Assembly (NCBI GenBank): GCA_964016885.1
Contig: OZ024742.1
Span: 207,266,001-207,330,000 of the forward strand
Reading direction: 5' to 3'
DNA: 64,000 nt
From: Eledone cirrhosa
Lineage: Eukaryota
Under the pieces are notes generated by a model. That model ran no database searches. It saw nothing but the letters and a program-made list of their open reading frames with translations, and had not been told where the DNA came from. Positions 1-64,000 of the stretch are shown here, one piece after another. Numbering within the stretch: position 1 is the first letter of the stretch; every line of letters starts with the position of its first letter. Made by a program: the position numbers and the translations under genes.

Positions 1-899
1 TTTCGATCGGAGGTCGCTTGGTCAGCGCTGAGCTGGGATTAGACAATAATAGTAACAGTGTTGTACTTGATATCTGCAAAGAAATCGGTTGCATCCATTA
101 GGAAAAACTTCAAGCTTACCTATGAACTACATCTGTCTCTTATGTTTTGAATCATAAACTGAACCATTGCAACGTGGACCGGTGTCGGCTATCTATCAAC
201 TTTGCTATACTCCAGACATAACATGTACCTAATCATAACATTCACATAATTTATGGTATGATATACGACTATGCCAGACATAACATACATATAATTGATG
301 AACAATAACCTTGAGAGCATCATTCAATGATGACAATTCAACCTCTATTTGAACATGTAATTAATTCCGTGTGTCTCGTAAGACGAAGATCTCTATCTGG
401 AAATTTCTTGCTCAACGCACAAGACTAAGAAAGGTTTTGTGCGTGTGTACAGAAAACCAGTAAATGCCCATGCATGCAAGTAACTTGATTTTACGCGGCC
501 AACTTTGTCCAAAAGAGAAGTAAAAACCAATACAGCTTGGAACCAGTGTCGTTTCAAACTTTGTCATCACATCACAAATGGCTCGAAGCGATACCAAAAT
601 GTATCTTATTCGGCGTTCTAATAATTCAACATATCCAAAGCCTGGGATTGATACCTTATTTATGGACTCCAAAAGGATAAACGGCAAATTTAAATTCGGC
701 ACTATTTCCTCTAGGTAACACTTAAACTCACAGCGTACAGATTCAAAACAAATAACGTGGCTCGTTAAATCTGACACTCTAAGGACTTAGCCAATTCATT
801 GTATTCATCATGAACATCAAACAAACAACTAAACTAATCCAAACTGCTACAACTGCTACACCTCACAAAATCTGATGAATTCACATCGTCGCACCAAGT

Positions 900-1330
900 A
901 TATAACGTTGCTAAAACTGCATCACGAACATTCTACCTTCTCTCGGGTCAAGAAATATTTCAGCTTTGATCAATTACTAGCCATATATACTCAAATAAGA
1001 CGTACATTGGAGAACTATTTAGATCAATGGGATGATAATGCTGCAACACACACAAACATCCTTGATTGCATCCAAAAGAATGCCACTCGGCTAATTAGTA
1101 AGTATCTAATGACTAACATGTTTCATCTACTAACTTATAGATGTGCTATCTCTTCTATCAGCCTTACCTGTCACTATACTTAAATGGTTTATAATTCTAT
1201 GATTCAACTTGCCAAATATATTCTCTCCACCCATGTCACACCCTTCATTTTTTTCTCTCATTTTTCGCATTATCCTTGATGTATGCGTGGCTCACTTCCA
1301 AGCGACCGCACTAAACATTTCACCTTATCC
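900..1330 (+). mobile_element. Highly decayed LINE 3' fragment (CR1/Jockey-group RT C-terminus)
   Basis: ORF 875-1183 reads KKYFSFDQLLAIYTQIRRTLEN...LDCIQKNATRLI...LTYRCAISSISL, resembling the 'LYKAQIRP.LEY...LD.IQ.RA.RLI...L.HRR' tail of CR1/Jockey-group ORF2. Confidence 0.5.
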
Positions 1331-1339
1331 TCAATCAAT

Positions 1340-1500
<161 letters not shown>

Positions 1501-1683
1501 CCACACACAAACACACACCGAATAGCTTTACCTACGTAACTGCAGATATTTAAACTGAATATGCAACTGCGACAATCTCACCGATCAGAAATCGCCGTTA
1601 AAGATTAAAGGTGCAGCCCAACCTTCTTTTACTATCACACACAAATACAAACGTGCGCACTCAAACAACCACACATACATACA

Positions 1684-1686
<3 letters not shown>

Positions 1687-1779
<93 letters not shown>

Positions 1780-1790
1780 TATATATATAT
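1687..1790. repeat. (TA)n microsatellite
   Basis: Direct reading. Confidence 0.98.
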
Positions 1791-1928
1791 AACGAAGGAA
1801 ATATGGTAAGGAACCAGGTGGACCATAACGCACCAAAGTACTCAATACTTAGGGTAGTAGAGTGGGTAATAGGAACGAGTAGGACGCCGACGGCTGAGCT
1901 CAAGCCGTTTCGACGGCTAATTCTCCGA

Positions 1929-1931
<3 letters not shown>
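1791..1931 (-). mobile_element. Short PLE terminal-repeat fragment (family A) with the 3' half of a hammerhead, in (TA)n
   Basis: Near-identical to 49000-49135 and 51322-51460; minus strand GCCGTC-GAAAC-GGC-TTGAGCTCA-GCC-GTC; (TA)n on both sides. Confidence 0.7.
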
Positions 1932-1964
<33 letters not shown>

Positions 1965-2310
1965 GATGGCTGCCCCCTCGTTATCAAGTATCGTCATTGC
2001 ACGAAAAAAAACAACATAATAATGACAATAATAATAATATATATATATATATTGGAAAATGTGTGAGATCCTTGGTACAGCTAGGTGTATTTGAAAAAAA
2101 CGAATGCGAAAATGTTCTCCAACCAAAGTTATTCAGGAATCTTTAAAATTCTTCCCACTGAAGTTAACAAAGAACTTACCAGATCTACCAACTCATAATA
2201 TTATAATATTATAAAATTAAATCAAAATCTTTTAGCACTACAAGTGAAGTCATTCTTTTCCTTTTTTTTCAAATATATATATATACACACACACACACAC
2301 GCGATAACAA

Positions 2311-5300
2311 TTAACAGTGCTGCGATTGAATGTGGCTTTTTAGCACAGCTAATGATCCAAAAGGTCTTGCACAGAGTTGGCAACCAAAACATTTACTGGG
2401 AATAGCCGGCTGTGGTTGGAGTTCATGTACTTTTCATGTCGTTTGAGCCCTCCTGCTGATTTACATTCTCTACCACATGCTTGGCAAGCATGATGAGTAG
2501 CATCTCCAACCGCAGCCTGGTAGTCGATCACTGATCTCACTTTATGACTGCGAAGATGACTTTCGAGGCCAGCTTTGTTGAGGCAGAGTCTCGCACAGAC
2601 GCTGTATGTCAGCGCCATAGGAGGACCTTCGCTGTCTAGAAATGCAACATCAATGCCCTTCCTCACATCCCTTTTTACTTTCTCGTATGCGATTCGAGAT
2701 GCCTCAAAGGCATCTTTCCCCTCATATACAGTCTTTCTCCATTTATTACGATCAACAGCAACATTTTCCCATGTATCAGCAGAGATGTTAGCGTGTTTCA
2801 AAGAGGCTTTCAACGAATCCTTATACCTCTTTTTTGGTTTATGTGGAGGTCGTTTTCTTTAACTAAATCTCCATAAAAGAGTTGTTTTGGTATTCTAGAA
2901 TCTTTCATCCTGGCAAGATGACCACTCCAACGTAGTCTTTGCTTAAGTACAAGAGCTTTAATACTGTCACACAGAGAGCCTTCCAAAATCTCGATATCAC
3001 TGATGTGGTCCCTCCAGTGAACGCCATGGATCTGTATGAGACACATCTGATGGAAACGCTGCAATTGTTTAAGCTGGTGTCAATATGTCACTCAGGTCTC
3101 GTGGGCACAAAGAAGAGAAGAGAGCACACATGCCTTGTACACCTTTACCTTTGTCTTCTTGCATATGTCTCGTGACCCCAGAATCGCCTTTCTAGCTTTC
3201 CGAAAGCATCACTTGCTTTCCTAATCCTAAGTGAGATTTCACTGTCAAGGTTGCTGTATCGATTGACAGTCTTTCCCAGGTAGATAAACTGATCAACCAC
3301 TCCAAGTCGTTTACCATACACATAATTATTTGGCTCACTGTACTGCTTACCAGGGGCAGGTTGGTACATGACGACGGTTTTCTGTGAGAATAACAATCAA
3401 TCCTAGGGCAGTGCAAGCATCAGAAAATGCATTGAAAATGTGCTGCATATCACTCTCTGTGTGCGATACAAGATCGCAATCATCTGCACACAAGAGGTCT
3501 CTTATGATTGATGTAAATACTTTTGTTTTTGCAGCAAGGCGCCTGATGTTAAATATGCTGCCTGAGGTTCGATATTGGATGTAAACACCATTCTCACAAT
3601 ACCTGAATGCAATATAGAAAGCCATTCCAAAGTATATGGTAAACAGGGTCGGTGCTGGAATATCCCCCTGTTTCATTCCATTTTTTACTGAGATAGGCTC
3701 CGACATGTTACCTCCGACATTAACCCAAGCCTTCATGTCGTCATGGAAAGACATAACCAAAGCAAGGAACTTATCAGGACAACCAAGTTATTGTAGAAGC
3801 TTCCACAATGCAATTCTGTTAACAGTGTCGAAAGCCTTTGTCAGATCGACAAAAACCTGATACAGATCCAAACCTTGTTCCATGCACTTCTCCTGGAGCT
3901 GTCTAGCTGAGAAGATCATATCAGTAGTGCCGCGTCCAGCCCGAAAACTAGATTGACTTTCGGGAAGAACACAATCTGCAATATGTGTCAGCAGACGGTC
4001 CAGAAACACACTACATAAATTTTTCCTACGACAGATAGCAATGATATACCTCTGTAATTTCCATAATCATTCTTGTTACACTTACCCTTGTACAAGACCA
4101 CCATTACTGCATCCCTCCAGTCCTCAGGTACGGATTCACTAGCCCATATCCTGCCAAACAAAGAGTGAAGATGTTGCAGAAGTCTCTCACCACCATATTG
4201 TAGGAGCTCTGCATGTATGCCATCCATATTAGAGACCTTCCACTGTTCTGCTTCGATATAGCTACTGCGACCTCCATAAGCGTCGGTGGTTCTGCGAGAA
4301 CTACTTTCACAGGTTTTTCAGGAATGAAATTGAGGAAATCTTCATTGACTACAGACGGCTGACTCAAAAGTTCATCAAAGTGCTCTCGCCACCTTCGTAG
4401 AATTCCTTGTGAGTCACGAAGAAGTTCCTTGCCATCCTTGCTGCGAAGCTGTGTCACCAGAGAAGAATACGGTCCGTAAACTTCACGCAAGAGACTATTC
4501 AACAGCTTTGTGTTATTGGAATCTGATGCAGTTTGTATCTCATCAGCCTTCTCACTCCACCCCTGATCCTTCATCTGAGAAAGACTCCGCCTAACACGTG
4601 ATTTCACAGCTTTGAGTTCTTTATGCAACATATTGTTCTCTCGTAGATTTGCTGACAAGTAGCCTAACAGAGCACGCCTCTTATCAGCCAACAAGACATC
4701 TATATGTTCATCATTCTCGTTAAACCCGTCTTGATGTTTTCTCTGCACCAGAACACGTCTGTCTACATCATAAAACGACGTTTTAAGGGTCGGCCAATCC
4801 TCACCAGGATCTGCAACATGCATCTCTTCTTGCAATGTCCTCTTCACATTTTTATCTCTAAGACGAACAGCATTCAATCTTCTGGGCAGGGTAACATCAG
4901 GAGCCCGGATTTTACGTTTAGTGATTAGTTTCACCCGACAAGGACGTAGTCCAAAAGATGCCATTCCTTAGATGCAGGCTGCATCCATGTGGTCTTAAAT
5001 TTGTTCTTTTGCTGGAACATGGTGTTGGTAACACACAGATACAGCACCTCACATATCTGCAGCAGGAGCATACCATTGTTTTTACACTTTCCCACCCCAT
5101 GCCTTCCGATTACATTGCATGTGTTAAAATCCCTACCCACCCTAGCATTAAAGTCACGAAAGATGACATTGTCTGCCTGAGGGATTTTTCTTAAAACACC
5201 CTTCAAGGCATGGTAAAAAACAATGTTTCTTCATCGACAGAATTCATAGTTGAAACATACACACTCACCAGCGTCACATATCTTCCTTTGTACAGCGGAA

Positions 5301-5610
5301 TTCTAATGGACATAAGACGCTCACTAATCCCCACTGAGAATTCTTCTAATTTATCCACAAGAACAGTCTTAACAGCAAATACTACCCCAGCCTCTCTTCT
5401 GGTTGCTTCATCCCTTCGTTTCCAGAAGAATGTATATTCTCCACAAAATGCTGTAAGATGACCATCTCAAGCTAACCTCTGCTCAGATAAAACTACGATG
5501 ACGAGATCGTAACGTCGAAGCTCCTTTGCAACAAGAGCGGTCCTTCGTTCAGGACGTTCCAAGGAATCCATGTCAAGCAGTGTCCGTACGTTCCAGCAGC
5601 CAATATTAAA
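2311..5610 (-). mobile_element. RTE-clade LINE, near full-length APE-RT ORF, pseudogenised
   Basis: APE start IGCWNVRTLLD..RPERRTALVAKELRRY at ~5600; DFNARVG; WHLLDYVL; NYRGISLLSVVGK; FVDLTKAFDTV; GMKQGD..APTLF; LLCADDC; RLRWSGHLARM; many frameshifts; C-terminal C2H2 fingers, stop at 2311-2313. Confidence 0.93.
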
Positions 5611-5787
5611 TGCCTAGTTTGGCTCTATTACAGTGGCACGATGACGAAAGGGCCCAGGCTGTGATACCCTGGGGGACCCTGCCCTTATTGCACATTATCT
5701 CGTTTGTTCCAGAACCCTTATTACCAATAATCTCTATTATATTGTTTTGGAATATGATTGAATTTGAAAAAAAAGTAATAATAATAA

Positions 5788-5880
5788 TAATTGTTTCTAC
5801 TATTGGCACAAGGCCAGCAATTACCCAGTACATTACTGGTACAGGGTAATTGCTGGCCTTGTGCCAATACTTGAAACAAT
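5788..5880. repeat. Head-to-head SINE 3' tails forming a short palindrome
   Basis: attgtttctactattggcacaaggccagcaattaccc...gggtaattgctggccttgtgccaatacttgaaacaat; matches the SINE tail elsewhere in the window. Confidence 0.75.
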
Positions 5881-5922
5881 AATAATAATAATAATAATAA
5901 TATTAATAATAATATTAATAAT

Positions 5923-8900
5923 GCTTTCTTTATTAACCATAAGGGTTTATATAAAGTAGACATTAAGGACAGTACAGGACAATACAGGACGGTACAAATG
6001 GGCATTTCTGCGTGAAAAAAAAAACAGAGGATGTAATAAAAAAATAACAATGAAAAATTCCCCAATAGGGGGGAGACCTCCGAGGGACATTTTTGGAGAA
6101 AGCCCATTAAAAGGCCACAGTGACCCTGATCACCAGGGCAAATGCCCTCTCCCAGTTTTCCACCATTAATTTACAGACACATACTCAGAGTAGGCCCATT
6201 CACTCGGGCCATACTTGCTTCTCTCACCCATCTTTCAACAAAATGCTGGGAAGAGAGCACTTCCCTCTCTACCCTGATTTTCCTTTTCAAATGAAATTTG
6301 AAAAAGTTAATCAGGGCATCACCGAAGAGGTAAGTGCTCGTCTTCAGCCCTTTCAAACGTGTCCACCATACTATCTCTTTCGCCATGGTCACCAGACAGA
6401 TAAAAACTGCCTGCCCTTCCCGGCTAAAGGAAGAGGGCGGGGCAATCCTCACGATGGACTCAGCTGGCAGCTGGATCCGTCCTACACGTGACAGCAGGTG
6501 TTCGACATAAACCCACAAGTCAGCAATGCTCGGACACTGGACGAGTGCGTGCAGGACGGTTTCGTCGCCCTGGGCGCATCTCGGACATGCCCGGCTAACG
6601 GCGCCTCCATGCCTGTAGAGTTTATCCCGAACAGGCAAAGCTCCTCGGTAGCACTGCCAGGCCAGGGATTTCTGGAAGTTGTCCATAGGCCTCGGCCCGG
6701 AAGTCCTTCCGAAGAGATTGGCTAGTTGATTTTCGTCGACGCTTAGAGTTTCTCCAAGTACGTCGTCGCTCTTCACCTCCACTAATCCTCTATAGAAAGC
6801 CAAAGTGGAGCTTCCACCGATCACATTGCCCGATTGGTCGAGGGCTGTGAGCGCCTGAAGACATTCCAGTCTCCAAGCGCTCCCTCTCGGTCTTCGCTTG
6901 ACCCAGGACTGCAGCTCCGTCAAGGAGACGAGCTGGGTAAAGATGTGTCTAGCAAACAGCAACCACTCCTGATCACCGAGAGGAAGAGGTGGAGATGTCG
7001 TAGTCTGAGCGCGTGTCCGCGCATCATCAGCCACGGCATGCCCAGCCCTCCACGTAGCGGGTGTTGACAGCAGATGGACCGCCTGACCATCGGAGCGCGT
7101 CCCTTCCACAATAAGCGAAAGAGCAAACGCTCCAGCTCACTCAGGTAGGGCTTAGGACAAGGTACGACGGTCAGGCGGTAGTAGATGACGGACGCGATGT
7201 ACGCGTTAGCCACCTCCGCTCGACCTTTCAAGGATAGCTTCCTCTCCGCCCATTTCTGGGTGAGAGAAGCCACCCTGCTCGTCACCTCGTCCCAGTATTT
7301 GTCCGTCTGGAGGTCCGGACCGAACCAGACCCTTAGCAATTTAACCGCTCCGTCCTTCCAGCGCCCGACGACGCTGTTGGACGGCATGGAACTACCTCCC
7401 CAGCTGCCGAGCTGCAGGCCCATTGACTTTTCCTGGTTGATCATTGCTCCTGTGACCACTTCGTATTCCCTTAGTGTAGTGCCGATCGCCTCGATGTGTT
7501 TGGCGTTCGACACCACTACGGTGACATCATCCGCATATGCTGACACGGATCTTCCGCATCCTAGTTCGCGCGGGATCCCCCTCAACGTCTCCAGTTTTTG
7601 CAATAATGGCTCGAGAGTCAATACGTACAAGATGGACGAGAGGGGACATCCTTGGCGGACCGAGCGCATGATGTTGAACGGTTCCGAAAGGTGACCGTTC
7701 ACTCTCACAACAGAGCAGATATCGCTGTGCATGGCAGGGATCCAGCTTCTGAAGACGGGCCCAAAGCCAGCTGCCCTCAGGACTGCCGCTAGGTAACGAT
7801 TGTCGACCCTATCGAAAGCTTTCGACTGATCTAATTAGATGGATCTGTCGGGAATGGCGAATGTCTGCGCCTCTCCCACCAGACCACCAACGACAAGCGC
7901 CAACCTCTTTGCTAACACCTTGGTCAAAATCTTGTACTCTGTGTCTAACGGAGTTATGGGCCTGAAATTATCTATGTTATCCCCCTTGTTCGGATCCTTT
8001 CTCAGCAGCGCCACAGCTCTTCGGCTTACAGAGCAGGGAATTCTCCCGTTTTGTTGCCAGTTGCAGTAGACGTCCGCCAAGAGGCCTCCGAACATCTGGA
8101 ATTTGGCATCTATACCAGGCGATTTACCCCTTGTGCAGCCAGTCATTGTCTCCCGTACTTCAGCGGCTGTTATCGGCTTTTCGCAACACTCCGCCTCAGT
8201 GGCCGAGAGCCGTGGCAGTCCGTCGAGGTAGACACTATAGTCCATCCGTCGATTCGGCCCGCCGCTGCCCCCGAACAGCTGGGCGAAGTGGCGCTGGAAA
8301 GCTTCACAAATTTGCCCGGGATCGAGTAGCATGCGCCCGTCGTGGTCCACCAAAGACCGGATTGTGGCTTTGTTGCCACGACGCGCCTCCGCCACTCGGG
8401 CCCATTGAACGGCTTTCGTCCCCAAGTGTCTGAGAGCACGCACCCTAGCTCAGACAACGCAGCCTTCGTGCTTTGCATTGAAGAATTGGTCAAGGGCCAA
8501 TTTCGCCGCAAGTACGTCGGTCGCGATGCTTTCCTAAGCGCCTCGTCTAATTGTCTAACTAATTCTCCCCCTGCTCTATTTTTCTCTATTGCTAAAGCCT
8601 TACTAAATCTAATGGACTCTATTCTAATTGCTCTTTTCAGAGCAAACCACCACTTGTTGTTGGCGATGGCCCCCGTCAACGCCCGCTTAACTAGTTCGCT
8701 AATCCGGTCTCTATAGGCCTTGTGCGCTGGTAAGGACGCGTTTAGCTTCCAGTAGCCGGGTCCTCGTCTATGAAGCCTATCTAAGTCAAGCACACAGATC
8801 ACGAATTTGTGGTCCGTGTAGCTGACTATCTTGAATTGTGGACAGCCTATGCTAGATCTATCTATTTCCTTACAAAATACTCTATCTAGATATGATCTGG

Positions 8901-10140
8901 ATGACCCTATTCGATTTGTCCAAGTCCACATTGGCATATTCAGGAAATCCAATCGGTACCTTTCAGACAGTACAAAACGCCTGAGCAGGTTGGTGAGGCT
9001 CTTGCACCCTCCTCCCCTATTCGCTGATCCCACACAGTCCCAGCGTGCATCTAAGATCCCGTTCCAGTCGCCACTAACACTAAAGAGCGGGACGCTCCAA
9101 GAAAGGTCTCCAGACGCCGGAAGAAATCATCCGCCCTGCTCCTGTCGGGGCATAGACGGCGACTAGCCTGAAAACTTGCCCGTCTCCGCTGGTCACGTCC
9201 AGCACCACCATCTTACCTTCTTGGTCCTGGAATGTCCAAACCTCTCCAAAAAAGCACAGCAACTCCTTCCCCCGATCCCGCACGGCTGGGAGATGCGTAC
9301 ACATCGTAGCCGCTGAAGATCGGTGCGAAGGCCCGTGCTTCGGAGATTCTGGTCTCGCTGATGGCCACTACATCTATGTTTAGTGACCTGAGGTCGTTGA
9401 GCAGGTGGCCCTGCTTCCATGCCGACCCCAAGCCACGCGCATTTATGCTGCCTATTCTGAGTGAGGTCATGTTGAAATGGAGTGGAAAAGATGGGAAAGA
9501 CCACTTACCTTACTTCTCGTAGAGGAAGGATGGTTTCTCCATCCCTTTTCACGTCGAATCGTCCCTTCGGCTGGTCGTCGGCTCTTCTGTGAGTATATCC
9601 GAAGATACTCTTCGGTTGAGTGTCCCTCCTAGGTCTCTGATATCACCAACTGCGTTGGGAATTTCATTTTACTGTTTGTGTATTGTTTCTGTGATATTCT
9701 TACCAGTCTTATGTTCGTTGGTGTTTTGATTGGTGCTGGTATTATGTAGTCGTGCTGTGAAATGTCTGTGTTTAATTATGTATGTCATTAGTTTCTTGTT
9801 GTGTGTATTTATTGCTGTGCATTTGTTTTTCTGGGGGTGGGGTGTGGTTCAGCTATTTTCTCGTTGTTGTTGCAGGGTGTGTGTGTTTTGTTGTTGTGTT
9901 TGCGATGTTGGTGCTTGTGATGGTGGTGTTGAAGGTGTTGTTGTTGTTTGCGTTGGGGTTGCCGCCGGTGGTGATAGTGGTGCTAGTGTGGGTGGTGATG
10001 GTGTTTGTGGTGTTGCTGCTGTAAGTCTCTTTGCAGTAGCCTTTTCCCTTTTTTCATTTCTTTTCTCCCTTTTCGAAGGCGACGATGCGCTGCTTCTGCG
10101 TTTGTGCCTTCTTGCGACCTTTTGCCATCCCTCTCCCACC
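5923..10140 (-). mobile_element. Tx1-clade L1 retrotransposon, subfamily 1 (3' part of ORF1 plus complete but frameshifted ORF2: APE-RT-zinc knuckle)
   Basis: ORF2 start 9470 IGSINARGL..ISET; YLDRVF, TDHK, GPGYWKLN, NFRPITPLD, DQSKAFDRVD, VRQGCPLS, AYADDV, GGLGMP, CPRC..ETVLHALVQC; stop 6171; 3' end AATAAAGAAAGC abutting (ATT)n. Confidence 0.93.
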
Positions 10141-10153
10141 TAATAATAATAAT

Positions 10154-11220
10154 ACTGATCTAAAGCTTGATACCCAGGCCGGACAGACGAAAGAAACTGT
10201 TGCAACTGATGCTGCTAGGCACATCAAATCACTGGCAAAAGCAAAAGGGCAAGGACAATTAGCATCAAATTGGGAGCAGAAACATCTGCATGGCAAATAT
10301 GTCGCCCGTAGCAAACAAGCTGATGTTGACCAAAAGCACACCCATCAGTGGCTACGTAGTTCAGGGCTAAAGGCGGAGAGTGAAGGCTTCATCTTAGCTG
10401 CCCTAGATCAAAGCTTATTGACTCGTAATTACCAGGCCAATGTGATGAGAAACGGAATAAACCGAAAGTGCCGATTCTGCAATGCTGGGGTTGAAACAGT
10501 GGATCATTTAGTCTCTGCATGTACAGTTTTAGCACCAGTAGAATACAAATATAGACATGACAGAGTTGGTCAATATCTACACTGGGTAATATGTCGGCAT
10601 TACAAAATCAAAGCTGAAGACAAGTGGTACAATCATCACCCTGAGGCTGTAATTGAAGGAGAAAAAGTAACAATTCTCGGGGACTTTCCTGTACATACTG
10701 ACAGGACCATAAAAGGAAATAGACCTGACATCATTGTAAAAGATCAACATAACAAGGTCTGTTTATTGATAGATATGAGCATCCCATGTGATCACAATAT
10801 CACAGCCAAAGAATTTGACAAGCTACGAAAATATAAAGATCTGCTTATTGAAATTGAGAAAATGTGGCACCTCAAGGCCGTTACAATACCAGTGATTCTG
10901 GGAGGACTGGGAATGATCAAGAAAGGAACAGAAAAATATTTGCGAATGATTCCTGGTTTACCCTCTCTGCACGAGGTGCAAAAAATTGTTTTGACTGGTA
11001 CTGCACACGTATTGAGAAGAGTACTATCTCTGTAAGATTGATATCCCTCGTATTTACATATGTATATGCACATGTGTATATATGTATACTGTTTTTTGTT
11101 TAGATTATAATCAATATGCTATATTAACTGGCTTACCAATGCACACTGTGAATTTATTTGCCCTAGGTGTCAGGAAGACACTCGTCATATATCTCAGAAA
11201 CAATAATGAAAGAAAATAAA
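10154..11220 (+). mobile_element. R4/Dong-type (R2 group) non-LTR retrotransposon, 5'-truncated: zinc knuckle plus restriction-like endonuclease
   Basis: LHGKY, ESEGFILAALDQSLLTR, CRFC..ETVDHLVSAC (CCHC), RHD, RPDII..LIDMSIP..K..KYKDL (PD-D/ExK); (TAA)n on both sides, as established for Dong-type elements. Confidence 0.88.
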
Positions 11221-11347
11221 AATAATAATAATAATCACCCTCATGCCACCCCAAAAGTTGCATAGCAACAACTTTTTCCCTTTCAATTTCTCCAGAAATG
11301 ATTATAGCAGTTAGGGACAGATGGAGTTAAATGCACACCTACTAGAC

Positions 11348-14304
11348 CAGGGGTCGGCAACCCCCGGCCGGCGGGCCACATCCGGCCCTCGAGTGATTGT
11401 TGTCCGGCCCGCCATCTTACACTGGACACTAATTATCTAATTAGTAACGAATATAGATACAGTAGTTCACTTCAAGGTTGTGCTGACGTGATGTCCATCA
11501 CAAATCGGTGCTCATACCGTATATATTTACAGATACCTTTGTAACCTTATTATATTTTCCATTTATTATTATTTCCTCTTATCCATCTTTTTCTGGGCTT
11601 TCCGCCAAGCATTATATCACCTGTATTATTATTATTTCCTGTGATTTCATGTATGTGTTTTTGTTCCAGTCAACAAACATAAATGTTGGCTGGAAGTATG
11701 CATTTTCGTCAGCGACTGGAAGGTATACTACCTTACGGTTCGCATGACTCGCTTTTATACCCATATTGTCATTCAATATAATCACTCGTGAATTATTGTC
11801 GTCTTCGTTTGCCTGACCTTACCTGTGCCCCCCCCCCCCGGCACAAGGTAAAGCTGTCCTTGGAAAAATTACTTCGTTCCCTCCTCCCCTGAGTATTTTC
11901 ATTTGAGTTTGTTGTCTGGTGGTATAACAACTATACAGTAGGTATCTTTATTCGATAATAACGTTTATTTAATTATTTGTGATAAATTGTGTGAATTATT
12001 ATTATTAGAATTAGGCCAAAAGTGGTTTAAAAAAACAAATGGGTACCCTGATCTAACAACGTTGTTAGAAACCTGGTTTTATATAATTTATTCACAATTA
12101 TCATATTTTATCGCATTACTGTATTTGCATTTACATTTATTTTCATTGTTTCTTATTTCTTGATTCTGATTATTATACTTTTTGTTCTTTTTCCTTTCCA
12201 TAAATCTTTTTTGTTTGAACAAAAACAAGCCCATGGGAGCTAAGAAAAGAAAAGTGGATTTGGAGTGCCGAACTTTTAACGATGGCTGGACACTTAGCTA
12301 TTTTTTCATTGAGCACTTCGGAAAATGTGTTTGCTTAATTTGTCAAGAAACCATTGCCGTGAAGAAAGTTTCAAATATTAAACGGCACTATGAAACTCGT
12401 CATAATCATTAAAACAGTTTTACTGGAAAAGCACGAGTAAACGAAGTTGCACGGCTGAGAAATAATGTAACAAAGCAATCATCCTTTTTCACTAGAAAAG
12501 TTGAAGAAAGTGACCGAAACACTGGTGCTAGCTACGAGATGTCAAAACTAATTGCAGAAAGGATGAAACATTTTACTGATCGTGATTTCTTCAAAGAATT
12601 ATTGTTGAAGGTAGCAGATGTTGTTTTCTAGAAAAAAGGGAATTATTTTCTGCCATCAGCTTATCGGCAAGAACAGTAACAAGGCGAATTGAAGAGCTGG
12701 CAGCAAATGTCAGAAGTGGCTTGGAGGGCATTTTAAATAATCTGGAGTATTATTCCATTGCTATCGATGAAACCACAGATATTGAGGATACTTGTCAACT
12801 TGCAGTTTTTGTGAGGGGTGTAACACCAACATTTGATATTGTGGAAGAATTTGTACAATTGATTCCTATGAAGCAGATATTTTGGAAAGCATAATAAAAT
12901 GGATTACCGAAATGAATCTGGATTTATCAAAGCTTTCTGGAGTAATCACAGATGGAGCACCAGCAATGGTTGGAGAGAAAAAGTGGTTTGTTGCATTGCT
13001 CCAAAACCACATCAGTATTGATCAAAAACTAATCAAACTTCATTGCATTATTCATCAAAAAGCATTATGTGCAAAGTCACTGAATTTTAAGGACACCATG
13101 GCAGGGGTCGTGAAAACAGTGAATTTTATACTGTCAAGAGGACTAAATCACCGCCAGTTTCAATAATTTCTGAAACAAATTGAAGCAGAGTATCTTACAT
13201 ATTTTTCAAATGTTCGATGGCTTAGCCGCGGAAAAATGATAGAACGAGTATATGCATTGAGAGAAGAGATTTCTATGTTTTTAGAGAGCAAAGACCAAGA
13301 TAATTCTTACTTTCAGGATCCACAGTGGGTTGTCAAGTTACATTTTTTTAGTGGACATCACGACCCACATGAACACTTTGAATCTTGAGCTTCAAGGAAA
13401 GAACAAGGTTGTATTTGAGATGTTTGTTCAAATTACAGCTTTTGAGAGAAAACTTCGACTGTGGGAATCACAACTTCAAAAAGGAAACTACTCTCATTTC
13501 CCAAGTCTCTAAAATCACAAGAGAGATATAATACCAGACATCTTTATGAGCTCTCTTAAGGATTTGAGAAGCGAGTTTTTCTCACTTCCGGCAATATAGA
13601 ACTCTAAGTTATTTGGTACACCTTACGAAACAGATGTGGAGCAAGTGGCAGAAGAATATCAGTTGGAGTTAATTGACTTACAGTGCGACGAATCTTTGAA
13701 ATCGAAATTTCACATCGAATCCACTGCTGACTTCAACAAGAAATATATATTGCCAAGCGGAAAATATAAAAACATCTTGACTAATGCGAAACTGATGATA
13801 TCATTATTTGGAAGTACATATGCTTGTGAATAACTTTTTTCCAAAATGAAATATACTAAAAGTCATTTAAGAACAAGGTAGCGTGACGACCACCTGGATG
13901 ATGTTTTGCTCCTGTCATCGACAAATATTTCACCTGGTGTGGAGAAGTTATCGCACAATAAGCAGAAACAAGTGTCTCATTAAATCATTTACCATTTCTA
14001 ACTGTATTTCGTTTGTAGCAAGGAATTTGCTCTTTTTTTTTGTTGATTGTGATAGTAGTTGTTTTTCTGTTATTCCTGCAGTAAAATAAGGAATTTGCTT
14101 TTTTTTTTGTTGAATGTGTTTGTATTTTTTGTTTTTGTTATTCCTGCAGTAAGATAAGGGGCCTTGTTAAAATAAAATTATATTAAATTCCTTGTTTTGC
14201 TTTAAACCCCCAGAAAATTTATTTACATATTTAATAACATGGCCCTCCTCCATGACACTGCATAGCTGTTTGGCCCTCTCTTTCCAAAAGGTTGCCGACC
14301 CCTG
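11348..14304 (+). mobile_element. hAT DNA transposon (Buster/SPIN/Charlie, GTF2IRD2-like), full length with inactivated transposase
   Basis: 15-bp TIRs CAGGGGTCGGCAACC (11348-11362) and GGTTGCCGACCCCTG (14290-14304); 8-bp TSD TACTAGAC (11340-11347, 14305-14312) with central TA. Confidence 0.95.
12233..13983 (+). pseudogene. hAT transposase pseudogene
   Basis: MGAKKRKVD..CVCLICQE..NIKRHYETRH (BED-type finger), IAIDETTD, ITDGAPAMVG, LHCIIHQ, VRWLSRG, FGSTYACE; several stops and frameshifts. Confidence 0.92.
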
Positions 14305-14799
14305 TACTAGACAATAGCAACTAGAAATGTTGAAGGGGAAGAAGACAATAACAGAACAAAAATTTTTCATTTTAGGTGACCTTTATTTGTCAAGGCTTTA
14401 ATGGTGGTGGTGGCTGGATGGCTGTTTCGTTGGAGGAGTTAGCTGTGGAGTATGGGCACTTTTGGCAAATATGTAATTTGTTTTATGGGTAAGAGGTACC
14501 GTTGAATGTTTAATGTTTTTAAAGTAGTAGTAGTGCTGTTGCTGCTGTTGCTGCTACTACTACTACTACTACTACTGCTACTACTGATGATGATGTTGAT
14601 GGTAGAGGTTGCAGGCAGGAAAAATATTGTCATCAATCCCTCCACTACTACTGATTTAATTCGCGGAATCCTGACGATTGCACCATGCCCGAAACATGAG
14701 CTCCGCCAGGAGGAATGGTTGATGCAGCTGTTATTGCTGGCTGTTCATCGCGGCAGGGATTTCGTTATCTTACTCAGAGATTACCCCACCTAGTTTTTC

Positions 14800-15320
14800 T
14801 CCCTCCTTTTATACTTTTTTCTTTCGTTTCAATTTTTTACTTATTATGATATTGTACATTTCTTCTTCTCTTTCGTAGTCATTAAACACGCCTTCCAGCG
14901 GGACTTGTCAGAAGCAACCGTTTCTAATTGATCCAACTGAATCCCCAAGCGAGAGCAGCCGAGCTCATGGATGTTATCCAACCATTTTGCTCGTGGTCTA
15001 ATCACATGCCCATAGTATGGGAGTTGTGACCTCTCAATTCGGAGAAGTATCGGCTCTACCTGGAGCGACTATGATCTCACTCTATCGTGTAACGTTAGTT
15101 CAAAGTCCCTTCGAAGAAACCCCATTTCGGTTGCGTATTCGCGATCTTATTCTTTCGGTCATTACTCAAGGTTCATGACAACAGGTAAGGTTTAGTACGA
15201 ATACCAAATTGAAGATGGCAAGTTTGGCTTTTACACTTACCTACCTTTTTCTGATGACCGAATGCTAAATCTGGTGCATTACTGCATCAGCTCCTGCAAT
15301 TCTAGCAATTCTCCTTTTTA
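14800..15320 (-). mobile_element. Decayed RTE (Expander/Rex3-like) 3' fragment
   Basis: Minus-strand translation ..LTCCHEP*VMTERIRSRI..EMGFLRR..LHDRVRS..VEPILLRIERSQLPYYGHVIR..WLDNIHELG. Confidence 0.65.
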
Positions 15321-15879
15321 TCTCCCATGTTTGACAGAAGTATTCAAAACGTCGATTTTCCTCCTTTTCTCTTCTATTGCATCGTAAAGTACACTGAGTT
15401 TGATAGATTGTAAATACTGAGTTCAATTGTAGATTTAATTAGGGATGGTGGAAGCATATCTAAATTAAGTGTGTGTGTGGGGAAATTTGGTCAACTTAGC
15501 TGTAGTGATTAGTTTAGCTCTTTGCACTCTAAAATGGTCAGGAAATGCAATTTGAGTCCAAGCAGGTCATATTACATTTACAACTTTCATTAATTATAAA
15601 GTAATTATAGCAAAATGAACTATGCATCTGTCTCTGAATACACATATTTACAATTGGCAAATAGGATATGTGTAGAAAAAGTTATGTCATGACAAACAGA
15701 TTTACTAAAATACTCTGTTATTATCAAATATCATCCAAGATATAAAATCTTTGATATGCGATAAACATAACATGTACATAAATTTGAACGCATATACAAA
15801 TAGATGTGTATTTTCTTTGTTGATTATGAATATACAAAGAAATATAGCCATAAGATAACATTGTAAAGTTAAACAAAAT

Positions 15880-16065
15880 AATTGTTTCTACTTTAGGCAC
15901 AAGGCCAGCAATTACCCAGTGCATTACTGGCACTTTATTTTATCGACCCCGTAAGGATGAAAGGCAAAGTCAACCTCGGCGGGATTTGAACTCAGATCGT
16001 AAAGGAACGTAACTATGCTGGAAAGCATGGCGTCCGACCCTCTACCGATACTGCCAATCCACCAA
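15880..16065 (-). mobile_element. SINE (octopus-type, probably tRNA-derived)
   Basis: B-box-like GAGTTCAAATCCC followed by gccgaggttgactttgcctttcatccttacggggtcgataaaataaag..gctggccttgtgcc; more than 10 copies in the window. Confidence 0.8.
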
Positions 16066-16177
16066 AATAATAATACATAAATGAAACAAAAAGGTAAGGG
16101 AAAGAAGAAAAATAAAGAGAATAAAGCAACAAAGGAAAGGGAGAAAAGGAGGGAGGGACAGACTCTACACTCTAGTC

Positions 16178-16363
16178 TAGGCATGTCAAACTGAGGGTCC
16201 CCCGAGGGCCATATGGGTTACATATGTGTTGCTGAGGGCCGCCCATGACAACTAATTGCGCACATTACAACTAATATTTGTTATTTTATACTACCCTCGC
16301 GCTGTAATAACCTTTCTGTGGACCGCAGGTGAGTTGTAAAGGGCCACATGTTTGACATGCCTG
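16178..16363. mobile_element. Non-autonomous hAT MITE (186 bp)
   Basis: TIR tAGGCATGTCAAAC / GTTTGACATGCCTG; 8-bp TSD CTCTAGTC at 16170-16177 and 16364-16371. Confidence 0.9.
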
Positions 16364-16619
16364 CTCTAGTCTATTCAAGGTAGTGGCGAGTTGCTAATGG
16401 CAAATACCAACATGTCCTTAGACCGTAAATGTTTTCACAGACTGAATATCCTATATGAGAATAAATAAATTGATCTGATCTGGATGAAGAAATCCACCTT
16501 GAATTTGGTTGTATAAATAACATTTGTCATACAAGAAGAGACCATCTCTACTAGAAATATTGGTTCCTCCAATATAGATTTCAAGTGCTGTGTGCATGGA
16601 GTAGTGTTTTAAGCTATTA

Positions 16620-16815
16620 TGGTGGTTTGGCAGAATCGGTAGAGCGGCAGACACCTTACTTTGTAGCATAGAGTTATGACCCTTTATGTTCTGAGTTCAA
16701 ATCCCGCCGAGGTTATCTTTGCCTTTCATCGATAAAATAAACCACCAGTAATGCACTGGGTTCGATTGAATCGACTTTTCCTTCAGTCTAAATTGCTGGC
16801 CTTGAGTAGAAATCA
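16620..16815 (+). mobile_element. SINE (same family as 15880)
   Basis: tggcagaatcggtagagcg A-box-like head, gagttcaaatcccgccgagg core, aattgctggcctt tail. Confidence 0.78.
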
Positions 16816-16842
16816 TTATTTTTACAATTGACACGGGGGGGG

Positions 16843-17447
16843 GGGGTACTAAGCTTTTCATCGAACGACGTTTGACGTAAACGATTTTATCGAAAGTCAT
16901 TTTTGTAATGACATTTCATTAAATAATTTTACAAATATATTATTTTGTTGAATATTTATTTTTTGGGTCAATCGTTATAGGAATTTATATTTCCTGATAG
17001 TTTACGAAGAAAAAGGGATGATGCGTTGAACAGACAACGAAAGATCATTTTAACCGGATCTATGCTGTTAATGATGAATATCTCCTATGTATGGCCTTTA
17101 GCTTTATGAAACTGTAAACAGATAGAACATTTTAATGTTCTGTTACTGTATTTTGAAATAAAGTTTGGGTGCTAATTCTTTTTTATTCTATATCAAAAAT
17201 GATTTTATATTAAAAATAATTCTATATTTAGAGCTTTTCTACAAAATAATATATTTACAAACATATTGTATCAAAAGTATTTACCATAAAGTGATGGTTC
17301 AATAAAAGTCGTTTAATGAAAATATGTTTAAAAAATTATTCCATGAAAAATAGTTTCGATAAAAAGTCGGTGCAGCAAAAGGTCGACCCATGAACATATA
17401 TCTATGAAAAATGTTTTTATTTAAGTTTCGATAAAAAGTAACTCACT
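16843..17447. mobile_element. Putative MITE with decayed ~15-bp subterminal repeats
   Basis: Left end repeats ttt(t/c)atcgaa-like units and right end repeats ttcgataaaaag-like units in inverted orientation; no clean TSD seen. Confidence 0.4.
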
Positions 17448-18129
17448 GTTCGTTTTTGAATTTGATTTGCAAGATTTTTGATTTGAAATCAAATGTTGAA
17501 ACATATATTGTTATACTTTAGGAGGGCCATGCTGTCCATAAAACTAAGAAACAAAAATAGTCTTTGAGATGGATACAGAATATGTGATGAATGAGCTTTG
17601 GGAATTAAATATGACAACTAAATAACCACTTGGCTACTAAACTAACCGAGAAATAGAGGAGGAACTCAACTAATAATAACAATGAAATGAAATTCAACTG
17701 CTGTGTATGTTCCTATTGGTAGCCTGATCCTCCCAAAGTATAACAATATATAAAACAGTTTTGTGAAAATGTTTATAAAAAGTAGGCTCATACGTCAGCT
17801 GGATCAGGGCTGACGTAGAGCCAAACAGCAGCGACGGCGACAGCATCAATAACAACAACAGTAATGGCGCTTCTACACGGTGAAACAAACTTCTAGAAAT
17901 AGGAGGTGCATCTTACTTAACTGACACCTTAACAGCCGTATGAAGGAAGGGCAAAATGGATACTGTAGAGTTCAGGATACACTATGATAAAAAATAACAA
18001 GGCAAAAGAAGACAAAAAACCGAAATAGTTTCGTCTGGAAGGTCTTTCAACATAAGACTCCTTTATCATGACATGGGCTAAAATAACAACGGTGACAGTA
18101 GCAACGAGAAGAAGAAGAATTAGCTAAAT

Positions 18130-18265
18130 AGCTCTGATACTATGGCATAGGTTTAGAAATTTGGGATCCAACTGGATCAGTTGCAGACAGTTGCTTCTGA
18201 CAGGACCGGTTGGAAGGAGGGTTTGAGGACTCTGACCCCACGACCTTCTCATGAATAAGTGGGCG
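18130..18265 (+). mobile_element. Probable LINE (RTE-like) extreme 3' end between (GAA)n tracts
   Basis: ..LQTVASDRTGWKEGLRTLTPRPSHE* followed by a (GAA)n tail. Confidence 0.4.
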
Positions 18266-19000
18266 AAGAAGAAGAAGGAGGAGGAGGATGAGGAGGAGGA
18301 GGAGGAGGGGAGCATCTACGATATGCGTTCGATCGTTCTGCAAGAAACAGCAGCCAAACCTACCTTAAACTACAACTCAACGTCATAAGTGAAGAACAGT
18401 ACATTAGACACCATAAAACCCGATATACACGAGGAGGAAACACATTTGATCATATGTCTATGCGACTAGGGTTAACCTGGCGACATACACAACGGCTAGC
18501 GAAAAGAGCTACAAAAACAACAACCATAACGACTACAAAATTAAATGTCAACAGGAAAGTGTCCTGAGTGAGCAACACGATGTCAAATATAGATGAAAGG
18601 ATGTAAAAAAAAAGCATTAATAAACAAGGAAAAAGGAAACGAAAAGGAAAGACACAGTGTGGGTGGGCAATAGAATAAAATATGACGACATCCCCATCTC
18701 TCACTAGCAGCGAGTGTTTATTGAAAGCTAAAATTTAAGGGAAAAGAAAACAGAATTAAGATATTGAGATAATTTTGCCTTTTGCAGAGGAAGGCAGTTT
18801 GTGTACTAGAGTGAGAATGAATAGTGAGAAGGTAGAGAAATTAAAATGGTCATATGAAAGAAAAGGAAAGATATCGGAGGAATATATATATATATATATA
18901 TAGTGGTAGAACATTGGAAGGTAATATCCGTAGTGGTAGAGCACTCAGTCCATGGGACGAGTTAGGTAGAAGTGGTTACACAACAGTTAGTTCACCATAC

Positions 19001-19038
19001 CGAGAAAAATTGTTTCACCATAGCGGATCTTCAGCTCG
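19001..19038 (-). ncRNA. Minimal type I hammerhead in the inverted pLTR (cleavage-triplet G mutated)
   Basis: Minus strand CGAG-CTGAAGA-TCCGCTATGGT-GAAAC-AATT-TTT-CTCG. Confidence 0.65.
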
Positions 19039-19988
19039 TAATGGACATGGTTATACGGAACAGGAAGGACAACCGTACGAACGCGCATGCACAGAAGCGA
19101 TCACTTCACACAGGCAATACTAAATTGCGGGCTAGAAGTGTAAGGGAGATAACTCCGAAAGTCCGAAAGTTTCTAGTTGATAAGAAAATTAGTATGTTGT
19201 TGTAATTCAATCCAGAGCTTTGTAGTTATGTAAGAGGTGTTTCCAGACGTGTGGACAACGTGTGAAGAATTCATTTCTCGTGTTTAGGCAATCACTATTG
19301 CGTAATCTCTTTAGAATATTTATTCGTTCCTCAATACATAGTCCACACGATGGATTGCCCCTTGCACCAGGGTGCTCTTGCCGTAAGCCCGAAGCTTGTC
19401 CCCTTCAACAGCAATGCAACACACCCGCTGTAGTTTATGAAGCTGTGGTCACTTCCAACCAACCAAATCAACCACAGCAGGTCAAATTCTATGTGGGTAT
19501 GGCGGAGGGCCGATTTAAGGAACGCTTCCTGAACCACCAGCCGACCTTTAGGTACCCGGACAGACATTCATCCACGAAAGTCGCGAGCCACGTATGGTCC
19601 CTCAAGGACTCAAGTATAGACTACTCCATTCAATGGAAAGCCATCACAAAGTCCAAGCCATACGCAAGGGGCAATCCGTCGTGTGAACTATGTATTGATG
19701 AACGAATAAATATTCTAAAGAGATTACGCAATAGTGATTGCCTAAACACGAGAAATGAATTCTTCACACGTTGTCCACACGTCTGGAAACACCTTACATA
19801 ACTACAAAGTTCCGGATTGAATTACAACAACATCCTAATTTTCTTATCAACTCGAAACTTTCGAACTTTCGCAGTTATCTCTCTTACACCCCTCGCACGC
19901 AATTTAGTATTGCCTGTGTGAAGTGATCGTTTCTGCGCATGCGCATTCGTACGGTTGTTCTTCCTGTTCCGTATCACCATGTACATTA

Positions 19989-20026
19989 CGAGCTGAGGAC
20001 CCGCTAAGGTGAAACAATTGTTCTCG
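19989..20026 (+). ncRNA. Minimal type I hammerhead ribozyme in the 5' pLTR
   Basis: CGAG-CTGAGGA-CCCGCTAAGGT-GAAAC-AATT-GTT-CTCG: stem I CGAG/CTCG, core CUGANGA/GAAA, palindromic AATT loop, GUU cleavage triplet. Confidence 0.8.
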
Positions 20027-22516
20027 GTATGGTGAACTAACTGTTGTGTAACCACTCATGGACTGAGTTCTCTACCACTACCTTCTAGTGTTCTACCACT
20101 ATATACGACGCCAGCAACGGTCAGCAGATTCTCTTCACTACGTAGAAGTTTGGCTTTCAGCAGATTCTTCACCACGTGCGAGTTTGGCTTCCTACCCTGT
20201 GAGCGCTCTCTATATCCTCGTGTCCTACACAATTTTGTGTCTCATCAACGTCAGAATGGATTTATAGGAACTGGATTACTCCCTGACGAACATTCTAACT
20301 CCCTCCAACTATGTTTACAAAAAGCTTCTCTTACAAAAAGCGGAAGATGTCGTCAGATGCTTAAGATGGCGAGCCCTAGCTTTTGACTGCAAAATTACAG
20401 GCACCCATAACAACTTCAACCTGAAATGGAGAGCCTACCCTCCTAAGGTAACTGAACTTGCTCCTTTCGAGGCGTATCTTCTTAACTTAGTCGCTAACAT
20501 TTCTTTTCGCAAACACCCTAACACCTTTCAAACTAAACTTAGAAATGATATTAAGGCATTTAGGTCTTCTAATAATACTTAATAATATTTACGAAGTCGA
20601 CAACACCACTTTCCGCCACTTGGCCCATAACGTTATTACTTCCAAGTATAAGAAAGCTAACCCGATGGCCTACCACGACATTAGTACAGAAGCCAAAGAA
20701 CTTGCCGCCGCCCTTAAGGTAGATAAGAACCTACAATCTCTAGCTAAGCGGGAGGCGTTCCTCACCCTAAAAGATCACAAGGTCGACTTTACTTCTAACC
20801 CCACATGTAGGCTGATAAACCCGGCACGCACAGATATGGGACTAGTAAGTAAGGCCATACTTAGAAACATAGGACCAATTAGGACCATTAGGACCAAGTC
20901 CAACCTGTCCCAATGGGAGAACAGCGACTCCGTAATTAAATGGTTTAAATCCTTCAAATCCAAAAAGCGAAGGTCACACAGTTTGACATTGTTGATTTTT
21001 ACCCGTCGATCTCAGAGATCCTGTTAAACAAAGCGTTGGACTTTGCTACCACTTACACTACCGTCGATGGTTTAGACGGGGAAATCATCGCTCACTGCTT
21101 GAAAACCCTCCTCTTCAACAACGGAGTAGACTGGGAAAAGAAGTCAACAACTTCAGACCTATTCGACGTCTCCATGGGATCGTTTGACAGTGCTGACGTA
21201 TGCGACTTGGTTGGCCTATTTATTTTAGACATATTACGTGTTAGATTCCCGGACTTCCACACGGGAATATACCGCGACGATGGACTGACATTATCGAGCC
21301 ATAAAAGTGGTCACAATCTCGACCGGTTTAAAAACGACTTAGCTTCTACCTTCACTGAGTTAGGACTTAGGATAATAGTAGCTACCAACCTCTCTAGCGT
21401 AGATTTCTTAGACATTAATTTAGACCTTCGCACGCACACCTACAGACCCTTCCATAAGCTAAACGAAAAACTCAATTACATTCACAAGGACTCATGCCAT
21501 CCTCCCACTGTGTTTAGAAACTTCGTAAATAATATCAGTACTAGAATCTCAAACCTCTCCTCTAATAAGGCTATCTTTGACAAGGCGGCACTCTACTATA
21601 ACACGGCGTTAGCTAACAGCGGCTTCTCGCAACCTATCACTTACTCTCCCACTAACAACAACAGCAATAAGAAAAGAAAGCGTAACAATAGACAAACTAT
21701 CTGGTTCTCTCCTGCCTTCTCACTCAACGGTAAAACCAATGTAGGCAAACAATTTGTAGCCCTCTTAGATACACACTTTCCCATAGGTCATAAATACCGC
21801 CCCATCTTTAACCGACACAAAGTAAAACTAGGATACTCCTGCGCTAAGAACATGAAGGCCCGCATCACCAACAGGCCTAAGAGCAACACCCCACCAGGGT
21901 GCTCTTGCTGTAAGCACGAAGCCTGTCCCCTTCAACAGCAATGCAAAACAACCGCTGTAGTTTATGAAGCTGTGGTCACTTCCAACCGACCAAATCAACC
22001 ACAGGAGGTCAAATCCTATGTGGGTATGGTGGAGGGCCGATTTATGGAACGCTTCCTGAACCACCAGTCGATCTTTAGGTACCCGGACAGACGTTCATCC
22101 ACGAAACTCGCGAGCCACGTATGGTCCCTCAAGGACTCAAGTATAGACTACTCCATTCAATGGAAAGCCATCACTAAGTCCTAGCCATACGCAAGGCCCA
22201 ATCCGTCGTGTGGACTATGTATTGATGAACGAATAAATATTCTAAAGAGATTACGCAATAGTGATTGCCTAAACACGAGAAATGAATTCTTCACACGTTG
22301 CCTACACGCCTGGAAAAACCTCTTACATAACTACAAAGCTCCAGATTGAATTACAACAACAAACTAATTTTTTTATCAACTAGAAACTTTCCGACTTTTG
22401 GAGTTATCTCCGTACATCTCTCGCACGCAGTTTAGTATTGCCTATGTGAAGTGATCAGTTCTGTGTGTGCGCGTTCGTACGGTTGTCCTTCCTGTTTCGT
22501 ATAACCATGTCCATTA

Positions 22517-22554
22517 CGAGCTGAGGATCCGATGAGGTGAAACAATTGTTCTCG
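22517..22554 (+). ncRNA. Minimal type I hammerhead ribozyme in the 3' pLTR
   Basis: CGAG-CTGAGGA-TCCGATGAGGT-GAAAC-AATT-GTT-CTCG. Confidence 0.78.
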
Positions 22555-23079
22555 GTATGGTGAAATAACTGTTGTTTAACCACTTCTATATATACATATT
22601 GCGTGTATACATATAATTAAATAAACGTATATAAATAAATAAATACGTATATAACAAGCGCACACACATACCTACATATAAATACACATATGTTCGGAAA
22701 CGTACGTCAACCAAAACACAAAGTACACATATACACACACACTACATACGTACGAACCCGCATACTCACACAGACGCAAAACTCACGTATACACATAACC
22801 AAGAGCATATGTACCAGAATATATAATATATACGCCATAACATATACAATCAAATATACGTACGAGAAATTATACCTACCTTCACAAAACATACAGGTAA
22901 TATATACTTACCTATACAAATAAGTAATGGTATACACATAACATATACTTAGCTAACACATCAAGTCGTAAAATATCCGCGTATAGTTCGTACTATCCGT
23001 TAGGGTATAATGTGGGGCTGTAATACAGGAAAGTTTTGTGCAATTTATGTTTACAAGCCGAAATTGCCTCAGATTTTTT

Positions 23080-24510
23080 GTTTAAGATGTGGTCTTTGGC
23101 GTAGAGTATTTCAAGGGCCTCAGCGGCACAGAGGTCACATGGTCTTTTATTTCCGTTATACGATCTAGCCCTAGACAGGATCTCCCAGTGTAACCTCTAT
23201 TGGGTGTGGTTATCTTTTAGACTCCAGATATAAGCTGAAAGTGACGTCATATTCCTTCTTAAAGGGTATCGAAAAGAATGGGTATGCATGTAAAGACGCT
23301 ACTTGAATCTATTGGCGGATAACCCTATGTAGGCCCTACGGGACGTGGTGTTTCAACCTTACATTTTTAGTAACATTAGAAAATGTTACTAGAGATGCAT
23401 TTCGCGGATAGGAGGCAGTCAACCTGATTCCTACAATTACAGTTAGTACTAACTACAGGGTTGCACGTGTTCCTACGCCTAGGTAGTTTAACTAATTTTG
23501 AAGCTGTGATGTTATGTGCAGTGTTAGGAGTCGTAGAGTAAGGAATTTTAATAGTATTTCTATTAAAAATTTTACTATATTTATGTGTAGGGGGAAAATG
23601 CTTCATAATAAGGGAGAGAAAGATCTTAGCTAATGGTGTGGCCACTTCCATATTATATGGTGGGTTATACCATATAATGCGTCGGGATCTATTTTTTCTA
23701 GGTCTATTCTCGTACTCTGTATATGCTACCTTATCAACAAATCCACTCCGAGCAAGAGCATCATTGTAATATGTGGAATGGTCGCTGAAAATATGCTCGT
23801 TCGTAGATAGACGGGAAAGCCTCAAAGAAACGTTTCTTACCAGGTTCTTGGTTATGCTGGCAGGATGGTTAGAATGCTTACTTATGTAATTAAGCGTATC
23901 ATTCGGCTTTCTCTACGGGTAATGCAAGCCATTCGATAAATTGAGGGTAACGTCGAGGTAATTGACGACCGAGAGGTTGGCCTCAACCTGTATGGAGAGG
24001 TTGAAGACTTCAAAGAAGGCTGTGAGTTCTTTTCTGAACCTGTCGAAAGCACCTGGGCCGCATTTAGTCATGGTCAGAAGACCATCATCATGTTACAAAC
24101 CACCGCCCACGTTGGGGAACTCTTCCTTGTTAGAGAAAAGAAGGAAAAGGCCGATAAGATCAGTAACCTCCGCAGAATCGATGGCGCCCATACTCACGTC
24201 GAATGGGGTACTATTAGATTTTTTAATCCAAATAGAGTCGTCGAAATTAATCACCGACTTACGGGCATTGAGGATGACATCAACTTCGAAATCCTTAACC
24301 ACTGTGAGTGTTTTAGCGAAATTGACAGCTCTAAGGAGAAGTGGTAAAGTGATGGAGGAGTAGTAATTATTAAGAGAAGCTGACAATCAGTTTCACGCTG
24401 GTTGGCGTTCATCAGAGCTACGTACTCGCCTACTTTCACCGAAAATTATATAAGCTGGATTCTTATAGAATTCCAATAATATTTAGGAGCTGGTTATACA
24501 GAGCGATTGC
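23080..24510 (-). mobile_element. Penelope-like element fragment (RT + GIY-YIG), decayed
   Basis: YYSSI, PFDVSMGAIDSAEVTDLIG, *HDDGL, YNDALARSG, RIIWYNPPYN, FPPTHKYSKIFNRNTIKIPYS, CNCRNQVDCLL..C, CDLCAAE. Confidence 0.88.
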
Positions 24511-24589
24511 CGGTCCAGCAAAAATTAGGTATTAAATTAGGTATTATGTACATGTGTATATACATATTTACACATTTTTGGATGACCGT

Positions 24590-24768
24590 TGACTCTTATG
24601 AGCCCTTCCGCCAGGCTTTGTTTTTTGCCCTGCAGTGTATCCAAAAATCACCCTCCTCAGCAAGTAGACTTGGTGGGGTAGCCAGCCGGTTTTGTCACCG
24701 TCGACCCGTCCATACGACAGGTTGTACTGAGTTACATGTTACCAGTATCACCCTAGAGTGACCCGACT
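24590..24768 (-). mobile_element. Dispersed repeat, possibly an RTE-type 5' UTR; related copy at ~39910-40030
   Basis: Shared ccgttgact...tttgttttttgccctgcagtgtatccaaaaatcaccctcctca...gttgtactg motif between the two sites. Confidence 0.35.
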
Positions 24769-24772
24769 TATG

Positions 24773-24853
<81 letters not shown>

Positions 24854-24854
24854 G

Positions 24855-24904
<50 letters not shown>

Positions 24905-24925
<21 letters not shown>

Positions 24926-25743
24926 CTTTGTCTCTCTGTCTGTTCCTATGCATTCTCTAACGGCTGGACCAAATCAAATCAAATTTGACAAGATAACAGT
25001 ATTGTACCCCAGGGTGTGAACGTGTAATTTTTATTTTCATTTGGATTTAAACTATATAAGATTTTATCTAAAATATTTTATAGTCAAATGTAGTAAGCCA
25101 CGACGGCGATGAAGACAGACTGTGTATGGGCCTGTGAGTGTGTGGGTGTTTGTGCGTTCGTTATGTAGGTTAGGCCTCAGAGAATTAAACACACACACAC
25201 ATCTACACATACATACTCATAATGTGTGTGAGCGTATGTGAGATTGTAGACGTCACATTTTGTATATGTATGTGTCTGTCTTAGTATATGTATGTGAATT
25301 TATATTAGAGTGTATGTGTGGGTGTGAGTGTATGTGCGAGTGTATGTGTGTGTAAATGTATATGAGAGTGTATGTGTGTGTGAGTGTATGTGTGATAGTC
25401 CTTATTTTCATTTGGATTAAAACAATAGGCCGTCACATTGTGTATATGAATATATATGTGTCCGTGAGTGTGTGTGTGTTTGTGCGTTCATTAGGTATGT
25501 TATGAAATACACACATACATCTACACATACATGAATTACACAATGAATATTGTTTACCCTAAGGTGCTTCAAGATTGACAGATTTCCTTTCAAATTCTAT
25601 TATCATTACAATGTTGATATTTTAAAATAAAATCTAGGTATTTTGAAATAATTATGAGAAAAAAAAACATATTTTCATATTTATCGTCTACTAATCTGAA
25701 TAAGAACAGCAGTAACTAGGGCAACGCCGGGAAATTCAGCTAG
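24905..25743 (+). mobile_element. Non-autonomous Helitron-like element
   Basis: 5' tgtctgt repeats then ggaccaaatc..aaattt; 3' hairpin gggcaacgccggg followed by CTAG|T at 25740-25744; sits in (TA)n, so the 5' boundary is approximate. Confidence 0.7.
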
Positions 25744-26775
25744 TATATATATATATATATATATATAAATATATATATATTACTTCAAAATATCAATAAA
25801 TATAGACATTCATGTGATCAAATATATTTTATTATACATATTTCAGAGGTACTGAGCTATTTCATCAGTACGTCCGCATCAGATAAAATAAATTGATGTC
25901 TGACATACCTCGAATGTGCTGGTGGTTCAAATCCAGTCTTAGCAGTGATTAGTTATGACAAAACTCAATATTTATACACCATAAGTTGAAACATGAAAAA
26001 CTACATATAATAAAGAGGGTACGTATGAAAATGTGTATAAAAATATATAACAATAAATATAATAATTTTATATAAAGAGAAGTAATAAATATAAACATAA
26101 CTGTTAAAAATTTAAATAATAAAATATGTGTACCTCCGTATTATAGAGGGATCAAATGAGAGAGCGAGGGGCTAACTAGAGGAGAGAGAGAAAAGGAAAG
26201 AGATTTGATAGTAAAAACAAAGAAAGGGAAATATGTATGGTAACATATAATTACATAAGAAGGAAAATCAAGGTATATGATGCGTGACCATTTTTTTTTT
26301 CAAATATTAAGTTAATTAGAAATAATCAATTAATTAAATAACTTGAAATTTTTAGACTATAATATTTGAAAGAACCTATATTATTGTATTATATTTCAAG
26401 TTAAAGCAAATATAAAGTGAAAAAGATAATTTAAAATGAAAAAGATAATTTAACATAATTCCAAGGATAATCAAGAGTATATTTAAATAAAAAAAATATA
26501 GTCATTCATTTTGTTAGAAAAATTAAAATTAAAAATGTTATTAACTAACCATAAAGCTTATACATGTAGTAAATATGATATTATTACATATTTAATATCG
26601 CCAAATAAATTAACTATGGAGATTTTAAAGATACAGAAGCGTAAGCCAACCCAAACCGAACAGGGAGTGTGTTCTGTTATTATTTCTGCCAATATTATAA
26701 CAATATGACCCTCCCAAAGTATAACAATATTTGTTTCGACACACGATTTCATATCACAAACCTTGCAAAACAAAT

Positions 26776-26885
<110 letters not shown>

Positions 26886-27018
26886 GTGTGTGCGTTTGAG
26901 TGCGTGTGCTTGTGTTGTGTATGTGTGAGTGTATGTGTGTGTGTGTGTACGTATGCATACTTACTTTTATGTACCAGCTGTGCTAAACAGAGACATAATA
27001 TTCTTATTTTAGTATTAA

Positions 27019-28031
27019 CTAGCAGCAGTACCCAGCGTTGCCTCGGTAGGTAAAATAATATCTGCTTTGATGAAAAGGTGTTGATCTTAGCGACTGCTTC
27101 TCGATGACTTATCTATGGCCACACACAGTCCATGCGGGGGAGGGTGGTGATGATCTCTATCCCTGAGAAACGCGGGTGACTGACGAAGGGGCATGCTGGG
27201 GAGGGAGGTAATGACCTCTAACACTAAGCCAAATTTCCTCACGCTACTTGATTGGAAATCGATGAATTCTCAAATACACAACTAAAAGCTCAGACGACGT
27301 CAGTGGCCATCGTTTTGCCTCTGACCATCTATAAGACGTGCAATGATAGGTTCTATCGTAGTATAAAGGTTGAACCAAGTAAATTGATTTATATGTGAGG
27401 TGGAGCCGAAGTTTCGAATTTGAACGAAATCAGTTGAAAAATGTGGGAGCTAGAGCCGAAAAGGCTGAAATTTGAGCGAAAAGTTGGTATTTTCGAATAT
27501 TCAAGCGGCTGCAACGCCGTTCCTGAACAAAAAGTCCAGAATGTAAAGCCACTTTAAGATGTGAAATAATCAGATCTAGCGTAGTGTAACATTTGAACAA
27601 AGTAGGTAGATTAATGTGAGAGCTAGAGCCGAAAAAGTGGAAATTTGAGTCTAAAAGTGGTATTTTTGAATATTTAAGCGGCTGCCACGCCGACCCTGAA
27701 CAACAAATGCAAAATATAAAGCTATGCAATGTTAATTTCTATTTTCCTTTAAAATTTGAACGAAATCAGTGGCAAAATGCGAGAGCTAGAGCCACAAATC
27801 TTATTTTTCGATACCTAAAAAAGGTGACCCTCCCTATCCATTTTTATCTGCAAAATGACCCCGGAATAAAAAAAACCGATACACTGATATATAGAAAACA
27901 CTCCCCGATGACTAATCTATGAATCTGTAAAGAGCCTGTAAAGTTTCATGAAAATCGGTCGTAAGATGTAGGCCCCTATAGGTAATACACAGACACACAG
28001 ACACACACACATACTTAATTTTATATATATA
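27019..28031 (-). mobile_element. Non-autonomous Helitron-like element
   Basis: Minus-strand 3' end ccgaggcaacgctgggtactgctgCTAG|T; minus-strand 5' end tatatatataaaattaagtatgtgtgtgtgtctgtg..ccgattttcatgaaacttt; internal repeats containing agctagagccgaaaa. Confidence 0.72.
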
Positions 28032-28085
28032 CAGTATACAGATGTTCGATATAACTAATACGTACATATTTATAATGCTCGTGTG

Positions 28086-28201
<116 letters not shown>

Positions 28202-28581
28202 TAACAGATTAAAGTTTAAACAAAAAATCGCTGCTTTCACCCTTAACGGGATCTTCCTTATCGAGCCCTCTTTTGATTTTAGTCTTCAAATTTATTATTA
28301 TTACTATATATATATATATATATATAGGATAACAAATTATCGTTATAGGTAATCCAGTTAGAGGTTGTGAATACTCCGATTTGGGGATAGTATTAGCGTA
28401 AGGTGTTGTTTGACACAAGAGGTTTTCTTAGGTAGCGAGTTTGTGAGTTCTCGGGAATTCTATGTAAGTAAATCTTGGAGTAATAATAGTGAAATAATGA
28501 AAAATAACATGGTCAACAGTACAAAAAGGGTTTTATTTACAGTATTAATAATTGTTTCATTGATTAAGTTGTCAAACAATT

Positions 28582-29495
28582 GGATCCGGCAATCAATGGA
28601 GACTCAACCTCAACACTCTATAGAGGGTTGGTGCGCAGTAAGTGCGACGACGCTCTCGAAGAGGCTCTGGGCATGGAGGAAGACGAGCTGACCAGTCTGT
28701 TCGGTAGGACGTTTGGCACGGGACCAGTGGACAACTTCCAAAAGTCCCTGGCTTGGCAATGTTACCGAGGGGCTCTACCCGTTCGGGAAAGCTCTACAGA
28801 CATGGGCGCCCGGGTAGGGACCCCTCGAAGAAGATCTGTCCAAGATGCATGCGTGACGAGGAAACCGCCGCACACGCATTCGAACACTGCCCGGGCGTTG
28901 CTGACCTGTGGGGCTATGTAGAACGACTACTGTCGCGGGTGGGACCAATCCGGTTGACCACCGAGAACATTGTCACAATCAAACCGCCTCCCCCTTTCAA
29001 AAAGGAAGGAGAGGCGGTTTTCATCTGTGTGATAGCCATGGCGAAAGAAGTTGTATGGTGGACAAGGTTGAAAGGGCTGAGGTCAGACACCTTTCTCTCC
29101 GGCCAACAACTGGTCTTTTTTTTCAAGTACCACTTTAGAAGAAGGATCAGAATGGAGAGAGAGGTGCCCTACCCCAGCAAGTTTTATGAAAGATGGGTGA
29201 AAGTAGCGAGAATGGCCCGAGTGAATGGGCCTTCTCTCTATATCAGCCTGTAGGTGAGAGAGGAGAAGAATGAGAAGAGGAAGGAAGCACCCGCTCTTTG
29301 TGCTCCTGAAGAGGAGGGTTGCACATTTTTTCGGGGGTGTGTGCGACCCATGTCAACGCCCCCCCCCTATTGAGGAAATCGATTGTTAAATTTAATTTGT
29401 TATATGTTTTTTACACGTCTTTTTAAATGTATGTAAACTTCCCCCTTTGTATTTGTCCCAATCTTTGATGCCCTGGAGGCAAATACATAGAAATA
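28582..29495 (+). mobile_element. Tx1-clade L1, subfamily 2, 3' fragment
   Basis: DNFQKSLAWQCYRGALPVR, CPRC..ETAAHAFEHC, ERWVKVARMARVNGPSLYISL*; 3' UTR matches 58840-59103. Confidence 0.9.
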
Positions 29496-29509
29496 TATAT
29501 AATATACAA

Positions 29510-30050
29510 CACACTCTTCCAACCCTCCTCTCTATATCAATTATCACCAAATTACCCCTCTCTATATATCTATCATACAAGACTCTCTCACATTCCCTCT
29601 CACTCTATCCATTACTACCAAACTCCCCACCCATCTCTATATCTATTAATACCTATCTCTATCAATCCCCTCACGCCAATCATTACCACCAAACTAAGTC
29701 CGTCTCTATATCAACCAAACAACACTCTCTCACAATTCCACTCTCCATATCAATTAATATCAAAAGCTCCCCCTCTCAACATTAACCATAAAATATTTTT
29801 TCCCAATCCACCTCACTCTATCAATTAACACGAAACTCTCACCCTCTCTATATCTACTACACGGAAATCTTTTCCAATCCCCCTCTATACATCAATTAGA
29901 ACCAAATTCTCACACTGTTTATATCTAATACACAGAACTCTCTTCCAATACCCCTCTCTATATCAATTAGCATCAATCTCTCTCCTTCTCTATATCTATT
30001 ACACTGATCTCTTTTCCAATCTCCCTCTCTATCTATATACTACTAAAACT
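29510..30050. repeat. Degenerate C/T-rich minisatellite
   Basis: Recurrent ccctctctatatc(a/t)atta..accaaactct units about every 30-35 bp. Confidence 0.65.
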
Positions 30051-30069
30051 CTGTGATTGTGTCTTGTAT

Positions 30070-31065
30070 GTAATATAATACAGCCAAAATGAGTAAATAC
30101 TTTGAAACGAAATTGCATCTGAAATGGGAATACAATATGGAATAAAATAATAGGCTAACACCTACACGGGAGGATGCCGTCCGAGTAACTTATGCGCGGA
30201 GGAAACATTACAAATGCCGTTTACGAAGGACCAACTCCTAAACAAAAAAGACGAACTTGTAACTGCATGTAAACACCGATTGCGTAGGACTTACCTCGTT
30301 CTCAAACCCCTCATGACCCGGGTGGGTAGACAATGGCTGCAACAATCTTCTTTTCCCCACTTGCCGAACAAGATAGGGGAAACCCCAGCATACATAGGTA
30401 GATGTACTTCTTTTCTTTTTCTTTTCTTCTTCCCTTTATCTCTTCTTATCACTTCCTTCCACTCCTTTTCCTCTTCCTTTCCTTTTTCCTCTTTCGCCTA
30501 CCCCAAGCAGCTCATCGGGCTTCTGTAGCCTCAGTACTCCCACTCCAGTAAATTATATATAGCGTTGGCCGAAAACGCAATACCAGCTAAAAATATAGCA
30601 ACTGCTTTATACTCTAGAGATTTTTTTTATTATTTTTACTTTTTAATTTTATTATTTTCATATATTTTTTATTTATTATCTTTTAATCTCAATTTATTAA
30701 CCATTTCTATAACCTCTCACTCTCAGTATCCTTTTTTCGCCTGCTTCCTAACTAGCCTAATTTTATACGCACTCCTTAGAGTTTGCTGTATAGAATTCAC
30801 TTTCAACGCTTGACCGGCTCCACCCACTCACCCATTGTTCTACAGGCAAGTTCAGCCACCACCACCTCCCACCCACTGCCATGAAAAAATTAATTATGTT
30901 TACAAGAAATTTTGACCAATCCTCTTGATAAATACAATCTTCCCATATAAGGAATTACCTCTTGATAAGTTCGGCTATTTATTTACCACGCTAAAAATTC
31001 TAATTTAGTCCAGAAATAGCCGTCGAAACAGCGTGAGCGCTGCCGTCAGAGTTAAACATTTTCCT
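30070..31065 (+). mobile_element. Penelope-like element 3' end (decayed GIY-YIG tail plus 3' UTR ending in the family A hammerhead)
   Basis: YTGGCRPSNLCAEE...LLNKKDELVTACKHR typical PLE C-terminus; ends with gtccagaaatagccgtcgaaac...gccgtcagagttaaacattttcc then (TA)n. Confidence 0.68.
30953..31056 (+). ncRNA. Decayed type I hammerhead with TTGATAA core (family A)
   Basis: cctc-TTGATAA-GTTCGGCTATTT...AAATAGCCGTC-GAAAC-AGC-GTGAGCGCT-GCC-GTC-AGAG; stem I register is imperfect. Confidence 0.5.
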
Positions 31066-31089
31066 ATATATATATGTAAATGAAAGGAT

Positions 31090-31218
31090 CGATCGACTTT
31101 TGTCAAATCGGACCGAGGAAACAATGTTTTCGTCGGTCTTTCCAGTCGGTCTTACCGGTCGCAACTCCAGGTAGAAGGAACAACGTGAAATAAAGTGTCT
31201 TGCTCAAGGAGACACTTT
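31090..31218 (-). mobile_element. SINE fragment (second family)
   Basis: Minus strand gtgtctccttgagcaagacactttatttcacgttg, a common invertebrate SINE central motif. Confidence 0.45.
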
Positions 31219-31658
31219 ATATATATATATATATGGTATATATATATACGGTAAACTTTGATGCAATTCACTTCAGGCACTCTACGTACTTTTTCCACAT
31301 AGGAATGACGCAGTATATTTAGAATAAGAAAATGCGAAGTAGTTTCGCATTTGGAGCTGTGGAGGGGAATTAGGGTTCTCAAGGGAACGGGGGAAGGTTT
31401 CATGAACATTATTTTTTACCGGTCTCTTGTCGTTTTAATATGGATTGCCTCGTGAACGTAACCTTATTATGTAAGAAGCTGTCTGATGTGATCATGGCAC
31501 TTGTTGAATACATATAAAAATGAGAAAACTCATCGCTAGAACAACCGTTAAAACAGATAAATGCTGTCAAAGACAACGATGGGCAAAAATACCTCAGAGA
31601 ATATAGATCAGCAGCCAGTGGTCAATAGGGAGACAATTTACAAAGTTGGTGACAAGCA

Positions 31659-31859
31659 TTTAGCTATTCTAACGATGAGTTTTCTCATATTTTACATGTA
31701 TTCAAGAAGTGCCATGTTCTCATCAGACAGCTTCTTACATAATAAGTTTAAGTTGTCTCTGACAACTTAAACTTATTATGTAAGAAGCTGTCTGATGAGA
31801 ACATGGCACTTGTTGAATACATGTAAAATATGAGAAAACTCATCGTTAGAATAGCTAAA
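31659..31859. repeat. 201-bp near-perfect palindrome (99-bp arms, 3-nt loop) containing a CTGATGA hammerhead-like motif; third partial copy at ~31463-31545
   Basis: Arms 31659-31757 and 31761-31859 differ at one position. Confidence 0.9.
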
Positions 31860-32376
31860 ATCAGATTGTTGTAGTTTGCTTGAATAGGAAACACAAATTT
31901 ATAATTTTGAAAACCACAGAAAGAAAATCAAGATTGATAAGATAACAAAAGAATATTACCTTAGCAAATTTAATGGTCCCAAATATTTTCGTGTTTAAAA
32001 AACTATTACCAAGGGAGTATCCCTATGAAAGACTTAAACGATCGATTAGAGTTGACTTGCTTGTTTGGAGAGCAGATTTAAGTTAAATGAAATGAAAAGA
32101 CGTTAATTTTGAACGTGTGCGCTGTGAAATGTATGATATATGCATGTGTGTGTGTGAATGTAAGTGTGCTAAGTGGGATGTTTGTATGTGTGTGCATGAA
32201 TGTAAGTTTATGTAGTGAAAGGTGTGTGCGAATATGTATATAATAAAACGGGAATAATATGTGTGCGATTATATGTATGTGTGTGTGTGAGTTTAAGTGT
32301 GTTTGTCTAGTGAGGGCATAGGTTTAATTTGAAAGAATGAATGAAACAGGCCGCTGAGATGTTGGAATAAAGGCTT

Positions 32377-33775
32377 TTAAATTAGGCATTCTGGTCCACT
32401 TCTTTCCATTCGATTATTGATCCTAGATTTTAATTGCTTGATTAAGAGGGTGTCCTGAATTCTCAGCGTGCCTATACTACGTTCGGTAGCTAAGATTGTG
32501 GTGGTATTGTCCTGGTTTCTGCATTTTATGATGTGTTTGCGGAAGGAAGAAGAGTTGGTGTTAACATGCTCTTTAATACGGAGATGTAACGGTCGAATAG
32601 TGCTGCCTATGTAAAGTAGATTGCCTTTGTTACATTCTAGCCTGTATACTACATAGGTACGTTGGCAACAATTAGTGTAGGGCAATTGGCTAGGGTGCAT
32701 CAGTTATCCTCGGTAGGGGGTTGACTTGTGGAGAGGTATCTTCGCAGGGAAGGTCCAGAGTGAGCTAGTTTGATATTGAGGCCCTCTCTTCTGATGGCTT
32801 TGCGTATGGCATTGGTGGATTCTGTGCTGAGATATGGGATCTTGAAGAAGAAAGTGTTGTTTGTGTTGTTCCGGTCTCTGGGCCTGGGGTTTCATCGTGG
32901 GATGGAGAAGGAAGCTGGGTAGCCGTTAATCTCCAGTACTTTGTGGAATCGTATGATATGGGTGGCTATATTAGCAGTGTCAATGCATCGGTTGTGTATG
33001 CGAGCCATTTCGTTGAACTCTTTTAGAGCTGTTGGGGAGGGCAGATTTGTAATGTACAAACAGGTCCCTGCTGGTGTCGCAGGAGCTGAGAAGTCGGCGT
33101 TGTAGTCTGTTCATATACGAAATGGCCACTAAACCCGAGAGGCTGGATCCCATGAGTAATCCAGAGCTCTGTCGGTAGGTTTGTCCCAGGAAGTTGGAAA
33201 AGGCATTCTTTACAATGATGGATAGGAGCTGGTGGATGTCGGTGGTAGTGAGGCCGAAAATATCCTGGTCACTGAAACTGACACATTCAGTGAGTATATC
33301 CCCTGCCGGAAGTGCAGGTACCGATGTGTAGAGGGATACTACACCCAGGCTGAAGGCGTACATGTTGGATTTGAGGGTGTGAAGTTCTCGTTGTTTGGGT
33401 CGCTGGATGACATCATCCGAACTGTAGACATGGCCCGGGGTTTTAAAATCTTGGAGAGTAGCCAAGAGATTTTATAAGATGGTCCTTCAATACTGGTTGC
33501 TTAGGGTAGCGAGTTGTGGTCTGGAGAGATGGTGGTGAGAATGAGTGTTTTTGTAGGATGTTAGAAATGGTCAGTTTTAACCGTGAGAGTTTATTCCCGA
33601 GATCACGATTGGCGGGTGGAAGGTGTAGTAAGTTGTCGAGATGGTAAGTGGGGAATTTTGAGTTCGTTGTGGAGGTCTCTGAAGTGCCGATGAAAGACAA
33701 CCCCTTGAGCTTGTAGGCGGCTCTGTAGAAATTGGACTCAATGTCGAGTCTGAGAATGTCATAGAGTCTCTGCGT
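32377..33775 (-). mobile_element. Penelope-like element (different clade), decayed RT + GIY-YIG
   Basis: FSLGVVSLYTSVP, YRQSSGLLMGSSLSGLVA..YMNRL, LFVHYKSALP, VVYRLEC..YIGSTIRPLHLRIKEH..SSFRKH..LIKQLKSRIN; RT YxDD region appears deleted. Confidence 0.85.
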
Positions 33776-34623
33776 TAGGATGAACTATATATACGTATGT
33801 GTATATATAGGTTGAGATGTTACGAGGTAAGGCCGGTATGACAATTATTCCATTTACGTGTTAGTACTCTATATTTTCTTCCGGCAAATTAATCAAAAGA
33901 CAATGCTAGTGGGACAGTGTCTGTTAGTCGGAGATAAATCTACATTATCAAACTACCAGAGCCATCGAATATCATCTAGGTAAGGGAAAACGGAAATAAA
34001 AACAAGCCAGTTATGCTTCTCTAATGATATCTGTTATATATAACAACTATACGGATGGCAAAACCAAATTATTCAATGACTGTTTTAAGTTCATTCTTGG
34101 CATGTATTTGATTTTGAGTTTTTAAAAATTGGTTTCACCGCAAACTCCTCCACCTGTGATTGAACATATAACTCCACCCCTGAAGACTTGAATGAAGCTA
34201 AATCAATCTGAATAATTTCTCATTTACTACCGAAACGGTTTCAGCTTAGCTGTTGTGCTCTAAGTTTAAAATGTATTGAGGTTGTTATCAATATCTATCT
34301 GAAATAAACGTCTGGATTGGTAAAGACGATAAAGCATTTGACCGAATGCATTGCGGTTGTTCGGCTCTTTGAACACTGGTTTCTGGTTTCAAAGCCCACC
34401 TCATGTCATTAGAAAAATACGGGTCCTTCAAGATCCGGCAAAAGTGGTTATAAGATTGGGAAGATCTTAAGAAATAGATTATGTATTTAGCCTAAAAAGT
34501 GTTAATGCCAGAACAATTGACCAAACTGAATGCAAGAGGGCTCGAATGTACTCTGCACACACATTTCTTTATTTTCACATACATGCACATATTCGTTCAT
34601 ACATACATACATACATACATACA

Positions 34624-34657
<34 letters not shown>

Positions 34658-35764
34658 CATGCGTAAAGCTCCGTCATCCAACCACATTCTGTTGACAAAA
34701 ATATACGTTTTAAAATTTTCCAGCGAAAACTGGTTGCATATTTCACAATATTAAGTCCGCTGTCTATTTATTTCTAATCGTATTATTTTTATGTATTTAT
34801 CTTTTTTGTTTGTCGACAGACACTAGTACATTTTCCTGACTATTCCTGCTGTATTATCGACTCACATGCATCCTACCAACTTAGCGGTTCTTCAATCTGT
34901 TGCGTAAACTGGCATTATATGTGCAATAACTCCTTAATGCGCAAAATTGTAGTGAGCAAGTGGCTGTCGAAGTAAAGATGCAGTTGTCTGTTCATCATAT
35001 GTAACGGCTTTTCTATGTGTATTTTCGGCTGAAATTATATATACATATAACTACATATAAATACAAATACATGATTAGCAAGACGGAGGAAGAATTAAGA
35101 AGAATGAGAAGGGGGTAGTGAGAGGAAGAACACAATTATTAGTGTTATTCCACATCCGGACATATGAGATTCTTTCTTTCCACCAGGAAAGGAAGTTGTA
35201 CACTATTAAGATCCTTTATGTAAGGATAGTTAATCTACCGAAAGTTTGCCGAAAAAGGCTAAAATCGTGATGTGACAAACATAAACGACAGCGAAATCCA
35301 AATATCTTATATTCAGTAATTTACCAGTGCTATGTTTCGGACATTTATTAACTAGATATCATCTATAGAGTGATTTATTTTGGAAAGTAATTCAGATAAT
35401 TTGTTTGATATAAACTGTACTAGGGTCGATTTAATCGTCTGATCTCCATCTATGTTAGAAATTACTATTAAATTATTTATCTTGTGCAAACAGTACTTTT
35501 AGAATTTGCTGCGAATAATTATACTATACATACAGACACACACTCCCACACGCATGCGCGCACACACGCATGCACGCACACACGCACGCACACACACATA
35601 GACGCACACGCGCGCGCACACACAGACACACACACATATATATATATATATTGTGTTGTGTTGGATGTAAAGGACATCAGAAAATACATACACTGACACG
35701 ATCGCACAGTCTCTTTCATATCCAAATAGCTATAGCCTTTACACCAGCACACACACACATGTGT

Positions 35765-35850
<86 letters not shown>

Positions 35851-35853
<3 letters not shown>

Positions 35854-36074
35854 CATACTACTGTACGTCTGTATACATATATGTATGTACGTATACATAC
35901 ATACTTACATTTAAGTACCAGCCGTACTAAGAGTGAGAAATGAAATTTCGTTTCATTCTTTTCCATATATCTATATATATATATATTCTCACTCTTAGTA
36001 CGGCTGGTACTTAAATGTAAGTATGTATGTATACGTACATACATATATGTATACAGACGTACAGTAGTATGTAT
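35851..36074. repeat. Perfect inverted repeat, 89-bp arms with 46-bp spacer, inside TA-rich microsatellite
   Basis: 35851-35939 is the reverse complement of 35986-36074. Confidence 0.9.
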
Positions 36075-36311
36075 ATATATACATACATGCACACACATAT
36101 ATATATGTAGGTATGGGTTTACCGAACATTTATTATAATTCTCGGTTTGTTTGTAAACAAACAGCCCGAATTACGCCGTACAGTGTTCAGGCAACCATCG
36201 TCACCTTTTTGTTCAACACTGACACAGGAATGATGTACTAGAATGATGTACAAGCTTATTAGCTATCGTCAGCATCGTATACCTTTCTGTCAGATGATTG
36301 AACGTCTGAAA

Positions 36312-36472
<161 letters not shown>

Positions 36473-36541
36473 TATGAAGAGAGAAGAAACATTTAGATAT
36501 AATTAGTAATAAAATGTATCATACCTAAACTGTTCCTAAAT

Positions 36542-36629
36542 TCCTCGACTACGTAGTTTCGTGGCATAAACAAAAACAATATATCAAAGATATAGAGTCC
36601 TTGCGAGGTCTGCCGACTTATCAAGAGGA
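36542..36629 (-). ncRNA. Type I hammerhead ribozyme, U3:A8 core variant (downstream copy on the minus strand)
   Basis: Minus strand TCCTC-TTGATAA-GTCGGCA...TGCCAC-GAAA-CTACGTAG-TC|GAGGA; stem I 5 bp; stem II closed by G:C; stem III ACTACGTAGT palindromic; GUC cleavage site. Confidence 0.85.
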
Positions 36630-37132
36630 TACCTCATTTTACTAGTCTCAAGAACGCGTCTACACGACGTGAGAAAGAATCCCAAAAGGCGGAGGGGGAG
36701 ACAGTCACGCGATATAACGGTCGAGAAACAGAGCTAAGCCTCTTATAACCACGAAGAAAATACCACGGAGGCGGAGGGGGTATTCATATCGAGGCCGTAG
36801 AAGAGGTAGTGAAGAAGGCGAGAAGTATGAGTAATGGAAGCTTTCCAGTTGTCCCCACACTTCAAAGATTGCTCGACCAGAGGGAGTTATTAATATATTT
36901 AGAAACACACAGATACATGCGGACACACACATATATACATGAATGCATCCGCACCCAACTGTGAGTTAAGGGTGCCAACTTCACCGATGTTGCTCAATGA
37001 ATGACTGGGACAGACCAATTCAGTTTGAACCAGACTGAACCAGTATCAGAGTTAAAAATACATTATGAAGAGAGAAGAAACATTTAGATATAATTAGTAA
37101 TAAAATGTATCATACCTAAACTGTTCCTAAAT

Positions 37133-37220
37133 TCCTCGACTACGTAGTTTCGTGGCATAAACAAAAACAATATATCAAAGATATAGAGTCCTTGCGAGGT
37201 CTGCCGACTTATCAAGAGGA
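37133..37220 (-). ncRNA. Type I hammerhead ribozyme, U3:A8 core variant (upstream copy on the minus strand)
   Basis: Identical to 36542-36629. Confidence 0.85.
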
Positions 37221-37367
37221 TACCTCATTTTACTAGTCTCAAGAACGCGTCTACACGACGTGAGAAAGAATTCCAAAAGGCGGAGGGGGAGACAGTCACG
37301 CGATATAACGGTTGAGAAACAGAGCTAAGCCTCTTATAACCACGAAGAAAATACCACGGAGGCGGAG

Positions 37368-37370
<3 letters not shown>

Positions 37371-37407
<37 letters not shown>

Positions 37408-37431
37408 TACATATATATATACACACAGATT

Positions 37432-37465
<34 letters not shown>

Positions 37466-37524
37466 TGATATATATGTGTGTATGTATGCATATATATATA
37501 TATATATGTGTGTGTGTATGTTTG

Positions 37525-37563
<39 letters not shown>

Positions 37564-37601
37564 ATGTATATATATATACATATATTTTTATGTGTATATT
37601 T

Positions 37602-37635
<34 letters not shown>

Positions 37636-37770
37636 ATGTGTGTGTATAAGTGTTTGAATATGTATATATATATATGTATATATGTATATGTGTATATATA
37701 TGTGTGTGTATATGTATATATATATATATAAGTATATATGTATATATATGTGTGTGTGTGTGTGTGTGTG
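37371..37770. repeat. Compound (TA)n/(TG)n microsatellite
   Basis: Direct reading. Confidence 0.95.
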
Positions 37771-37864
37771 AATGTAGCGAAGATAATACGTCAGCAATGA
37801 TGTGTTCGTCAGAATATCGTTATGCAGACATTCAGGCATACAGACAGATTTTTATAAGGGCTAG

Positions 37865-38000
37865 CATAGTTACGTCCCTTTACGTTCTGATTTCAAATCC
37901 CGCCGAGGTTAACTTTGCCTTTTACCCTTACGGGGTCGATAAAATAAAGTGCCAGTAATGTACTGGGTAATTGCTAGCCTTGTGCCAAAAGTAGAAACCA
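37865..38000 (+). mobile_element. SINE (same family as 15880)
   Basis: ttcaaatcccgccgaggttaactttgcc...ggggtcgataaaataaag..gccttgtgcc. Confidence 0.78.
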
Positions 38001-38255
38001 TCATAAGGGCTCGACAGAGATGTCTATTCGGCGCCTATAACCCCTTTAACAACAGAAAATTGAAAAATAAAAACTGCAGTTAATATCTTTAGCCCGCAAG
38101 GAATATATAAATGTAAGTTTGAAGTCAATCGGAGTAGAAATGTGGATTTGTATAGACTTTGCAAAAATGAGGACACACACACAGACAACAACAGTTTTAT
38201 ATATATAGATATATATAACGTGTAAACTACTACATACACACACACACACACATAT

Positions 38256-38335
<80 letters not shown>

Positions 38336-38604
38336 CTGTGCAGTGCATTCACAGCTTACAACGATTAGGATACCCTGTTGTTATTATTGCTATATTACAA
38401 ATGTCACAACGGATTCTCTTCAACATGGTTCCTTAGTGATAGAAAATAAAGGCCTCATTTACTGCTCCCTTCAGGTTGTCTTTACTTAACTACTGCCTCC
38501 TTTTTGTTTATTCATGTCATTTCTGCCATGAAATATCAACAAGTTAAAATATCTTTTTATCTAGTAATAGTTGCTACATTTATTTTTGTATGTCTGTGTG
38601 TGGT

Positions 38605-38677
<73 letters not shown>

Positions 38678-41029
38678 TTGTATGTATATACACACACAAA
38701 CGCGCGCGTACGCACTCACACACAAAGACACAGACACACATACAGTTATAGATATATGCACGTATATTACATGCTTACATTCACACCACAGAACTTTGTA
38801 AATGCTTTTTCATGTACGATGAAAACACAACTATACACCATTTTAAATGCATGGATGTATGCACACATACACAAGCAGGCACCTAAACACACTCACACAT
38901 ACATGTATATATCTATATATGCATGCATATACATAGACTCAGTGACAAGTGACATTTACTTTGTATATACTTTAAGATTTTATTAAGTTATAAAACATTA
39001 GCGTAGAATATACTGCATTAAAGAGTCTTTGGTTGAGAACAGTATCTACAACATTATACAAACCCTACTATGCTCTTGCATTAGGTGTAAAACGTATACT
39101 AAGAATCGCTGCCAACTGAATCCCACACCAAAAGGCTTCTTCTGGCCTAGTCCACACCAAGTGTATAAGGTGTACAACTACATTCTCAGAGTGATATATT
39201 GATATATGCCGCATTTTTTGTTTTATTTTCACCTTGCTCAAATCACTCCATGTTTCACGCCCCACCCCAGTTTCAGCTAAATGCGAATAAAACTATATTT
39301 AGTCTCACTGCAAATATAGACCTTGTTGGGTAGAGAGTTTGTCTTTTCGTAGCTTATTAGTTTCATTGTCACTACGACTCTCTGGTAATTGGTTCCCACC
39401 TTTCTAAAGGCTCGTCAATCTATACATTCGACATGTTAGAAGAAACAGTTAAATTTCCCTCAAACTATAACTTACAATATTAAAAAAGAACACTTAGTAA
39501 ACATACTGCTATCGGCAGACTGTCAGAAATATATAGGGAATTGTCATCATTTATCAGCCCACCATGGCTGACCTGGGCTTAAACAACGACAACAACAACT
39601 GAACTGCAGATAATAACTGCCCAGTAGGGCGATTTGTCGGAAACTATCTTCATATAAAATAGAGGCTGTTCATTGTAATTAGTCAGTGAGGAAGCCTTTT
39701 CGATAAAAATAACAATAATCGGTTTATACCATTGTTGATAACATTGTTATCTCTTCAGCTACCAGTACCGATATTTTTTCAGGGTGTATTGTAGAAGAAC
39801 CTAGTAAGTTGCGAACATTCCAGCACCTTCAAAGGCTTAAACTTGAAATTTCTCGCAGTAGCAGGACGACGACTGGGCCCAGGCTGCAGTGCCTTGGGAC
39901 ACACTTTGGATGGCCGTTGACTGTCCTGAGTAACACAACTCTTTGACGGGTTTTGTTTTTTTATGCCGCAGGGTGTCCAAAATCACCATCCTCACAGACG
40001 ATCCGACCATGCACCAGTTGCACTGGGTTATATACTACTAGTAGCATACATATGTACATATATTCACTGACCATTTGTACATATATACAGTGACCATAGA
40101 TATGTACATATATAAATACATAAATACATACTTATACGCATACTTACATTCATACATAAATACATAATACATACATAAATGCATACATACATAAAACTTA
40201 TATAAATAGATACACACATACATACTTATATACATACTTATATACATACTTATATACATTCATACATACACACATACATACATACACATATGCATACATG
40301 CATACACACACATTACGTGAGCTAAACTTAGAGCTTTCAATTCCATATAGTATGTGAAAATACTTGTTTGAATCCCCTCCACCATCAACTTACCCATCAT
40401 AATTGTTGCTATTGTGGTTGATAATTACTTTTTTTTCCATTAGTCATAATTCTTGTTGTGGTTGATATTGTTGATTCCGATACTCTTCTGCACGGCACTG
40501 CCAAGTTCAATCACAATCACTGGGCCAAATTATGACATACTAAGTTTCCTTCTAAATTGCTACGCTATTTATTTTTATTATTTTCTTAACACGTTATTAT
40601 TTCAGCCCATCCGCCTATCTGCCTCAAACCAATCATTGCTCCACACCAACTGACCAATATTTATTTACGTCTAATTCTCCATTCAAGGGTATATTAGTGC
40701 TCAAAACTTAAAGTTAAGGTGTAATCTTTCAGAATTCTTCAGAAAAAGCCCCTCCGTCTAAAGCAGTCAAATCGCTTTTTGTTTTGGCTTTGTTTTGTAT
40801 TTTTTCTTTAAATTGCGTAGTCAGAGGGAAAAGGTGGGGGCATGTGTCACTTTCCATGGCATTCCGAGACTGATAGAAGGAAGGGAGGAAGCTGCGCTTA
40901 AAAATAGAACCTGACCCGAATGTTTGCAATATAATATTCTATCATTTTGTATAAAACCAGCCAGGTACCAGTGGTCAAGTTAAATTAGGCAAAGGATTAA
41001 ATTTATAGCTAAAGTAAAGGAATCTTTCT

Positions 41030-41190
41030 TCGGGTGAGCTTCCACACAGTTTCCGTCTACCAAATTTTACTGAAAGGGCTTTGGTCAATCTGGGTCTATG
41101 ACAGAAGATAATTGCCCAAGTTTCCTCACCATGGGATCGAGCTAGAAAGTATGCATCTGCGAAGGGACCTCCTTAACCAAATAATCATAT
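41030..41190 (-). mobile_element. SINE (third family, decayed); related copy at ~46050-46350
   Basis: gtttccgtctaccaaatt..ggctttggtc..agaagataattgcccaag pattern shared between the two sites. Confidence 0.55.
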
Positions 41191-42418
41191 TTGCGCCCTA
41201 TGTGAAGGGCTTTGGTAACTAAAGCCTTAGCACTCGTATTTTTACATAACCTCGTATATCACGTGACACTGGACTATAAAGTATTCATGTATTGAATTGT
41301 TTTTTTTTCTTTTTGCTATAATATATAGTTTATAGGCAGTGATTTGGCAAACACGTTAGAACATCGGATTAAATATCTTGCGATATGTCTTCCAACTGTG
41401 TTCTGATGTCAAATCCCACCAAGGTAAATTTTGCCTTTCAGCCATGGAGGTAGACTGACTAGTTTTCTAGTTCATGTTGTTTAGTGGCATTTGTTCTAGC
41501 TCTCTCCGTTTTGAATTCTACCCGCTACCATCAGAAAAATACAAGCATGAAAGGGCTCAAATTGAATTGAAGGAATGATGACTGGATTTTAGTAACTTGG
41601 TTAATGTGACTGAAGTACATGAATTTTGTAAAGCAAGGGAACACAAGTAGACTCAGGATATACGAGTTAAATACCTTATATTAAAGATATAAATTTGCCA
41701 CATAGAAATATATGGTTACTAGATCGTAGGCTAAGAGTTCAAATCGATTCTAGTTGTTTTGCTTAATTTCAACAAGCTTTCAAAAAACTTTCAAGAATTT
41801 TATCTGGTATACATTGAGATAAGTTTGAAATGTAGGTTTATTTCCTATATTCCTCACATCATAAAATTAGGACAAGGCATAATGATTTTATTTATGAGCC
41901 ATTTTAAGTTGTGGGTGCTCTTTATTTACATTTCTTATTTACATTTATTATTCCTTATATTTTGATTAAATCAAAATAATGTGACTGCCATATCGCTTTA
42001 AGGGTCTCGTTTCATATCCCGCTACAAACATTGATTTATGTACATAGTAAAGGCTGCTACCTCTCCTTGGCTCATGCTTCAAGCTAAAATTATAAATAAC
42101 CCAACTACAGAAATAGGTTGTTTCCCGTAGGTTGAATTTATTTCCCAGTTGACATCAGTTGTTTACTGCCCATGTATGTCTGATGCTCTTGAGAAAAGAT
42201 TTACTGTTACATTTTCTCATTCTATGCCAATGCAAATTTTTGGTCTTGTGACACAAATAAGAAGTTAATAAATTAGTAAATGAAGAAGTGCAATAGCTAT
42301 ACGATATCAAGAGTTCAATACTCACACAAGCTGGCGCCCACACATTTAGACACATGTAGATCCACAATATACACATGTACACACTCACACATTCCATATA
42401 GGAAGTACTATCCTTCAC

Positions 42419-42544
42419 CTTCAGCATTATCCTCAACTTAGAATGACATTTTGAATTTTTGTTATCTGCAAGACACGGATATGGCGTGGCACAGGAGAGA
42501 CAAGTCAGTAAGAGAAGAAACAACACACGAAACAAAAACTTCAT
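42419..42544 (-). CDS. Possible first coding exon of a secreted or membrane protein (signal peptide)
   Basis: MKFLFRVLFLLLLTCLSCATPYPCLADNKNSKCHSKLRIMLK followed by AAG|GTGAAG donor-like site, in non-repetitive DNA; no downstream exon identified. Confidence 0.3.
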
Positions 42545-43085
42545 CCCAAGCTTTAACCTTTGAACGGAAAAAAACTTCCTTCCTGCATACAATTTTAAGA
42601 TAGGTCAAATACAAAAAACAAACAAACAAACAAAAACAAACTTGTAGGAAATAGGCAGCCGAGTTTCGTTGATCCATACATTTTCACAGGTACCGTCACA
42701 TTTCTTGCTACTAGATGCACATTCAACCCCAAACGTTTCGGCTTGAATTTGTTTGGGAGGTGATTTGATGTTGAAATAAACATGGTTGTATTTTGAGAAG
42801 GCCATACTACAGGTTGTAGTTCATTTCTTTCTTTACAGTTAATCTATAAATTCAACAGAATAGTTAACAATAAAGAAGTGAACAAAACAGCGTTTTTATT
42901 AGTACTAAGACCCCCTAATAAGTAACAATATCCCTTCAAAATGATGATGATGACATCTCACTGCTTGGTCTTATTCTGATTGAGGATGATAGTGATGAAA
43001 ATGTTACAGCTGCTGCATTTCTTTAGAGTTCCTGCTCGTTTTATTGGCTTTGCTGCTTCTGAGGTTCTTAGTCTTGTTACTATTG

Positions 43086-43280
43086 CAGACCTGTCAACTC
43101 TCTCCGTCCGACGGGGAGATCTCCCACCCACTTTGGAGTAGGTGAGAGATGTCTTCTCTTGTGAAAATGGGTATAGCTTTCATTATCTAAAATCTCCCCA
43201 TTTTGCCTCATTTCTTCTCGTTTTGGGGCACTGTTTTACATGGTACTCTCCTTTTGGATTTTTAGAGTTTGGCAGGTCAG
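43086..43280. mobile_element. MITE with 6-bp TSD (hAT subgroup-like)
   Basis: TIR CAGACCTGTCAACTCT / AGAGTTTGGCAGGTCAG; CTATTG duplicated at 43080-43085 and 43281-43286. Confidence 0.65.
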
Positions 43281-44158
43281 CTATTGCTGTTACCTTGTTG
43301 TAGCTATTATTGATGTTGTTGCTCCTGCTGATTATGATGTTTATGATAATGATGATGGACTGGATCAGGATGTTCTCATTGTTTTATTTGAAGATGATGT
43401 TGCTTCTGTAGTTATTATTCGTATCTAACCTCGGCCAGCTCTGTTTTAAAAGACACAACTTTATAGCCTCGATTTAAGTGATTAAATATTTGGAAATAGC
43501 CAATAAGATGAAGTATACTGAAATGTTTTATGCGCCAGAGTCTGGCCTGAGAATCTTTCCGCGACTCCAACACCTCACGCTACGTCCGATGACAGCTATG
43601 GTGGTAGGAAGAGAGAGGACTAGGAGAATGTTGTTGATTAATAGATCTGTAACGTACAAGTAGCTGGCTGAAATAAAGCTTTTGATTGTTGCTTCTGTTC
43701 ATTGCCACGTTTTAACAGAATGTCCTTAGATTTCCATTTCGACTCAACACTTCAATTCTATTTTATCTCTCCTTATCCTTCTGATTCGCATCGAACCCTT
43801 TCTCACCAAAACTGCAACCTTCTGAAATTTGCCTCTTTTTCTCTCTCACAGTACCATCGCTCCCTCTCTCTCTACCCCTCTTTCTATCTCTCTCCAATTC
43901 TCTCTCTCCACCTCCCTCTCACTTTCCCCCTCTCTTCCATGTTTTCTTGATTAGTTTAACTAATAGAATCTGAAGCTGAATGCCAACTATGTTAATCTGC
44001 AATTGCCATGGATATGTCCCCTCTTCTTCAGACAAAAAGAAAAAAAAGATAATAAAAACAGAAAAGAAAAAAGGGGTTACAAAAATTAAAGCATATGAAT
44101 TCCAAATAAAAAAAAGGTTGTAGAGATTATTAAGCCAATTTTATACATACACACACAC

Positions 44159-44308
44159 GTGGAACGTGTTGCTTGTCAGTTAGTCTGTTGCTTTTGCAAG
44201 CAGAGTGATGTTTTCTGCTTCAAGGCACAACTCTTTGTGTTGCGGTTTGAAGAAATATATTTTTAGCCAGCATAGAATCCATGACGTTCCTGAGATTGTC
44301 ACGTAGGC

Positions 44309-44310
<2 letters not shown>
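44159..44310. repeat. ~150-180-bp dispersed repeat; second copy at 45567-45745
   Basis: gtggaacgtgttg.ttgtcagttagtctgttgc..ttgcaagcagagt...agaatccatgac.ttcctgagattgt; both copies followed by (CA)n-type tracts. Confidence 0.8.
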
Positions 44311-44394
<84 letters not shown>

Positions 44395-45069
44395 CACACA
44401 CGTATACGTATTTACATATACATATATATATATATCCATAACAACACGCACGGACCAACAACTATCACACGTACGGACTAACAACTAACACACACACTCT
44501 CATAAACTTATATACACACACATATCCTCACAGTTTCGTACTTACAAGAAAACACACACACATGCGCGTACACTGACACGTGCGCGCACACTCTCACGCA
44601 CACACTCACATAAACTTATGTATCCACGCACACATCCTCTTAGCTTCATACGGACGAATAACAAACACACACATACACGCACTGGTACACTATACACAAA
44701 ATGATTTGATTTGATTTTCAGCTAGATGCGTTCGATCACCGCCTTTTGAAACAAAATCATATCCTACAACAACGACAGAATCAATAGTTTTCCAAGACTT
44801 GAATGGACCTGTTATTTCTTAAGAAATTTCTTGTTTCCGTTTCTGCCACCTCGTTCATACTTATTAATATTACTCTCTGCTTAGTACCAACCCGAAGTAC
44901 ATACTAGAAACTACGCATCGAGTGCTCACATTGGTAAACCAACAGTAACTTGAAGTTACACTCCATAAACTATCTATATATACATATATATGTATATATT
45001 TTTGTATGTGTGTGAGTTCTCTACTCACAGACAACATCTGATATATATATATATATGTGTGTGTGTGCT

Positions 45070-45320
45070 ACAAAAAAGAACTGGCAGGACTACATGGGGG
45101 TGATGTAGATATTTTCAGGAAGCATCTCGACATTTTGCTGTCTAATATGTCAGATGAGCCCACATCGTGCCAAGAAACACAAATAAGAGCGACAGCGTCA
45201 AAATCCCTCATGCATCATTGGCCAACCAAGGAATGGCGTCTATATTAAATGTAGCAGCATTGGCTGAGCCCCAGCACGGCCCTAACCCGTCTGCGGGAGT
45301 AGGTAAAAAAGTAAAAGAGT
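45070..45320 (+). mobile_element. LINE extreme 3' fragment (CR1/L2 group)
   Basis: ELAGLHGGDVDIFRKHLDILLSNMSDEP..RATASKSLMH resembles the 'FK..LD.FL..VPDEP...RAA.SNSL' LINE tail. Confidence 0.55.
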
Positions 45321-45877
45321 AATACTTTTACACAACTCTACATACACATACATTATCTCCTTTACACATACACCCATGCATATACACATATCTATCTAAA
45401 CACACACACAAAATTCCTTTTGCATTTTCACTGGTTTACAGCAATTATTCATTGCTAATACATGTGAGATGGATTTTACAAATGTTGATATTTGCCTACT
45501 GCTAGGGCAATTATTTTTGTGGCTGGCACTCTCTCTGCAGCTAATTACTCAACCATGAGGAAGGAGTGGAACGTGTTGTTTGTCAGTTAGTCTGTTGCTG
45601 TTGCAAGCAGAGTTAAGTTCTCTGCCCCGAAGCCCAAACCAGATAATGGTTGTGTTGCGGTTTGAAGATTGAAGAAATATATTTTTAGCTAACCAATACC
45701 TAAGCTTAGAATCCATGACCTTCCTGAGATTGTGTCCCATAGGCAAAGACAGACAGACAGACAGACACACACACACACACATATACACATTCACATACAT
45801 ACGCATACACACACATACACACACACATGCATAAACACACACTCATACCCACATTCACACACATACATTCAAATATA

Positions 45878-45978
45878 CAGGGTATCCCTAAAAAATGTAT
45901 ACACACTTTGATTACCTGTACAGACAATATTTATTAGAATACTGTTGAAGTGTGTATACATTTTTGGGGGACACCTTG
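45878..45978. mobile_element. Tc1/mariner-type MITE (~100 bp)
   Basis: TA|CAGGGTATCCCTAAAAAATGTATACACACTT ... AAGTGTGTATACATTTTTTGGGGGACACCTTG inverted ends. Confidence 0.7.
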
Positions 45979-46516
45979 TGTATATATATGCTTGTGGATG
46001 TGTCTGACTATGTATATATGATAATGGTGAACGCTCCACCGTGAACCACGTATGAGCTTCCAGTTGTTTGATCATCTGATCAATATCCTCATTGAATTAG
46101 CGTGCAAAATGGCTGAGAATTCCACAGGCACGTTTAATTCTCAAGTGGAATTGGTGTGATTGACTATAACAAGGATGTACGTTTCAATTACAAGTCCAGT
46201 TCATTCGACAGTCTTCCATGTAGTTTCTGTTTTGTCTAACCAAGTTTACTCAAAGAGCATGGGTCCCGAATCGAAGATATGGTAAAGAGATTTCCCAAGA
46301 TGCCACGCATTAAGTTCAAACCCGAGACTTATGATTGCGTGTTTTATACAAACACGCAGTAACAGCCATAGCAGATGCGATAAACAGAGGTATCAAGTAT
46401 TCAACAATGGGACTGGCTCTTCTTTATTAGTTGATGTCATTTCCATAACGGCAGTTAATGTACAGATACATACATAGTCATGTAGTAATGCTTCTCTCTT
46501 TTTCTATCTATCAGTC

Positions 46517-46560
<44 letters not shown>

Positions 46561-48419
46561 ATTTACAAGACAGGAGCGCGGAGTTGATAATAATAAACCT
46601 ATACACCAAATCTACATAAACAAAACCCAGCATAAAAATACATTCACTCGCCGACAAAACAACTTATTGATGCTGAAGATGTCGGTTCCATCTCTTCGAT
46701 TTAATGGTTTTGTTCATACGCTAATAACAATCATTGTATAAATGTAATCTTGTGGTTTTAGTTGTTACATTGAACGTCACCCATTTGGAATAGTTCACCC
46801 TTCTTCATGGTTTTACCTTACATCATTGAGCTACAGTTGAGAACCTTAACTGCATCGATCCCTTCTGTTATAGAGGTCCTGAGAATGTTTGGGAAAACCC
46901 TTCTTTCTGACCAAATCATTGAAAAAGTTAAAATTCCTTCATAATTTCACGTAAGAATCTGATTTAATATTGCGCTCCAAAGACCAATATTAATATTGGA
47001 ATATATTGATATATCAATAAATATAACTTATAGCTATTCTACTAAACCCATCTCTAAATTCTGGTTACTTCAAAAGTAATTAAAACATGAACATTATTGA
47101 TTATTGTTAGAAACAGAGTCATAAAAAAGTTTTAAAGGGGTAGAAAGTATGTGGTGGGTAGTAAACTTGGCGCATTAAGAAGATTGACTGACTATCTTTC
47201 TGTGATGGATAATTGTATTAGTGGAACCGTTAGTTGTTATACTATTGGCGGTAATGATGTGGTGGTGGTTATGGCACAGGTGGTGGAAGGACAAAAGTAG
47301 TATAGACAGTAGTGATGGTTCTTTTGTATATTTTTGTTATTGGTGGTGGTTAGTTAAATAGGTGGCAGCTGCAAAATCGAGGTAATGATGAGAATTACCA
47401 TATTAGGTGCATAGATGCAAGTAATGGGAGTGATAGTGGGAGGTGGTGACTGTAATAGTGGTGGTGGTGGATATAAATAAAGGTAAGAACATTGTGACTA
47501 TAACCTCATAATGTGATCTGTCATAACTTATACAATTTTGTATTTAACAAACGATGTATATTGCAGGTAAGAGAAGATGATGGCTTTTGATGCTAATAAT
47601 CCAAATAGTGGTGCTGGCATTAGGGATTTTGGCTCTGATGGTGGTTGTGGTGGTAGTGTACAATAACTTCGGCTAAAACACCAAGTAAACAACAACAAAA
47701 CAAAGCAGCAGCAGCAACAACAACAAAACAAAGCAGCAGCAGCAACAACAACAGCAGCAGTAAAAACAAAAACAACAACAACAATAATGACAATAATAAT
47801 TTTCTACAGCGGCTCAAGTTTACCCTTTTGGTGGGAGAAGTGTACCATCAACTCCAGTATTCGACTGTTAATAATTATTTTATGAGACTTAGAATAACGA
47901 AAGTCCAGGTTAACTCTGCTGGGAATTATAACACAGGGTGTAACAGGACATAACTATATACGGCAAAGCAATATTTTAATTGTAGCGCAATTGATTTTTG
48001 CCATTTACTGCCTTCCTATCATTTAATGGATGTCACACGGCCAGAAAAGTATAGAGAAATGGTATATAATCAAGAAAAGTATCTACATTACACCACGATT
48101 ATATTTTATTAACTTCCAATCAATAATTATGATTTCTAATCTTAGAGGAGTGAAATTATATAGTATAAATCACATAATGTAACAAATCAGCCATGTCTTA
48201 ACTAACAAGAAAAAGTATATACGATCGCTTGATCTGCAAGAATTAACGGCCAAATCTCCCTTTAATCACACCCTTCATAAACAAGCAATGATTTCTTAGA
48301 TCCTTCGAAGTAGCCTCTACGCGGCCATTTGACCTACTATGGCACAAGTTCCCTTACCGCCTTGAGAGTTGGAGGCATGATTAGATAATGTAGTAAATAT
48401 ACAATATATTACTGGGGCA

Positions 48420-48570
48420 TCATATTTAGAGTTCAAATCTAGCCGAGCTTAGCTCTGTCTTTCATCCTTACGCGTTCGATAAAATAAAGTACCAGTAAGT
48501 ACTAGGGTCGATTTAATCGACTTACCCCTCTCCTTTAAATTGTTGGCCTTGTGCCACAAGTAGAAACAAT
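48420..48570 (+). mobile_element. SINE (same family as 15880); further decayed minus-strand copies at ~47800-47990 and ~49930-50080
   Basis: gagttcaaatctagccgag...tcgataaaataaagtaccagt...ggccttgtgcc..gtagaaac. Confidence 0.75.
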
Positions 48571-48704
48571 TATATTTTGTAGTATATTATAGATATGAAA
48601 TAACCAAAAGAAGGACGGGATGATCATGTGTGTACAGATGGGAAGTATTCAATCAGAGGTCTATTCAGTTCGAGTTGGCTTTAAGCTAAATAACAGCAAC
48701 ATAG

Positions 48705-48708
<4 letters not shown>

Positions 48709-48783
<75 letters not shown>

Positions 48784-48829
48784 AATATATATGTATAATA
48801 TATATATATATATGTATATATATGTATAA

Positions 48830-48913
<84 letters not shown>
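48709..48913. repeat. (TA)n microsatellite
   Basis: Direct reading. Confidence 0.97.
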
Positions 48914-48917
<4 letters not shown>

Positions 48918-49135
48918 ACCGAGTAGGACCCCGACGGCTGAGCTCAAGCCGTTTCGACGGCCAATTCTGGACCAAAAAAAAAACTTTTTTTTAAAAATTC
49001 CAGAATTAGTCGTCGAAACGGCTTGAGCTCAGCCGTCGGGGTCCTACTCGTTCCTGTTACCCACTCTACTACCCTAGGTATTGAATACTTTGGTGCGTTA
49101 TGGTCCATCTGGTTCCTAACCACATTTCCTTCGTT
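48914..49135 (+). mobile_element. Family A PLE terminal fragment with a 5' fold-back palindrome (arms ~48914-48971 and ~48999-49056)
   Basis: Inverted arms read directly; same sequence as 1791-1931; (TA)n flanks. Confidence 0.8.
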
Positions 49136-49228
49136 ATATATATATATATATATGTCGTATGGTTGCTAGGATGCGTTCATAGGCGGTATGCCGGTTGAGC
49201 ACTCTATGCTCCTTCGGAACAGAGTATG

Positions 49229-49389
49229 ATAAAATGGAAAACGGAGAATCAGTGATGCATCGGAACACAATTCATTACCTATTACAATTGTTTCTCCGGC
49301 GAACAGCTCGAGGTGCGATCTGTTTGTGGATCGAACCTGACAATAAATTGTGTTCCGATGCATCACTGATTCTCCGTTTTCCATTTTAT
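49229..49389. repeat. Perfect 44-bp inverted repeat with 73-bp spacer
   Basis: 49229-49272 is the reverse complement of 49346-49389; the spacer has minus-strand GAAAC-AATT-GTA. Confidence 0.85.
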
Positions 49390-49492
49390 ATATATATAAG
49401 TTATTCCGGGTTCAATCGGGGGTAACCACAGTAAGTAAGGTACTCAATACATAGCAGAGTATACATGTTCAATATAGAAAGTTACCAGAGTC

Positions 49493-49543
49493 AGCTTCCT
49501 GATGATTTCTCACGAATGAAAGAGTTCTAGTCCTGTAGAAGCT
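49493..49543 (+). ncRNA. Type I hammerhead with decayed stem III
   Basis: AGCTTC-CTGATGA-TTTCTCACGAAT-GAAA-GAGTTCTAGTCCT-GTA|GAAGCT; perfect 6-bp stem I. Confidence 0.62.
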
Positions 49544-49562
49544 TTTCTTTATTAAACACACA

Positions 49563-49651
<89 letters not shown>

Positions 49652-51156
49652 CAACAATACAACAACGATATTTTGGCCTCTGATATACACAAAGACAGAA
49701 TGAGGAAGGAAGCCCGAAATGCATTTGATCATAAGTTTGCTCAACCAAGCCTACTCGTGGCTAAAAACAATAACAAGTTCACCACAACAAAATCAACAAC
49801 ACGGACACAATAGACAAGTTAGGGAATAATCAAAGCTGGAACGTCTTCGAGTATATGTCTCCACCACCTTACCTGATTTGTGCTTAAACAACGATTACAA
49901 TATGTCGAACTCTTTACTTCCCAATAATGGTATCTGATTTAGGCACAAGATCAACATTTTTGAGGAAACGGAAAGTCAAGTAAATCGACCTCATTGCGTT
50001 ACTGTTACTTTATTTATGGTAAGGATGAAAGGCAAAACTAACCTCGGCGGGTTTTGAATTCAGAATGTAAAGTCTCGTAACTCAATGCACTTCTTCCAAG
50101 ATCATTCTTATCAAATTAAGAAATGAGGTAGATGATCCATTCTTGGACACATCAAATTAGCTGATTCGGAGATGTATGTAAACGTTCTTAGAGGAATTTG
50201 AATTCAGTGGAATTTGAACTTAGAACATAAAGAGTTGAGACTAATACTGCAAATGTTAATTCGGCACCTATTCTTCGAAGACGATTTACTTTATTCTTTT
50301 TGATACATACGAAAAGATACTGTAGAAGAATCAAAAAGGCAAAAAGAAAAGATCGAAAATAGATTTTATATTAACTAATACAACAAACAAGATAACATAA
50401 CAATCAATGTAACTTCTAGAAAATAAAGTTTATTTAAGATTTAATGAAGTCGCTATATAAAGAGCACAAACACAATTTAATGAAGTAAATGTAAAATAAT
50501 TTATTCCACTCTCTTCCCACCATAAACATTTAATGATAAGATGGAATTGCGGATTTAATTAATTTTACTTGAGAAATCGTTCTTTCGCTATTGGGGGGAA
50601 AGTATTTATACCAAATCCAGGTGGGTTGTTGGCTGGGTTTAATTGTTAATTGTTCATCAGAAAGGTATTGAAGGGATTGGAGGTTGGAAGAGGGTTGGAG
50701 AGTGATATCTAATTAATTTACTTGGAGTTCACCATTATAGAGGGACTGCTGTAGCTACTGTTGGTTGCTTTTGTTCTGAGAAGAAGAGTAGTGTCATGCA
50801 AATATTACACACATACGCACATACTTACATATACACATAAACACGCACTTACGCCTACATGTTATGCATACATACATACATACATATATAGATGTATAAA
50901 TATATACATATACATGCACACGCCGACACACATATATAAAAGCAAGTTTTGCACCAAGAAAAATAAAACGTCGGTGTGAAGGAGATTAGGAATGTATTTG
51001 CTTTAACATATGTTTCTATGTCTATTTAATTGTCTACATATGCTGACTACAATATATATATTTCAATCTTATGCAATACTTAATTATTTATTACACTTCA
51101 TCAGAAAGCCAATAATAGTGGATGTCAACTCTTAACTACGCGGTAGAATTCAGCGA

Positions 51157-51233
<77 letters not shown>

Positions 51234-51263
51234 CTCTCTGTATATATATATATATATATATAT

Positions 51264-51456
51264 GAAAATGTTTAACCCCGACGGCAGAGCTCAAGCCGTT
51301 TCGACGGCTATTTCTGAACTAGTCCAGAAATACACATCGAAACGGCTTGAGCTCTGCCGTTAAGGTTAAATATTTTCCTATTACCCACTCTACTACCCTA
51401 AGTATTGAGTACTCTGATGCTTTATGGTCCATCTGGTTCCTTACCACACATCCTTT

Positions 51457-51460
<4 letters not shown>
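51264..51460 (+). mobile_element. Family A PLE terminal fragment with a fold-back palindrome centred on ACTAGT (51318-51323)
   Basis: Arms ~51264-51320 and ~51321-51377; tail matches 49055-49135; (TA)n flanks. Confidence 0.8.
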
Positions 51461-51518
<58 letters not shown>

Positions 51519-51648
51519 GTTATATAGTAAGGTGCAATATTGGTTGTGTAAAAAGGTCCAATAATTTTATGTTAGCAATATTAAGTTCTCAACGCTTTTG
51601 TATATCTCCAATTCCATTCGAGGGAACAGCTAGATGATTTAAAACGGA

Positions 51649-51696
<48 letters not shown>

Positions 51697-51928
51697 TGCT
51701 AAGTTTTTCCGCCGAAGAATACATCAAAGTAAAAACCGCTCTGTGTAATGTACACAGCCCAAATTTATGAATATGATCTACCTAAGGTTTCAAACTTTAA
51801 CTCGCATAGGACATTCTATATCTGCTAATTTGGTTATCTTCAGGCAAATCCAAGATGGTTGGAAGTTACTTCATATATGTGACCTCGTCAGATATAAGGG
51901 AGATAATAATGTGATTTATATAGAGAGG

Positions 51929-52046
<118 letters not shown>

Positions 52047-52049
52047 TAT

Positions 52050-52850
52050 AATTAAAATTGTAATTGCTAAAGTGTTAACATCGACACTATATATATCTGT
52101 TTGCGTGACAATATATTTTTTTGTGTGTAACTATATTGATTGTTCTTGTGGAAATGGTGCGTATATATATCCGTGGGTATATACATTTTGTGTTTAGTGT
52201 ATATAGCCGTGGGAGTCAGTATTGTTAATGGTGTATGTAATATTTATGTGCATATTATTTATGTTGCTTATTACGTTTAACAGTATCGGGTGTTGTTTGT
52301 TGTGTACATATATATATGCCTAAGACTGGTTTGTTGGCTAAGGCGGTTATAAGATTGTTGTATTTTGTGTGTCCGGGCTCATATTCTTCCATGCTGAGAG
52401 GCGGTGGATCTCACATGGGGGAATCTTCTAAAAAATTCATTTTTAGCATTTAGAAGATATTTCTAATAGAACTTCAGGCCCCGCAGTATTCTACATTTTT
52501 CACTTAAGCAAAGTGAATACCTGCTTTTTCCTTTCCTACAAGGGAGTGATTTATCCAGAATATTTCAATTAATCGTGTATTGAATCTCTTCCTCCTGCAG
52601 GCCTCACACATCATTTGCCAGTTCTGTGACCCTTCTCATTCCCTGATATTTGAATGATGCAATATGTGAGTAGTACCATTATTTGAACCAGTCTTGTGTC
52701 ATACCCACATATCATTATTTACCCTCTGTGTGATTGATTATATATAGAATGATAGGGTCATCATATACGACCAACTTTCTTTTTTATGTTACATGGACAT
52801 CGCGGGTTTACTGTAAATTTTAAGAATAATCTGTCCACTGAGAAGAGTTC
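52050..52850 (-). mobile_element. Penelope-like 3' fragment, highly decayed
   Basis: Minus strand YVGMTQDWFK..,DKSLPCRKG..LCLSEKCRILRGL..LLNAKNEFFRRFPHV, parallel to the GIY-YIG tail at 19490-19800. Confidence 0.65.
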
Positions 52851-54882
52851 TATATACATTTAAATTAACAAATCTGTTTTATTACTTTCTACTAAATCAT
52901 TAAATGATATTAAGTGTTAAAAGAAAATAACACACCTTTGAAGAAATTGCTAAAAGACTGGGAGAAGGCGAAAGAAAATAAGGGAGATTTGCCAACGTTT
53001 TATATAAACTGAAACAATAAAAATCGCGAGAAGAACAGGAGCAGAAAGCAAAACCTCCAAGGAGGATAACAGACAGATCATTAGATGAGTTCTAACTGAT
53101 AGTAGGGACACAGTAGTTGTTACAAAGAGAGCGGATTCTCCTAGCCCTTCTCCGTGCTATCCGCAAACAAAATCTGCAAACTTTAAAACATACAAAACAG
53201 AGTGAATCGTTATAGCTGCTCGCTCACGTTGCGAGAAGTAGTAGCCAAATCGTCAGCAAATCTCACTATTTAAAATGTGTCAGTGGTACGGTAAATGATA
53301 TAGTCCTCGCTGTATCCATCCATAACTCTACAAAGACGGTCAACTCAATAAATGTGGGCTTGAGGATAATCAACAGTAACGGACATATAAATATAGAGTA
53401 TGCAGAGAAGAGAGTACGTGCCAAGACTACAACAGTGCATCACAAAAAGTTAAAAACACTGTAAAATGTCATCAAGAAGACAGAGATGTGCCGTAACTGG
53501 AGTAGCTAAAGATGTTATCGTTAAACCTACATTACGTAGGTCGTAGCTGATCATGGAAGACATGCGCAACAAGAAATCAATAAAAACAACAGCAACAGAA
53601 GCAGCACCAGCAGCACCTCCACCACCACCACCACCACCATCTCGAACAACAACAGCAGCAGCAACCCTACAACCACCACCACCACCACCAGCAACACCAT
53701 CAGCACCACCAACACCATCCACCACTACCAACACCAACAACAAATATATATTGTCTGATCAGATATATTACTGCCCAGCAGCATGGTTACGTAAGTACGA
53801 AGCTAGAATATCAGTGAAAGTTTATAGTTTTAATATTCTGCGCAATTTTCGTTTCAGGTTAACAGTTTCAAAACTAACAACAATACAACAACCAAACAAA
53901 ACCTCTACAAATGCAGAAATTTACCTAATCTGTGACGAGATGTTTCACTAAAAACATAGCAATGCTGAAACAAAATATTAAAAATGTTTAAATATGATTT
54001 AATAACTCTTTTCTCTTGTTCAATTCTGAATTACGATGCTTTGTGTTTGTGATTAATATTCATGTTATTTTTATACCTCATATCTTTTTTACTTTTCATA
54101 TTTCTCCTTATTCTCTCCTTATTTATTTATGCGCTTGCTTCTGTTTCTTTTCTGGTTTCTTCCTTTCATTCATTCATCCATTCATTCTTTCTTTCTTTTT
54201 TATTTTTTAACTTATTCCACTCTTTGATCCAGTTTTTATCTCTTTTTCTTTTATTACACATTTACTGTTAATTTCCAACAGTAATGTGCTTTCCCAGGAT
54301 ACAAATGTCCGACCCTTCAGATGGCTGCTAAACATAATCATAGTTTAGTCATTCTCGTTCTCTAAAATATCTCAACACAGCATATAAAAATGCATATAAA
54401 AATGCATATTAAAATCTTTCACAACATCGAATTTCATATTTGGTAAAAAAATTATAAACAATTGTTTATTTTATTCGCCTGTCAATACATAATTATATAA
54501 CAACTTAATTTCATGATGACAAAAGGAGAGACGAATAACAACCAGATAGAAAACAGAGCTCTTGGCTGAATCTGAATGGCATGTCTCAGTTACCCCTCGA
54601 GGACAAGATGGCGAAATCATTAGCAAAAGTAGTTAGTGATACCCGATACATCTACCATAACACCCCTGAGACTCCTACCTAAGGCGTAATGACCCTGTCC
54701 TGATATGGCGGAAGTAAATAACCACCCGTGTACTGAAAACACTGGAGGTCTATACTTTTGAAATATCCTCTGCCTGTCCATTCGAGTCATATTTTTTTTT
54801 ATTTTCTACTAGTAATGACCGCTCCTGTGAGGTAATGATTGATAAGATATTAAAGTAATAATCTGGTGAATGAATTACTAAC

Positions 54883-55776
54883 CTATATATATATATAAAA
54901 CTGAGGATCTCTGTCTGTGTGTGTGTGAGTTTGAATCCATAAAACTCGAGAAACACCCAACCGACTGTTTTCAAACTTTACATATGTAATACTTATGTTT
55001 CAGGGAATGTTCTGAGCAAACAGAATTTCAAATTTTCAATGCCCTAGGGACTGCATTGGGCGATTTAGCGATCTCTCTCTATGATTCTTAGTCTTTCGCT
55101 TTTTAGATAGATACATACATATAACGTCGCGCCCTTATAATATCTGTCTGTATGTGGGGATGTCCTCATTACGTCACATCTCTGAGGATGTCTGTGTGTG
55201 AGTTTGAATCACTAAAACTCGAGAAATACCCAACTGACTTTTTTCAAACTTTACATGTGTATTACTTATGTTTCACATAAAAAAATTCAACTTTTTGATC
55301 CCCTAGCATTAGGTGAAAAATTGCGGTTTTTCAGGTTTTTAGGGGTTTTTTGAGGCGTTCCGTCAGACCATATCCTTGAAATTGTAACTATGTATTAGAC
55401 AGTCTCTTCTTCATACCGTGAGCAAAGAAAATCCAACTTTTTTTGTGGCCCAAGGCCCGCATTAGGTGAAAAACTTCATTTTTTCAGCTTTTTAGGGCTT
55501 TTTTGAGGCGTTACGTCTAGCCGATTTTCCCGAAATTTCAAGGCATATTATGCACATTAAAAAAAATCATTTCCTTGATCCCCTAGGGCCCGCATTAGGT
55601 GAAAACCTGCATTTTCCTGCTTCATCGAGTAAAATATTAAAGATTATCCAGCCATCAGAGTATTCGGTTATTTTCTTTACATATTGTCCAGGCATGCAGT
55701 TTTTCCACGATTAGTTCTGTTGGCGGCCCGCGTTCCAAAATACCTTATCCCGTGCAGCGCCGGGTACCACTGCTAG
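54883..55776 (+). mobile_element. Non-autonomous Helitron-like element with internal duplications
   Basis: 5' ctatatatatatataaaactgag..tctgtgtgtg; 3' hairpin cccgtgcagcgccggg then CTAG|T (55773-55777); 5' block repeated at ~55183-55275; cattaggtgaaaa three times. Confidence 0.75.
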
Positions 55777-55779
55777 TGA

Positions 55780-56140
55780 CTAATATAGTAGTGTAGGAAT
55801 GAAGCACACAATAGTGTAGTAATTATCCATATAGTAGTGTAGTAAGAAACACAATAATGTAGTAACAATTCATATAATAGCATAGGGATGAATCACAGTG
55901 TAATAAAGTTATGATTGATAGAGTAGGGTAGAGATGAACTGCACAATATACAATGAACCACACGATACACAATGATACGTATAGTCGTGTAGTAATGAAC
56001 CACTACATAGTGCAGTAATATTTGATATGGTAGTGTCAAAATTGTTTATCAATAGTGTATCAATGATCCAGACAATAGTGGAATGAATATGCAATGATGA
56101 TCCATAAAATTGTATAGCGATGACCAACACAACAGAGTAG
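55780..56140. repeat. Degenerate ~25-bp tandem repeat (tagtgtagtaatga..cacaa)
   Basis: Recurrent motif seen directly. Confidence 0.55.
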
Positions 56141-56307
56141 TAAGCAGATCGAGATGCCACATAAAGGTTCCATTTGTGAGAGTAATGACCACGACAGCGA
56201 CGACTATGATGTTGATTGTAGTGGTGTTACTGTTGGGAGAGGTGGTAATGATGTGTTGTGTTGTTGGATCAACCACATGAGTAGCAAGGTATTAATGATC
56301 TATCTAT

Positions 56308-59104
56308 AGGAATAGGAAGGAAAGGGAGCTAATAGATAGAGTAGAAGAGGCAATTAGAAGCGGCGACGTGGCCAGAGTGCTAGCGTCGAGAACGGCTTTG
56401 AGCCAGTTTTTCGACGCGAAGCACGAAGGCTGCGTTGTCCGAAGTAAAATACGTGCTCTAGGGAACGACGGGACCAAAGCTGTTAGCTGGGCCCGCGTGA
56501 CAGAGGCCAACAGTGGAACTAAATCCACCATCCGGTCTTTGCGAGACCAGGATGGACGGGCGATTCTTGAGCCTAAGCAGATGTGTGAGGCCTTTCAAAG
56601 GCACTTTGCCCGACTGTTCGGGAGGGGCGGGGAGCCGGTTGGGAATGTGGACTTCGGTCCATACCTCGACGGCCTGCTGCGTCTCTCGGACAGGGAGGCG
56701 AAGTCCTGCGAGGAGCCGATTTCGGCCGCTGAGATAGAGGACGTGCTGAGCCAATGCGGCAAACGCAAATCCCCGGGTCTCGATGGTCTTCCATACGAAT
56801 TATATCTAACTATGCCGGACTTGTTCCCCGATCTCCTCGAGGCGGTCTACTGCAACTGGCAACAGAACGGGAGAATTCCCTGTACTGTGACCAAGGGCGT
56901 AGTCACGCTAGTGAGGAAGGACGAGAACAAGGGGGACGAAATAAGTAACTTCAGGCCCATAACTCTGCTAAATACAGAGTTACAGATTTTGGCCAAGGTG
57001 CTAGCAAAGAGGTTGGCGCTTGTCGTGGGCAACCTGGTGGGAGATGCGCAGACATGTGCTATCCCGTCCAGGTCCATCCATGACAACCTCCACCTCATGC
57101 GATACATCATAGAGAGGGTTGGGAACGAACCCGGCTTTGGTGGGGCTCTGATCAACTTGGATCAATCTAAGGCGTTCGATAGGGTCGACCATGGTTACCT
57201 GGATGCGGTGCTAGCGGCGGCAGGCTTCGGACCCGTTTTCAGGGGCTGGATCACTGCTATGCACAGCAGCCGCGTCTGCTCTAGGGTCAAGGTGAACGGC
57301 TACCTCTCGGAGCCGTTCAAAATCGCGCGGTCCATCCGACAAGGGTGCCCTCTCTCCTCCCTTCCGTATGTGTTGACTCTCGAGCCACTACTGCGGAAGT
57401 TGGAGTTGTTGCAGGGCATCCCTTTGGAACCGGGATTGCGGAAAGCGGTGTCGGCCTACGCCGATGACGTGACAGTAAAGGTGTCGACGGCCTCCGAAAT
57501 CGGGGAGGTCGGCACCTTACTGGAGGAGTACGAAAGGTTCACAAGGGGTAAGCTGAACCGGGACAAGTCGATCGGTTTGCAACTCGGCACGTGGAGGGGC
57601 AGATCGATGCCCTCCGATGGCGTCATCGGACGCTGGACGGAGGGCCGGGTGAAGTTGCTCGGGGTCTGGTTCGGATCGGACCTCCAGGTGGAGAAGAACT
57701 GGGCGGAGGTTACGAACAGGGTGTTTGCACTGACCCAGAAGTGGGCCAGTTGCAAACTATCCCTGAAAGGTCCGGCGGAGGTGGCGAACACCTATATAGC
57801 GTCCGTCATCTACTACCGCCTGACCGTAGTGCCCTGCCCAAGAGAAACCCTCGCCAAGAGGGAGCACGCGCTCTTCCAATTCCTTTGGAAGAGGCGGGCT
57901 CCCTTGGTGAGGAGATCCATCTGCTGTCAACACCCTTCGAAAGGAGGGCTGGGGATGCCGTGGCTAATGATGCGTAAACACGCAATAAGGCTACGGCACC
58001 TCCACGTATTCCTCACCGGTCAACTGGTGTAGGCCTCGTTTGTGAGACGAACCTTTCCCAGACTCGTCTCACTCACCGAGCTGCAATCCTGGGTCAAGCA
58101 AAGACCGAGAAAACTGGGCCGCTGGCACACTGAGTGTGCCCAGGCGCTCACCGCCCTCTGGCAGGCGGATCCGGTTATCAGTGGAGACTCCACCGCAACA
58201 TTCTATAGAGGGCTGGTACGCAGCAGGTGCGACGACGCCCTCGGAGAAGCCCTAGACATGGAGGAGGACGAACTGGCCAGCCTGTTCGGTAGGACATTCA
58301 GCCCGGGACCTATGGACAACTTCCAGAAGTCCCTGGCCTGGCAGTTCTACCGAGGGGCTCTACCCGTTCGAGAAAAGCTCTACAGACACGGGCGCCCGGG
58401 TAGGGACCCCGCCAAAAAGATCTGTCCCAGATGCGTGTGCGACGAGGAAACCATTGCACACGCATTGGTACACTGCTCGGGCGTAGCCGATCTGTGGGGC
58501 TATGACGAACAACTGCTGTCAAGGGTGGGACCGATCCGGTTGACCACCGAGTCTATTGTAATGATCAAGCCGCCTCCCCCCTTCAAAGATGAAGGAGAGG
58601 CGGTGTTTCTGTGCGTAATAGCCATGGTGAAAGAAGTTGTATGGTGGACGCGTCTGAAAGGACTGAGGTCAGGCACCTTTCTCTCTGGCCAACAACTGGT
58701 CCGTTTCTTCCGATATCATTTCGGAAGAAGGATCAGGATGGAGAGAGAGGTGCTCCACCCCAGTCGTTTTTATGAAAGGTGGGTGAAAGTGGCGAGAATG
58801 GCCCGTGTGAATGGGCCTTCTCTTTACATAAGCCTGTAGGTGGAAAAGAGGAAGGAACGAGGGAGCACCCCCTCTCTGTGCTCCTGAGGAGAAGGGTTGC
58901 ACACTTTTTTCGGGGGTGTCTGCGACCCCCCAAGGCGCCTCCTCTCTATTGAGGATTTTGTTATACATTTTATTTTTTGTTATATTTTATTTTATTTTTA
59001 TATATTGTTATTGCCTCCTCCTTATTGAGGACGCCTTTTTGTGTAAACTCCCCCCATTGTACTTGTCCCACTTTTGATGCCCTGGTGGCAAATAAAAGAA
59101 ACAT
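56308..59104 (+). mobile_element. Tx1-clade L1, subfamily 2, 5'-truncated; RT region almost intact
   Basis: ORF 56368-58032 (KSPGLDGLP, NFRPITLLN, DQSKAFDRVDH, IRQGCPLS, AYADDV) continues in frame after one TAG into 58042-58839 (zinc knuckle); 9-bp ATCTATCTA at both flanks (56298-56306, 59105-59113). Confidence 0.94.
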
Positions 59105-59581
59105 ATCTATCTAAGTATTTATTTAATATTATTCATTCACACATTCATTCTTATTGATCTATTCATTCTCCCTTCCGCCCCACCCTATCGTGATCCCCTA
59201 GCTACCCATCCTCACCTGTTCCTAAGTCTGGACACATGTCAGATAAGATGTCTGGCATGTTGATTTAGAGGCGTAACCTTTATTTATTTCATGGACATTT
59301 TTTTTTAGCCAAACTGGCATGGAGCCACCTGATCTTTATTTACGGTATGGTGGTATTAATAGTAGTAGCGTTAGTATTAGTGATGTGCGTGGGGTGCATG
59401 TCTATGGGGTAGGGAAGCGGGGTGATGTTACATATACCCATCTCCGTATCAATTCAATACAGGGTGGTGTCATCTGCTCATCGACAGATGGATATACCAG
59501 GTATTATCACATTAACTGCTGTTGCTGTTGTTGTTGTTGTTGTTGCTTTTGCTGTTGTTGTTGCTATTATTATTATTGTTA

Positions 59582-59770
59582 ATGGCGGTGGATTGGCAGT
59601 ATCGGTAGAGAGTCGGACACTATGCTTTGACGCATAGAGTTAAGGCCCTTTCCATTCTGATTTCAAACTCCGCCGAGGTCAACTTTGCCTTTAATCCTTA
59701 CTGGGTCGATAAAATAAAGTACCAGTAATGTACTGGATAATTGCTGGCCTTGTGCCAAAAGAAGACACAA
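59582..59770 (+). mobile_element. SINE (same family as 15880)
   Basis: Full head-core-tail pattern ending in attattatt. Confidence 0.8.
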
Positions 59771-59780
59771 TTATTATTGT

Positions 59781-61918
59781 TTTTTCAACTGTTCAGGAGC
59801 AGCAGTGGGCCGGATCAGAGTATGGTTTTCGGTGATCTGGTGGCAGAGTCGCAGACATGTGCCATTCCTGACAGATCCATCCATGAGACAACCTCCATCT
59901 CATGCGATACATCATAAAGGGGGTGGTTAAGGAACCTGGCACGGGTGGAGCCCTGATCAAATTGGATAAATCTAAAGCATTTGATATGGTCGACCATCGG
60001 TACTCGGCGGCGGTCCTCGAGGTGGCCGACTTCGGGTCCCTCTTTAGGGGCTGGTTCTCTGCGATGCACAGCAACATCTGCTCAGTTGTGAGGGTGAACG
60101 GTCACCTGTCGCAGCCGTTCAGCATCATGCGCTCGGTCCGCCAGGGTTGTCCCCTCTCGTCCCTCTTGTACGTATTGGCCCTCGAGACGTTACTGCACAA
60201 ATTTGAGGCGACGAGAGGGGTCCCACGCGAACTGGGATGCGGGAGGTCCGTCTCAGCTTACACCGACGACGTTACTGTGGTGGTGTCGAGACCCAGACAC
60301 GTCCAGATGCTCGGCACCGCTCTCAAGGAATACGAAGCGGTGACAGGAACAAAGATAAACCAGGAAAAGTCGGTGGGCTTGTAGCTCGGCACCTGGACAG
60401 GCAAGTCCATGCCGTCCGACAGCGTCGTGGGGCTTTGGACGGACGGACCGTTTAAATTGCTCGGGGTCTGGTTCGGACCGGACCTCCAGATTGAGAAAAA
60501 CTGGAGCGAGGTGACGAGCAAAGCGGCCTTCCTCACCCAGAAATGGGCCGACAGGAAGCTGTCCCTGAAAGGCCGGGCAGAGGTGGCGAATGCGTACATA
60601 ACATCCGTCATCTGCTACCGCCTCATCATCCTCCCTTGCCCCGGCCCAACTCTCACCAAAATGAAGCGCCTCCTCTTCCGCTTTTTGTTGAAGGGACGCG
60701 CTCCCATGGTCAGAAGATCCATCTGCTGTCAACACACGTTGTGTGGAGGATTGGGCATTCCATGGCTGATGATGCGCAAACATGCGCTGAAGCTGCGACA
60801 TCTCTGGTGCTTCCTTGACGCTGAACAGGTGTGGTCGCCGTTCGCCAGGCACGTTCTCCCACAGCTCGTCTCCTTGACGGAGCTGCAGTCCTGGGTCAGG
60901 AAAAGACCGAGGGATAGCGCTTGGAAACTGGAATGTCTCCATGCGCTCACTGCCAGCTGGGCACCGGTATCGGTAGAACATCCACCTCGGCGTTCTATAG
61001 AAGACTAGTGGAGGGGAAGAGCGACGACGTTCTCGGAGAGATCCTTGGCGTCGAAGAAGATCAGCTGTTTGCTCTCTTACTGAGAACTTTCAGCCCAAGG
61101 CCTATGGATAACTTCCAAAAATCCCTGGCCTGGCAGTGCTACCGGGGATCGTTGCCGGTTAGAGATAAGCTCTACAGGCACGGAACTGCCGTCAGCCGAG
61201 GCTGTCCGAGATGTGCGTAGAGCGACGAAACCGTCGTGCACGCACTCGTTCAGTGCCCGAGCATTGCTAACTTGTGGAGCTTTGTCGAACAGTTGCCGTC
61301 GCGTGTAGGACTGATCCGGTTATCGACTGAGTCAATTCTGCAGATGGTTTCGCTGTCTTCCTTCGAGGAGGAAGGGCGGGCGGTTTTCATCTGCTTGGCG
61401 GCCATGGCGAAAGAGATTGTGTAGTGGACATGGTTGAATGGGTTAAAGACAGATACTTTTCTCTTCGGCGAATCCCTAATTAACTTTTTCAAGTTTCACT
61501 TGAAGAGAAATAACAGGGTGGAGGGGCAAGTGCTGCCTTCTATCAAGTTTGTTGAAAGGTGGGTGAATATAGCGAGAATGGTCCGAGTGAACGGGACCGC
61601 TCTGAATATACGCCTGTAGTTTGAGAAAGGGAAAAATTGAGAGAAGGCGCTTGCCCTGGTGGTCAGAGTGGCCGGAGTCTTTTGTGTGGTTTTCGCCACG
61701 AGTAACCCTCGGAGGTTTCCCCCTTATTGGGGAATTTTTCATTGTTTCAATTTTCATTTTTATTGTTTATATATATATATGTTTCTGTCTTGTTTTTCTT
61801 TTCTTATATAAATAATAAACATCTTTACACGCCCAAAACCCACATCGTACCGTCCTGTACCGTCCTGTGCCATCTGTAATGTTTTTCTTGATGTCAGCCC
61901 TTGTGGCCAATAAAGAAA

Positions 61919-61920
<2 letters not shown>
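59781..61920 (+). mobile_element. Tx1-clade L1, subfamily 1, 5'-truncated and decayed
   Basis: DKSKAFDMVDH, VRQGCPLS, AYTDDV, GGLGIP, CPRC; 3' UTR and end AATAAAGAAATC|ATTATT match 5923-6170. Confidence 0.92.
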
Positions 61921-61958
<38 letters not shown>

Positions 61959-61959
61959 C

Positions 61960-62915
61960 AGTAGAAGGTCGGACGCCATTCTTTGCAGTATAGAGTTACG
62001 GCCCTTTATGATCTGAGTTCAAATCCCGCCGAGGTTAACTTTGCCTTTCATCCTTACCAAGTCGATAAAATAAAGTACCAGTAATACACTGGGGTAGATT
62101 TAATCGACTTTCCCCTCCCCCAAAATTGCTGGCCTTATGTCTATGTAAGAAACCATTATTATTATTAATCTTAGGGCGGTGGATGTGCAGTAACGGTAGA
62201 ACGTCAGACACTATGCTTTGCGGCATAGTGTTATGGCCCTTTACATTCAGAGTCCAAATCCCGCCAAGGTTAGCTTTGCCTTTCATTCATACAGGGGCAA
62301 TAAAATAAAGCACCAGTAATGCACTGGGGTCGATTTACTTCAAATTACTGGCATTGTGCCTAAAGTAGAAACAATTATTGTGATAATTACGTTCAGAATT
62401 TAAATCCCGCCGAGGTTAGCTTTGCGTTTCATCCATACGGGGTTGATAAAATAAATCAATTGTAACGTATTGGGTTCGATTTAATCGACTTTCTCCTCCC
62501 CAAAATTGTTGGCATTGTGTCTAAATTCAGAAACCGTTATTATTATTATTATTAACCAGACAATCTGATGTAATTGATTGGCTTGTCAGTATCGATAGAG
62601 CGCCGGACAACATGCTTTACGGCATAGAGTTATCGCCCATTATGTCATAACTTCAAATACAACCGAGGTTAGCTTTGCATTTCATCATTACCGGGTTGAT
62701 AAAATAAAGTACTAGTAACACACTGGAGTCAATTTAATCGACATTCCCTTCGCCCAAAATTGCTGGCCTTGTGCTTACGTCAGAAACCTTTATCAAGCAA
62801 CAAATTTGTGGTGTGGTTAAAACGTTGGATTACGTGCATTGGCATTTGTTCCGGTTCTCTGCAGTCTGAATTCAAATCACGCCGAGGTCAATTTTGCCTT
62901 TCATTCTTTTGAAGT
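61960..62915 (+). mobile_element. Head-to-tail cluster of about five SINE copies
   Basis: Core (g/t)tcaaatcccgccgaggtt..tttgcctttcat at ~62017, 62252, 62400, 62652 and 62871, mostly separated by (ATT)n. Confidence 0.8.
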
Positions 62916-62920
62916 ACCTG

Positions 62921-64000
62921 TTTACTACCATTGTTCGTACCAAACGCAATATCTTTACTAACAATGTTCGTACCAAACGGAATATCTTTACTAACAATGT
63001 TCGTACCAAACGGAATATCTTTACTAACAATGTTCGTACCAAACGGAATATCTTTACTAACAATGTTCGTACCAAACGCAATATCTTTACTAACAATGTT
63101 CGTACCAAACGCAATATCTTTACTAACAATGTTCGTACCAAACGGAATATCTTTACTAACAATGTTCGTACCAAACGGAATATCTTTACTAACAATGTTC
63201 GTACCAAACGGAATATCTTTACTAACAATGTTCGTACCAAACGCAATATCTTTACTAACAATGTTCGTACCAAACGCAATATCTTTACTAACAATGTTCG
63301 TACCAAACGCAATATCTTTACTAACATGTTCGTACCAAATGGAATATCTTTACTAACAATGTTCGTACCAAACGGAATATCTTTACTAATAATGTTCGTA
63401 CCAAATGGAATATCTTTACTAACAATGTTCGTACCAAACGGAATATCTTTACTAACAGTGTTCGTACTAATTGGAATATCTTTACTAACAATGTTCGTAC
63501 TAAATGGAATATCTTTACTAACAATGTTCGTACTAAACGGAATATATTTACTACCATTGTTCGTACCAAACGGAATATCTTTACTAACAATATTCGTACC
63601 AAACGGAATATCTTTACTAACAATGTTCGTACCAAACGGAATATCTTTACTAACAATGTTCGTACCAAACGGAATATCTTTACTAATAATGTTCGTACCA
63701 AATGGAATATCTTTACTAACAATGTTCGTACCAAACGGAATATCTTTACTAACAATGTTCGTACCAAACGGAATATCTTTACTAACAATGTTCGTACTAA
63801 ATGGAATATCTTCACTACAATGTTCGTACCAAACGGAATATCTTTACTAACAATGTTCGTACCAAACGGAATATCTTTACTAACAATGTTTGTACCAAAC
63901 GGAATATCTTTACTAACATGTTCGTACTAAATGGAATATCTTCACTACAATGTTCGTACCAAACGGAATATCATTACTAACAATGTTCGTACTAAATGGA
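62921..64000. repeat. 33-bp minisatellite (AACAATGTTCGTACCAAACGGAATATCTTTACT)n, about 32 copies, running off the window
   Basis: Direct reading; 11-aa periodic ORFs in several frames. Confidence 0.97.

Follow-up and report, generated by a model that had tools for sequence, protein, structure and literature searches.

The 64,000-nt stretch of the Eledone cirrhosa genome analysed here (contig OZ024742.1; hereafter the window) contains an insertion of a 591-nt non-coding unit belonging to a large and very young family of dispersed repeats. We propose that this family is a non-LTR retrozyme, and that its predicted monomer, probably circularised, is likely copied by a Penelope-like element (PLE) protein from both nicked strands of a (TA)n target. 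At the DNA level the proposal is based on copy number, on fixed and paired 3' ends together with random 5' ends, on insertion into TA, on junctions that are seamless, and on a conserved fold. The family shows several features of non-LTR retrozymes, namely a hammerhead in each unit, multi-copy tandems, a non-coding sequence, a GC content of 41.5% (under 50%), no LTR layout, and a stable predicted fold. It also shows features of PLE-mobilised sequences: an inverted arm, a tail at a single end, and a microsatellite target.

The window copy (Table 1) contains two direct repeats of 313 bp each (36467-36779 and 37058-37370), offset by 591 and separated by a spacer of 278 bp (36780-37057). An earlier sequence-only reading had described two repeats of about 313 bp with a period of 591 and about two mismatches, flanking a middle of about 278 bp without a credible open reading frame (ORF), the whole lying inside (TA)n. 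These coordinates were reproduced, as were the two mismatches (36681/37272 and 36722/37313); TA tracts were found on either side, and no ATG-started frame longer than 75 aa was present in any of the six frames of the unit. The 1.5-mer layout noted there also stands, the window copy being a 5'-truncated arm of 1.53 monomers. The repeats are not LTR-like ends but parts of this one arm.

Table 1. Features of the insertion and its flanks, in positions of the window
Feature	Position	Strand	Basis or remark
Single-arm insertion, 904 bp (1.53 monomers of the 591-nt non-coding unit)	36467..37370	-	5'-truncated at 37370; 3' end is fixed site A
Predicted 591-nt monomer between the two predicted cuts	36547..37137	-	Folding computation: strong as a circle, sense strand only
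Type I hammerhead motif, upstream copy	37133..37220	-	U3-A8 core, 57-nt stem II, palindromic helix III; predicted cut 37138/37137
Type I hammerhead motif, downstream copy	36542..36629	-	Descriptor; predicted cut 36547/36546
Site A, fixed 3' end ~80 nt after predicted cut	36467..36471	-	AU-rich microhomology to TA tract; 68/127 arms; read through internally at 37058-37062 in window copy
Site B, second fixed 3' end ~245 nt after predicted cut	36891..36893	-	54/127 arms; read through in window copy
Conserved hairpin just before site A	37076..37128; second copy 36485-36537	-	Fold and alignment (helices 6-7)
Conserved long hairpin just before site B	36903..36967	-	Helix 13: 25 pairs, 98.9% of cells paired
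5' splice-site-like motif 22 nt after predicted cut	36519..36526; also 37110-37117	-	Run X6 contig exits the element here
CpG-rich stretch with two GC-box-like motifs, candidate internal promoter	37236..37370	-	CpG o/e 1.29 (0.71 elsewhere in the unit)
(TA)n target tract, 3' side of insert	about 36313-36469		Repeat scan
(TA)n target tract, 5' side of insert	37371..37410		Sequence and repeat scan

On the minus strand, both repeats contain in order stem I, the core UUGAUAA, a 57-nt stem II, GAAA, an 8-nt palindromic helix III, and UC. The complete type I hammerhead claimed for each repeat was found twice by a hand-built descriptor, and the motif yields the same predicted cut positions, 591 nt apart. 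The core carries U3-A8 in place of C3-G8, a point absent from the earlier account. U3-A8 cores are natural, being found in Schistosoma PLEs (PMC4209133), and this hammerhead variant has been reported to be active in vitro (PMC3088659). Pairing between two copies of the helix III palindrome is predicted at -14.3 kcal/mol. A relaxed hammerhead scan of the whole window on both strands gave four matches: the two unit motifs, a minimal hammerhead at 24415, and a weak match at 34952. A search with the Rfam hammerhead models, which the sequence-only reading had put forward as a check, gave no match to the unit; the sole match in the window was HH9 at 24364-24433, under the gathering score. The motif call therefore rests on the descriptor and on conservation. 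The extracted hammerhead motifs were identical in 202/221 cases, a share inflated by the many loci that were picked by motif. Among predicted retrozyme dimers from Xenopus, 8/9 are reported to show no cleavage in vitro (10.64898/2026.07.22.740005).

Folded as a circle, the window monomer reaches -168.9 kcal/mol, compared with -131.0 ± 6.4 kcal/mol for 40 dinucleotide shuffles (z = -5.96) and -128.2 kcal/mol for the antisense strand. The circular-fold z of six out of six sense monomers from three age classes lies between -3.0 and -8.1 (15 shuffles), and that of their antisense strands between -1.3 and +0.8 (8 shuffles). Across 20 copies, 97.6% of 1,787 cells pair in the hammerhead-active structure, a value reached by 0/500 shuffles and compared with 33-51% in slid controls; the hammerhead helices are kept in 95-98% of cells. 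Many pairs have changed by A-U/G-U and C-G/U-G steps, while 6/93 have changed on both sides, a number matched by 58/500 shuffles. Because about three lineages underlie the covariation, the alignment being scored also supplied the structure, and double changes are this few, these results support rather than prove a conserved fold. They suggest that the RNA is what is conserved, and that the fold is specific to the sense strand. In the circle, the predicted minimum lies 6-10 kcal/mol below the hammerhead-active fold, and this gap could protect a closed circle against being cut again.

A DNA search of the organism's own genome (3.0 Gb), in which 40 of 467 candidates were scored, returned at least 152 matches, with 97-100% identity among the matches listed; many of them stand in head-to-tail arrays. 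An 18-nt half of the hammerhead has 7,696 exact matches genome-wide, and its control has none. Copies occur as dispersed (TA)n inserts and as arrays reaching 11 monomers, the longest arm mapped being 6.55 kb (11 monomers, locus L067). A host protein encoded close to one copy has 74% identity with a protein of Octopus sinensis and 62% with one of Argonauta, which places the host among the octopods. An older subfamily, of 74-83% identity, accounts for 215 exact motif matches, and intermediate copies of 86-95% identity keep the unit length too. In most arms measured the monomer is 589-596 nt long down to 76% identity; the exceptions are one arm of 580 nt and two with too little overlap to measure. 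The dispersed copies in (TA)n that the sequence-only reading suggested looking for are thus present, with scattered 5' ends and in their thousands, and the single-copy or local-duplication alternative that it had raised fails. Its description of a retrozyme-type repeat is supported, inasmuch as the unit is non-coding, carries a type I hammerhead, forms tandems, and recurs in many copies in (TA)n.

To characterise the insertion ends we mapped 82 distinct loci: 30 + 14 top-scoring matches after merging those at one site, 40 sites taken in order of position along C1, and a few more. Of these, 37 are one-armed and 45 carry two arms head-to-head. Of the 127 arms at these loci, 122 stop at one of two places, sites A and B. 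Both ends are AU-rich, lie directly 3' of a long conserved hairpin, and lead nearly always into TA. There are 2,572 exact site-A/TA junctions genome-wide and 976 site-B/TA junctions on the forward strand alone, the count used here since the reverse-strand matches are partly double-counted. Sequencing run X2 shows TA loose ends for both sites. The head-to-head inserts combine one end of each kind in 42/45 cases, with no A+A and no B+B, and three have one other end. In position-ordered lists for C1:1-91.3 Mb (85 A and 70 B ends), head-to-head pairs are A+B in 39/39, for which the probability under independent site choice is about 1e-12; these lists overlap the 82-locus sample and are not independent of it. 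The older subfamily (24 loci) behaves similarly, with A+B at 13/17 two-arm loci, one other end at four, and neither A+A nor B+B; two of the 13 A+B loci carry a later insertion at site A.

The opposite ends follow no such rule. Across 119 arms, 5' ends fall all round the monomer; just two lie within 3 nt of the predicted cut, and a mild excess was observed near unit positions 571-60 (35/119). At 28/40 arm junctions the arms overlap by 1-6 nt, at scattered positions. No LTR organisation was found among the mapped loci, which have neither a fixed 5' boundary nor a unique internal region. The strict A+B pairing bears on why PLE inserts carry a tail at a single end.

The genome also contains PLEs with intact or near-intact ORFs. 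A young PLE with an intact 784-aa ORF of the RT/GIY-YIG type (L175-L194), which we take to be Neptune-like from its cysteine linker, inserts into (TA)n and has paired ends at 12/12 two-arm loci, the ends lying about 40 nt apart (20 stretches fetched). An overlapping ORF of about 400 aa precedes it, many copies score identically, and no Rfam ribozyme model matches its 3' region. In a second, very young PLE (L195-L214) the 1,217-aa frame includes a run rich in asparagine; its tandem units measure ~4.1 kb, its ends lie in (TA)n, and a motif resembling a hammerhead is present in the 3' region. Near-intact ORFs of 874 aa and 834 aa characterise two further families (L061 and L227, respectively); the 3' ends of L061 in (TA)n are of two kinds, separated by about 46 nt. 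The link to Penelope drawn in the sequence-only reading is strengthened by the paired fixed ends and the inversions of the unit, and by the occurrence of the same rule in an intact PLE. In the search for a partner, these four families, from a genome that contains far more, and three remnants shared only low-complexity matches with the unit. A monomer profile run over all fetched loci found family members only, and no RT plus GIY-YIG ORF is attached to the unit in the mapped loci. Site B resembles the first end of the 784-aa PLE over 14 AT-rich nucleotides, a likeness judged too weak, and the X6 loose end, considered as a lead to a partner PLE, was rejected as it runs into a host exon. Decayed PLE remnants lie in the window at 20491-22600 (+), 24420-22600 (-), and 33800-32380 (-); the minimal hammerhead at 24415 (-), the sub-threshold HH9 match, lies among them. 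At about 22518-22553 (+) there is a hammerhead-like motif with a palindromic helix III, followed by a donor-like motif and a TA end.

The arms themselves bear on the template from which they were copied. The predicted cut site is crossed unchanged by 206/207 pieces. A linear cleaved monomer is unlikely because arms cross the cut seamlessly and do not stop there, and it was rejected as the main template given that 5' ends do not pile up at the cut. Variants private to a locus (private among the 75 sampled loci out of thousands) are more informative. At sites covered by at least three pieces, 11 occur in every piece (six loci), three in some, and 47 in one, the last group representing later mutation or error. 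The variants found in every piece include both arms of L067, L070, L119, and L120, and at sites covered by both arms 15/57 private variants are present in both. Array-wide variants require a bottleneck of one monomer, while variants common to both arms point to one template molecule. On these grounds of sequence we consider a circle the probable template in preference to an uncleaved multimer. The competing proposal is that a PLE-mobilised, non-autonomous element is copied from a linear uncleaved multimer, with a weak or incidental hammerhead and arrays regrown and homogenised as DNA. It is unlikely in our view, even though the anole PLE used uncleaved RNA in vitro and preferred it unprocessed (PMC11167929), and fixed paired ends with scattered 5' ends fit it equally well. 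One variant at L070 is present in both terminal pieces only, one at L067 in 3/13 pieces, and one at L114 in 2/5, indicating that multimer templates or later expansion of arrays also occur. A linear multimer is harder to reconcile with the 11 variants that extend across all monomers and both inverted arms, for which the one-monomer bottleneck is needed, or with a hammerhead core and unit length kept over 23% divergence. Moreover, 5' truncation alone would shorten the family, yet 10/119 arms exceed 2,400 nt (in a sample biased to long copies).

The hallmarks of PLE insertion displayed by the unit would also be expected if the 591 bp were the pLTR of an autonomous PLE with truncated copies, as the sequence-only reading had allowed. 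Retrozymes of Xenopus are reported often to match pLTRs, with 24/57 families homologous to Repbase transposable elements, nearly all of them PLEs (10.64898/2026.07.22.740005), and the roughly 106 loci examined here come from some thousands. We nevertheless regard this as very improbable: arrays of as many as 11 monomers show the unit to be closed on itself, the arms of the 82 + 24 mapped loci begin and stop inside it with none entering an ORF, no inspected copy is joined to a PLE ORF, no sequence is shared with the PLE families examined, and the older subfamily has the same closed length. An ancient descent of the unit from a pLTR is possible. The inverted inserts could alternatively have arisen by self-priming on an antisense or folded-back template, as proposed for rotifer PLEs (PMC3846280), and this would likewise explain variants common to both arms. 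It does not predict outer ends that are always different fixed sites, both with TA microhomology, and the 1-6 nt overlaps at scattered junctions and the lack of a folding signal in the antisense strand also count against it; we judge it more improbable still than the pLTR origin. Least credible of all is a DNA-level satellite or local duplication with a hammerhead-like motif arising by chance. Tandem arrays do occur and a Rfam hammerhead match is absent, but the inserts, in their thousands, are dispersed, with 3' ends that are fixed and 5' ends that vary, and this pattern largely refutes it; a sense-specific fold in which A-U/G-U and C-G/U-G changes abound also counts against it.

Returning to a PLE-copied circle, the following route can be envisaged. 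A copy with two hammerheads would be transcribed, perhaps from the CpG/GC-box stretch. The hammerheads, alone or dimerised via the palindromic helix III, would then cut and release 591 nt, and a host ligase would close the circle. A PLE RT-endonuclease would nick both strands of (TA)n, and the two 3' ends would act as primers, one at site A and one at site B, where in both cases a long hairpin lies immediately 5'. The two cDNAs would share one template, run round it between 0.1 and 11 times, and terminate at random. Finally, the arms would be joined head-to-head by microhomology, or a single arm would survive, as may have happened in the window.

The splice-site-like motif of the unit may also be used. 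In run X6, a contig exits the element at 36525 (GT donor) and continues in a host exon after an AG acceptor. At the host locus (G000:C22; L143:826-1469, 5097 onward), a copy of the element on the same strand lies 3,690 nt upstream of the acceptor, and the exon downstream belongs to an ORF of the Anp1 family. This single contig, which comes from a run of unrecorded type, suggests a spliced transcript from the C22 copy, which would then supply a 5' exon to the host gene. Runs X1 and X5, which carry two other organism labels, each contain one contig of unit length plus 30 at a depth of about 8, spanning window positions 36561-37181 and 36688-37308. Carry-over, a related species, a circle, or simply a tandem DNA repeat, which gives a contig of this shape, would all account for them, so they are taken as evidence neither of circularity nor of the family's occurrence in another species.

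A second hammerhead repeat family, with a unit of about 540-585 nt and no significant match to the 591-nt unit, was observed in the same genome (L200:6660-8362, L205:6259-8352, L216, L219, L222, and L226). It has the canonical core CUGAUGA, a long stem II, and an 8-nt palindromic helix III, with 4,270 exact motif matches. Its inserts in (TA)n end at fixed points, one about 80 nt and the other about 200 nt past the predicted cut, which are combined as A+B in four clear loci; its circular-fold z is -3.9. Judged by its sequence features, it is a second, unrelated family of the same design. Two further non-coding tandems, with units of 615 bp ending in (TA)n (L210:1-1335) and 247 bp (L096:1-2464), yielded no hammerhead with the descriptor. 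Several other repeats are present in the window. A repeat of ~500 bp adjoins the insertion (35811-36312, with an inverted part at 35811-36114); also seen at L185:7391-9901, it represents another abundant TA-associated family present at many fetched loci. A 33-bp minisatellite of at least 32 copies with 94% matches, in which several frames are open, occupies 62921-64000. LINE-type reverse transcriptase remnants lie at 56299-58836 (+), 59887-61005 (+), 9126-6174 (-), and 4967-2352 (-), RVT_1 being confirmed for the part at 56299-58029.

A broader picture can be put forward tentatively, with confidence that stops somewhat short of calling it probable. The element would be an actively spreading ribozyme circle, copied for up to 11 turns by a PLE dimer working from two fixed starts at once, one per TA strand. 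Its long tail would expose a general origin of PLE tails and inverted repeats, and PLEs would be exploited in this octopod by two or more circles (about 590 and 560 nt) that are unrelated to one another and have no sequence in common with the PLEs. Its promoter and splice donor could be spliced onto host genes. PLEs have been proposed as the helpers of retrozymes on the basis of co-occurrence and pLTR similarity (PMC7229834, PMC7761336, 10.64898/2026.07.22.740005). How animal retrozymes move is an open question, and here the family itself bears a PLE insertion signature, with thousands of very young copies in a genome that has several intact PLE ORFs. Two candidate start sites, a target, and candidate enzymes are thereby available for an in vitro test, which could also ask whether a circle is the template.

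Among known systems, plant LTR retrozymes likewise have two ~300-bp hammerhead direct repeats, a non-coding middle, and a monomer of ~600 nt, together with type III hammerheads, PBS/PPT, 4-bp target-site duplications, and fixed ends on both sides (PMC7761336). The octopod unit has a type I hammerhead and random 5' ends, fixed ones being absent, and its repeats are 1.5 turns of one unit; assignment to the plant type was rejected on the first two of these points. Like it, EN+ PLEs form partial tandems, have an inverted 5'-truncated arm and in some cases a tail at just one of their ends, insert into AT-rich or (TA)n sequence, and place a hammerhead some 80-90 nt ahead of the first RT start (PMC8557442, PMC3846280, PMC11167929), and the Schistosoma PLE Cercyon has the same U3-A8 variant (PMC4209133). 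The purified anole PLE, a predicted dimer, is reported to cut and extend both strands of AT-rich DNA and to start RT at two internal sites that bound the tail, 111-118 nt into the ORF, with the hammerhead cut at 26 (PMC11167929); by subtraction, its starts fall 85-92 nt after the cut. The octopod unit differs in having no ORF, and an autonomous EN+ PLE was rejected as its class, there being no RT plus GIY-YIG ORF between pLTRs. Its tail of ~165 nt compares with 30-40 nt in published PLEs (PMC8557442, PMC3846280) and ~40-55 nt in PLEs of the same genome, and its priming sites have microhomology to the target, whereas initiation by the anole element PAc is reported as non-homologous (PMC11167929).

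The closest likeness is to the non-LTR retrozymes of metazoans such as coral, mussel, and axolotl (PMC7229834, 10.64898/2026.07.22.740005), which are likewise described as non-coding tandem units of low GC that are present in thousands of copies, share their genome with PLEs, and each carry a type I hammerhead whose helix III is short and palindromic. The sequence-only reading had thought the unit long for an animal retrozyme; at 591 nt it exceeds the 170-400 nt given for invertebrate circles (PMC7229834) and falls within the published range of consensus lengths, 51-972 bp (10.64898/2026.07.22.740005). It is set apart by its U3-A8 core with a 57-nt stem II, and by the (TA)n target, paired fixed 3' ends, and head-to-head inserts, which were not found described for retrozymes in the parts of the literature searched. 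Retrozyme circles have been shown by northern blot (PMC7229834), whereas the octopod unit is known here from DNA. Molluscs are already represented in the class by mussel (PMC7229834). No cephalopod retrozyme was found in the main texts searched, whose supplementary species lists could include one, and the words "ribozyme" and "retrozyme" are absent from the main text of a 2026 repeat annotation of Octopus vulgaris (PMC13282606). The class is known, and the octopod family adds to it unusually clear evidence of mechanism.
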